From positions 3,348,001 to 3,412,000 of the forward strand of contig CATNEN010000037.1 of NCBI GenBank assembly GCA_950097015.1: DNA of 64,000 bases. Reading direction: 5' to 3'. Positions 1 to 64,000 of this stretch are shown piece after piece; within the stretch, counting starts at the first letter, position 1, and the number at the start of each line of letters is the position of its first letter. A model generated the notes under the pieces. It was given only the letters and a program-made list of their open reading frames with translations. It made no database searches and had not been told where the DNA came from. Position numbers and translations under genes: made by a program. The stretch is from Macrostomum hystrix (taxonomy: Eukaryota; Animalia; Platyhelminthes).

Positions 1-683
1 ATGACCACTAGAAAGCCAATCTTCAATGACCAATAGAAAGCCAATCTTCAATGACCAGTTGAAAAACAATCTTCAATGACCAGTTGAAAACCAATCTTCA
101 ATGACCACTAGAAAGCCAATCTTCAATGAGCAATAGAAAGCCAATCTTCAATGACCAATAGAAAGCCAATCTTCAATGACCAATAGAAAGCCAATCTTCA
201 ATGACCAATAGAAAGCCAATCTTCAATGACCAATAGAAAGCCAATCTTCAATGACCAGTTGAAAACCAATCTTCAATGACCAATAGAAAGCCAATCTTCA
301 ATGACCAATAGAAAGCCAATCTTCAATGACCAATAGAAAGCCAATCTTCAATGACCACTAGAAAGCCAATCTTTAATGACCAATAGAAAGCCAATCTTCA
401 ATGACCAGTTGAAAACCAATCTTCAATGACCAATAGAAAGCCAATCTTCAATGACCAGTTAAAAACCAATCTTCAATGACCAATAGAAAGCCAATCTTCA
501 CTGACCAATAGAAAGTCAATCTTCAATGACCAGTTAAAAACCAATCTTCAATGACCAATAGAAAGCCAATCTTCAATGACCAATAGAAAGCCAATCTTCA
601 ATGACCAGTTGAAAACCAATCTTCAATGACCACTAGAAAGCCAATCTTCAATGACCAATAGAAAGTCAATCTTCAATGACCAG
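1..683. repeat. 25-bp minisatellite (ATGACCAATAGAAAGCCAATCTTCA)n, intronic in the plakin gene
   Basis: Direct reading; about 27 copies with CAATAG/CAGTTG/CACTAG variants. Confidence 0.97.
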
Positions 684-730
684 AACATCATCCCATGTGT
701 ACAGTAATCTCAATTAGATGGCACACTGAC

Positions 731-3700
731 CTGGCCATGGTTTCAAGGGCCTCCGTGTCGGGTCCAAGGAGCGCCAGGCAGACGGACGGCAGGTCTAATT
801 CACCGCCGCCGCAGGTAGCAGATCGCTCCACTCGCCACACGTGCCGATCGGTCATATCAACAACCGTCAGCTCCTCGTCCATCAGGACATGACGACCCTC
901 CGGCGAGGTGTAGCTGCACAGAGCCACAGCGCGAGGCCTTTTTAACGGGGCGTCGTCCTTTCGACCCGGAATTCGATGATGCACCTGGCGGAGATGTACA
1001 GAAGGTTTTACGGATTCCTAAAACTGTCAAATTCCTAAAACTGTCGAATTCCTAAAACTGTCGAATTCCTAAAACTGTCGAATTCCTAAAACTGTCGAAT
1101 TCCTAAAACTGTCGAATTCCTAAAACTGTCGAATTCCTAAAACTGTCGAATTCCTAAAACTGTCGAATTCCTAAAACTGTCGAATTCCTAAAACTGTCGA
1201 ATTTCTAAAACTGTCGAATTCCTAAAACTGTCGAATTCCTAAAACTGTCGAATTCCTAAAACTGTCGAATTCCTAAAACTGTCGAATTCCTAAAACTGTC
1301 GAATTCCTAAAACTGTCGAATTCCTAAAACTGTCGAATTCCTAAAACTGTCGAATTCCTAAAACTGTCGAATTCCTAAAACTGTCGAATTCCTAAAACTG
1401 TCGAATTCCTAAAGCTGTCGAATTCCTAAAACTGTCGAATTCACAAAGTCCTGGAATCTTAGAGTTCTAGAGCTTTACCGGCTGCACGCTGCCACTGCGG
1501 CCCGCCAGCTCCTGCGCCCGCTGACCCAGCAGCATCAGGCGCGACAGGTGCGACCGCATGCAGCCGGCCAGCCGGCGGCACTCGAACGGCAGGCTGCCCA
1601 GCGAGCGTCGATCGTTGGACGACAGATCGGCGAACACGCGCGCCTTCTCCTGCTCCAGATGGGCGTCGATTTCCCGGGCCTCGAAGAAGAACTTTGGAAA
1701 TAGAAACGGATGGATAAAGCAGTAACGGACGCAAGTTTACTTGAGTGTACCAGAATGTACCAGAATGTACCAGAATGTACCAGAATGTAACAGAATGTGC
1801 CAAAATGTACCAGAATGTACCAGAATGTAACAGAATGTACCTGAATGTACCAGAATGTACCAGAATGTACAAAAATATACCAGAATGTACAAAAATATAC
1901 CAGAATGTACAAAAATGTACCAGAATGTTTCAGAATGTACCAGAATGTACAAAATTGTACCAGAATGTACCAGAATGTACCAGAATGTACTAAAATATAC
2001 CAGAATGTACCATAATCTACAAAAATGTACCAGAATGTACAAAAATATACCAGAATGTACTAGAATGTACCAGAATGTTCCAGAATTTGCAAGGTGTACC
2101 AGAATGTTTCAGAATGTTCAAGAATATAACATGACGATCTAGAATGTGCCATAATGTACCAGAATGATATACTAGAATGTACTAGAATCTAGAAATAGTC
2201 TAAAATGTAAGCGCTTGTACTACGAGGGCCTTTTATCGAGGGCCTACGAGAACGAAAATAAATACTCGTAGAATGTATTTGAGCGTATCGGAGTGTAAAG
2301 GATTTAATATGATCATTTACTAGGACAGGTGTCAAGAAAAAAGCAAGCAGAAAAACAATAAGTTCTCACACCTTGTGATATTCGGCGGCATAGGTGATGT
2401 GAATCTGTGACAAGCGAGACAGCTGAACAATCCAGGACCAGCAGTTGGCTACTTCGTCGCATTTCGGCTATTCGAATATTCCGGGGGGATGTTATGTGAA
2501 TCTGACCTCACCATAATAATAATTGCAGGAGGGCTGCGGGCAATGGCACATCATTTGGTGACAGTCGACTCGCAGCCAGCGAGGAGGCAATTCTGCCCAT
2601 TTTGCTGACTCCTGAGCACACACGCACACAGATACTGTACGCATTCATTCGCTCACACACGTGTGTACATCTGCCCTGACTTTCTCATCGTCAGTCAGTG
2701 TCACTGTGCCTTGGAGTTTGGCCCTCAAGGGGCCGTGAATTGCACGACATGCCTCCAAGCCTTCTTTCCGTGGCTGCGCCCCAAATAAATGTGGCCTCGC
2801 CGCGGAATCGAACTTAGGGACCTTGGCGCGAGAGGCTAACGCGTTAGACCGCTCTGCCGCTGACCCACCTCAGTCAGTGGGGTCAGTATTATTAAAACTA
2901 ATTATTATTACTATTATTAGCCTCACCATAGACTCATTGCCGCTAATTGCAGGCGGGCCACTGCTAACGGACCCCCGTCCAGACTTGTTGTTCAGCTCAG
3001 CGGCCCTGTCTGACACAGCGTTCACCAGAGTCTGCGAATGTGTTTCAATAGAAAACTTTTCAAAAACTTTTAACCCAAATAGTCTGTATTTGTCTGTATC
3101 AGATTGAGTCTGTATAACTTACCGACAGTTGAAGTTCTAGTGCTGAAATTTTGTCCATGTAAATCAGCTTCGATCGTCGATTGCTCAGCGATAACTGTCA
3201 ACAGTTTTCGGACAGGGGTGAAATTGCTGCTCGGAGTAACGACTAGATTGTGTATATACTCGAGAGGCATATGCTTGCAGTGCGGGAATTTTTACTGTGT
3301 AGAATTGTGCAGTGCTAATATAAATAAATTGTTATCGTGTTGCTACTACGCTCGTATGCTACTACGAGTACCTAGTAATAGTAAATATCGATATTACACG
3401 TGTACAGCCTGGCACAGCAGCAGCTGTTACTTTACAGCTGTTCAGTCCATGGACTGTGAAGAGGCCATAGCCACCCTTATACGACGTAGTTACCCCAACT
3501 AATGCTGATACCCATTTAGGATTGTTGTTAGTTTTAAAGACAACTATATAGATTTTATAGATGTAGTTAGTTAATAAGATACGAGTGCATTTCAATTTAT
3601 ATATCCATGCCGCTACTGCTTAGGCATAAAAATTACCCGTGTTCGTAAATTTCTCAATCCATTTGAATAGAAAGTCTAAAAATGAAAAATTTAAATTTAT

Positions 3701-4143
3701 TTGCTAATCATTAGGAGGCATATTCAGAATGTTGGCCTTTAATGTTGATGTGATTTTCTTTCATTAAAATATGAATTGAGCTTATTAGCACCAAGATAGC
3801 GCATAATTAAACTTCCTCAGACCTGATCGCCGAAGCTCTGGCCTCCAGCATCGATGGTTTTGTTGCTGACCGAGGACTCGCCGCTCAGGGTCTCCAACGA
3901 CCGCTGCAGACCGATGTGGGACACAAACAGCTCCGGGTTGGACTGGCTCTGCGGTGGGCAGAATGAAATTATCTAAATATACAGACCCTGAAGAAGGCCC
4001 AGCTTTGGCCGAAAATTTGGTCCATCGTACTATATATTAAAAAATCGGTATTTCAAAACATCTAGTACTGTGTGCGTGGATTGCCTCTGAGAGGCCTTCG
4101 CCTATCTATCTATCTATCCATCTATCCATCTATCTATCTATCC

Positions 4144-4236
<93 letters not shown>

Positions 4237-4237
4237 C

Positions 4238-4312
<75 letters not shown>

Positions 4313-4313
4313 C

Positions 4314-4354
<41 letters not shown>

Positions 4355-4355
4355 C

Positions 4356-4416
<61 letters not shown>

Positions 4417-4491
4417 CCTAATTAGTCATCCTTACCAGATTCCTTGAAACCAGAGCTGCCATGCCAGATTTTGAAACTGCTAACAGCTCGG
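731..4491 (-). CDS. Plakin-family (plectin/dystonin/shot-like) spectrin-repeat + SH3 gene, partial. Exons 4436-4491 (tentative), 3823-3948, 2927-3031, 2372-2467, 1479-1691, 731-984; continues left of the window
   Basis: GT-AG exons join in frame to give ...VANCWSWIVQLSRLSQIHITYAAEYHK|FFFEAREIDAHLEQ...RAQELAGRSGSVQP|VHHR...AVALCSYTSPEG...EELTVVDMTDRHVWRV...LPSVCLALLGPDTEAL. This parallels the plakin-domain pattern (QWSW..QL..AYFQFF...K.IVQLKPR..ALCDY..W.V...VPSVCF.VPPPN.EA) from recall. Most of these exons are missing from the ORF track. Confidence 0.8.
1012..1444. repeat. 17-bp minisatellite (AATTCCTAAAACTGTCG)n, intronic
   Basis: Nearly perfect array of about 25 copies filling the intron between plakin exons 1479-1691 and 731-984. 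Confidence 0.97.
1745..2200. repeat. 10-bp repeat (CAGAATGTAC)n, intronic
   Basis: Direct reading; source of the spurious MYQNVPECTR / YILVHSGTFW ORFs. Confidence 0.95.
2513..2866 (-). mobile_element. tRNA-derived SINE, copy 1 (in plakin intron)
   Basis: Minus strand starts GGGTCAGCGGCAGAGCGG (A box) then GTTCGATTCC (B box), a shared body and an (ATT)n tail. Homologous to copies at 39038, 40796 and 44103. Confidence 0.85.
4102..4420. repeat. (TATC)n / (GATA)n microsatellite
   Basis: Direct reading, about 80 units. Confidence 0.98.
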
Positions 4492-5686
4492 CTAGAATTA
4501 AAGATTTAACTAATCCGTAAGATATATTGTCTGTTATTGTGGCTTGCCGCACCAACACAAATTAGACCGTAAACAGATAGAATTCAGTTTTTATAGTAAA
4601 GAAAGAAGTAGAAGAGAATTTAAGAATTCAACAGAAGAGAAAAAGCTGCAGTACTATATTCGAGTTCTGCTCAGACCCCAATGTAAAAAGCACAAAGCAG
4701 CCATTGCTGCTCGGGCTTCTCTTGGTCAAACTCGCGGGGTGTTTATTGTAGTTGCATTTTGGCAGTGCGCCTAGGCGCTGCAGCGTTTGTTGGAGTCTGC
4801 GAACAAGGGGCTTTGGTTGCTGTCTGGCGGGGCAGTCGTGTCTGTAGCCCTTCATTGCCTGCCAGTCATTGCTCGGAGGGCAGAGTATGGATGGGGGTGG
4901 TCGTTAGCTCATTGTTGGGCAACTTAAATATAAGCTCTATGGAAGGCTTTGACTACGCGCCTGTGAGAACATTCAAATTGGTCCAAAATATATTAGTCAG
5001 TGGGCGTTGTCCACTCGAGGAAGAAAAGGTTTTAAGGCAATGGGCTTGTTTAGTTTTTCTGCTGCAGACTGCAGTTTTGCCATGCGGCTGCATTTCAGTC
5101 ATTCTGCATCGCGAATCGCAGTCAAAGCAATGTGAAAGTGAACAAAAGGCATTCGATCTATAGTTTTTTTATTTTATGCGACCATTAAAGCCAGAGACAC
5201 GCTGTGGCATTCACGCGCAGTAGTGTGAGCAGAAAATACTGCGGTGTGCAGAGATCGCTGCGGAAAGTTCCGATTAAAGAGAATCTGAAATATGGAGGCG
5301 AAAAGCCATTTTTGCTTCTGCATTGGCGTTTGTTAAAATTAAACCTCAGTGTGGCTCAGATCAGTCCATTTTCAATATTTGTTATGCAACGCATTTTATT
5401 TACTGAATGGGCTAGTAAATATTTCAGCGCTGAGCCGTGAACTCAGCTTAATGATTTGATCCCTGATTTGTGAGTCGCCTCGACCGCATCCTCATCCACT
5501 CTTTAGGCCAAAAAAAACAAATCTGGGGGCGTTATCGGACATTGTATATCTAATTTTACTTTCAAAACCGTCACATCCTAAATATAAAGAACTCAAAAAA
5601 TTCCCGTAACGAAGAAACCCAGCTTAAACAACTTAGACCACAGACACTACTACAGTATTATTACACAGATTATTACACTGATATAT

Positions 5687-6571
5687 ATATACCTTTTAAC
5701 AGTGTTGTTGGGCATAAGTGAAATTTATCTAGTCCAAGTGCTCCTACCACTGAGCGAAGTGAGTTTGATTTAGTCGCTTCAATTAGCTTGCAGCCATAGA
5801 CGGTGAATTCAATATAGTCGTTTTTAGCGCGCGCAACGAGATCGTGACTTTTATTTAGTCAAAGTGAAATGAATACGGTCAACGAGATCGTAAACTTTCA
5901 TAAAAGGCGCAAAAACACATAAGATGTGTAAGATGTAAGATGTACGGTGTAAGATGTAAGATGTAAGGTGTAAGATGCAATGGCAGCACACAACTAGTGA
6001 CCGTCAGGCAAACAAAACTGTTCAGTGTTCAATTAGGCAACGATGTCCTCCATGGCTATGCAGCGCGGTACATAGCGCAGACTTTCTCGGTGCCAGGCTT
6101 CGCAGTGCAGCTGTGTAACTGCGCTCATACAGTCTTCCAGTTCACGCTCCAGAATGCGTGCGCGGTGTTCCTGCAGCGTAATGCCTAACGCGGCACCTAC
6201 ATTCCTATCGCCAATTTGCCGTTGCAACTCCACTCGGGAGAGGGAGCGTTTGCATCTTACACCTTACATCTTACATCTTACACCTTACATCTTACATCTT
6301 ACACCTTACATCTTACATCTTACATCTTACACATCTTATGTGTTTTTGCGCCTTTTATGAAAGTTTACGATCTCGTTGACCGTATTCATTTCACTTTGAC
6401 TAAATAAAAGCTACGATCTCGTTGCGCGCGCTAAAAACGACTATATTGAATTCACCGTCTATGGCTGCAAGCTAATTGAAGCGACTAAATCAAACTCACT
6501 TCGCTCAGTGGTAGGAGCACTTGGACTAGATAAATTTCACTTATGCCCAACAACACTGTTAAAAGGTATAT
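5687..6571. mobile_element. Foldback-like inverted-repeat element: arms 5687-5980 and 6250-6571 around a 269-bp GC-richer spacer
   Basis: Right arm is the near-exact reverse complement of the left (ATATACCTTTTAACAGTG... / ...CACTGTTAAAAGGTATAT). Inner ends are (AAGATGT)n subrepeats of unequal length. Confidence 0.85.
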
Positions 6572-8318
6572 TACACGTATAGATGCTTGATAAATGCTTA
6601 CCGTCAAGGACCATCTACAGCTTACAAAACAGCTATTACAAAACAAAACTAGTAGATCCTACTAGTGGTCCTTGGTTACCATTTAAAGATAAATTCAGGA
6701 AAAAGACCTCCATCAGTGTATTTTACACGTAAATTAACACGTCATTAACAATTGACATCACACGATGCATAAACTTTTTAGAATACTTATTTCTCGCATG
6801 TGCAAGGCAGTCCTCAAAATGCGTATTTAAATACGCCACTTGCCACTTGCAGAATTACGAGTTTGTCGAAGTTAAAACAATAAATAAGGCTCAATCAAGC
6901 ATTTTTACAAGCTATTCTGGATGTTTTCTGTTTTGTAAACCATAAACGACATCTTTACACTTGCAGTAGTGTAACAGGAAGTGCACGGTTTTTTATGTTA
7001 ACTTTTTAATGCTAGGCCTAACTTATAGCTGATAACTATCACTTGTCGCCTCATCAATAATATAAATTATCGCCTCCGACTTACAAATAAAATTTTCTAC
7101 TACTGTCTTAAAAATTATTGTTTAAATCTGAGACTTGCATAATGACGCTAGTTTAAAAAACGATTCTTCGTTAAATTTATAAGTGATTGCAGGCAGTGAT
7201 TGCATTCAAGGAACTCTGTTAAACCTAATAAGTGCTACTTTACACAATTATTTCTGTGTCAGGGCCTTTCTTTAATAGTAATTATTCTACTATTGACACT
7301 AGGTTCGTACGGGCTAAATGACTAGTTTAGTCAATTAAATTACTTCATTAACTTTTGTCTTGAAGGCCCCTACACTACACTATTCCTTGTCCTTGATGTT
7401 GATATTACGAATTTACGTTCATGGTAAAAATTTATTCATTTTTTACGAGTGCCAAAACACAATTTGCGGGTGATATTTATTTATAATCGGGCTAATACTC
7501 ACTGCTTTAAACACTAATCCTTTTAGGGTCTGATGGAACAGTTGTCCATTTTGCATAGGCCCTACTTATATCTTATTGCTGGTAGAACACTTGTTTAGGC
7601 CTAATTAAATGTATTTTCTAAATGCGCAATTTGTTTTTATACTTTATTTAAGCACATATTACTTGTATGCATTTTTAACATGAATTAGGGCCTAGACCAT
7701 CGATCATGAAGTTAATGTAGGCATAGTTTGTATCATGTAAGTATTTAAATGTTAAATACAGGCATTATAGGTCTAATGGCAAAACATCCCACCTTTTTGA
7801 CACCCCTCATACCTTTAGCCTTTATGAAGCCTGATCAGACCTTCCAATGATGGAACCAGAAGTGCCTGGATTGTATCTTTAGCATTGTTCAGAGTGCCTA
7901 GTAACAGGCTTGGGTGATTCTCACGGGATTGCCACAGTACTGAAAAAACGTGTCTTTTCAAAAAATATATTTTATAATGTAATTTGAATGCTGTCCTGTT
8001 GAACCATTTGTGTTCTATCGATGTTTCCCTATGTGGGGCACTAAAGCTTTTTTTATAAATTCCATTTGTTTACATATTTTTAAATCACTAGAAATCATGA
8101 AAGTCTGTAAAAGCACCGTGTCTCACACATGTTAGTCAAAGATTAAGACTGGCTATCCTGCATTTTTGTTTGTTAAATTATTTTTTCACGTGGAATTAAT
8201 TTTACATGCTCTCACGAGTTCAGCACAGGCAATAAAAAATATTATGGGACATACAGAACACCCGAAAAGTTTAAGAAAGTTTGTTATAGTCAAGTCAGTT
8301 TAAACGTTAGTCTCCGGA

Positions 8319-9286
8319 TTACAGTGGGTAGTAATGGGTCACCCAGTACAGAAAGTTGCCGAAATGATGCTCATTTGGGTAGAGCCGGCGCCACAGGAAC
8401 TCCTGCAGGTGCGACTCGAAGAGCCCATCGCTGGTACCATGCCCCTGACGCAGCTTGGCCTTGCAGTGTGCCCAGCTGCCCTCGATTGTGTTGGTGTGCA
8501 CTGTCAGGTCCTGTGGGTCCACGAAATTGAGTCGATGGTTGACACTCTCATGGTTGAAGCCCATGGCAGCATGGCCGTTGTACGACTGCCATCCGTCAGT
8601 GATGACTTGGGAACTGGGCAGGATGTACTGCTGCAGAATAGGCAGCAGTGTTTCGGCACGTCGATTCTCAACCACCACCATCATGCATTTGTTACTGCCA
8701 CGCTCTACCATTCCAAGCACCCAGTGGCCCTCACGATAGTTGCCGACATGGTACGGTGGAAGAATTTGCTCTCGTCCACCTCCACTTCAATGTTCGGGCC
8801 ACCAAGCTGCATTGGGTGGTCAATGAGTACCTGGGCACACACATCGCGGCAGAAGTTGGCCCAGTCAACACTGGTATGCGGCTGCTGGATGTCACACTGC
8901 AGCATGATGTCCTTCAGTGGTGTCTTCAGTGCCCACCAGTACACAAAGTCCACCAGTTGGTTAAGCGCTAGGTGGCTTCTCTCAAAAAAGGAGCCCTTCC
9001 TTATGGACTCCTGGCCGTGACACTCCTTGCAAGCCCAAGCCCAGCCATCCACATACCAGTCACCCTGACGACGCTGTAGGCGCATTTGAGGTGCAGCAGG
9101 GCAATGGCACCGACGCTCGTTTGACAGCAGCCAGTATTTGGCCAGCCAGCGCATCAGAGACAGTGTGTCAGTGGTCAAAAGAGCCAAGTCCCGCATCCTT
9201 ATGAGCGGCAGGTCGCATAGTTCCGCAGTAGGTCTTATCTCAGCTGGTGGGATGATAGTAGTGGGAGCAGCTGGACGACCCGCCAT
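8319..9286 (-). pseudogene. Merlin / IS1595 (ISXO2-like) DDE transposase with a frameshift near 8750
   Basis: N-terminal Zn-finger-like CHCP...WACKEC, then VEVDESKF, ITDGWQSY, VNH...FVDP...HTNTIEGSW and HLQEFLWR motifs, split across ORFs 8705-9286 and 8319-8720. Confidence 0.88.
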
Positions 9287-10878
9287 GTGGATGTGCAGTG
9301 TGGCTGAAAAAAATGAAAAAATAATTTAATGAACGAAAATGCAGGATAGCCTTAAGACTTTCCCTTGTCAAAAGCGTTTGTGTTCAAGACGTCGTTGTTC
9401 TTTTATATGGCAATATATAACTAAAATAAGCATTAGGAAACATAATTTCTATTATAATTCAGCTATATCTACTTACTTTGTGGCTTTTATAAGTGTCTCA
9501 CAAAACTTAACTCATCGGATCTACGTCAGACCTCTTGACCTAAATTCGTCAGTAAAAAATTAGTGGTAGCATATTCAGTGCTAAATCCTCTTGCAAACAA
9601 AATATATATTTATGTGCTTTCATAAAACTATAGGCACACTACATACTATCTCTATTCAACTACAGAAAAACTAAAATGTAAAAAACAGATTTTTTTGAGT
9701 AAGCAGTTTGACTCATCGGATCTACATCGGGGAAATGTAAAATTCTCAGGATGTGTATTCTGTAAAACCGCAAATGCTATATCATATTATGAAGGGTACA
9801 TAGATGTCTCTAATGACATATGGCACTTTATTCTAGCCCCAATGGATTCCTTAATATTTGCATTTAATAGCAGTTTTACTCATAGGATCTACAGCCCTCA
9901 AAAGCGTAAATCCGATGAGTGATGAATGAAGAATTTGAATGAAGAATGATGAATTTGTCAATGAAGTGTTAAAAACTGCTTTAAACCACGTTTTACTGTA
10001 GCTTATATAATATACTGCAGTAATCGATGAAAAACAATCAAAATTGGCAAAAAAAACACTTTGGACACTAAAAGTGGCAACTCTGTGAGAACCACCCGCT
10101 TATGAATGATTAGAAAAGTGGGCCAAGAGCCATGTTTTGGCATAGGACTAGGGAATTCCTAGGGACTCAGTAAGGGTTTCAAAAATATGGTTGATCATTG
10201 ATGTGGTTGACAGTCATTTTGTCTGCCACCATTTTATCTGCCTAATATGATATAGTCATTTTGTCTGCTATGAATATAAAGTATTCACAAGTGAATATTT
10301 CCCAATAGGGCCTAATCTTAAATGTCTTCCATTGTTGAAAAGTGTTGAAAAGACCCATATATTTTTTAATTCTCACAAAGTGTAAATGCAAGCACACAAA
10401 ATGTAAATCCAAATGTAATTTAAATATAAAAGGCACAAAGTATTTCAAGCACAGCTTGACAAACCATGACAACTTGATTCGTGCACCCCCGATAAGAGCA
10501 AGGTGGATGTCAGGTAAAACTAGTGTGACAATTTTCTCATAAAATTCCAGCATTTTCCGAAACATTTCCAACACTTTCAGCGGCGAAACAAACCTATTTA
10601 CCTAGCACGAAAGCAGACATTGTTTTTAAACATGGAACCATGACTCCACGGGAGCATTGGAAAAGTGCTGTCCCGCCTGCAACATTCCTTGGGTTACGCA
10701 GACGCTCCAAAGTGGAAAAAGTGGCAGCCACAAATTCTGAACCCAAATAAGCGCTGTTTCAGGCTAGCAGAGGATTTAGCGCACTATCATCCATTTCATA
10801 CGCATTAGACGGAGCAAAGTGTTCAAACACGATTGAAAACGGCGACCTTTTGCGTAGAGTTGACTCGTCTGGCTGAAA

Positions 10879-11962
10879 TTACGCTTCTCCAGGAAATTTA
10901 GCTTCGAGTCGCTTGCTGATCTCTTCTTCTGAAGCTATGTCGTCAATCATTTCCTTGTGGTCTATGGGCAGTGTGTTGATGCGTTGATGTAGTGACATGT
11001 ATGCTTCGTCAATAGCCAATGACGACGTGCGTGAACCGAATGTGATGCACATAAGGTGCCACATCTCTTGAGCATTGCGAATGCAACGGGCCATTATGAG
11101 CAGCACGCAAGCACAACAAGAAGGCACTGCGCTGAGCCTTATTAGCTATGGATATCGTGCTTGCAACATGATGTAGGAAGTGCGCAGAGCATATAAAAAT
11201 AATCGGCGATGAGGGATGTGGCGTTGGTTCTGTCCTGAACCTCTGGCTCATTCAGATACCTGAAAATTATTATGTGATTATGGAAGATATACATGTACTC
11301 GTAGCTAAAAAATTATGAACAACAGAGACCTATACATTACAAATAGACAAACATATGTAAGGCTGTCAACAGCTAACTGTTCAGTCCATAAAATCGAGAG
11401 ACCGCGGCACCAATCTAAACTTATACCCCACATAATGATGGTCTCCACTTTACAGCTTGTTTGAACTGAGTTTGCAAAGTACATAGGCCTACATCAGAAC
11501 CTTCCTTAAAGACAACTCGCTTCCTTTGAAAAGAGATTCAAACTCTTGAACGTCGGGACGTTTGATGTCCAAAGCCCTGAAATGACGGATTAAAGAAATT
11601 TAACATGTCTATTGACTTGCCAATTGACATCGAGGCCTATTGCAGAGTGCAGAATTCCGTATATCAGTACCCAGCTGAAATCGATGACAATAACTTGTGG
11701 GCCTTTCTGGCCGGCTTCCCAAATGCCTGTATCGTTGTGCCTCGCAAAATCCAAGTGTAGAGTCAAGCCAGAAGGTAATGTCTTCCGTCCGCATCTTCTG
11801 CAAAATGGCCTTGGAAATCAGAACGGCGACAACTCTGTCCATCAACACAACAGCGCTGCAGCGCAACGTCTCGTGCTCAATGTATTTTGACCGGCGCACG
11901 AGGCCACCCATGATGTCAATGTGAATTGGTGTAAGCCAATCACGACGGAGTACATTTTGCAA
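10879..11962 (-). pseudogene. Degenerate Mutator-like (MULE/NOF-type) transposase relic
   Basis: Fragments in several frames: HIDIMGGLVRR, MRTEDITFWL, PQVIVIDFSWVLIYGIL, IFICSAHFLHHV, and MWHLMCITFGS. These resemble LDATGSVVRK / I..WL / ETDFSWAL / HLCSAHILK motifs recalled from invertebrate MULE-like transposases. Not database-verified. Confidence 0.45.
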
Positions 11963-11997
11963 AGTCTACCACATAGTCCGAGCCTGAAATGAGGTCA

Positions 11998-13758
11998 TTT
12001 AAACAGTGAGGTAAATTCCACATAGTCCACCGCATAATAAGGTTTCTTAAACCCAGGTCGGTCGGCAGTCTCTAGCACACCATGATCGTCTCGGTGTCCC
12101 CTGAGAGCAGAGCCACTCCTTCCACAGACTAGGATGGCACGCACAATGGAGCTGAGGATATGCCTGTTCTTTGCAATCTGCTCCTGCCTCTGTGTTGCCA
12201 ATCGACTGTCAATGTGCTGTTCTGGCACCATTCGCTTGAACTCCTGTGCTCTCAGTACATTGTCTTTGTGGTAGTTGGTATGCTCGTGAGCGCAGAGATA
12301 GCCATCTGCTCCCAAGAGTCTTGCGTACTTTTGCAACGGCTCATGAACTAGTCTTCCCAATTGGTGACCTTGTTGCCCTTGCTGAGTACCAAATAGCACA
12401 CAAACTTTGCAGAACAAGCCACTCTTTACATGTGAGTATGCTAACCAGGGTTTGTCGGCTAGATGACTGTGCCTCAGGAATCTCTTTTCTATTTTGCCCT
12501 TTGTCTTTCGCTCTTCAAATGGCATTGGGTAGGAACTGGGGGGCTCCCACGTTTGCGTCAGGAAGGCTATCTTAGTGGCACTGTCAGCAGCAGGATCGAA
12601 TAGACCTATGTCAAAGTCAGACAACTTGCTCACTTGTACTTCATTGGCTTCTCTGGTATCTCCATTGAACTCGGCATCGCATTCAGAGGTGCCGGCTTCA
12701 GCTTCGTCTGAATTACGAGTACAAGTTGTAGCAAATTGTTCCGAAACAGCAACAGCAGAAGAACTAGGTCTCTCAGCAGTGGCAGCAGCAGCAGGAGCAG
12801 CAGAAGAAGAAATGAATCGGATCTCAGCAGCAGTAGAAGCAGCAGATAACTTTGCAGCAGCAGTGGCAGGACCAGGTGGTGTAACAAAAAAGTGCGTTAG
12901 CAATTTTTGTCGCTTTGCGTCACGCTCTAATGGAGAAGATGCTCGCTTCATTCTTCGTGATTGTGCATCATATGTTAAGACTTGCCAAATGGATTTTACG
13001 GACTTCAAGTTCAATTGGTGTTGAGTGTAGACAGATAGCCGGGACTGGCTCAAACTATTTGTCCTTTGTAGCAGGCTGTTAAGCTTTCGCTGGTTTTCGC
13101 AAGACGCATTGACGCAATGTACATTGCTCTCAAGTCTGAACCCCAAAATGGGGGAGGAAAAGCCTTTCAACCCCTTTTCATTCCATTCCCCCACCCCAAG
13201 TCTCTCTCAGAGTCTCAGTGTCTCTCTCACCCACAGACCAAGAAATATAACTAGACTGCGCATGAGGGTAAAAAAAGTTGTGCCTTTTTCCTAGTAGGAA
13301 AAGTGGCACCCCAGCGCCCACTCCCCCACGATCGATAATTGTGCCCGGGCCTTTCTTCTTACCCTCAGCCAACTCAGCTTGTCGGGGTCTCTTTTTTTTC
13401 CACTGTCATTTGGTCAAAAACAAGCCCAAGCAAGAAATGCGGGATGCGCAGTCTAGTTATATTTCTTTTCTTGGTCTGTGCTCTCACCCTACTCTTACTA
13501 TCATAACTTAACTTAGCTTCTCTCTTGCCAATGGTTTGGCTAGAAATAAATAAAACCGAACCGACAATGTTCCATGGGATGCAATTCCATTCCAAGGAAA
13601 AGCAGACAGACCATAGAAGCAATGGAAATATAATGAAGAACTTGGACTTTGTGGGTTGAGGAGCCCAAAATTAAAATATCTCCCTTCCATGCAAGTCCAG
13701 CCACGGCGAAAGTGGGGGGGGGCGGCCGCCCCCCCGCCCCCCCCTGGATCCGCCACTG
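11998..13758 (-). mobile_element. 5' part of a hAT-family element: TIR at 13758, plus truncated ZMYM1/THAP12(DUF4371)-like transposase ORF (likely ATG 12951, stop 11995)
   Basis: Minus strand starts CAGTGGCGGATCCAGGGGGGG, a typical hAT TIR. ORF contains PWLAYS..SGLFCKVCVLF...HE...YH (TTF-type Zn finger) and NRHILSSIVRAILVCGRSGSALRGHRD, but stops before the DDE core. Confidence 0.8.
13232..13480. mobile_element. 249-bp MITE with about 30-bp TIRs and an 8-bp TSD (CTCTCACC)
   Basis: CACAGACCAAGAAATATAACTAGACTGCGCAT at 13232 and ATGCGCAGTCTAGTTATATTTC[TTTTC]TTGGTCTGTG ending at 13480. CTCTCACC lies at 13224-13231 and 13481-13488. Confidence 0.85.
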
Positions 13759-13929
13759 TTTAAACAGTGTGGTAAATTCCGCATAGTTCACCGCATAATA
13801 ATGTTTGTTAAACAGTGCAGTTTTTTAACATGTTATAAACAGTGCGGTAAAATGTCACTAACGTTCATTTGCACAGTGCTGCATTAATTCTGCACTTGTG
13901 ATTGTTCCTGCCATATAGGCGGCCCATGC

Positions 13930-15010
13930 AGACTGAAGCTGGACATAATGTTGTCATATCCTGGCTTGGTTGCTGCATGAAGCAGGCAATTGTGCCATCT
14001 GGCGAATTTGCAGCTCCAAAATTTGGGCCTGCTCTGCCAGCACACCAATCAATGTAAAGCTGGTTAAGGTTTCCTTCACTTTCTTCTTTGCCTCAGACTT
14101 GCACATTGTGGCACAGCAAAAACACAATCCAGTCAATTTCCTTCTCAAGACACTTCCTCCTATGTGCATAATCAGCAGCAGATTGACTAGCCAGCTGAGT
14201 TAATTGGCTACTTCCCTTCACTGTGCAGCTTAAAGCATGCCTCCCGGTGGTAGAGAGATGACTCACGCTTGTTGAAGGACTCTTTGGCCTTCTTCCAGTT
14301 GTTGAACCCATTCTGTATAAAGGCATGGTCTTTGCTCTTGCTCATGGTTAATTTTTTTGCTGCTCCTTTTGTCTGCAAATGTGACAGAACACTTCCAGTT
14401 GTCATGCATACACTAAGCCAGCTATTCTGACTGTACTATTCTATGCTGACTGCGCAAGAGCAGCCACCTTGAATACAAGCCCCTTTTTCAGAGTGTCCAT
14501 GTCACGTGGCTGGTGTGGCTCATCCAATGTGCAGCATAGAAAGTAGCAGGACAAGCCAGGGTGAGATGCAACTGAACCTGATAAATGAGAAAAAGGAGTA
14601 CCACTGCTACACACTGACATTATGATATAGCCAAAGAAAATGAAGACTAAGAAGTGTAGTGAATCCACAGTTCTTTATCTTCCTTACCAAAATTCTCTGA
14701 AAGCTTTTTAGTAGCAGTAGAAGAAGCACCTGCAGTTGTTTGCTGTTCAGTTGGTTGCACTTGCTCTTGCAGTTAAGTAGGCATGGCAGTAATGGGTTTT
14801 AGCAAACAGTGAAGGTACATCAGCACCTAGAGGTTCAGCAGGCAGTGTAGGTACATAAGCACCTAGAGGTTCAGCAGGCAGTGTAGGTACATAAGCACCT
14901 AGAGGTTCAGCAGGCAGTGTAGGTACATCAGCACCTAGAGGTTCAGCAGGCAATGCAGGTACATCAGCACCTAGAGGTTTAGCAGGCACATTAGCACATG
15001 GGGTCAAGGA
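13930..15010 (-). pseudogene. Second, distinct hAT/ZMYM1-like transposase relic with internal stops
   Basis: EPHQPR..., AFIQNGFNNWKKAKESFNKRES..HREAC, INSQL...RRKCLEK..IVFL, and EESEGNLNQL motifs of the TTF-Zn/DUF4371 N-terminus. Confidence 0.65.
14815..14990. repeat. 36-bp tandem repeat (about 5 copies; encodes PAEPLGAYVPTL on the minus strand) in the N-terminal part of the hAT relic
   Basis: GGTACAT(C/A)AGCACCTAGAGGTTCAGCAGGCAGTGTA units read directly. Confidence 0.9.
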
Positions 15011-15586
15011 TGTAGGTGCCTGCAGTTCATTTAAATTGGATTTTGTCTTTCAAAAAGTTTTGTATATCTCTATTAGATAGATAGACACACAGGAGCTAAT
15101 GAGTTCTCTTATGCACATGCACATGTGAAACATACTGGAGGGGCAGGCAGCTGTGGCCTAGGAGCTGAGCCCCAGCGCCTGCAAGTCAGCCAAAAAATGG
15201 TTTTACATCTCTATTGATCTTTTGCATTGTTTCTGATTGCTATTGTATGAGAAAAACACACTCATATTATAATATAAATAAGAATATCAGAGCTATATTA
15301 ATTATTAAATTATATGCCTCCTCATCGCTATTATCATTTCAGAACTTAAAAAAATTCTGATGCTTTGATTATTAAGTTATAAATATAGCTAATCGAAGAG
15401 ATAATATTTTGTAATATATTTTAATATTTAGAATTAGCTAGAACTAATTCTTAAATACTTTAGTTCACTTGCCCATGATAGTTTAAATCAATTTTGCCAT
15501 AATTTCAGATGTATCAATTTTTTTTCTTACAACTTCCTTACATTACATTCCACAATGCTACTTCAGCTGACAGTTAAGGCTCAATA

Positions 15587-17238
15587 ATGACAGAGCGCAA
15601 GGTGATAAATAAGTACTATCCGCCGGATTATGATCCGTCCCGGATACCTAAACTGCCGCGCGACAAGAATAAGAATCGCAAGAACAAAACGTTCAGCATT
15701 CGCACCATGGCGCCATGCAATATGCGCTGCGCCTCCTGCGGCGAGTACATCTACAAGGCTAGAAAGTTCAATTCTAGGATGGAGATTGCCGAGGGCGAGA
15801 CCTACTTGGGCCTGAGAATCTACCGGTTTTATATCCGCTGCCCGGCCTGCTGCTCCGAGATCACCTGGAAGACGGACCTAGAGAATGGCGACTATACAAT
15901 CGAGCATGGGGCCAAGAGAAACTTTGAGGTTGGTTGAAAATTATATAAAACTTAAGAAATTTTGTCTCCAATTGTCTCAAATTATATCCAATTGAGGAAA
16001 TTTTGTCTCCCCAGAGAATCGACTCCAGTCTCCACTGAGAATCGACTCTAATCACCCCAGAGAGTCAACTCCAATCTCCCCAGAGAGTAAACTCCAATCT
16101 CCCCAGAGAATCGACTCCAGTCTCCACTGAGAATCGGCTCCAATCTCCCCAGAGAATCGACTCCAGTCTCCACCGAGAATCGACTCCGATCTCCACAGAG
16201 AATCGACTCCAATCTCCACTGAGAATCGACTCCAATCTCCACTGAGAATCGACTCCAATCTCCCCTGAGAATCGACTCCAATCTCCACAGAGAATCGACT
16301 CCAATCTCCACAGAGAATCGACTCCATTCTCCACAGAGAATCGACTCCAATCTCCACAGAGAATCGACTCCATTCTCCACAGAGAATCGACTCCAATCTC
16401 CACTGAGAATCGACTCCAATCTCCACAGAGAATCGACTCCAATCTCCCCTGAGAATCGACTCCAATCTCCACAGAGAATCGACTCCATTCTCCACAGAGA
16501 ATCGACTCCAATCTCCCCTGAGAATCGACGCCAGTCTCCACTGAGAATCGACTCCAATCTCCCCTGAGAATCGACTCCAATCTCCACAGAGAATCGACTC
16601 CAATCTCCACAGAGAATCGACTCCATTCTCCACAGAGAATCGACTCCAATCTCCCTGGAGAATCGAATCCAATCTCCACAGAGAATAGACTCCAATCTCC
16701 CTGGAGAATCGATTTTTAGTTGCATTTCCACCGCTTTTTGACTAGTTTTGCAATTGTCCCACAGGCCCTACGCACCGCGGAGATGCTCGAACGGAAACGC
16801 CTTGAAGCCGAGGAGGCCGAGGACGCCAAGGACCCGATGAAACAGCTGGAGAAGCGAACTAGCCAGTCTAAGCGCGAAATGGAAAGCCTGGAAGCTCTGC
16901 AGGACATGAAGGAATTGAACAAGCGCAACGCCGGCACGGAGCTGGTTGACACGGTCATCCGGGATGTGGAGTCGCGCCGGGCCGCCGAAGAGCAAGAGGT
17001 GGAAGATGAGGACACCAGGCTGGCTAGGGAGCTCATGCTAAGTGCTAAGAGGCCGAAACTCAGCGCCGGCCCGTCTGTCTCATCGTCGGCTTCGTCGAGC
17101 GGCGTCGCCGGTCCGTCGTCTGCTTCGTCGACATCCGGCGTTAAATCGACGCCTACAGCTTCGTCGTCGGCATCTGCGTCCTCGATTCGAGACCTATTGA
17201 AAGGCTCGGTGCGCGTGAAGCTAGGCAAGAAGAGCTGA
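15587..17238 (+). CDS. YJU2: Splicing factor YJU2 (CCDC94/Cwc16), 2 exons: 15587-15928 and 16765-17238, about 271 aa
   Basis: [17 protein letters not shown]...[22 protein letters not shown]...[39 protein letters not shown]|AL...[19 protein letters not shown]. Phase-0 GT-AG intron. Confidence 0.95.
16005..16715. repeat. 23-bp minisatellite (TCTCCACAGAGAATCGACTCCAA)n filling the YJU2 intron
   Basis: Direct reading, about 30 copies. Confidence 0.96.
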
Positions 17239-17963
17239 AACTGGGCCTCCGATTTATCTGAATTAATTATTTACAACTATTTGCTTATTTGAAATGGACG
17301 CCCCTTTGACCTTTGTATCCTCAAGTCACTATTCACGCGTCCATTTTTAAGGTGTATAATTTTGGCTTGCTTCTGCTATACTTACTACTACTACTAGAAT
17401 GTTGGGCAATAGTAGGTACTGTCAGGCTGGAGTACATAAACTGTGATTGTCAATTGTTGATTGTGTGTAGACCTGTGTTTTTTGGAATTATGACAAGCAT
17501 TGCTCTCAAACTAACATAAAAAATTAATGAGACACTGAAGCCTGTGTTAATAGGCAATACTTATCATCGTACTTGCACAAATTGATAACCAAAAGTTTAC
17601 TTTTTACTTAATTTCAATTGCTATTTGAAATTGCCAATATGAAGCTTGTAATCCAATCGTTGGAGCTTCGGACTTTTAATCGAGACGTACGTCTGGGGTT
17701 CGAATCCGAGCCCCGAAGTAACATTAGATTTTTTACATTTGACTTCCTTCGCAAGCTCTTCGCTTCGCAATCTAATTTCACAAATGAGACCAATTAGCTG
17801 CTTCGTGAGGCCCAATTCATGTGCTTACAACTCGAACATATTTTCAGTTCAAAGTGGGAATGTACTCAAAAAAGTGTTATACGAGTATTGTCAATAATTA
17901 GTTTACAATCATGGCCTTAAATTTCTGACATTATTGACAAAATACGAGCTAGCTTTGGCTCAT

Positions 17964-19034
17964 TCAAACTGTGCTCTCGTACATGACACAGATCAAAGTT
18001 AAGTGCTTATGCTTCTCATGACACTCGGTTGTCATAGCAACAGACTCCACCGGTGCCACAGATTTATCGCTTAGCTGGTGTGGCCGCTGCCGCCGCTGGC
18101 GTCTGTCTTGAAGCCGTTGCCGCGCCGCCGCCAGGCCGGTTGTGCAGGCCAGCAGCGCGAAGTTGAACAGAGAGTCCAGCTCGACCAGCGTGTTCACCAC
18201 CAGCTCCGTGACTGGAGTCTTGCTGCGAACGAAGCCACACACATCTGTGGGGCTCTCCAGCAGGAGGCAGCTGACGGACAGAGCCACCACTAGGCGCACC
18301 GCTTGCCTTTCGCGTCGAAGCATGTGACTCTGACGTCGGTGGTTCGAATCTCCGCGGCCGTTGGCGGCCGAGGCGGGCGCCATCGGGGCGGAGGCTGAGG
18401 CGGCTCGCGGTCTGGTGATGGCGGCTTTGTGCAGAGCGCACACGGTGAGGCAGGTGGCCGTAAACACGGACGCAATGGGCAACACGCCCTGATAGGTGTA
18501 GAATGCGATCTCAACCGCTTGTTCGTATCGCATCGGTGCTTGGCGTGCCGCAGACTCCTGGGCCAGCACCATCAGTATGCTGAGACAGAGGGCCACCAAG
18601 CCTGCCGCAGTTTCCATAGCAACCAAATGCGTCAATTTGAAAGCCGAGCCAGCGCGAACGGCCAGCGGGCAGAAGACGGCTTCGACGCGTGACCAGGAGA
18701 TGAAGGCCATTGTCCAGTTGCGCATGGTCAGGGAGAAGCGCAGTAGGACAGACAGGGCAGTTGCTCCAGGGCCCTGCTGCGAGGATCTGGCGAGGTGTCG
18801 CGCGTAGAAGATGATGACGGAGGCGTGGAAGAGGGCCTCAAAGACGGACATTGCTGCCAGCAGGCGCCGAAGCACCGGGTGCACCGGGGCGCTGGGCCTG
18901 GCGAAGACCGCCAACGCAATGATGGAACAGAGGACATTGACGCCGGAGAGTGGAATGTAAGTGAGCGGCTCAAACGGGTGGACGGCGCCAGTCGTTGCTG
19001 AAGTGGAGCCGTTGCGTCCCACGGTAGTTGCCAT
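17964..19034 (-). CDS. Intronless rhodopsin-like (class A) 7TM GPCR, orphan/peptide-receptor-like, 356 aa
   Basis: Seven hydrophobic segments, N-glycosylation site NGS near the N-terminus, TM3 MRNWTMAFISWSRVEAVFCPL (DRY replaced by SRV), TM6 CLLLESP, TM7 LDSLFNF. Confidence 0.8.
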   Translation of the reverse strand: MATTVGRNGSTSATTGAVHPFEPLTYIPLSGVNVLCSIIALAVFARPSAPVHPVLRRLLAAMSVFEALFHASVIIFYARHLARSSQQGPGATALSVLLRFSLTMRNWTMAFISWSRVEAVFCPLAVRAGSAFKLTHLVAMETAAGLVALCLSILMVLAQESAARQAPMRYEQAVEIAFYTYQGVLPIASVFTATCLTVCALHKAAITRPRAASASAPMAPASAANGRGDSNHRRQSHMLRRERQAVRLVVALSVSCLLLESPTDVCGFVRSKTPVTELVVNTLVELDSLFNFALLACTTGLAAARQRLQDRRQRRQRPHQLSDKSVAPVESVAMTTECHEKHKHLTLICVMYESTV

Positions 19035-20741
19035 TACAACGTAAAATATATTATTTGCTTCCGGAAGACGATAGAAAAATCACGAGTCTCGCACGGCTAT
19101 AACTTATATTCGCGTGAAATTTCATTTGACCTACCAGGCAGCCAATGCTCGGAGACCGAGTCGAACTGTCAGCCGACCAATCTAATAGATTACAGATGAG
19201 GCTAAGAGGCTGCGCCGGAGCAGGCCCAGGGGAAGACTGGAAGAGTTCGATGAGGACTGGATGATGCGTACGGCGAATGGGAAAGTTTTGGGAAGTTTTG
19301 CACCGCCTTCGTGTCTTGACGTGTGCTGCATATTCGTGGACGCAGCTAATACACCGGCGTGGGAAAAGAGCGAGATGAAAGTGACAGTAAACTTTTCGCA
19401 CTCAATATCAGGTTTAGCTAACTGACAACTGGAGCCTCGCTTTTGGAATGCAATGAATTATTTCCACGATAGAAATTTGCTGTAGTTGATTGATTCGTTT
19501 ATTTTTTTGCTGCCGATAGGTGTCCTTGCACTGGGAAATCCAATGTACTTTCTGTGTTGACTACGTGTACCAGTAGTGGTCTACTGTGTTGTTACTTTCT
19601 GATAGAAAACACGTATATAGAAAAAAAAAGTATTAAAAAAATATTAATTCGTTAGTGCAAACTCGCGTTGTGACTACATTGTACTTTGCATTCCCATTGG
19701 GACAGACAGAAAAGAAGGCAAATTTTGCAAATGCTCGTAAGAGCAGTAGAAATTTGCATACTCTCCAGCTTCGTACCGTATACAATTTCGGTCGTTTCAT
19801 TTTTTTTCGAGTACTGTTCGGGAATCCGCTTCTGGTGATTCTGTCTGGCTCATTAGTACGGCTATCGTTTTTGGCTTTGTCCGTCTGTCTATACACATTC
19901 CGATGTTCACAACCAGATTCAAGAGGTAAGAGCTAGCAGGCTACAAGCACCGGATGCATCAGCTTCTCTCCACTCAATGCCCACCCTGTGTGAGCGCGAC
20001 ACGTGCCTCGTCAGTAGCCCTGCCAAGTCGACGCAATGCAATCCGTCTATAGTGGCGACGACCAGTCGAGGTGTTAGTTTTCGAGTCGCGGACAAGTATA
20101 GCGAAAATTACTCCTACTACACTTCTACACACAAAAACGACGCTGGAGTGGTTTATCGCGAGCACTTCCCAATCGCTCAACCTATAGAGCTTTGATAAAA
20201 GCTCTGCCGAAGAACGAACGAACCGTGCGAGCTGCGGAGTCGCGAGTCAGTTCATAAGTGCATATTTCGGTGTCTGTCTTGAGTATCTGGCCCAGTCGTG
20301 CTTTGCTAATCCCAAGGCCAACCAGATTTAGATTGGAAGATTCATGATCAGACGAGGGAACTTTGTAGTGCAGTCGATTCGTCCCAAGCGTAGCGGCTCA
20401 AATTTTCTATAGCTTAATTTGGGTCCGTGCATCTGGCTGTTCAATTGCACGAAAACGTAGAAAAAATGCCGCCAGGACTCGAAACTTTATTCTTCAGTTT
20501 TCTTAGGAACGGTTCTTACATGTATGTTGGTCGTTGCCTGAAGACTCGACTAGTACTCCACGGGTCGCTTACACGGCTTACACTAATAGATAGGCTGTCC
20601 TGCTCATAAAGCCAACTTTTTCTTAGCCTTCCTTGCATTATAAACGAGAATAATTTAATTTCGCTAGCACTGAGTACTGGGGCGATAATTGCATCTCGGG
20701 ACAGTGTGGAGAGGCCAAGCGAGCGACGTGTTAAAAGAAGC

Positions 20742-20918
20742 TCAACGACTGGGAAGCCTTAATGCGATCCGCTTGCTTACCGTTCGTTCGAGCCTTTCTA
20801 TCAACTCTTCTGGGAGTTCGATTCTCTCGCCGCTTCTGTGTCGAGTCGCATGCTGCATATGCAGCTCTCGCACACGCACTTTGTCGAGTTTTTTGTCTTC
20901 TGTTTTGTACGAGAATTC
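20742..20918 (-). CDS. Possible terminal exon of an unidentified gene (EFSYKTEDKKLDKVRVRELHMQHATRHRSGERIELPEELIERLERTVSKRIALRLPSR*)
   Basis: Acceptor TCCGTTCTACAG|GAA in frame with a 58-codon charged, helical-looking ORF. Upstream exons not found. Confidence 0.3.
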   Translation of the reverse strand, partial: EFSYKTEDKKLDKVRVRELHMQHATRHRSGERIELPEELIERLERTVSKRIALRLPSR

Positions 20919-21660
20919 CTGTAGAACGGAAATACAAGTGCTTGTCACCTGCGTACTGTGTAATTAATGCGAGAAAACTCACGACTCGTAAAGGCGACTG
21001 CTGCAAAAAGTAATCAAAACTGGGAAGTCAGTCAGTTTTACACAGAGTGATTTGAGTTATTATTGTAGCTCCTTGTACGAGGGAATGAGCTCACAGCCAA
21101 TGGAAAAATGAAAATTCCTAATTTGGGGTGCAGCTTTGGTTACTGATTTCTGCTCCCCCATCGACGTCATGCGTTAAAAACTGCGGGAAGCTACACCCGT
21201 ATGTAGCCTATGCACGAGTATGCTCCTCGTGGCACTGACTCACTTCTCTAATTGAGTACTCTGGATTAGATTGCGCAGATATTTTTTGGCTGAGTGGAAC
21301 ACTTTATCTATGAGCATAGCTTCCAAATTTATGCTATTCCATAAAAGGTTATAAACAGAACAACTAGACAGACATTGCACAGGGAGCTGGCCAGGCCTAT
21401 TTTAACCCTTACAGTAGGAACTGCTCGGGCACAAGTGACGCCCTACCAATTTTGCATTGCCTACCCCCTCACCCAGGGTACATGAGCATGAGGGTGACAG
21501 CATGTACATGGGCGTAAGTAAAGTGTACACTTGTGCATATATTTATACCCTACATTCCTCGTTTGGCAAAAAGGAAACCGAACATTTACACGGTCGACAC
21601 ATAAACATGCCGTGAAAGCCATAATATTTCCAGCCACAGCAACTAACTGCAAGCCACTTG

Positions 21661-22499
21661 ATGCTAGACATGGACATTAACGCGCTAATACTCGCAGCTC
21701 GTTGCGGCAGCTGTGAAAGGCTACAAGCTGGGCTGCGGCAAGCACCGGCCTCTACAAGGCGGCGGAGCCTTCTAAATACTCTCTTGACTACGGCGGCTAA
21801 CTGGGGCCACCTGCCGGCGGTCCGGTTTCTGTTGAGAGCCATCGAAGAATATGACTGGAGTCAAGATGCTGGCAAGCTCGATTCGAACTCTGGCGCCGAT
21901 GTCGTCAATAACTTCTTGTTCGGCGCCACCGCTTTGCACCTTGCAATACGTCATAGACATATTGCCATAGTCGAAGAAATTCTAGCCTTCAACCGCGACC
22001 TGGTCAATGTAGCCGACGATGACGGCGTTACGCCTCTGGCCGAATGTTGTCAGCACCAGGTTGGGCTGGAGCTCACCGACCTGCTACTCCGATGGGGAGC
22101 CGATCCCAACCTGGGCTGTCGTCGCTACCAGCGCCGGCCGCTGCATTGGGCCGCTAGCGCGGGCGACCGGAACCTGACGCAGCGCCTGATTGAGTTTGGC
22201 GCCGATCCTGGCGCGCAGGACTGGCGCAACCGTTCGGCGGCGGACGTGGCCTCGTCAGCCGGGCATCCCCAACTTGAGAGAGAGCTTCGTCGAGCTGAAA
22301 CTGATGGCTGGCTGCAGCGTCGAGGGTGTACATCATGGCAGTGCGTTTTGCTTTTTATAAACCAAATAAAATTGCTGATTTTGTTAATATATCCAGCAAA
22401 ACGTATTTAACTTTCTCTTTCAGGCCAGATGTTGTGACATCCAGTCCACCCGAACGCTTGCCACAACAACAGCAACCATTGACGAGCCAGCTTCCAAGA

Positions 22500-22534
<35 letters not shown>

Positions 22535-23876
22535 ACAACAGAAAGAGCTTGCAAACCAGCTTCCAAGACATCAGCAGCAGCAGCAGCAACAGCAACAGCA
22601 GCAACAACAGCTGGAGCTTTCAAACCAGCTTCCAAGACATCAGCAGCAGCAGCAGGAGCAGCAGCTTTCAGCAATAAATCAGTTGGTGCCAACTTGCCCT
22701 ACTGCCTTGACTGCCACGGTGGCCTCGGTTGTGAATTCAAGTCGAATCCGGCCAGCAGTTCCTTTTTATCAACAACAGCAAGAGCGGCAGTGGCAGCAGC
22801 AGTCACTGCAGTCTCCGTCTCGCTACCGATCGGAGTCCGAGCCGCCAGTGCAGCAAATCCAGGCCCCGCTGCCGAGAATCCCAGATCCTCTATTTGACTG
22901 GGATGCCACCGCTGCCTCGTTAGTTGCCCCGGCCATCGATCTGAGCCAGTCTCAGCCAGCCGCAACCCTCCACCAGCTGCAGCAGACATCCCCTCCTAGT
23001 CCTCATAGGCGCTTTACAGAGCCTTCGTTGCAGCCTCTGCAGACGTCAACACGGGCCGAGCCGGCCTATCCGATGTCGTCGATGCCGCGCGGTCTCTGTT
23101 TGGTCTTCAGCAACGAACACTATACCGGCCGTGAGCTTCAGGACAGGCCTGGCACCAGCCACGACGTGAAGCGGATCGAACATTTGTTCGAGGGCCGTCT
23201 GGGCTTCGTTGTAGAGGTGAAAAACGACCTGACTGGTCAGCAGATGCTTGACGAAGCAGCGGCTGCCGCCAAGAAGACTCACCGGCATAGGCGAGCCGAC
23301 CTTTTCGTTTGCTTTATTTTAGCACACGGTGACTCGGGCGGCCAGGTCTACGGCGTTGACGGCGTCAGAGTCCCACTGAACCACATTGCGGCTGCCTTTG
23401 ACGGAACTCGCTGCCAGGAGCTAGCTAGCAAGCCGAAGGTCTTCTTCGTGCAGGCCTGCCGCGGCAATAGGGAGGTCAACGATGCCGTTACTGTCCCCGC
23501 CCGGACGGAGTCAGATGGTCCAGCGCGCCCGCCAACGCTGCTGGAGTTGTCACCGAAAGACACCGATTTCCTCTATGGCTTCGCTTGTTGCGAGGACCAC
23601 CTGGCCTACCGCCGCAGCGACTCCGGCTCTCTGTTCATTCAAACCCTCTGCGACGTCTTGGAAGAGCGGCTGACTGACAAGTCAGCAGAGGTTGATGTGG
23701 ACGACGCCTTGACGGAGACAAGAAGACGTATCTCTGCAGGGCCAGTTGAACAGGCAGTCCGGCTTGTAGGTAAAGCCGGATCAGCAGCGGATATTCAGCG
23801 GATCTACACGTATATGGTGCCAGAGGTGCGAACCACGCTCAGGATGAAGCTGAAGCTGAGCCCGTGCGAATCCTGA
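21661..23876 (+). CDS. Ankyrin-repeat + polyQ + caspase (peptidase C14) fusion protein, 2 exons: 21661-22325 and 22424-23876, about 705 aa
   Basis: Exon 1 has about 5-6 ANK repeats (TALHLAI, GVTPL, WGADPN, RPLHWAA, FGADP). A 98-nt intron GG|GTGTAC...TTTCTCTTTCAG|G is phase 2 at both ends. Exon 2 has polyQ, then RGLCLVFSNE...R.GT..D, FILAHGD (His 23325), PKVFFVQACRG (Cys 23457), and DFLYGFAC...AYR...GSLFIQTLC. Confidence 0.85.
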
Positions 23877-24070
23877 CGCCATTTAGCTATTCTCTGTGAA
23901 CACTTAAAGTGAAGCGAGTGTTAAAGTTTATTAGAGTTTTCAACTACTTTAGAGTATAATTTTCTGTGGTTTGAATTTCGCAATTTTCTGCAACTTTGTA
24001 CTTTATAGGACGCTATCCCAGTTTGCATATGCATGTAGCATTCGCTATCAATGTATTAAAAAAATTCAAT

Positions 24071-24076
24071 AATAAA
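24071..24076 (+). promoter_or_regulatory. Candidate polyadenylation signal AATAAA for the ANK-caspase gene
   Basis: AATAAA about 195 nt after the stop codon, in AT-rich sequence. Confidence 0.35.
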
Positions 24077-25052
24077 TTATAGATGAACAGTTTCTTGTCA
24101 ATATCGTCATATTAAATCTCACCTTTGAATTGTGAGTTTTAGTATATTAGATTTGCTATTTTAGCCCCTCGGAAGCGCAAAAATTAAATCTGGATCAAAT
24201 TAATCCTCTCATTTAATAATGCCCTCCTACGCAAATAAGCAAATAATAAAAAAATGCGCATACTTTGATTTCACACTCTTAACACACTTTTCGGCACCTC
24301 TGAGCGGCCATTTTTCCCGCTTAATTTTATTTGATTGAATGACATGAGAGATGGGGTGGGTGAACAGTCTGATGTACATTGATTACACGAGCTGAGGGAT
24401 AGTTAAAGAGACAAATAGATGATAATGGGAGTCTATAACTTAGGCATCAATTTTAAGTTGGTTTTATCTTTAAAACACCAGAAGATCAAATATACCCGCT
24501 CTAATAAATTGGCAAACTCTGCTGGTTTATCATTGTCATAAACTTGGCTTGTGATTGTGGCTGGGAAAAATTTCTTTACAATCAACAGTTTCGTAGTCGT
24601 AAATAACTAAACAATAAGTTCTAGCCTAATTGAGCTGCAGTAAACATGTTTTCATCTCTTTTCAAGACGAGCATGTAATCACTTCAAAATAAAACTTGAG
24701 CAGGTAGAAATATAAACGTACTACACTCTAAACAATATTTTTCTACCACGAGAGAAAATGTGGACAATAGAAAAAAGTAGGTCAACATCATGTTACAACT
24801 ATTGTTTACTAAAGAATAAACGTAAAGGTAATTTTGATTGGATCAGGAAGCGTGAGAACATTAGAAACGCTCACTTGTTTTTTTCGGAAAAAAGCTAAAA
24901 ATGCACCAAAGAAAAACTTTTACTACAGAGCCTGTTTACTACACCGCACACATCGGTATTTAACCTCGTTGATAAGAGCCTCACAAAGCCAAAGGATATT
25001 TGTCTTAAGTCAAAGTAAAGGATTTCTACTGAACTTCGTCATCCTGCAAGCC

Positions 25053-28000
25053 ATGAAACATTATTCTCTGCTCGTCCTTGTGGGCTCTGCTCTCGCTCTT
25101 CAAGTGTGCGCTCAGCTCGGTAAGTTTCCTATTCTCTGACAAAAATCTCAAAGAATACTTTTTAAAGTCAGAAATTCCCAAGCCTAGGACAAGTACAGTT
25201 TCTTTTCGCGACGGTGGTATAATTCTATTCACAACCGGTTTTGTGTTGATCCCCACCAGATCCCGTGTGCGACAGCTGCCCCTCAAAGGACTGCACCTAC
25301 GACAAGGGACTGCTATGCAGCTGTAGCGGCGTCAACCGCACCATCGAGATTATCGACCCGGGTGACCGAAAGTACTTCAACGTCTCGTTGGGCTTCGTTG
25401 TAGACGACACTGGCAGCATGTTGACTGAGATCGCGTCCGTGAAGGCCAGCATTCAAGCTGTCGTCTGTGAGTTCACGTCATTCTTATGACATTCGTAAAT
25501 GAAAATTGTTTAGCAACAACTGGGTTTTCAATTTTAGCTGCCGTGCACAAACATTTCGACAAGCTCGTTATCGGTACTTTCAACGATCCGTACATTTCAA
25601 ACATGATCGAGTCGTCAAATGTCACTGCAATCAACAAATTCGTGAACATCATTAACGCTCATGCTGGCAGTGACTGTCCGGAGATGGCACTGCATGGCAT
25701 TCAGGAGGTGGCGAACCGACTGAGTCCCGGATCCGTCATTTTCGTGTTCACTGACGCGAGTGCCAAGGACCTCACTCTGGAGCCCGCCGTAAAGGCCTTG
25801 CTGCTGTCCAAGAACATCCGGTTAAATGTGCTGGCCACTGGAAGTCTCTGCGGCATGGGTGCCGAATTCGACAGACTCACGAACGCAACAAACGGAACCA
25901 TCTACGTGACACCAGACAAGTCTGATGTCGACTATGTGATGAACTACATCAAGAACTTCGCCAAGTATGATATTCGCTTCATTCGCGGCATGCCGACCAC
26001 TTTGGTTGACCTAAAGATTATCGCCAACGGAAGTGAGTCACAAAGTTAATTGATTAATTTTTGCATGTGCATTGCTATTTAGTATTTCTATTGATGTTTT
26101 CTCATGTATTTTACAATAATTACTTACTACTGATATATGTATTTACTATACTTTGTTGCAGCCTGCTCGTGTAAAACCAGCATCGAAAACTTGGTGTGCG
26201 CTCCACCCCCGACCAGAATCTGTCCATGCCCGGACGGCTTTGAACAGGTCGAGGTGAGGAAGAAGGTCTGCAAGCCCTGTCCATGCGAGCAGCAGAAATA
26301 CGGCTCCCTGGGATTCGTCATGGATGACACCGGATTGCTGGGCAGCGTGTTCTTCTCCGTGCGCACTCTGGTGGCGGGCATCCTGGCAAACAACACGGTG
26401 TTCAAGGACTTCATTGCAGCTCGGTACGGCGCACCTTCTGTAAAAAAGCTCATCCACTCCAGTAACAAGACCGTCATCCAGAACTTTGTCAACGTGATCT
26501 CACCGGCAATCGGAGGCGACTGTCCGCTGAATGCTGCTGTGACAGGCATCGAGGACGCGGCGAAGGAGGCCTTGAACAACTCCATGCTCATTTTGTTCAC
26601 GGACTCATCGGTCAACGACGCAAGCAGGCTGCCCTTTGTAAAGGCCCTGTTGCTATCCAAGAAAATTAAACTCTTTGTGGTCGCAAGTTCATTCTTTTGT
26701 GGTCCCCCAACAAGGAAAGAACTAGTTGATCTGGCCAATGTCACTGGCGGAGGTGTACTGAGGGCGACTTCCAAAGTGTCCGTAAACGAGGTGATTAAAT
26801 TTTTGATACCCGAATAGAGACAAAGCAAATTCTTTAAATCGCTAGATTTTCATTAACTCGTGCGTCTTCGATTCTAGGTTCTGGATTTTATCGCTCTGCC
26901 TGCCGCTGATGAACTTTCTCCACCTTGTTTGGACGACTTGCACTCATTGAAGCGTGCAGCTCGTATGCGAAAACATTACCGATTTTCTGAAAACCCGACC
27001 CTATGCGTTTTTATCCCCTCTATTTATTCTCCATCCCTTCTAATTGCAGCCTGTTGCACATGGATGATCGTTCACAAGTGCAAACCAATTGAATGTAAGA
27101 CGCCCGGCATGCTGTGATGCTTCAAACAAATAGGCTCTTTCTGTGTAGCAATCACGCTTTCGCACTCACCTTTGCTCACAGCTCCCTGCCCGCATGGATA
27201 CAAGCGAGTTGTCACGCACAACCGAGCCTGCGCACCACCCAAAGCCTGCAAGCCAAAGCCCGCAGGATCCCTGGGATTCGTTATTGACGACACCGGATCG
27301 ATGGGTGCCGAGATCTTCGCGGTTCGCATCCAGGTGGGATCCATCATGGCCAATAACACTGTGTTCAAAGACTACATGGTTGCTCGGTTCGGCGATCCTT
27401 ACACGAAAAATGTCATCCGATCCAGTAATGAGACCGTCATCCAGAGCTTCGTGGACGGCATCTTTCCGTCAGGTGGAGGCGACTGTCCAGAGTACGCCAT
27501 GTCGGGCATCGAGGATGCGGCGAAGGAGGCCCTCGATAACTCTGTGCTCATTCTGTTCACAGACGCTGCGCCCAAAGACGCGAACAAGACCGCTGATGTT
27601 GCTGCGCTGCTGGTGTCCAAGAAGACCAAACTGTACGTGATCGCCACTGGCACCTTCTGCGGCCCATCAGTGTACAAAGGAGAATTCGACTACCTGGCTA
27701 GAGCCACCGGCGGCTCCGTCATGACCCTCACTGCCAAGACGTCAGTCGGAGAGGTAGTAGTCTTTGCTAAACCTAAAGCACAAACTGTGAGGTTTTTATG
27801 GACTCGTTGCTTCACCGTAAGAGTTCCAAACAACACATGTTGCCTCGATTTCTTCAGGTGCTAAAATTCATCGGACTGGCTGCTTCCGGCATTACAACGT
27901 TCAGCTCGATGCCCGCTACGTTCGAAGACCTGAAAAACTTGGCGCCTTGTAAGTGATTGTGCTTGCGATTTTCATGATTTGTGGTGCACGAGCTAATTAC

Positions 28001-28087
28001 GCTCGTACATCGCATCGCATTGCAGCAAGCTGGTGCTGGACGGAGGAGATCTCGACCTGCATGTGCGAGTGCTACATGCGGAAGTGA
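25053..28087 (+). CDS. Secreted protein with three tandem hemicentin/VWA7-type vWA domains and Cys-rich linkers. 9 exons: 25053-25119, 25260-25466, 25538-26032, 26162-26790, 26878-26962, 27050-27094, 27182-27753, 27858-27948, 28026-28087; about 750 aa
   Basis: Signal peptide MKHYSLLVLVGSALALQVCAQ. Three SLGFV(V/M/I)DDTG motifs, each followed by DCP and LFTD/VFTD. All eight GT-AG introns are phase-compatible (1,1,1,0,1,1,0,1) and the frame is open to the TGA at 28085-28087. Confidence 0.85.
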
Positions 28088-29702
28088 GCAGTCAAGAATT
28101 GATCAGCCAAATTTGATCAGCCAATCATGAGACCGCTGCACGGTACTCTGTGAAATACATTGATTAGCATTAATTTCTTTTTTATGTTTCTCTTCTCTAT
28201 GGTCAGCTTTTATTGTCGGATGTACTCGTGTAGTGTTCTATTGTACCTACACGTATATTCGATCGCCTCCATCGCCTCCGAAGGAGGAGTTCCGCTAGTG
28301 GATAAACACGCTTTTCCAATAGTAAAATGTGTACTTTATGATACAAGAGAAGCGAAAACAACAAGAGAAACTATTTCACTTTTTGGGAGATTTTCAGCTA
28401 AAGTAAAATGAAAATCGAGTTTGTTATTTTCTCAATTTTGAAAGGAAAAGCTTACAACAGCAGCCTGAAGTTGTTCACTTAGTAACGCTTATGTATCGAG
28501 GGCAAGTCTCTTCTTCACAAAAGGACATCAAGCACGGGCGCCTCTAGGAGAACATGTCTTATCGTGCCTCCAGCAATTCGCAGCTAGTGTGTAAATTTAG
28601 CTAATTTTCTTTTACTTTCTCACGAACTGTCGTTAGAAATATTTATCTTCTAATACTCAAAATAGCATGGCTTATGTAGATTATTGTACGAACAAGAGAA
28701 GGTCAAGGAGTGGTCAGAAATTCTTCATAACTCCCTTTGTAAATAATCGCCTTCTAAGGTATTGGAACTAATCGCAACTTACAAAGAGTTTTAAACTACT
28801 AATTGAATCTGAAGTGAGTAGTGAGTCTTGCATTTATGCACAATTTTATAATATTATATTGGTGAGTCAAATCTGAAAAAACTGCGCAAGTGTTTCGGTA
28901 ATCAAATATGCCACGATAATTTGCTAGTATCGCCAGGTTTGGAAATTACTGTAGCGAGTGCAAGTCAGGTTAGCTACATAGCATTGCATAAACAAATTCA
29001 TGAGCCAATCAGCGCTTGAAGTGTATAATTCAGCGCTTCACTGGCAGACTGGCAGTTCTTGTCCAACAGATTTGCACTTCAGTTTTAATAGTCGCTCTTG
29101 CCGACTAATGCCACTTTATTAAACTTTAAAGAAATTCTTAAGATACTTTATTACTTGTTGAATTGATTCGTCGAGCTACATTACAATAAATATTTGATCA
29201 CCCCAACACTGAAGTATTCGGTATCCTAACGTTATCTCTGACGCAAATGAACCGCAGGTAAGCAAAGCACAAGTCAGTAAGTAATACTCGTATCTAAGAT
29301 CGTTTGTAGACTTAGCGAAAACACACTCAGTCGCTCCGACATGCAGCAACACAGAGAGACAATTCTGTGCACTCAGATTGAGTTAAACGCCTCTTTTATC
29401 GTCGGCGTTTTTTTAACTGTCTGGCAGGCTTTTGGTGGAGTTTTGCCAGCCTAGTATTAAAGCAATTTTCTATTTTTTTCTACAATCTTCTCTCGTCCTC
29501 TCTACCTTTCGCCGGCTGCGCAATGAAAATGGCGAACAAGCGAAATCTACTTGGCCATGGAGCTTTGCTAGTTTCTTGGCCGCAGACAGAGAGACAAACA
29601 ATCAGAGACAGAATGGCTTCGGCATTATAAATAGACTGACAATATTCTGCTAACAAATCTTTCATATCTTGTTGGGTTGTTCTTAGCTAAAGTGACTCCT
29701 TC

Positions 29703-32397
29703 ATGCCAGGCCCCGATCTGCAGCAGGAACAGCAGCTGGTGCTGCTAGAAGATGAAGTCTTTGACTTCGACGATCTGACTGAGTTTCAACAGCAACAACC
29801 GCCACCGGCTCCGCCGCCGCCGCCGTCGCAGCAGCAACAAACTGCGCGTCGTATATCCACTGTCGACCAGGATGTCAAAGACACTCGAGCCATGATTGCC
29901 AGCATGCTGGAGGGCCAGCGACCTCTCATGACAATGTCAGCCATGGACACGACGCCTGCAGCCTACCTCGAGTACCTCAGGACCATTGTGAACTGCGGCA
30001 GGCTCCTGCGTCAGCCGGCCCTGCCGCCGGACCTTCGACAGTCGGTGGCGGCCCTGCTGGCGCGTGCCAAACCGCTGTTCTGCGCCAACGCGCTGAACCT
30101 CATCGTTCAGACGGTCGCCGCGATCAAGTGGAGAAGAGCATAGCGTGGCCGGAGCAGCTGTGCCGGCATTCTGGGGCGCCACATTCAGCCAGCACGAGTG
30201 TCGTCTCTGGGTAGAGCTGGTTGAGACGCTGCTCTTCTTCTGGGCCGACAATGGCCGCGGCGGCAGCGGTGGCAACGGCAGCAGAGATGCCGCCTTTGTC
30301 GAGTCGTTCACTCTGGGCCTTCTTGATCGACTAGTTGAACTTCGATGCGCCTACTCGACTCCTGTTTCGGCAGCTTCAGACGAAGTCGGAGTCGAGCGTC
30401 TGGCCAGCGAGCTGGGCCGTCGGCTTCGCCCGAGGCACCTGCTGGCGCTGGGAGCTGGTGCTTACGCCTCACCTGGCATCGGAACCGGCCAGCGAAAACG
30501 GACATCACCGGCAAAGTCAGTGGCTCAGCAAATTCCTTGCTCCGTTCATACACATCCGCTTTCATTTGTCTTCCCCATCCGCTCCGATCCCTCTTCTAAA
30601 TCCGCTCCGATCCCTCTTCTAAATCCACTCCGATCCCTCTTCTAAATCCGCTCCTTTCCCTCTTCTAAATCCGCTCCGATCCTCTTCTAAATCCGCTCCG
30701 ATCCCTCTTCTAAATCCGCTCCGATCCCTCTTCTAAATCAGCTCCGATCCCTCTTCTAAATCCGCTCCGATCCTCTTCTAAATCCGCTCCGATCCCTCTC
30801 CTACATCCGCTCCGACCCCTCTTCTAAATCCGCTCCGATCCCTCTCCTACATCCGCTCCGACCCCTCTTCTAAATCCGCTCCGATCCCTCTTCTAAATCC
30901 GCTCCGATCCCCTCTTCTAAATCCGCTCCGATCCCTCTTCTACATCAGCTCCGATCCCCTCTTCTAAATCCGCTCCGATCCTCTTCTAAATCCGCTCCGA
31001 TCCCTCTCCTAAATCAGCTCCGATCCCCTCTTCTAAATCCGCTCCGATCCCTCTCCTACATCCGCTCCGACCCCTCTTCTAAATCCGCTCCGATCCCTCT
31101 TCTAAATCCGCTCCGATCCCTCTTCTAAATCCGCTCCGATCCCTCTTCTAAATCAGCTCCGATCCCTCTTCTAAATCAGCTCCGATCCCTCTTCTAAATC
31201 CGCTCCGATCCTCTTCTAAATCCGCTCCGATCCTCTTCTAAATCCGCTCCGATCCTCTTCTAAATCCGCTCCGATCCCTCTTCTAAATCTGCTCCGATCC
31301 CTCTTCTAAATCAGCTCCGATCCCTCTTCTAAATCCGCTCCGATCCCTCTTCTAAATCCGCTCCGATCCCTCTTCTAAATCCGCTCCGATCCTCTTCTAA
31401 ATCCGCTCCGATCCTCTTCTAAATCCGCTCCGATCCTCTTCTAAATCTGCTCCGATCCTCTCCTACATCCGCTCCGATCCCTCTTCTAAATCAGCTCCGA
31501 TCCTCTTCTAAATCAGCTCCGATCCCTCTTGAGAATTCCTGTATCTCTCCGCCTACTCAGACACGCAAATCTAAACCGCACCATTCTAGATCCACTCCGT
31601 CTTCGACAAGACTTCGTGGCTCGCAGCGGCAGGCACAGCCTCTACAGCAGAATCATCATCATCAGCAGCAGCAGCACTCCCTGCTGACGGAGACCTTCGC
31701 TTGCTTTCTCGATGCTGCGGGCTACTTGCTGCCGGCTCCGCAGCGGCCTCTGCCTTTGGAGACGGTCAAAGTGGCTCTGGAGGCCGTCACTATCGAGCGG
31801 GCCAACTCTGCAATTCGCCTTCACCGGCCGGACGACTTCGCCGACAATCTGGTGCGCTTGCAGCGACTTCGACGAAGACTTAACATGCTTTGGCCGGCCG
31901 CAAACCCTTTGGCAGTCTCCGCCTTGCAACAGCAGCAGCGGCAGCTGAAAGCCGGCCTTGACTCGGCCGTCACCGCTGCCGGCGTCCGTGAGCCCGCCGA
32001 CCTCGCTGACCTACTGGTTGATTTCGTTACCTACGCCACGGCCGCCTGCGACTACGAGGCCGCCTGGCAACGAGCTGTTGTCAAGGACGCTGTGTCAATG
32101 GCGCCATTTTTAATTAGCCGACTTTCGACTGTCCTTGCGGCCAACATTGGACCAGCCATGGCGGTCCCCGGCTGCTGGGAGACCCTGCCCGAGCGGCTGC
32201 GCAATCAGCTGGAGCAGCGATCGGCCCGACGCTTAGCTTCGGTGACGTCTGCAGCGGCGGTGGCGGCGGCTGCCGCGCCGCCAGCGGAAGAGTCGAGCAG
32301 AGGCAACCGACAACCGACGACAGCTGTCGACTTCGACATTGTTGTACTAAAGCGGGCCGACATTCAGCCCGAGTTTCTGTCACCGAACTCTACTTGA
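29703..32397 (+). CDS. Uncharacterised helical/Q-rich protein gene, exons 29703-30515 and 31590-32397, with an apparent frameshift at about 30131
   Basis: GC-rich coding-like ORFs 29703-30143 and 30145-30515 abut out of frame. Donor AA|GTCAGT (30516) and acceptor TTCTAG|A (31590) are both phase 2 and lead into the 31726-32397 ORF frame. No family recognised. Confidence 0.55.
30575..31530. repeat. 22-24-bp minisatellite (ATCCGCTCCGATCCCTCTTCTAA)n in the intron of the uncharacterised gene
   Basis: Direct reading, about 40 copies. Confidence 0.95.
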
Positions 32398-32830
32398 GGG
32401 TGTCAGCGTTTGGTCAGTCTGTCTGCCCGAGCCTATGAGCCCGTTTTTCAATCAGCCAAAACTGCCATGATTATTCCGAAATCGGCGAAATTCATACTTT
32501 TCAATGCACCATTCACGATTTGATTCTTTAGTTACTGTTCTTAATATAAAAATTATTTTTGGAAACAATTTCCCTTTGATATAAAGCATGAATTTTAATC
32601 AAACTATCAGTTCAGTGTTCGCCTCCTTTTCAAATGCTGCCAAAATTCAGTCTATTCAAAAATTTAATAGTAAAAACTATCTAGAATGTAAGATTAGATA
32701 CAAAATTAAGCAGAAAAGAGGCCAAGTTTAACATATATTTTTAGCAATCATTTAAATATGTCGAGCGCATGTGCGTTCTGTCTACTCTTAGTAGGAAAAC
32801 AAGAAAATGCGTGAGTTTGATGTCGAGAAT

Positions 32831-34901
32831 TTATTTATTTCTCGTTTCGTATCTCTTGCCGCTGGCCATCATGAACACGAAGTCGTCGTAGCTGATGCGC
32901 CCGTCACAGTCCAGATCCGCTTCGACAAACATTTCATCCAGCTCCTCTGGCGTCGCCGAGATCCGCATGCTGGCTAGGCTGGCCGCCAGCTCCTCCCGAG
33001 TGATGTAGCCGTCACCGTTCTTGTCGAATACCTGCGGCGTGAACACTGTGAACTGGTGAACACTGTGAACTGGTGAACACTGTGAACTGGTGAACACTGT
33101 GAACTGGTGAACACTGTGAACTGGTGAACACTGTGAACTGGTGAACACTGTGAACTGGTGAGCACTGTGAACTGGTGAACACTGTGAACTGGTGAACACT
33201 GTGAACTGGTGAACACTGTGAACTGGTGAACACTGTGAACTGGTGAACACTGTGAACTGGTGAACACTGTGAACTGGTGAGCACTGTGAACTGGTGAGCA
33301 CTGTGAACTGGTGAGCACTGTGAACTGGTGAACACTGTGAACTGGTGAACACTGTGAACTGGTGAACACTGTGAACTGGTGAACACTGTGAACTGGTGAA
33401 CACTGTGAACTGGTGAACACTGTGAACTGGTGAACACTGTGAACTGGTGAACACTGTGAACTGGTGAACACTGTGAACTGGTGAACACTGTGAACTGGTG
33501 AACACTGTGAACTGGTGAGCACTGTGAACTGGTGAGCACTGTGAACTGGTGAACACTGTGAAACTGGTGAACACTGTGAACTGGTGAACACTGTGAACTG
33601 GTGAACACTGTGAACTGGTGAGCACTGTGAACATACCTTAAAAGCGCCCCTAGTTTCTTCAGTCGGTGTGCGCCGCCTCAACTTGATCATGATCATCTGG
33701 ACAAACTCTTCGAATTCAATGGAACCGTTGCCATCCTGATCAACCTCGTTAACAATGTCCTATTGTGTGAGGATTTTTTTGGCTTCTTTAGTTCATTTGT
33801 CTGAGAATTTCGAGAAGGGAACACGTCAAAATAATAGTGTCATGGAAGAAGTGTCAGATGAGAAGAGTGTCAGATGTGAAGAGTGTCATGGAAGAAGTGT
33901 CAGATGAGAAGAGTGTCAGATGTGAAGAGTGTCATGGAAGAAGTGTCAGATGAGAAGAGTGTCATGGAAGAAGTGTCAGATGAGAAGAGTGTCAGATGTG
34001 AAGAGTGTCATGGAAGAAGTGTCATGGAAGAGGTGTCAGATGAGAAGAGTGTCAGATGTGAAGAGTGTCATGGAAGAAGTGTCAGATGAGAAGAGTGTCA
34101 GATGAGAAGAGTGTCATGGAAGAGGTGTCAGATGTGAAGAGTGTCATGGAAGAAGTGTCAGATGAGAAGAGTGTCAGATGTGAAGAGTGTCATGGAAGAA
34201 GTGTCATGGAAGAGGTGTCAGATGAGAAGAAGTGTCAGATGAGAAGAGTGTCAGGGAAGAAGTGTCAGATGAGAAGAAGTGTCAGATGAGAAGAGTGTCA
34301 GGGAAGAAGTGTCAGATGAGAAGAGTGTCATGGAAGAAGTGTCAGATGAGAAGAGTGTCAGATGTGAAGAGTGTCATGGAAGAAGTGTCAGATGAGAAGA
34401 AGTGTCAGGGAAGAAGTGTCAGATGAGAAGAGTGTCAGATGTGAAGAGTGTCATGGAAGAAGTGTCAGATGAGAAGAGTGTCAGATGTGAAGAGTGTCAT
34501 GGAAGAAGTGTCAGATGAGAAGAAGTGTCAGATGTGAAGAGTGTCATGGAAGAAGTGTCAGATGAGAAGAGTGTCAGATGAGAAGAGTGTCAGATGTGAA
34601 GAGTGTCATGGAAGAAGTGTCAGATGAGAAGAGTGTCAGATGAGAAGAGTGTCAGGGAAGAAGTGTCAGACGGTAAGAGTGTCAGGTGAGGAGAGGAGAT
34701 CAGAGGAGTGGAGCATGACATCACAGAAAGGAGTGTGACCTTGAGCTCGGAGTCCGTCGGATTATGTCCCAGAGACCGCATCGCGTGGCCCAAATCGTCA
34801 ATGGTGATGCTGCCACAAGCGGATCTGTCAAACAGGTTGAAGACGGTTCTTAGCTGAGCAACCTGCTCCTCTGGTATGCTGTCACTGTCGAAGTCAGTCA
34901 T
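32831..34901 (-). CDS. Calmodulin-like 4-EF-hand protein, 3 exons: 34740-34901, 33637-33759, 32831-33031; 161 aa
   Basis: LRTVFNLFDRSACGSITIDDLGHAMRSLGHNPTDSELK|DIVNEVDQDGNGSIEFEEFV...RGAFK|VFDKNGDGYITREEL...EADLDCDGRISYDDF. Two phase-0 GT-AG introns. Too divergent to be canonical calmodulin. Confidence 0.92.
33040..33632. repeat. 17-bp minisatellite (GAACACTGTGAACTGGT)n occupying nearly all of CaM-like intron 2
   Basis: Direct reading, about 35 copies. Confidence 0.97.
33835..34680. repeat. Compound repeat of GTGTCAGATG(A/T)GAAGA and GTGTCATGGAAGAA units in CaM-like intron 1
   Basis: Direct reading of interleaved 14-17-bp units sharing a GTGTCA core. Confidence 0.93.
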
Positions 34902-35554
34902 TTTCTTCTCTGTACTTTAAGTATTTTAGCCCGCTAAGGCTGATATTTATCGCCTTGTTGAAGTGCCTGAAAGCGTGTCTGTTATCGCTTTAGCTGGGTC
35001 TTACTGCTTCTAGTTAGATTGAGAAGATTGCTTATATGGTTGGAGCTTCTTCTCTCACTCTCTGTGGCAATTTTATGGCTATTGTGTTGATTATCATACA
35101 CTTGATTGTTTGCTGGCAATTTTGAAAAGCAAGCTGCACGGCACGGGACTATTTTTGAGTCCTCCCCCAGATGTACAGCACTCCATCTCAGTTCCAAGCC
35201 AATTACCTCTCTATCTCTTCAAGCGGTGTACAGACTGTCTGCAAATGTACAGCTGTTGCTGGTGTTTTCACAGAAAATCTGATTGTGCAAAGGAATGCAG
35301 TAGCGACTAACATGTTGAGGTCTAATCTGTACCACGAGTTGCACTGCCTTATCAATGACAAAAGTTACTGACTTAAAAATGCACTTTGAACATTTTTTCT
35401 TCATGCGATCTCTCCTTTGACGTTAAGCATTGCGGATGCGTTAAAATAAAAAAATGGCTTTATTTATGAAAAAAATATCCTTACTTAAGTTCATCGTTGA
35501 TTCATTCTCAGTGATAATGATAATGGCTCATTCTGATTCCGTCAAGGTCAGTCT

Positions 35555-36080
35555 AAACTGACTGGGTCAGTCTGGGTCAGTCTGGGTCTGTGTAGGTCAA
35601 CCTGGTTCAGTCTGCTTATGTCTGGGTCAGTCAGGGTCAGTGTAGGTCAGTCTGGGTCAGTCTGGGTCAGTCTGGGTCAGTGTAGGTCAGCCTGGTTCAG
35701 TCTGGGTCAGTCTGGTTCAGTCTGGTTAAGTCTGGTTTAGTCTCGTTTAGTCTGGGTCAGTCTGGGTCAGTGTAGGTCAGCCTGGTTCAGTCTGGGTCAG
35801 TCTGGTTCAGTCTGGTTAAGTCTGGTTTAGTCTCGTTTAGTCTGGGTCAGTCTGGGTCAGTGTAGGTCAGCCTGGTTCAGTCTGCTTATGTCTGGGTCAG
35901 TCTGGGTCAGTGTAGGTCAGCCTAGCTGGTTCAGTCTGCTTATGTCAGGGTCAGTCTGGGTCAGTGTAGGTCAGTCAGGGTCAGTCTGGGTCAGTGTAGG
36001 TCAGTCTGGGTCAGTCTGGGTCAGTCTGCTTATGTCTGGGTCAGTCTGTGTCAGTCTGGGTCAGTCTGTTCAGTCTCAGT
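35555..36080. repeat. 10-bp repeat (GGTCAGTCTG)n
   Basis: Direct reading. Confidence 0.92.
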
Positions 36081-36535
36081 AAACAGATAATCTAAACATT
36101 GTTTACAATTTCTAAATGATTTAAAGTGCAGCACTGAATGCTAAAACATTATTTAATTGGTTATTTATCAGAAATAATCAATCGTTTGCCACACCCCTAC
36201 TTTTGCAGGAACTTTTCTGAATTTTTAAAGCATGGAATGTGTTTTTAAAACTAAACGGACCTTAGCCTACTGTTAGTAGCCAGAGTGGAAGCAAGATTTT
36301 GGAAAGTCGTAAACTAATAACACAACTAAGGCAAATGCTAAAATCATTTCAATCACTAAAAATTTTTCGTAATTACTCTTAGACTTTTAACAATTAGCGT
36401 TGTTACTTTTCTTACTAATGACGAATTATCCATGAAAAAGACTAACGCATTGTTACTTATTGTCTCTCATGGACCCCAAGTATCAAGAAGTACATTGCTA
36501 TAGCAGTTCTTGCTCCGAGTATAGCAGCGATGGAC

Positions 36536-37765
36536 TCAGCTGGCCTCAGCAACAATCTCAACCGGCTCAGATGCCGCAGCCTCGGCCGCCTTGCCCCGCT
36601 CCCGCTCGGTCGCCTCCTCCTCCTTGTAGTACTTGTTGACCCACAGTCTGTGCACCAGCTCAGTGGTGACCAGGTGACCCGAGTTGGACGCAATCAGGCG
36701 CAGCAGAAACACGCCATCGTTTCCCAGATGCCGACTGGTGAATTCTCGCAGCGCCGTGCCGTCGAGGTTGCCTCTGAATCGGTCGCTGGTGGACAGGTAG
36801 CTGTCCAAAAAGTCGTGCTGTTTGAACGGCAGGCAGTAGAGCAGCCAGTACAGCAGGCTGACTATGTTGGCGGCCGTGATAACCAGATACCAGAACCAGA
36901 GGAAGGTGAAGATCTTCTCGTTGAACAGGTTGACGGTGAGAACGCACTGCATGGTGTACGGATGCCGGACGTTGAGCCGCCTGATCTCGAAGTCGCAGTG
37001 GGTGATGCGCGGGAAGATTCCGCTGCTGCGCCAGCTCTTGCCTTGTACAATCTCGCTGAAGATGCCCAGATCGAAGACCCGGTAGCTGGAGCTGAGCATG
37101 CAGCACACTGCCAGGAGTAGGCCGAGCGAGGCGCCAAAGAATAGCAGCTTGGTGAACAGGTAGCTAAGGATCAGGTAGGAGCCAAAGCCTCCGCGTAGAG
37201 TTTTGCGCAGCCTCTCCGTGCGGCTCTTCCTGTTCTTGTCGTCGAGGTTGAAGACGACCGCCTCCTCGACACTCCTGGCCAGAGAGGCGATGGCCTCAGG
37301 TCGCTTGTCCGGATCAACGCCGATCACAGACGAGGCCTTCTGCACAATGGTCTTCAGGCTGACACCTGTGCGGGTGTTGAGAATCTTCCAGACGATGTTT
37401 GGCACATTCAGCGCCAGAGCCATGAGGGCGAGGATGAAGGGCACGTACTGGTAATAGTTGATTTCGTTTCGTTTTCGAACGTTGGCATGATCCGGCACCC
37501 CAATCTCATCCATGGGCACAAAGTAGGTGTTCTTGATCCAGCAGTAGCTCTCCGAATATTTCTCCCATTGTTCGCTGAACTCAGCCGGTATCCAGCACTG
37601 CAGCGGCTTGCCGACATACTGCTTGGCGCTGACGATGACGGCAAAGATCACAATCATGATTGACGTGTAGTAATAGTTGAGCCTGTCCGCAAAGTCATTG
37701 TCCGACCGAAGCGTCGGGTCTGTCAAACTGAAGCCGCCAACTTTGTTGAAGAAGTCCTGATTCAT
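36536..37765 (-). CDS. Innexin (gap junction / hemichannel protein), single coding exon; likely start at ATG 37765
   Basis: DDFADRLN-like NDFADRLNYYYT, AKQYVGKPLQCWIPAEF...SYCWIKNTYF, YYQYVPF, IFPRITHCDF, QCVL.VNLFNEKIF.FLWFW; four TM segments. ORF extends upstream to 37810. Confidence 0.95.
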   Translation of the reverse strand: MNQDFFNKVGGFSLTDPTLRSDNDFADRLNYYYTSIMIVIFAVIVSAKQYVGKPLQCWIPAEFSEQWEKYSESYCWIKNTYFVPMDEIGVPDHANVRKRNEINYYQYVPFILALMALALNVPNIVWKILNTRTGVSLKTIVQKASSVIGVDPDKRPEAIASLARSVEEAVVFNLDDKNRKSRTERLRKTLRGGFGSYLILSYLFTKLLFFGASLGLLLAVCCMLSSSYRVFDLGIFSEIVQGKSWRSSGIFPRITHCDFEIRRLNVRHPYTMQCVLTVNLFNEKIFTFLWFWYLVITAANIVSLLYWLLYCLPFKQHDFLDSYLSTSDRFRGNLDGTALREFTSRHLGNDGVFLLRLIASNSGHLVTTELVHRLWVNKYYKEEEATERERGKAAEAAASEPVEIVAEAS

Positions 37766-38694
37766 GACTGCTGCTTGCTGGCAGAGCTGGAACAATTTTA
37801 TCAATTTCATTATAAAACAGTGCTTCTGCCAGGTCAGAATTAGCTCGTATTAACAATTCTTAGAAAAAAAATCTGTTCCGTACGCTCTTCCCGCCCCTGC
37901 ACCCTAGCAGACAAGATGGCTACGGGACCCAGGTGTGTCTGGCTCATCCCCAAGAATGTAATGCGACTCACCTGTCTGGATTAAGATTTTCCTCTTCTAT
38001 AAGAAGAAGAACAGAAATGTGAAGCAGACGCGAGCTTGGTTTCAGATTTCTGCCTTGTTGGGTACAAGCGTTTGACTGAGCGCACAATGCAGTCTAATTT
38101 GAAGCGAATATTTTCCCTGCCTTGCCAAATTTGAGACCGTGTTATCTTATCGCACTACAGTCACTGCCAGATTTCCTGAGACGCATAGCTATTACTGCTG
38201 TCTTCTGATTCCTACTCAAGAATCATTGTTGCGCTAAAACTTCTCTCTATTTGTGTCTCTTTCTCCCTCTCTTGGTTGTTAAAAACACCACAAACCTTTA
38301 AAAATGTCATGTGACCCTGTCGATTCGAGCTGATGTACAGTGCTTTGGTCTGCCATTGTAGAATACCTGAAATTCTTATCGTCAGATTAGACTACTACTA
38401 TATAGCTGTCTGTTTCAATTTTGCACACACCACTTTTAACTCGGTTTTTCATCTAGATTTAAAAAGCAGATACAACTCTGATAGCAACAAGTTTGGGTTT
38501 TTATGTCTTGTGGCCTTGGATTTACGCCTAAAGCGCTGACAGGAGAGTGTCATATTTCATAACAAAACCCAAACACGCCAGCCATTGGTGCCCTCAGAAT
38601 TCTACCTCGACAGTTTAAATATAAAGTAGAACCTGTGGCTCTACACATCTAACAATAACTGTAATACAGTACAAGCGAAATAATGTGCATGGCT

Positions 38695-39037
38695 TCACAC
38701 GTCCACCCCAACACCCTCAGCCCTGTGCATAAACTTGACACCTTCACCCCAACACCCTCAGTCCTGTGCATAGCTTGACACCTCCACCCAACATCCTCAG
38801 TCCTGTGCATAGCTTGACACCTCCACCCCAACACCCTCAGTCCTGTGCATGGCTTCACACCTCCACCCCAACACCCTCAGTCCTGTGCATGGCTTCACAC
38901 GTCCACCCCAACACCCTCAGTCCTGTGCATAGCTTGACACCTCCACCCAACATCCTCAGTCCTGTGCATGGCTTCACACCTCCACCCCAATACCCTTAGT
39001 CCTGTGCATAAGCTTGACACCTCCACCCCAACACCCT
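38695..39037. repeat. 39-40-bp minisatellite (CAGTCCTGTGCAT...ACACCTCCACCCCAACACCCT)n
   Basis: About 9 copies; directly abuts SINE copy 2. Confidence 0.92.
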
Positions 39038-39356
39038 GGGGGTCAGTGGCAGAGCGGTTAACGCGATTGCCTCTGGCACCAAATGTCCCTGGGCTCGATT
39101 CCGCGGCGAGGCCACATTTATTTGGGGCGCAGCCGCGGAGAGAAGGCTTGGGGGTTTGTTGTGCAATTTACACCATTGGGGGCCAACATCCAAGTCACAG
39201 GGAGAGTGTACATTGCCTGACGATGAGAAAGTAAGATCAGATGTACACACCTGTGTGAGCGAAATGCGGAGAATTGGCTCCTCGCTGGTTGCGGGTCTAG
39301 TGTCACAAAATGATGTGCCATTGCCCGCAGCCTTCCCACAATTATTATTATTATTT
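39038..39356 (+). mobile_element. tRNA-derived SINE, copy 2
   Basis: GGGGTCAGTGGCAGAGCGG A box, GGCTCGATTCC B-box variant, shared body and (ATT)n tail. Confidence 0.85.
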
Positions 39357-40795
39357 ATCACATCATCCATCTCAACACCCTTGGCCTTAATAGTTCAAAG
39401 ACGGCTTAAAATAAAATTTGTTTCTACAAGCGAAGAAACTAAAATGTTAAAATCTCTCTAGAAATTAGGAAAGCACCTCTCATGTTTACTTTCTGCTTCA
39501 TATTTCGCTCTCGTGTTGAAGCCGTGCTCAACAGCTCAACTCATGTGTTTTACTGCCTCCTGTTTATCTTCTCAACAAAGCGACATAAAAGCCTCGGTTA
39601 GCATCCAAGTCAAGTCTATTGTATTTTTTTTCTTTCAGTTACGCGAAAGATGGGATTAGACAGTCAGCGCTTGGGGCGTCAAAGTCAAGAAAATTAAAAC
39701 AATAAATAGGCGCCATCAAATTAGACATTGAAAGACGGATGCTTCTTCTTGTGCTAGCGTTTGTCTTGTGTTAACTAAATTTTTCTAAATTCAGATTGAC
39801 TGCTGTTTTCGGGTTACAGTTAATAGTGCGGCAGGTATCTCGTACATTCAATATTTGAAAGTAAACGCTAATCGTTACTTAACGAAATACCACGGCGTTT
39901 TTAATACCCAATTTTTTTTTCGGTATGCCAATCCAGAACACCGGCTAAAATTTTTCGCTCAATCCGATGACAACACTTCCAGAATCTCAAAACATCGGCG
40001 TCGTCGAGATATTCAACGATTCTCGTCGGGGGAGCTGGGAGAAGAACAACCAATATCGCCGTAAACTGCTTTTCTAGTTGTCCTTGTCACCAGAGTCTTC
40101 GACAAGAATCGTCCACGGACTGAACATCTGTACACAGCCGTAGGCTAGCTATCTACCAAGCTACGTGTGATTTTTATTTATCTTCTGACAAATTTCAATC
40201 TTATAAATTTGTCATAGCCATTCATAAAATGTCTATTAATAGTATTTTTAGCAGAATGAAAATCTAACTTAAAGCGATTAGCCGCAGAATCGACGCAAAA
40301 TAAAAAATTGCTCCGAAAATACGCGCGTCACTGAGCCCGCTCTGTCCCAGTCAACAACTATATTGCTGATAAAGTCGACAATTATCTGTTTTATCCCGGG
40401 CACACCCGTTCCCATAGAGACTGGGTTTAGGGAGAGAAAGGGTGAGCAAGCTCGGCTCCTCGCTTCCTGTTTCCCACAGAGTCACGCGGAGCCCGCATGA
40501 AGGTAAATCTAAAAAATTTACAATTACTGAGCCCAAACCCAAGTCGATTCAGCTAAAACAATACAATTTTATCCATATAAACTTCTCTAAGAGGCACTCT
40601 AAATTTATTAACTCTGCTCTCGAACTTAGGACCTTAGGGGGGGCTAATTATGAATAAATAAGAAGACAAAGGCTAGACAACAAGTTTTACCAAGTTAGTC
40701 TAAATGTAAGCCAGAAAAAATGCTTAATAGTTACAACTACAGATGCTGACGTACGGCTCATATATTTAGCTTTTTTATTCGAGTGCTGAGGTGTT

Positions 40796-41103
40796 AATAA
40801 TAAAAATAATAATTGCAGGAGGGCTGTGGGCTATGCGGGCAATGGCGTCACTAGACCTGCAGCCTAGACACAGATACTGTACGCAGGCACACGCTCACAC
40901 AAGTGTGTACATCTGTACTGAGTTTCTCATTGTCAGGCAGTGTACACTTTCACTGTGCCTTGGAGGTTGGTCCTCAAGGGCGCAAATTGCACGACAAGCC
41001 CCCAAGCCTTCTCTCCTTGGCAGAACCCCAAATGAGTGTGGCCTCGCCGCGGAATCGAACCTAGGGACCGTGGTGCGAGAGGTAAACGCTCTGCTACTCA
41101 CCC
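40796..41103 (-). mobile_element. tRNA-derived SINE, copy 3 (with internal deletions)
   Basis: GGTTCGATTCC B box, shared body and (ATT)n tail; begins about 7 nt after the GPCR2 stop. Confidence 0.85.
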
Positions 41104-41109
41104 GTGTGC

Positions 41110-42129
41110 TCAGATCCTCATAGAGTCACTCCCAGATCCCCAAAACTCCCAGATTCCCATAAGAGTTACTCTCAGATGATACTTCTGGCCCTCATTGGCA
41201 GGCTTGCCAGGTTTGTCCTCCTGTTGAATTTGACGCCTTTGCCGTCGCTGCTGCCGCTGCTGTTGCTGCCACTGCCGCTGCCGCCGCCGCTGACCGATGC
41301 GACGGCAAATGAGAGAGCGCATCACCTGCTGCCGGAAGCTGCCGCTGAAGCAGAGGAGTACGAACAGGTTTAAGCAGGTGTCGGCCACAATCAGCAGGTG
41401 GTTGACGCGGTAGAGAATGTGCAGCGTCTCGGCGAACTCCGTTGGAAAGCCCGCTTTGCTGCCGTTGGCCAACGTCCAGATGATGCCGAAGTACACAACC
41501 AGAGCGTACGGCAGCTCCAGCAGGACGAACGCCACGGCGATGCTCACCACAATGCGACTGGCCTGAGCTTCGCGGCGTTGAAAGTGGAACACGTTGGTGC
41601 GCCGGACGCGGTGCACAATGAGCGCCGAGGCGGACGCGATCACCGCGCCGGCTGTCACGGTGTTGAGAAAATGGCGCAATAGCGCCAGCGCCCTGCCCAG
41701 CAGCTTGGCGCCAGACTCTGGCGCGCAGTTGACTAGCGCCAGGTCCAGACAGCTCCAGGCGGCGCTGATCAGGCCAGCGCTGACGAACAGCCATGCCTGG
41801 CGCCTGGGCGACATCGACTCGCGGCTCTGAAGGGGCCTGGCCACCGCTTTGGCTCTGGCCACGGTCATTGCGCACAGCCAGAAATTGCGCAACAGATGCC
41901 AAGCTTCAAAGCTGTAATTGAACTTGTCCAGCACCGACACGGCGTTGCTGCAGGCCGGCGCCCAGACCTCCGAGTGCATGACCAGCAGGGAGAGGTTGAT
42001 GCCGACTTCCGCAGCGGCCAGCAGTGGGATGCCCTTGGCTCCGGTGCGCGGCCTCGGAGTGCGCGCCAGCAGCGCCAGGAGGCCGCAGTTCAGGAACAGG
42101 GCCAGCAGGCTCAACGCCTGGATTGACAC
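41110..42129 (-). CDS. Intronless rhodopsin-like 7TM GPCR (GPCR2), about 339+ aa; start codon unresolved
   Basis: TM3 LLRNFWLCAMTVARAKAVARPL, TM6 FVLLELPY, TM7 ADTCLNLFVLLCFSGSFRQ, then an R/Q-rich tail. Frame is open to 42255 but has no in-frame ATG. Confidence 0.78.
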   Translation of the reverse strand: MSIQALSLLALFLNCGLLALLARTPRPRTGAKGIPLLAAAEVGINLSLLVMHSEVWAPACSNAVSVLDKFNYSFEAWHLLRNFWLCAMTVARAKAVARPLQSRESMSPRRQAWLFVSAGLISAAWSCLDLALVNCAPESGAKLLGRALALLRHFLNTVTAGAVIASASALIVHRVRRTNVFHFQRREAQASRIVVSIAVAFVLLELPYALVVYFGIIWTLANGSKAGFPTEFAETLHILYRVNHLLIVADTCLNLFVLLCFSGSFRQQVMRSLICRRIGQRRRQRQWQQQQRQQRRQRRQIQQEDKPGKPANEGQKYHLRVTLMGIWEFWGSGSDSMRI

Positions 42130-42644
42130 GGCCAGCCGGCGCGATGTGGGTCCTGGATCCGGGAACTGGAGGCTGGCCGTTGCCGCATGCGGTTGTGTGG
42201 TTTCGAGTCGCGCACAGTGCGGGCAGCATGTTGTTATTGTTCCGATGCTGTTTGGTCAATAATATTTGGGATATTTTTCAGGTTGGAAAAGGTTGAATTT
42301 TAGGAAGCTGAAGGGAAAGGAGGGAGGCGATTTTCTCTCTATTTCTCTGCGATTCTCTTCTCGATCCTTACCTCATCAGCCCCACATCTTGTCTGCGTCC
42401 ATCTCAGATTGGTCGACCAATCAGTGCGCGCGACTCTTTGAAGAAGCCGGAGTTAAAAGTACATTCGTGCTGAATTCTCAATCTGGTTGATTGAAGCGGT
42501 CATATTTGTCTGTGTGCTTTGCTTTGGCTTTATCACGTCAGACTTGAATAATGATGCGGGCTATCAGACGTCAATAAGAACATTATAAAGTGTCAAACCT
42601 CAAAAAATTGGCCTGATGTGAGACATCATGATGGACACTGGGTC

Positions 42645-43718
42645 GCAGACGTCAATGAGGACACTGAGGTGTGCCAGACGTCAATGAGGACACTGAGGTG
42701 TGTCAGACGTCAATGAGGACACTGGTGTGTCAGACGTCAATAAGGACACTGGTGTGTCAGACGTCAATAAGGACACTGGTGTGTCAGACGTCAATAAGGA
42801 CACTGGTGTGTCAGACGTCAATAAGGACACTGGTGTGTCAGACGTCAATAAGGACACTGGTGTGTCAGACGTCAATCAGGACACTGTGGTGTGTCAGACG
42901 TCAATAAGGACACCGTTGTGTGTCAGACGTCAATAAGGACACTGGTGTGTCAGACGTCAATAAGGACACTGGTGTGTCAGACGTCAATCAGGACACTGTG
43001 GTGTGTCAGACGTCAATAAGGACACTGGTGTGTCAGACGTCAGTAAGGACACTGGTGTGTCAGACGTCAATAAGGACACTGGTGTGTCAGACGTCAATAA
43101 GGACACTGGTGTGTCAGACGTCAATAAGGACGCTGGTGTGTCAGACGTCAATAAGGACACTGGTGTGTCAGACGTCAATAAGGACACTGGTGTGTCAGAC
43201 GTCAATCAGGACACTGGTGTGTAAGAGGTCAATGAAGAAACTGGGTTCAGACGTCAATGAGGACACTGGTGTGTCAGACGTCAATAAGGACACTGGTGTG
43301 TCAGACGTCAATGAGGACACTGGTGTGTCAGACGTCAATAAGGACACCGTTGTGTGTCAGACGTCAATAAGGACACTGGTGTGTCAGACGTCAATGAGGA
43401 CACTGGTGTGTCAGACGTCAATAAGGACACCGTTGTGTGTCAGACGTCAATAAGGACACTGGTGTGTAAGAGGTCAATGAAGAAACTGGGTTCAGACGTC
43501 AATGAGGACACTGGTGTGTCAGACGTCAATAAGGACACTGGTGTGTCAGACGTCAATAAGGACACTGGTGTGTCAGACGTCAATGAGGACACTGGTGTGT
43601 CAGACGTCAATAAGGACACCGTTGTGTGTCAGACGTCAATAAGGACACCGTTTTGTGTCAGACATCAATCAGGACACTGGTGTGTCAGACGTCAATAAGG
43701 ACACTGGTGTGTCAGATG
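42645..43718. repeat. 27-bp minisatellite (GTCAGACGTCAATAAGGACACTGGTGT)n
   Basis: About 39 copies, with a duplicated variant block (AAGAGGTCAATGAAGAAACTGGGTT) at about 43222 and 43468. Confidence 0.96.
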
Positions 43719-44102
43719 AAGTCAATTTTCTATACAAGGGGCTGCGAGTCGAATATAATTTATTATCTGCTCGGGTGTCTGCGCCTTCATTCTCTATCGG
43801 GATGCTATCAACGTCCGGCTTCCAGTTCAAAGACATCTGCTGATTAAATAAGTTAATTAACAAAAACTTTCAGGTATACAGTTTGTCTGTCAAACAACTC
43901 AATCGCTGCTCTATCTTTATGCTAGATGTCTTCATTTCCGATCTTCATAATCAGTTGCAGTCCATATCTTATCTTCAAATCCTCGATTTGAACTGAAGTC
44001 CGCTTCTTCAGTTCTTTAATCTTTCTCATCCACATTTCAAGTCGACATTATCTTCTGTTTCATCGTATTAGTATTAATATATAGTGTTAAGAATAGAATA
44101 TT

Positions 44103-44440
44103 TGTTGTGGGCACTGTAACATAGGTTGGTTACAGTTGACCCGCAGCCAGAAAGGAGGCAATTCTGCCCATTTCGCTGACTCCTCAGCAATCACGCACAG
44201 ATACGAGCTACTGTACTAAAGCTGACTCACATGTACTCATCTGGCATGACTTTCTCATCGTCAGGCAGTGTACACTCTCACTGTGCCTTGGAGGTTGGCC
44301 CTCTAGGGCGTGAATTGCACGACAAGTCCCCAAACATTGCCTCCACTGCTGCGCCTCGATTGAATGCGACGTCGTCGCGGAATCGAGCTCAGGGACCTTG
44401 GTGCGAGGCAAACGGGTTATACCTTTCTGCCACTCACCCC
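44103..44440 (-). mobile_element. tRNA-derived SINE, copy 4 (more diverged)
   Basis: GGGGTGAGTGGCAGAAAGG head, AGCTCGATTCC B-box variant, shared body. Confidence 0.8.
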
Positions 44441-44454
44441 CTCCAGTCATTCAT

Positions 44455-45302
44455 ATCATCAGTTCCAGTCCATCTTATCTTCAGTTCCAGTCCATCCTAT
44501 CTTCAGTTCCAGTCCATCTTATCTTCAGTTCCAGTACTTACTATCTTCAGTTCCAGTCCGTATTATCTTCAGTTCCATTCCATCGTATATTCAGTTCCAG
44601 TCCATCTTATCTTCAGTTCCAGTCCGTATTATCTTCAGTTCCATTCCATCGTATCTTCAGTTCCAGTCCATCTTATCTTCAGTTCCAGTCCGTATTATCT
44701 TCAGTTCCATTCCATCGTATATTCAGTTCCAGTCCATCTTATCTTCAGTTCCAGTCCGTATTATCTTCAGTTCCATTCCATCGTATCTTCAGTTCCAGTC
44801 CATCTTATCTTCAGTTCCAGTCCGTATTATCTTCAGTTCCATTCCATCGTATATTCAGTTCCAGTCCATCTTATCTTCAGTTCCAGTCCGTATTATCTTC
44901 AGTTCCATTCCATCGTATCTTCAGTTCCAGTCCATCTTATCTTCAGTTCCAGTCCGTATTATCTTCAGTTCCAGTCCATCTTATCTTCAGTTCCAGTCCG
45001 TATTATCTTCAGTTCCAGTCCGTAGTATCTTCAGTTCCAGTCCGTATTATCTTCAGTTCCAGTCCGTAGTATCTTCAGTTCCAGTCCATCGTATCTTCAG
45101 TTCCAGTCCATCTTATCTTCAGTTCCAGTCCGTATTATCTTCAGTTCCAGTCCGTAGTATCTTCAGTTCCAGTCCGTATTATCTTCAGTTCCAGTCCATT
45201 TTATCTTCAGCTCCAGTCCATCTTATCTTCAGTTCCAGTCCGTATTATCTTCAGTTCCAGTCCATCTTATCTTCAGTTCCAGTCCTTCTTATCTTCAGTT
45301 CC
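44455..45302. repeat. 22-bp minisatellite (CAGTTCCAGTCCATCTTATCTT)n with a 66-bp trimeric higher-order unit
   Basis: Direct reading; CATCTT / CGTATT / TTCCATCGT variants cycle. Confidence 0.95.
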
Positions 45303-45854
45303 GGTGCTGCAAACATCAGTTCCATTCTGTTCGGTTCTATTTAGGCTTCAGTTCCTCTCAGCGCTCTTCAGTACCTAAAAATCTTTCATGAAGTAATAGT
45401 TTCTCAACTGTAAAGTACGCGCATAACTCCCCAGTTCTGCGGAGCAAGGTAACACACCCGATAACTCTCCGTAAAGTCATGTGACCCAAACAAGTTTACC
45501 AAAACAGCTTAGCGTACAGGAAGTAGATCCCAATTTTAGAGTTGAACATCTGTGGATCGTTTGACTGGCTCGCCACCCCTTCAATCACCTGTGCAAACAG
45601 AGGCTGATCGTTTTCGCAAAAACTTTCACCAAACTTGGATTTCGAAATCTAAGCACTACTTTTTGGCTTCATTGGACCTTCTGTTGATGGGTTCTTCAGG
45701 TTCTTGACTCACTTCCTCAGTTGCAGAGTCCACCTGATCTCTGGACCCTGTTTTCTTGAATGTACTTTTAAATACCACTGCCTGAATAACGGCAGCTAAC
45801 ATTGCAATAAATTTACTGGGGTCAATTGAAAGACTACGCAAATTGCATTTAAAA

Positions 45855-47195
45855 CACTGTGTACACTGCAGTCAAAGGACTGTGCACAATTTGCAGTTGA
45901 AGGATTGTACTGTGTACTGTCTGCAGTTTAAGGACTGTGTACACTGCGGTTAATGGACTGTGTACACTGCCGTTGAAGGACTGTGTACACGGCAGTTAAT
46001 GGACTGTGTACACTGCCGTTGAAGGACTGTGTACACGGCAGTTAATGGACTGTGTACACTGCAGTTGAAAGGACTGTGTACACGGCAGGTTAATGGACTG
46101 TGTACACTGCCGTTGAAGGACTGTGTACACGGCAGTTAATGGACTGTGTACACTGCCGTTGAAGGACTGTGTACACGGCAGTTAATGGACTGTGTACACT
46201 GCCGTTGAAGGACTGTGTACACGGCAGTTAATGGACTGTGTACACTGCCGTTGAAGGACTGTGTACACGGCAGTTAATGGACTGTGTACACTGCCGTTGA
46301 AGGACTGTGTACACGGCAGTTAATGGACTGTGTACACTGCCGTTGAAGGACTGTGTACACGGCAGTTAAAAGACTGTGTACAATGCAGTTGAAAGACTGT
46401 GTACACTGCAGTCAAAGGACTGTGCACAATTTGCAGTTGAAGGATTGTACTGTGTACTGTCTGCAGTTTAAGGACTGTGTACACTGCGGTTAATGGACTG
46501 TGTACACTGCCGTTGAAGGACTGTGTACACGGCAGTTAATGGACTGTGTACACTGCAGTTGAAAGACTGTGTACACTGCAGTTAAAAGACTGTGTACAAT
46601 GCAGTTGAAAGACTGTGTACACTGCAGTCAAAGGACTGTGCACAATTTGCAGTTGAAGGATTGTACTGTGTACTGTCTGCAGTTTAAGGACTGTGTACAC
46701 TGCGGTTAATGGACTGTGTACACTGCCGTTGAAGGACTGTGTACACGGCAGTTAATGGACTGTGTACACTGCCGTTGAAGGACTGTGTACACGGCAGTTA
46801 ATGGACTGTGTACACTGCCGTTGAAGGACTGTGTACACGGCAGTTAATGGACTGTGTACACTGCCGTTGAAGGACTGTGTACACGGCAGTTAATGGACTG
46901 TGTACACTGCCGTTGAAGGACTGTGTACACGGCAGTTAATGGACTGTGTACACTGCCGTTGAAGGACTGTGTACACTGCAGTTAATGGACTGTGTACACT
47001 GCCGTTGAAGGACTGTGTACACGGCAGTTAATGGACTGTGTACACTGCAGTTGAAAGACTGTGTAAACTTTTCAGTTACAGGACTGTATACACTTTGCGG
47101 TTGAATAACAGTGTACAGTCTGGAGTTGAAGGACTGTGTGAACTATTCAGTTGAAGGACTGTGTGAACTATTCAGTTGAAGGACTGTGTACACTG
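45855..47195. repeat. 23-bp minisatellite (GGACTGTGTACAC(T/G)GC(C/A)GTT..)n with alternating 46-bp dimers
   Basis: Direct reading; each unit contains the GTGTACAC palindrome. Confidence 0.95.
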
Positions 47196-47864
47196 AATTT
47201 CAAAGGACCACTTGTACGCTCGTAGTTAATATAGAAGTATAGAAAAAATTGTCCAGATACTCAGATACTTAGCAATTAAAAGCTAAACGCTAGTGTTTCT
47301 GCCTTCATTGGCGATCAGCATTTCTTAATATCAAAATAGACACGTTTTTGTATGAAAGGATATTAATTACTGGAAGTTGGTAATTTCACTTCCGCATTTT
47401 GCTGATGATCGACAGGAGAGATAATTAGTACAGTAAAAAATAACTATTTAACTATTTAAATAAAAAGGGTGTAAATTATGAACACCCTACTCACCAGTAG
47501 TAGCATATCAATATTCCCAAGCTTTTGAGACTGTAGGATCAAACAAGCCAACTAATTATAGCATTACTCAATCTTACTTCATTCTATTGCTTTAGAATAG
47601 AATAAAACATTGAGTATTCTTGGGATTAGGTATTTTATAAAAGAATTGCAATTACAATGAAGCTTTTGAACAGGAATATGCATGTATGGGTGTCGTGTTG
47701 CTGTCTAGCCTGTGTGCTTTTAGTGACCTGGTGTCCCTGTGAAATCAATGCCATCCCATACATCTACAGATCCCAATCGATGAGTTTTTGAATGTTAATG
47801 CCACGATGAATTAGTAATTTGCAAAAAAAAATTTTCTGCTGACTTCTTATGTTAAGATTTTAAA

Positions 47865-48375
47865 AAAGTCGGGGATTTAAGAAGGTTGGGATTTTAGAAA
47901 TCGGGATTTTGAAAATCGGGATTTTGGGAATCGGGATTTAGGAAATTGGGATTTTGGAAGATTGGGATTTGGGAAATCGGGATTTTGGGAATCGGGATTT
48001 CGGAAATTGGGATTTTAGAAATCTGTGTTAAAAAAATCTGGATTTTGAAATCGGAATTCTAGAGATCGGGATTTTTTTAATCAAGATTTTGGAAATCGGG
48101 ATTTTGGAAATCGGGATTTTAGAAATCGGGATTTTGGAAATCGGAATTTCGGAAATCGGGATTTTGGAAATCGGGATTTTAGAGATCGGGATTTGGGAAA
48201 TCGGGATTTCGGAAATCGGGGTTTTTTAATATCGGGATTTTGGAAATCGGGATTTTGGAAGATTGGGATTTGGGAAATCGGGATTTTGGGAATCGGGATT
48301 TCGGAAATAGGGATTTTAGAAATCGGGATTTTGGAAATCGGAATTTCGGAAATCGGGATTTTGGAAATCGGGATA
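47865..48375. repeat. 15-bp repeat (GGGATTTTGGAAATC)n
   Basis: Direct reading. Confidence 0.93.
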
Positions 48376-48924
48376 AGAGGGGATCGGAATTTGGGGTGAA
48401 GCTGGATTTTGGAAGAATCGTGATTTTGTGAATTTGGCGATTCAGCTGGGTTGTGATCTTTTTCAAGGACAGAAAAAGCTAATAAAAAATCCTGCAGCCT
48501 CGATAAGTGGACTAAGGCTGGGCTACTCAGGAAGTCCCACCGGCGGTTGAATATTAATATAGATAAGTAAAGGAGCCCTAACATGAGTAGCCTTTAGCCT
48601 CCCGCATTACAGGCTGTTGCTAACCCACTGCCAAAACCAGATAGCACAAGTAGGGGCAGAAGATGTGTGAGTAGTGGGCGGGTCTGCAGGTTGGGCGAAG
48701 CCGAAATACTGTCGCGCTGACGAAGGTGTTAGACTGGCGGTTTGACAATGAATTATTGAGCAGCGTGCTGTCGCATGAGTCTATTCGGCTGGCTAGGCTT
48801 GGTCTTGGAGATAATCCTGGACCAGCGGGCTCGCAAAATTTCACGCCTCGCTTTGCACTTTATACAGAAAGGTGTCGCTAGGATGCGTTCTAGCCGGTCT
48901 CCTAGCAACAGTTGCTTTCACAAG

Positions 48925-49270
48925 AGGTGGAACTGAATATTTAAATTATTCGATAGTGACGATTTAAAAGAGTGGAACTGAATGCTAGAATGAATGGAAC
49001 TGAATGCTAGAATGAATGGAACTGACTGCTAGAATGAATGGAACTGAATGCTAGAATGAATGGAACTGAATATTTCAATTATTCGATAGTGACGATTTAA
49101 AAGAGTGGAACTAATTGCTAGAATGAATGGAACTGAATGCTAGAATGAATGGAACTGAATTCTAGAATGAATGGAACTGAATGCTAGAATGAATGGAACT
49201 GAATGCTAGAATGAATGGAACTGAATGCTAGAATGAATGGAACTGAATGCTAGAATGAGTGGAACTGAAA
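48925..49270. repeat. 22-bp repeat (GAATGAATGGAACTGAATGCTA)n with a duplicated AT-rich insert
   Basis: Direct reading. Confidence 0.92.
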
Positions 49271-49554
49271 TGCCAGTGGAGAAAAATGTTCTGATGTGAT
49301 TAGGCCCTCGTCTGTGGCTAAATTTCCCTTTTCTTCCTTCCTCGCCTCTGCTCCTCAGACTGTCACAGATGTTAAGCATTGCTAGAACAATAATAAATCT
49401 AAAACTTTGTTCCCATTTATGGACACCTTTTCCCCTAAAAGCTAAGCTTCGCTAACATTTTAAGGCCACAGTTTACAATGTTTTACTATTTCGTTTCTAA
49501 TCTCTTAAGAAACACTTTTTTGCCTGTGCTTAATCTACATTTGAAGCGAGGCTT

Positions 49555-50480
49555 ACTGGGGCTTGATGTGTTCTATGGCTAACTGGGGCTTGATGTACAG
49601 TTGTGCTATGGCTAACTGGGGCTTGATGTACAGTTGTGCTATGGTTAACTGGGGCTTGATGTACAGTTGTGCTATGGCTAACTGGGGCTTGATGTACAGT
49701 TGTGCTATGGCTAACTGGGGCTTGATGTACAGTTGTGCTATGGTTAACTGGGGCTTGATGTACATTTGTGCTGTGGCTAACTGGGGCTTGATGTACATTT
49801 GTGCTATGGCTAACTGGGGCTTGATGTACATTTGTGCTATGGTTAACTGGGGCTTGATGTACAGTTGTGCTATGGTTAACTGGGGCTTGATGTACAGTTG
49901 TGCTATGGTTAACTGGGGCTTGATGTACAGTTGTGCTATGGTTAACTGGGGCTTGATGAACAGTTGTGCTATGGCTAACTGGGGCTTGATGTACAGTTGT
50001 GCTATGGTTAACTGGGGCTTGATGTACAGTTGTGCTATGGCTAACTGGGGCTTGATGTACAGTTGTGCTATGTCTAAATGGGGCTTGATGTACAGTTGTG
50101 CTATGGCTAACTGGGGCTTGATGTACATTGTGCTGTGGCTAACTGGGGCTTGATGTACATTTGTGCTATGGTTAACTGGGGCTTGATGTACATTTGTGCT
50201 ATGGCTAACTGGGGCTTGATGTACATTTGTGCTATGGCTAACTGGGGCTTGATGTACATTGTGCTGTGGCTAACTGGGCCTTGATGTACATTTGTGCTAT
50301 GGCTAACTGGGGCTTGATGTACATTGTGCTGTGGCTAACTGGGCCTTGATGTACATTTGTGCTATGGCTATCTGGGGCTTGATGTACATTTGTGCTATGG
50401 CTAACTGGGGCTTGATGTACATTTGTGCTATGGCTAACTGGGGCCTGATGTGTTCTATGGTTAACTGGGGTTGATATACG
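49555..50480. repeat. 33-bp minisatellite (CTATGGCTAACTGGGGCTTGATGTACAGTTGTG)n
   Basis: About 27 copies; source of the spurious IAQLYIKPQL ORFs. Confidence 0.96.
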
Positions 50481-51231
50481 CTTGAAGTAAGGCTAATTGA
50501 GGTTTTTTATACATTTAAAGCTAGGCTAACTGCTGTGGCTTGATGTGTGATATGGCTAACTGTGGCCTGATGTACATTTGACGAAAGGCCAGTTAAACGT
50601 GTGCACAATTGGGTAGGTTTTTAGTCTAGTGACATCAAAAAGGTGAGATTTTTTTTTAAATGCTAATACTTTCATTTTTTATCCCTCGTAAAAAATATAA
50701 TAGCAAGCGAAATGCAATTACAGAGATTAAAACAAAATTGAAAGCGAAATTATTAAATTATTTTTTAACGTCGCTTGTAGTGTGTTCTTCAGACAGTGGT
50801 TATATTTTAAATTAAAAGTGTAGTTTTTTACACCATGCTTGGCGCACTGGCTATCCAGCCCATATCTATTCTCACAAAAATCAATTGGATTATTTTAACC
50901 AATTCGGTGTATGCCCTATCTGTCTGAAAAATCGATTAGCCTCATGGGGGACATTATCTAACGGAGGCTCGTTATTTCTCTCTTTAAAAAAAGAATCGGG
51001 CCTTAGGCCGCATTAACTCTCTAAGCACGCAGTCTGTTTAGTAAACAGGGGTATGAAACATCAATTATTGAATTTCTGCCTAGTGGGGTTTTCGTGCGCG
51101 CAAAGTTTATTGGTTGATTAATTGTCGTTCTACGATTTTGTGCTTCCAATTATTTCCGCTCAAATTTTTCTTATCTTGCACCTTTCTCAATCCAAATATG
51201 CGGCAACGGTTAATGCCTTGGAGCTTTCAAA

Positions 51232-54200
51232 AGGATGAGGCAGTGTTCCTGAGGATGAGGCAGTGTTCCTGAGGATGACGCAGTGTTCCTGAGGATGACG
51301 CAGTGTTCCTGAGGATGACGCAGTGTTCCTGAGGATGACGCAGTGTTCTTGAGGATGACGCAGTGTTCCTGAGGATGAGGCAGTGTTCCTGAGGATGACG
51401 CAGTGTTCCTGAGGATGACGCAGTGTTCCTGAGGATGAGGCAGTGTTCCTGAGGATGACGCAGTGTTCCTGAGGATGACGCAGTGTTCCTGAGGATGACG
51501 CAGTGTTCCTGAGGATGACGCAGTGTTCCTGAGGATGAGGCAGTGTTCCTGAGGATGAGCAGTGTTCCTGAGCTGAGGATGACGGCCGTGTTCCTGAGGA
51601 TGAGCAGTGTTCCTGAGGATGAGACAGTGTTCCTGAGGATGACGCAGTGTTCTGAGGATGAGGCAGTGTTCCTGAGGATGAACGCAGTGTTCCTGAGGAT
51701 GACGCAGTGTTCCTGAGGATGACGCAGTGTTCCTGAGGATGACGCAGTGTTCCTGAGGATGAGGCAGTGTTCCTGAGGATGACGCAGTGTTCCTGAGGAT
51801 GACGCAGTGTTCCTGAGGATGACGCAGTGTTCCTGAGGATGAGGCAGTGTTCCTGAGGATGAGGCAGTGTTCCTGAGGATGACGGCAGTGTTCCTGAGGA
51901 TGAGGACAGTGTTCCTGAGGATGACGCAGTGTTCCTGAGGATGAGACAGTGTTCCTGAGGATGACGCAGTGTTCCTGAGGATGAGGCAGTGTTCCTGAGG
52001 ATGACGCAGTGTTCCTGAGGATGACGCAGTGTTCCTGAGGATGAGGCAGTGTTCCTGAGGATGAGGCAGTGTTCCTGAGGATGAGGCAGTGTTCCTGAGG
52101 ATGAGGCAGTGTTCCTGAGGATGAGGCAGTGTTCCTGAGGATGAGGCAGTGTTCCTGAGGATGACGCAGTGTTCCTGAGGATGAGACAGTGTTCCTGAGG
52201 ATGACGGCAGTGTTCCTGAGGATGACGCAGTGTTCCTGAGGATGAGACAGTGTTCCTGAGGATGACGCAGTGTTCCTGAGGATGAGGACAGTGTTCCTGA
52301 GGATGACGCAGTGTTCCTGAGGATGACGCAGTGTTCCTGAGGATGAGGCAGTGTTCCTGAGGATGACGCAGTGTTCCTGAGGATGAGACAGTGTTCCTGA
52401 GGATGACGCAGTGTTCCTGAGGATGAGGCAGTGTTCCTGAGGATGAGGCAGTGTTCCTGAGGATGAGGCAGTGTTCCTGAGGATGACGCAGTGTTCCTGA
52501 GGATGAGGCAGTGTTCCTGAGGATGAGACAGTGTTCCTGAGGATGACGCAGTGTTCCTGAGGATGAGACAGTGTTCCTGAGGATGACGCAGTGTTCCTGA
52601 GGATGACGCAGTGTTCCTGAGAATGACGCAGTGTTCCTGAGGATGAGGCAGTGTTCCTGAGGATGACGCAGTGTTCCTGAGGATGAGGCAGTGTTCCTGA
52701 GGATGACGCAGTGTTCCTGAGGATGAGGCAGTGTTCCTGAGGATGAGGCAGTGTTCCTGAGGATGACGCAGTGTTCCTGAGGATGACGCAGTGCTCCTGA
52801 GGATGACGCAGTGTTCCTGAGGATGACGCAGTGTTCCTGAGGATGAGACAGTGTTCCTGAGGATGACGCAGTGTTCCTGAGGATGAGACAGTGTTCCTGA
52901 GGATGACGCAGTGTTCCTGAGGATGACGCAGTGTTCCTGAGGATGAGGCAGTGTTCCTGAGGATGACGCAGTGTTCCTGAGGATGAGACAGTGTTCCTGA
53001 GGATGACGCAGTGTTCCTGAGGATGAGGCAGTGTTCCTGAGGATGAGGCAGTGTTCCTGAGGATGAGGCAGTGTTCCTGAGGATGACGCAGTGTTCCTGA
53101 GGATGAGGCAGTGTTCCTGAGGATGAGACAGTGTTCCTGAGGATGACGCAGTGTTCCTGAGGATGAGGCAGTGTTCCTGAGGATGAGGCAGTGTTCCTGA
53201 GGATGAGGCAGTGTTCCTGAGGATGAGGCAGTGTTCCTGAGGATGAGGCAGTGTTCCTGAGGATGAGGCAGTGTTCCTGAGGATGAGGCAGTGTTCCTGA
53301 GGATGACGCAGTGTTCCTGAGGATGAGACAGTGTTCCTGAGGATGGGGCAGTGTTCCTGAGGATGGGGCAGTGTTCCTGAGGATGAGACAGTGTTCCTGA
53401 GGATGGGGCAGTGTTCCTGAGGATGGGGCAGTGTTCCTGAGGATGAGACAGTGTTCCTGAGGATGAGACAGTGTTCCTGAGGATGAGACAGTGTTCCTGA
53501 GGATGACGCAGTGTTCCTGAGGATGAGACAGTGTTCCTGAGGATGAGGCAGTGTTCCTGAGGATGACGCAGTGTTCCTGAGGATGAGGCAGTGTTCCTGA
53601 GGATGAGACAGTGTTCCTGAGGATGAGGCAGTGTTCCTGAGGATGAGGCAGTGTTCCTGAGGATGAGACAGTGTTCCTGAGGATGACGCAGTGTTCCTGA
53701 GGATGAGGCAGTGTTCCTGAGGATGACGCAGTGTTCCTGAGGATGACGCAGTGTTCCTGAGGATGAGGCAGTGTTCCTGAGGATGAGACAGTGTTCCTGA
53801 GGATGACGCAGTGTTCCTGAGGATGAGGCAGTGTTCCTGAGGATGAGGCAGTGTTCCTGAGGATGAGGCAGTGTTCCTGAGGATGAGGCAGTGTTCCTGA
53901 GGATGAGGCAGTGTTCCTGAGGATGACGCAGTGTTCCTGAGGATGACGCAGTGTTCCTGAGGATGACGCAGTGTTCCTGAGGATGACGCAGTGTTCCTGA
54001 GGATGAGGCAGTGTTCCTGAGGATGAGGCAGTGTTCCTGAGGATGAGACAGTGTTCCTGAGGATGACGCAGTGTTCCTGAGGATGAGGCAGTGTTCCTGA
54101 GGATGACGCAGTGTTCCTGAGGATGAGGCAGTGTTCCTGAGGATGACGCAGTGTTCCTGAGGATGAGGCAGTGTTCCTGAGGATGACGCAGTGTTCCAGA

Positions 54201-54371
54201 GGATGAGGCAGTGTTCCTGAGGATGACGCAGTGTTCCTGAGGATGAGACAGTGTTCCTGAGGATGACGCAGTGTTCCTGAGGATGACGCAGTGTTCCTGA
54301 GGATGACGCAGTGTTCCTGAGGATGACGCAGTGTTCCTGAGGATGAGACAGTGTTCCTGAGGATGACGCAG
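51232..54371. repeat. 3.1-kb 20-bp satellite (GCAGTGTTCCTGAGGATGA[C/G])n, about 157 copies
   Basis: Direct reading; the register is held across 60-nt lines for long stretches. Confidence 0.99.
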
Positions 54372-55574
54372 GATATCGTCTTTTAGAATCTCTCTTTGGC
54401 CCGACGAGGTATATATGTGATCCCTGTTCCATTTGATGTACATGTAGTCTGCCATCACGCTGGCTGTGCGTGAAAACAACATCCCCTACGTGACCTTGAC
54501 CTTGAATCATTCGCTGACAGCGTGAGTCTAACGAGTAAAAAAACGAGATTACTGATTTGCTACAATAATAATATACGAAAAAATGTATACTCGAAATTAT
54601 TTTTCAATGGATTCCACACGTAAAATATTTACTGAAGAATAATTTTTCGCTTTTTATCGATATATTTATTGATTTTAGCACGATTTCTCGAAAAAAATAG
54701 TGTAAAAATATCAGCACTTGTTAGCTCGTAGTTTGTGCGCATAGTAACAAATATAATATTGATAAGAATAATATTCTGATCCCACACGTGACTCGAAAAC
54801 GATTCCTTAAAATAACAGACTTCCATTTTTTGCCAAATAATTTAGGCTTCTAGATGGATAATGGTAGCATGTGGGACAGAAACGGTAATTGTTGGGTCTC
54901 GAAGTCTGACGGGAAATGAATTGTTTCTTTGGGTTTCGCAATAAAGTGGATTCTGTTGATAGATCAGAAAATGAAGCGCTGAAGACACAGAGAGAATTGT
55001 GAGCTGGCCAAAACATCCTGGTAAGTGACAAAGGGAAAAAAACTTTGTGAGTCGACAACATTTGGACTTGGATGAACAAGGTTGATGAGACGTGAGGGAG
55101 GAAGGGTAGGATAAATGTAGGATAAATTTTTATGATCTCCCATTCATGCCAAGCAAAGACAAACAATATAGCAGCGGCTGTGCTCAAGTTCAAAGAGCTG
55201 ACACAACTAAACACAAGACGCTCGTTGACGATGGGCGGTGCTTTTTGTGTACACGGGTTAATTCGAGCACGAATGAAGCTCTATACAATGCGACTCTCGC
55301 GTTTGCTTTGCACGAAAATGTGCGATGCAAATTGTTCTACAGAGGCAGCTAGAAAAATCTGAGTAAGGAAGATTATGGATAACGAAGGTGGGAAGGGATA
55401 TGGGAAGAGGATCAGAAAAAGCACGCTAGGAGCAAACGATACTAACGAGAGCAGTTGAGGAGTGGGAAGAGAGGAGAAAAAACAATAGAGATGTTTTCTC
55501 TCTTACCTTTTAAGATCAGAAAAATATAAGGAAGAGAAGAGGGATAGAAGAGGGAGAGAAGAGGGAGAGAAGAG

Positions 55575-56305
55575 GGAGAGAAGAGAGGGAGAGAGCGAGA
55601 GAGAGAGGGAGAGAGGGAGAGAGGACACTGCCCATTGAATTTCAAAAATCTAATGTTGGAACCGATTCCGATATGTATCGAAAAAATTGAAATCTGGATT
55701 CGAACCAAGGCAACTCCAGACGCGTTTCGCTCTTATTGGAGCTCATAAGTAGAGTCTAGCCTAGCGCTCTAGCCATTAGGCTATAGGCGCTTGTTCAAAT
55801 CCAGAAGAGGGAGAGAAGAGGGAGAGAAGAGGGAGAGAGAGAGAAGAAGGGGAGAGATGAGGGAGAAAGAGAGAGAGAAGAGGGAGAGAGAGGAAGAGAG
55901 AGTGAGAGGAGAGGAAGAGAAGAAGAGGGAGAAGAGGGAGAGAAGAGAGGGAGAGAGGAGAGGTAGAAGAGGGAGAAGAGGGAGAAGAGGGAGAGGAGAG
56001 GAATAGAAGAAGAGGGAGAAGAGGGAGAGAAGAGAGGGAGAGAGAAGAGGGAGAAGAGGGAGAGGAGAGGAATAGAAGAAGAGGGAGAAGAGGGAGAGAA
56101 GAGAGGGAGAGAAGAGAGGGAGAGAGGAGAGGGAGAAGAGGGAGAGGAGAGAGGGAGAGAGAAGAGGGAGAAGAGGGAGAGGAGAGAGGGAGAGAGAAGA
56201 GGGAGAAGAGGGAGAGGAGAGGAATAGAAGAAGAGGGAGAAGAGGGAGAGAAGAGAGGGAGAGAGGAGAGGGAGAGAGGAGGGAGAGAAGAGAAGAGGGA
56301 ATAAG
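55575..56305. repeat. Polypurine (GA/GGA/AAGAGGG) low-complexity tracts
   Basis: Near-pure purine on the + strand at 55540-55625 and 55803-56303. Confidence 0.92.
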
Positions 56306-56829
56306 TAAGTTGGTGGATTTTGAATCCTGATGCTTCGTATAAGACAATACCAGTGAAAGCAAATGTGAGATATAGCAGAGGCTGAATCAGAAGTCTGAAG
56401 GCGGATGTGAAAGTCAGGACATGAGAAGGGAAATTACTTAAAATTTGTAAAAGTGGTAGGTACGAGCTACGTCACTGCGAGGCGAGTCAGTCGCCAGTTT
56501 TTAAAAGATTGTTTTTTTAATATGAATTTAATATTTCGAATTTATTTTTCAATCAAGTCAACTTGTGTCATTTGCTGCTTCACATTGGTCTAGTCAAATG
56601 TGCAAATTAAGTAACGGAGAAATGATTATTTGCCGTGCACTTTTAAGAAATTTCAGCTTGGAGTGAATTATTCGATGATTATAGAAATTTTACTTTTATG
56701 GGCTAAAATATGAAAGTTTAATTATCTCCAACAAGAAAGGAGAAAAAAAATATTTTAGTAATAAACGACTAGATAGTATAATAAAAATGACTTGCCTTGC
56801 TTCTCCGCTTCTCTCTTCCTTCCGGTTCG

Positions 56830-57730
56830 CTTCTTTCCTGCGTTTTCCACTTCCGTTTCCCTGGTCCGATTCCTTTTGAATATCCCTGGTCCGTTTCCTT
56901 GAACAGTTTCCCTGGTCCGATTGCTTCAACAGTTTTCCTGGTCCGATTCCTTCTTCCGATTCCTTCAAAAGTTTCCCTGGTCCGATTCCTTCTTCCGTTT
57001 TCTTGTTCCGATTCCTTGGTCCGATTCTTTCTTCCGTTTCCTTGGTCTTTTTCCTACTTATATTTCCTTGGTCTGATTCCTTCTTCCGTTTCCCCTGGTC
57101 CGATTCCTTCTTCCGTTTCCCAGGTCCGATTCCTTCTTCTGTTTCCTTGGTCTATTTCCTTCTTCTGTTTCCTTGGTCTTTTTCCTTCTTATATTTCCTT
57201 GGTACGATTCCTTCTTCCGTTTCCTTGGTCCGATTCCTTCTTCCGTTTCCCCTGGTCCGATTCCTTCTTCCGTTCCCCTGGTCCGATTCCTTCTTCCGTT
57301 CCCCTGGTCCGATTCCTTCTTCCGTTCCCCTGGTCCGATTCCTTCTTCCGTTCCCCTGGTCCGATTCCTTCTTCCGTTCCCCTGGTCCGATTCCTTCTTC
57401 CGTTCCCCTGGTCCGATTCCTTCTTCCGTTCCCCTGGTCCGATTCCTTCTTCCGTTCCCCTGGTCCGATTCCTTCTTCCGTTCCCCTGGTCCGATTCCTT
57501 CTTCCGTTCCCCTGGTCCGATTCCTTCTTCCGTTCCCCTGGTCCGATTCCTTCTTCCGTTTCCTCGGTCCGATTCCTTCTTCCGTTTCCTTGGTCCGATT
57601 CCTTCTTCCGTTTCCTTGGTCCGATTCCTTCTTCCGTTTCCTTGGTCCGATTCCTTCTTCCGTTTCCTTGGTCCGGTTCCTTCCTCTATTTCCTTGGTCC
57701 GATTCCTTTTTTTCCTTTCCCTGGTCCGGC
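56830..57730. repeat. 26-bp pyrimidine-rich minisatellite (CCGATTCCTTCTTCCGTTCCCCTGGT)n
   Basis: Direct reading; perfect core 57250-57550 with degenerate flanks. Confidence 0.95.
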
Positions 57731-58849
57731 TTGTTTTCCGATTCCATCATTTGTGCCCGCATCTCCCAGTTGAGTCCACCAGCTCGTACTCATCTCATCC
57801 TTTGACCTGAACTCGAAGCGGCAGCAGCTAAATCACAAGTGGACAAGAGCGGCGGAACTGAAGCAGAAATTGAGAGGAGGAGAGAACGGCGGCGCGGGCC
57901 AATGGACTTGGAGGTGGGCAGATGTTCTACGAGAGGACCGCTTGTGGCACAGCCAGTAGAGAGATTAAGCAATGACGCAGAAGTGACGAATTGGGTGAAA
58001 CTCGCACGGCTGCAGGCCCGAGTAAAGAAATAAATGAGAGAGAGAGAGGAACGGAAGCCAGTAGTGATCGAGTTGGCGCCTTCGCGAGAGAAACAGCTCT
58101 AAGTTCTAAGCTGAAGATAATTTTTAACGGATTAAAGCAGAAGAGAGCAGCAAAGCATTTAGCGGTGCTTTTGTTCCACTTGTGAGAAGTACAAAAGGTA
58201 AGTTGGGATCTTGCTGAGATTGCATATCAGTTTCTTCTAGGAGATTCTCAGTGTGACAGCTGACCTCTTCTGCGCCAGAAAGCATGGGAATTTGGGAATT
58301 TGGTCAGCGAGGAACGGAGGGGGGGTGGGGCGGCTTAGCGGCCGAGGCTATTCAGCAAATCTGTGGGATTACACTGCAGCTGTAAAGCCCTATCCTGTAT
58401 ACATTGTGTAGGCAAGGGGCTTCTATAAAGCAGGCCTTTCTATGGCAGATAATTCTATGCTGAATAGTATGTTGCTATGCATAATGCGACCCATACTTAC
58501 ACAATATCTGTTTTTTTCTCAGACGCCAATAACAGAGGAGAAAGTTGAGTTAGATTTGTCCATCCCGGTTGTCGACTCAGACCTGCTCTGAAAATTCGGC
58601 TATTCTAAGCAATCTATATTTTCCCTCGTTGAGTTGGCTCACACACACACACAGCTTCAGCATCAACTGGGTGAAGCCAGCTTGTCAAGCATTTGATAAG
58701 GCCATAGGATATTTGGGGAAGTCAGACACTGGAGAAATGTCAGAAAAAAACAAGGATTTGTCTCCTAGAAACTAGGAAAGTCAAAGACGAAAACTGATAC
58801 GCTAGAATCGGGTGGGCTAGCATTCTTAGGGTATAATCAGTGGTCAAGA

Positions 58850-59195
58850 GGGGAGATTTAAACGGGGGATATTTAAAAGGGGAGATTTAAACGGGGCGAC
58901 TTAAAATGGGAGACTTTAATGGAAGATTTAAAAGGGGATTTTTAAAGCGGGATATTTAAAAGGATAGATTTAAAAGGGGAGATTTTTATGCGATTTTTAA
59001 AGGGGATTTTTTAAAGGGTAGATTTAAAGGGGGGATTTAAAAGTGGAGATTTTAAAGGGGGAGATTTAAAAGGATAGATTTAAAAGGGGAGATTTTAATG
59101 CGATTTTTTAAAGGGTAGATTTAAAAGTAGAGATTTAAAAGGATAGATTTAAAAGGGGAGATTTAAAAGGGGAGATTTAAAAGGGGAGAATTAAA
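58850..59195. repeat. Degenerate repeat of about 14 bp (GGGGAGATTTAAAA)n
   Basis: Direct reading. Confidence 0.85.
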
Positions 59196-61044
59196 ATGGC
59201 GCATTGAAAATGAAATGTTACGCATGAAAGAATCGATTTGAAAAAGCGGTAAGGAAAAATTGGCGATAGGAGACATAGGAAACGGCGATAGGGCGTTTTA
59301 GGAATATTTAACGGTCAGAAGTTAAGTAGGAAAATAAAAGTAAAAACACAGAGTGGAAAATCTGATCGGAATGACAGATCGATTAATCGTTAGAAAGTCA
59401 AGACCGAATGCTTTGTTGACAAGAATTGAAAAAAATTTAGTGACATGTTGTTGCCATGCTGAATTCTGAATGAACAGCCGAATAATCATTAAACCCGCTG
59501 CCCTGACATCGTGCCGAGAATCGAATTGCAAACTCGCAGCCTGCTCTGGGTCGGAATTCGGAGCAATGATGTGGTGAAATATTTCTTAAATTGGGAATAA
59601 AAAATGACTGCGCGACACAGCAGAGAAGGGCAGCGTTCTGACAGCCCTCGGGGGGGGTAAATAGGAATTCATAGGACTGTACGAGCCACTGGTGGTATTT
59701 TGGAGTCAAGAGTCATTAGAACGACACGGAACCTGCATTAATATATGTAAGATCGAAGCCAGTTGGAAATGCAAATTTCTCCTTTGCTCCTGCGCCCTCT
59801 CCACAATGTCCATTGAGGTCAGGAATTGCTGTTTCTGGTGTCGTTCTAAAGAAATTCTCTTCTATTTAATTTTATTTTATCCTTACGCACTACTGTACGA
59901 CTTGCAGTAGTAAGCTGCGCAAGTAGCAAGGTACGATTTTACTTCAACTATGCGCTAATTTATATACGTTAATAGCTAAAATAGCCCAAGGTAAACAATG
60001 CATGATAGATCGGAAAATTGCTTGCAATAAAACTAATTTCTATGCTCTATAGGGAGCAAGAAGCAAATGGAATGCGAATCGAATAAAATGATAAGTTTGT
60101 TGAGCAGTGGGGAAACGATATTAAACGGCTGACTGGTTTGAGTTCGACCTTGTCACTTCGAAGCATTGTCAGGCAGACTCAGCCAGTCGTGAATCAATTG
60201 CCGTGATTGGAATAATAATAAGAATTGCGCCAGGATCAGAGGATCAGAGGGGATTTGAAAATCTCTACCCCCCTCTCTATTTGAGGCTCTGTTCCTTACA
60301 CGATCCATTGCGCCCATCTTAGGATGGGTCTCTGAGCTGCCAGGGCAGTGACGGAAGAGGTATCGACGCCTGAATTAGCCCCCCCGCCCAATTGAATAAT
60401 GCATGCTGATGGGGAGGGCCAAACCCCCTGGCGCTTAGCAAACAGCTCAACCGCACAAAACAAGCTGCCAGCGGCGCCAGCCTTGGCGGAGTGGGGTGGG
60501 TTGGCAGCCACAGGACTGCAATCCTGGCTGCTGCTGGGGGGAGGTGATTGCGAGTTGGGAAAAAGTTGCGCTACGTTTGGGCGGGGGGGGGACACGCGGT
60601 GTTGGCAGAATTGGGAATCGCGCTCAGCAACCAGGCAACAACGATCATTTCTTTTTTCCTTGTCTTCCGGAGCACTTCCGGCAACGTTGAAGTTGAAGAG
60701 ACGGTGGACTGAGAATAATAGAACTGCATGAGACCGATCGACTCCTGACTGATTTAACGCCGTTTCCTCAGCCTCATAGAGGCTGGGAGGTCGAGAGAGA
60801 GAATTGATTTATCCCCTCTGCTCTGTGAGCAGCAACCACACACTCCCCCTCCGCCTGATCCGCCTCGCCGCGTCATTATTCGACATTCGCGCGCAGACGG
60901 CAGCGGATAAGAAGTGACCAAAGAGGAGAAGCCGAAAATATATCCCCTCTGTCGACAATCCCATTTATCCCCAATGAGTCCGGGGAGCGACATTCACCTG
61001 AGCAAAGCCAGTTTCCGAGCAGGCACCGGGTCAGGCAGACAGGC

Positions 61045-63921
61045 ATGATCCGATCAGTGCTCGAGTCGGTGTCGAGTTCCATAGAGGACTCGGCGGACTC
61101 GGAGGCGGCAGGCGAGGATGACGAAGAGCGCGACAGTTTCCTAGCTAGAATCGGACGCTCAATCAGTTTATATATGTCGCCGACGTCCTCGACCGTGAGC
61201 GGCAGTAGTGGCGCTCAGGCCAACGATTGCGAATGCGAGGACGGGGGTAAGTTTTGTCAGTGGACGGAGGCGACGAAAAATTTCCTAGTAAAAGGGGATT
61301 TCTTCAATTAGCCAGCAGCCGGAAGGCCATTTGATATTGTTGTAACACAATGTGCTATTTTGTCAAGTCTAACTTTGGATTTCTAAAAATAAGCCTAGTC
61401 GAATTGTTAATATGAGCCGTTTTATACACTTTTTTTGCATCCGCCTGTCTTAATCAGGTAATATGTATGCTTATACTATTTAATAGTACTGTATAAGAAT
61501 TAGCATTACAGCCTTTATCGCATAATATTAAGTTCTGAAGAAAATACTGCAGCTTAGTAGGTAACATGAAAGTCTAAATTTAAAACTTATAGTGTATTGC
61601 TGATAATTCCACAAAATATTTGCAGGTAATATTACAGAATCTGACAGGTAATATTACGTAATTTAGGGTAGATGGCTTAATGGGTAGAAGGCTTAATGGC
61701 AACATTATATTATTTTACAGTTTATATTACACTCTAACAAGTAATATCACACTCAAACTGGGTAATGTTAAACTCAAACCGGGTAATTTTACACTAAAAC
61801 TGAGTAATATTACACTCAAACTAGGTAATGTTGCACTCAAACTGGGTAATATTACACTCAAACTAGGTAATGTTGCACTCAAACAGGATATTATTACACT
61901 CAAACAGGATATTATTACACTCAAACTGGGTAATATTACACTCAAACTGGGTAATACTACACTCAAACTGGGTAATATTACACTCAAACTAGGTAATGTT
62001 GCACTCAAACAGGATATTATTACACTCAAACAGGATATTATTACACTCAAACTGGGTAATACTACACTCAAACTGGGTAATATTACACTCAAACTGGGTA
62101 ATACTACACTCAAACTGGGTAATACCACAATCAAACCGAGAAATATTACACTTTAGCAGGTAATACTACCGTCTCAAAGTACATGCACCTGTCATTTTCA
62201 CCGCAGATTCGCTAAGTGGTCTGCACGGCTGGCAGAAGTTGGCAAAATCGGCCACAATGTCCGGCTTCCGCGCTCTGTCCGCCAGCCTCGGCTCCGGGGT
62301 TTTCCAGCTGCCCGGCGCCCGACTGGACGAGCAAGACGAAGATGGCGACGACAGTGCTGCGGGCTGCGCCGGAGCGTCCGGGCCGACTGGCGGGCCGTCA
62401 ATTGGAGGAGCTGCCAGCTCAGTTTGGATCACACCGAAAAAGTACTCGCCGACTCACCAGAGTAAGCGATCATGGGACTCAAGTAGAATCAAGTAGACTC
62501 AAGTAGACTCATGTAGACTTGAGTCAACTGAATTAGACCCGAGTAGACTCATGTAGACTTGAGTAAACTCAATTTGACTCGATTATACTCAAGTAGACTT
62601 GAGTAGAGCCAATTGACTCGAGTAAACTCAATAGACTCGAGTAGACTCAATAGACTCGAGTAGACTCAATAGACTCGAGTAGACTCAATTGACTCGAGTA
62701 AACTCAATAGATTCGAGTAGACTCAATTGACTCGAGTAGACTCAATTGACTCGAGTAAACTCAATAGACTCGAGTAGACTCAATAGACTCGAGTAGACTC
62801 AATAGATTCGAGTAGACTCAATAGACTCGAGTAGACTCAATTGACTCGAGTAGACTCAATAGACTCGAGTAGACTCAATAGACTCGAGTAGACTCAATAG
62901 ATTCGAGTAGACTCAATAGACTCGAGTAGACTCAATAGACTGGAGTAGACTCAATAGACTGGAGTAGACTCAATAGACTCGAGTAGACTCAATAGACTTG
63001 AGTAGACTCAATAGACTGGAGTAGACTCAATAGACTCGAGTAGACTCAATAGACTCTAGTAAACTCAATAGACTCGAGTAGACTCAATAGACTCGAGTAG
63101 ACTCAATAGATTCGAGTAGACTCAATAGACTCGAGTAGACTCAATAGACTCGAGTAGACTCAATAGACTGGAGTAGACTCAATAGACTTGAGTAGACTCA
63201 ATAGACTGGAGTAGACTCAATAGACTCGAGTAGACTCAATAGACTCGAGTAGACTCAATAGACTTGAGTAGACTCAATTGACTCGAGTAAACTCAATTGA
63301 CTCGAGTAGACTCAATAGACTCGAGTAGACTCAATAGACTCGAGTAGACTCAATTGACTCGAGTAGACTCAAGTAGACTTGAGTAGAGCCAATTAGACTG
63401 AAGTAGACTCAAATTAAGTAGACTCAAATAAACTCAAGTAGAGTCTCACAGGGCCAAATCCAAGTTGTCCCACCAAAACTGCTCAGTGAAATCCCGAGCC
63501 CTCGGCCAGCTGGACCCTTCGCTCTATCTCAATGAGGACGCCGAGGAAATGTATGAGCACGCTCCGGGTCACGTCGGCCGGCTCTGGTTTGTACTCAACT
63601 ACACACCCGAGATTGAGCAGTTAGCTGTGACGGTCAGGAAAGCCAGAAATTTGCGAGTTCGCAAAGAGGCCAACAGCGGACAGCCGGGCGACTGCTATGT
63701 CAGGTCAGTTTCCATGGCGACGCATTAGCTTAGCAACGGAGCAGTTTCGCAGGAAAAAAATAAACAATGTCTCTGAAAAAATGCGAATGAAACTAGTGAC
63801 TAAAACTGACTTGCAATTAATCAACAGACTGGCCCTTGAGAATGACGAGAGGCGAGTGCACACGACTTCGGTGAAAAAGAAGACAAACAATCCTAACTTT
63901 GACGAGAAATTCTGTTTTCAG
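61045..63921 (+). CDS. Synaptotagmin-15-like C2-domain gene, partial. Exons 61045-61246, 62207-62461 (or 62441), 63442 (or 63452)-63703, 63828-63921; continues right of the window
   Basis: LGQLDPSLY...GRLWFVLNY..IEQLAVTVRKARNL...DCYV|RLALENDERRVHTTSVKKKTNNPNFDEKFCFQ|V matches the SYT15-type C2A pattern (GRLWF..EY...DERR....K.K.T.NPQFDE.F.FQV) from recall. Confidence 0.8.
61725..62160. repeat. 21-bp minisatellite (GGTAATATTACACTCAAACTG)n in SYT-like intron 1
   Basis: Direct reading. Confidence 0.93.
62475..63445. repeat. 19-bp minisatellite (GACTCAATAGACTCGAGTA)n filling SYT-like intron 2
   Basis: Direct reading, about 50 copies, each with an ACTCGAGT palindrome. Confidence 0.96.
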
Positions 63922-64000
63922 GTAAGTAGCACTTAGCTCAACATAATTAGCAGAATCTGAATCAGAATAGTAAATTTAGAATCTGACTTTTAAATCAATT

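Follow-up and report, generated by a model that had tools for sequence, protein, structure and literature searches.

An expressed ankyrin-repeat caspase gene in a free-living Macrostomum flatworm, a member of the flatworm ANK caspases

A single expressed two-exon gene, joining an ankyrin (ANK) array to a caspase domain, is found in the 64,000-nucleotide stretch of DNA analysed here (the window; all features described below lie on its plus strand). The gene is the orthologue of Mlig006436 of Macrostomum lignano and comes from a free-living flatworm of the Macrostomum type. Its product is probably a cytosolic, initiator-like caspase zymogen with a six-repeat ANK pro-domain, a flatworm ANK caspase that belongs to a fast-evolving, Macrostomum-specific subfamily. 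The combination of ANK repeats with a caspase is already published and is not new; the gene adds a member to it.

Gene structure and expression

Transcript contigs from three runs (X3, X4 and X5) define a transcribed span from 21540 to 24116. The contigs start at 21540, 21579 and 21589 and end at 24061, 24082 and 24116, near an AATAAA at 24071, and around the gene no transcript coverage is seen at 19000–21391 or 24336–24500. In all three runs position 22340 is joined directly to 22424, leaving out a gap of 83 nt bounded by GT and AG. Coding exon 1 (21661–22340, 680 nt) encodes residues 1–226 with the six ankyrin repeats and ends in phase 2; the phase 2 intron (GTGCGT...TTTCAG) occupies 22341–22423, and coding exon 2 (22424–23876), an open frame represented in the contigs, encodes the linker and the caspase domain and ends with the stop codon. 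Retention of the intron would give a stop at 22408–22410.

The proposal of the initial annotation that the ANK and caspase open reading frames form one polypeptide is thus confirmed by the contig junction in three runs, together with an intron conserved in M. lignano. It had placed this intron at 22326–22423, and the phase, the GT–AG borders and the end at 22423 were correct, but the donor lies at 22341: the contigs use GTGCGT, 15 nt downstream of the supposed GTGTAC. The intron is therefore 83 nt long instead of 98, the exons meet at 22340/22424 and not at 22325/22424, and the product has 710 residues rather than about 705, the junction peptide (...LQRRGCTSWQ/PDVV) being five residues longer than the predicted ...LQRRG/PDVV. 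No contig supports the donor at 22326, whereas 22341 is used in all three runs; as contigs may lose rare isoforms, a minor use of the upstream donor is possible. Translation likely starts at the second ATG (21670), which would give 707 residues, because this codon is aligned with Met1 of the M. lignano protein and its context (A at −3, G at +4) is superior to that of the first ATG.

The contigs break at a CAG-rich 69-nt tandem repeat in exon 2 (22487–22663; 2.6 copies, 93% identity, Tandem Repeats Finder). They cover 22424–22493 and then 22670 to 24061 or beyond, and none crosses 22494–22669. Continuity over this interval is supported by the open genomic frame and by the equal depth of the contigs on either side of the repeat (13.4/13.2, 32.5/35.1 and 20.8/22.5 in the three runs). 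The absence of a good independent ATG in the caspase half, previously taken to favour the fusion, holds only roughly, since the in-frame Met444 and Met447 directly precede the p20 subunit; it is the transcripts, not this argument, that support the fusion. A tblastn search of the window with the spliced protein matched only the gene itself and no second copy or paralogue.

The ankyrin array and the linker

The open reading frame starting at 21661 is matched by the Pfam families Ank_2 (E 7e-21) and Ank (E 1.5e-20). The AlphaFold2 model of this part (pLDDT 90.1) contains six helix-turn-helix pairs and therefore six ANK repeats, at the upper end of the five to six counted initially. The array is followed by a disordered linker rich in Q, P and S (residues 227–441; 22424–23066), assigned on its composition and on the absence of a recognisable domain, Pfam at E<=10 returning only low-complexity noise. 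With 61 Q and 27 P in 215 residues, it matches its earlier description as a polyQ/Pro linker. The 69-nt tandem repeat within it encodes 23-residue units of the form NQLPRH-Q(n)-(K/L)EL, and three of its motifs are common to M. lignano in a pairwise alignment: SRYRSESEPP (22818–22847), AIDLSQSQPAA (22932–22964) and RRFTEPSL (23007–23030).

Including the six-repeat array, the pro-domain ahead of p20 comprises 441 residues. As already noticed from the sequence, it carries no recognisable death fold: CARD, DED, Death and PYD domains are absent from both exon products in Pfam, and also from the linker at E<=10. The idea of a death fold hidden within the linker is rejected on that last search, which returned noise only.

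The caspase domain

Residues 442–710 (23067–23873) form a caspase domain with p20 and p10 subunits (Peptidase_C14, E 2.5e-46), which scores 158.7 bits against the PF00656 profile, above its cutoff of 21.4, and thus belongs to the family (MEROPS C14A). The AHG and QACRG motifs, previously read as intact, are so. In a caspase-domain alignment of 38 sequences (A2), AHG (23322–23330) contains the catalytic His528, H87 and G88 being invariant, and QACRG (23451–23465) contains Cys572 and the S1-pocket Gln570, with Q129, A130 and C131 invariant. Two further motifs, DRPGT (23142–23156) and AYRRS (23604–23618), provide Arg468 (R27 near-invariant and G29 invariant in A2) and Arg623 (R182 invariant).

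In caspase-1 the Asp-specific S1 pocket is built of Arg179, Gln283 and Arg341. This pocket is complete in the present protein, where Arg468, Gln570 and Arg623 occupy the A2 columns R27, Q129 and R182; we take Arg468 to be the first pocket arginine, equivalent to caspase-1 Arg179, and Arg623 the second, equivalent to Arg341. From these residues, the gene product is predicted to be an active Asp-specific protease.

The AlphaFold2 model of the domain has a pLDDT of 88.9 and a pTM of 0.87. Its Foldseek matches include caspase-7, which is the top one, caspase-8 and CED-3 (E ~1e-23 to 5e-24, TM 0.73–0.87), and its sequence matches in the PDB include human caspase-8 (E 1.5e-30) and caspase-7 (E 2.4e-29). 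The sole low-confidence stretch of the model (domain residues 139–146, pLDDT <50) is the inter-subunit linker (23472–23519), in which the alignments and the model point to two candidate self-cleavage sites, EVND/A and TESD/G. The counterpart of the latter in M. lignano is PELD/G followed by PA, and cleavage would, to judge by the motif, fall at this xExD/G site.

The M. lignano orthologue and the genomic context

The best match of the whole protein is M. lignano BOX15_Mlig006436g2 (P0001), a hypothetical protein of 625 residues named "ANK_REP_REGION domain-containing protein" in UniRef. The two are collinear over their whole length, with 45% identity overall (ANK region 52%, caspase domain 63%), and are sister taxa in the tree (support 100/100). 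Both genes have a single phase 2 intron at the homologous codon, one base ahead of the PDVV codons, of 144 nt in M. lignano versus 83 nt here. A C-terminal loop insertion and the xExD/GPA linker site are also common to both, whereas the M. lignano linker is 85 residues shorter and contains two QLPRH units instead of three. The downstream neighbour in the window is an unrelated three-vWA gene, which is missing from the corresponding interval of M. lignano. A downstream gene is syntenic between the window and M. lignano; the upstream neighbouring open reading frames gave no family match.

Relationship to the flatworm ANK caspases

Platyhelminth "ANK caspases" were described by Horkan et al. (2024, Genome Biol Evol; PMC11463336), who cite Lee et al. 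(2014) as having first noted them in Schistosoma. They were reported as confined to parasitic flatworms and as arising with parasitism, they adjoin the DED caspases in the published tree, and an initiator role was proposed for them, their function not being tested there; the candidate initiator of the initial annotation is this same proposal. The same authors report that FADD was lost in flatworms and that the FADD/DED-caspase route was lost or reduced. The novelty initially attached to the architecture is thus not sustained, as it is both published (PMC11463336) and widespread in flatworms, which goes part of the way to the objection foreseen in the annotation itself, an architecture already widespread and characterised. 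The fusion occurs in at least 18 flatworm proteins, and ANK proteins with a C14 domain are found in Schistosoma, Trichobilharzia, Cichlidogyrus, Hymenolepis, Taenia, Echinococcus, Anoplocephala and Macrostomum, the free-living M. lignano having at least four ANK-caspase clusters. A functional characterisation of any ANK caspase was not found in the literature searched, where only Horkan et al. and the preprint of that paper matched.

In a tree that includes nine neodermatan ANK+C14 proteins, the M. lignano ANK-caspase cluster Mlig019067 is sister to the parasite (Neodermata) clade (95/91), and the window gene lies within a Macrostomum-specific clade (98/97) whose branches are long. This clade also contains P0110, an M. 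lignano Ras/Roc-caspase that is sister to the ANK caspase Mlig000705 (100/98). In the free tree the window clade, the clade of Mlig019067 with Neodermata and the DED caspases meet in one unresolved fork. Neither holding all flatworm ANK caspases as a single clade (AU p = 0.52) nor grouping the window clade with the effector caspases (AU p = 0.41) is rejected; joining the window clade to the DED caspases without the parasite clade is marginally rejected (AU p = 0.095), and the other tested placements survive.

After the orthologue, the nearest matches of the protein are mostly of the caspase-8 type. The top ones carry two or three caspase domains and are not closer relatives, because their domain scores add up. 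When the ANK region of P0001 served as query, generic ANK proteins of every domain of life flooded the results, and only one further ANK+C14 protein (P0419) emerged; so swamped, the search does not demonstrate that the arrays of the different subfamilies are homologous. Introns, mapped in five gene models, differ in position among the paralogues, and among these models the phase 2 intron directly after the ANK array is common only to Mlig000705, in an alignment of positions that is unreliable.

Proposed mode of action and alternatives

In the mechanism that we propose for an initiator-like ANK caspase, a partner or a scaffold would dock onto the array, and this binding would draw two zymogens together. 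The dimerised zymogens would then cut at the inter-subunit linker, and the cleaved enzyme would process downstream caspases or other substrates. Such a protein may substitute for the FADD/DED-caspase route in this lineage. We infer an apical role from the long pro-domain and by analogy, because the tree leaves the window clade unplaced, with a grouping with effectors surviving the AU test; the scores of caspase-7, nearly equal to those of caspase-8 by sequence and by fold, tell against it.

The same observations bear on another reading, in which the protein would be an executioner-type caspase or one with non-apoptotic tasks, for example differentiation, spermatogenesis or remodelling, with the ANK array and the linker serving for targeting only. 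It would agree with the AU result (p = 0.41), with caspase-7 at the head of the Foldseek matches and with the pentapeptide itself, which is QACRG as in caspase-3/7, the caspase-8-type proteins in A2 having mostly QACQG. We nevertheless consider it rather unlikely: a pro-domain of 441 residues is very long and typical of apical caspases, the closest named relatives are overwhelmingly caspase-8-like, and a sister paralogue group clusters with the ANK caspases of the parasites, themselves placed beside the DED caspases in the published tree (PMC11463336).

The family in Macrostomum is expanded and divergent, with the M. lignano ANK-caspase clusters and the Ras/Roc-caspase, the branches of the window clade are long, and the repeat-bearing linker changes fast between species. 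The folded domains, too, are 52–63% identical to those of M. lignano, against ~60–89% for one syntenic neighbour. All this would suit a single-protein sensor-effector, as suggested in the initial annotation: the ANK array would recognise a ligand derived from pathogens or damage and activate the attached protease directly, the expanded set then forming an innate immune receptor repertoire. Macrostomum genomes are known to be duplicated, however, and the expansion may merely mirror that state; ANK repeats are, moreover, generic protein-binding modules, and on balance this explanation seems to us unlikely.

A further role for the array would be that of a cis inhibitor, masking the active site or the dimer interface until it is freed by cleavage of the linker. 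Designed ankyrin repeat proteins are cited by Horkan et al. (PMC11463336) as binding and inhibiting caspases, and they act in this way on caspase-2, -3 and -7. The long flexible linker would permit the array to fold back, and its conserved Asp-containing islands, such as AID/L in AIDLSQSQPAA, are candidate release sites. The argument is one of analogy, and we regard such inhibition as very doubtful. That the fusion might instead be a frame or assembly artefact, with one gene for an ANK protein and a second for a caspase whose short pro-domain begins at Met444 or Met447, can hardly be credited: in-frame ATGs do lie directly ahead of p20 and no single contig crosses 22494–22669, but the contigs of three runs cross the junction and extend 70 nt into exon 2, the frame is open across the repeat, the contig pair is of equal depth in every run, the M. 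lignano gene model is structured alike, and the same fusion recurs in the flatworm proteins listed above.

Significance

By itself the architecture adds little, since it has been published and is represented in public protein databases. The main value of the gene lies in its distribution, since the claim that these proteins are restricted to parasites (PMC11463336) is at odds with an ANK caspase expressed in a free-living Macrostomum. Given the free-living members and the position of Mlig019067 as sister to the parasite proteins, the family would have arisen before Macrostomorpha diverged from the other rhabditophorans, Neodermata included, and planarians would therefore have lost it. The parasite-only circumscription should be widened rather than used to shut this gene out.

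A broader speculation is that the Macrostomum ANK caspases are diversifying single-chain sensor-proteases that go back to the rhabditophoran ancestor and not merely to the rise of parasitism, and whose arrays read distinct danger or pathogen cues and trigger death directly, in replacement of the FADD/DED-caspase pathway; taken as a whole, this is decidedly improbable. The notion of a diversifying repertoire draws on the divergent lineages, on the member in which a Ras/Roc GTPase would have replaced the ANK array and on the fast-changing Q-rich linkers. RNAi and transgenesis are available in the laboratory model M. lignano, and because of this tractability the function of ANK caspases, those of schistosomes and tapeworms included, becomes approachable in a free-living animal.

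Comparison with known systems

The closest known systems are the platyhelminth ANK caspases, which share with the present protein a flatworm host, an N-terminal ANK pro-domain in place of CARD or DED, a canonical p20/p10 after it and a catalytic domain closest to caspase-8 and the DED caspases. Unlike those described by Horkan et al. (PMC11463336), the gene and its M. lignano relatives come from free-living animals and fall outside the parasite-only restriction. The array of the gene product comprises six repeats and its linker is of the polyQ kind; in the parasite proteins the ANK region is longer and the inter-subunit linker carries large inserts. A union of its Macrostomum clade with the parasite clade is permitted by the tree, though unproven.

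The best solved relative by sequence is human caspase-8 (6px9, 1i4e, 4jj7), at ~30% identity. The two share the fold, the catalytic dyad, the S1 pocket and a long pro-domain, and the inter-subunit linker site aligns close to the VETD/S region of caspase-8. They differ in the pentapeptide (QACRG versus QACQG) and in the death effector domains, which are missing from the present protein, so that recruitment by FADD would be impossible. Compared with initiator caspases in general, it has the long pro-domain with an interaction module, but not the CARD or DED death fold with which those enzymes dock to an adaptor platform. A similar exchange is seen in the lophotrochozoan caspases with non-canonical pro-domains, which comprise kinase-, ROC-, PARP-, Z-binding- and TIR-caspases (Horkan et al. 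2024, PMC11463336): in these, as in the gene described here, the recruitment domain ahead of a caspase-8-like protease has been swapped, and within the Macrostomum clade itself P0110 carries a pro-domain with a small GTPase fold where the window gene has its ANK array.

The ankyrin and caspase ORFs are joined in one mRNA

The gene is built of two plus-strand ORFs. The first, which opens at 21658/21661, is matched by the Pfam families Ank_2 (E 7.3e-21) and Ank (E 1.5e-20), and the second, which ends at 23876, by Peptidase_C14 (E 2.5e-46; 158.7 bits against a cutoff of 21.4). The GC content is ~0.57-0.60 in both coding parts, 0.50 near the intron and 0.34-0.37 beyond 23900 downstream, so that the gene boundaries are also apparent in the composition.

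Logan contigs from four runs were mapped over 19000-24500 of the window. In runs X3, X4 and X5, which come from the same organism and the same study, one contig each, starting at 21540, 21579 and 21589, extends to 22340 and resumes at 22424, skipping 83 nt bounded by GT..AG. Within the mapped span, the contigs of these runs leave 19000-21391 and 24336-24500 uncovered and lack the intron; the runs, whose type is unrecorded, therefore behave as RNA. The intron thus occupies 22341-22423 (83 nt, plus strand, donor GTGCGT, phase 2). The initial annotation had already fused the two ORFs across a phase 2 intron ending at 22423, and these elements stand, the junction being crossed at 22340/22424 in contigs of all three runs; its donor was misplaced by 15 nt. 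That candidate intron, 22326-22423 with donor GTGTAC, is supported by no contig, 22340 being joined to 22424 in all three runs, although minor use of it may escape contigs, which can drop rare isoforms; both donors, 15 nt apart, give phase 2. The junction reads ...LQRRGCTSWQ/PDVV instead of ...LQRRG/PDVV, five residues more, and the spliced CDS (21661-22340 plus 22424-23876) encodes 710 aa, its sole stop being terminal; the ~705 aa first proposed was right in kind, as a fusion, and five residues short. Retention of the intron would stop translation at 22408-22410. The start codon is probably the second ATG, at 21670, because it aligns with Met1 of the Macrostomum lignano protein and because of its context (GACATGG versus TTGATGC).

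In each of the three runs, a second contig extends from 22670 to 24061-24116 at a depth equal to that of the first, and an AATAAA sequence is found at 24071 (plus strand) within this range of 3' ends. The contigs are interrupted solely inside a CAG-rich 69-nt tandem repeat, across which the genomic frame is open, and the break is an assembler limit. The locus is expressed as one mRNA.

A separate contig of ~800 nt, at the higher depth of 36-58, aligns over only 35 nt at 23432-23466, around the codons for KVFFVQACRG, with 3 mismatches, and departs from the window sequence thereafter; an expressed caspase paralogue of the same animal is its probable source. Runs X1 and X2 (2024), labelled as two other organisms, contain near-identical fragments at 22670-22768 and 23303-23521, with 0 and 1 mismatch; these could stem from carry-over, or from this species or a very near one sequenced under a different name.

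Structure of the predicted protein

The order of ankyrin repeats, Q/P linker and caspase in a single polypeptide, as initially annotated, is borne out by Pfam and the spliced frame, with six repeats in the structural model. The AlphaFold2 model of exon 1 (16-row alignment, pLDDT 90.1) contains six helix-turn-helix pairs, one for each of six predicted ANK repeats, the second and third of which are separated by a disordered loop. The linker, residues 227-441, is composed of 28% Gln and 13% Pro, and no Pfam family matched it even at E<=10. Several islands are kept in M. lignano: SRYRSESEPP, AIDLSQSQPAA, RRFTEPSL and the QLPRH units. The 69-nt tandem repeat (22487-22663, plus strand, 2.6 copies, 93% identity) codes for 23-aa NQLPRH-polyQ units in the linker; the M. 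lignano orthologue has two units of this type, and linker length is therefore changing between species. Speculatively, the Q-rich linker may contribute self-association.

The caspase domain (aa 442-710) was modelled with a pLDDT of 88.9 and a pTM of 0.87, the inter-subunit linker being its sole low-confidence stretch. By Foldseek, the model matches caspase-7, caspase-8, CED-3, caspase-6 and caspase-3 (E ~1e-21 to 5e-24), and the solved structure closest to it in sequence is that of human caspase-8 (E 1.5e-30), only just ahead of caspase-7 (2.4e-29). When 38 sequences were aligned, the columns found to be invariant or nearly so included those of the catalytic His and Cys and of the Arg/Gln/Arg Asp pocket, and the window protein has the conserved residue in each (DRPGT, AHG, QACRG, AYRRS), in agreement with the earlier description of AHG and QACRG as intact. 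The inter-subunit linker holds two candidate cleavage sites, EVND/A and TESD/G, the latter kept as PELD/G-P-A in M. lignano. The protein therefore has its catalytic apparatus, as well as a plausible site for processing itself, and we infer that it is an active protease.

An orthologue in M. lignano

The top database match is M. lignano BOX15_Mlig006436g2 (P0001, 625 aa), which bears ANK and Peptidase_C14 and aligns end to end with the window protein (E 4e-159, 45% identity overall, rising to 52% across the ankyrin region and 63% across the caspase domain). Exact mapping of P0001 onto its genomic locus, L001, reveals a single 144-nt GT..AG intron, phase 2, one base ahead of the PDVV codons, the same codon position as window 22340/22424. 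The next gene kept downstream is collinear (window 29856-33033, L001 10805-14022; 59-90% amino acid identity per segment), and the two proteins are sisters in the caspase-domain tree (100/100). Shared intron, synteny and sister pairing mark the window gene as the Mlig006436 orthologue, and the window as DNA of a Macrostomum-type flatworm distinct from M. lignano.

The adjoining genes are unrelated to the caspase gene. Downstream, ORFs at 25053-28087 contain three VWA_4 domains (E 1.5e-24, 6.9e-17 and 4.3e-33), to which nothing corresponds by tblastx in the syntenic interval of M. lignano (L001 8022-10805); this gene, which lies before the conserved one at 29856-33033, was gained or lost between the two species. 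The upstream ORFs, including GC-rich minus-strand ones at 17964-19034 (356 aa) and 11995-13194 (399 aa), matched no Pfam family.

Relationships among flatworm ANK caspases

Used as the query of an exhaustive profile search, the caspase domain retrieved 5686 relatives with E <= 0.001. In the top 150, the ANK-bearing proteins form four M. lignano clusters, Mlig006436, Mlig000705/009621, Mlig001045 and Mlig019067, and a fifth M. lignano protein, P0110, carries a Ras/Roc domain ahead of the caspase. With Mlig019067 as its seed, a word-based search brought up ANK+C14 proteins in Schistosoma mansoni, S. rodhaini, S. mekongi, Trichobilharzia, Cichlidogyrus, Hymenolepis, Taenia, Echinococcus and Anoplocephala, together with many DED caspases. 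In the homology search with the ANK array, generic ANK proteins swamped the matches; a further ANK + Peptidase_C14 protein (P0419, 758 aa, ENA) came from the same search. Many of the top profile-search matches (P0007-P0043) have two or three complete caspase domains per predicted protein, as in Anabrus simplex (1011 aa), a Mytilus fragment and Darwinula, and are either genuine tandem-domain caspases or arrays of neighbouring caspase genes that were merged into single gene models.

Maximum-likelihood analysis of 41 caspase domains over 263 columns groups the window protein with Mlig006436, Mlig001045, Mlig000705 and the Ras/Roc-caspase in a Macrostomum clade (98/97), and joins Mlig019067 to the neodermatan ANK caspases, which together form its sister group (95/91). 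Free-living Macrostomum therefore has a protein directly related to the parasite clade as well as a lineage-specific expansion, and ANK caspases are not confined to parasites. The Macrostomum clade, the Mlig019067-neodermatan clade, the DED caspases and the effectors meet at an unresolved fork. AU tests did not reject a single clade of all flatworm ANK-type caspases (p = 0.52) or a grouping of the window's clade with effector caspases (p = 0.41); its grouping with DED caspases minus the parasite clade gave p = 0.095. The window gene has the defining ANK-caspase architecture, but its caspase domain by itself does not prove that it belongs to the clade. The five gene models that were mapped vary in the position of their introns, and neither these positions nor the ANK-region search showed the ANK arrays to be homologous.

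At alignment columns ~245-252, just before the second S1 arginine, A-Q-R is shared by Mlig019067 (P0068) and every ANK caspase of the parasites, against S-(Y/F/W)-R in other caspases and A-Y-R in the window protein; the A-Q-R signature is consistent with the sister relation of Mlig019067 and the parasite proteins. P0110 (Mlig000293g2, 757 aa), beside which P0171 is listed as a Ras/Roc small-GTPase pro-domain caspase, pairs with the ANK caspase Mlig000705 (100/98) within the Macrostomum clade, as would be expected if a Ras/Roc pro-domain had taken the place of an ANK one.

Discussion

We give about even chances to the window protein being an apical caspase in which the ANK array replaces DED/CARD as the recruitment module: binding by the array would gather zymogens, which would dimerise and then self-cleave. 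It is unlikely that the protein is an executioner, or a non-apoptotic protease, with the ANK array as its targeting module, and slightly less likely still that it is the self-contained ligand sensor first proposed. It is improbable that the array inhibits the caspase in cis. Two separate genes are effectively ruled out.

The architecture has been published and is not novel. Horkan et al. (2024) describe ANK caspases that "may be initiators", with the activator yet unknown (PMC11463336), and, as they cite it, the first identification was in Schistosoma by Lee et al. (2014); the architecture is therefore already known and widespread in flatworms. Our literature search found no functional study of ANK caspases. 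What is added here is modest: their extension to free-living flatworms, against the published restriction, and their placement within a tractable model genus, Macrostomum. In Horkan et al., the ANK clade is "specifically restricted to parasitic platyhelminths", free-living flatworms being without it, and M. lignano is represented solely by a kinase-like pro-domain caspase, sister to that clade (PMC11463336). The Ras/Roc protein P0110 looks different from that kinase-like caspase, and the window gene, in contrast to the parasite-limited clade, belongs to a free-living Macrostomum.
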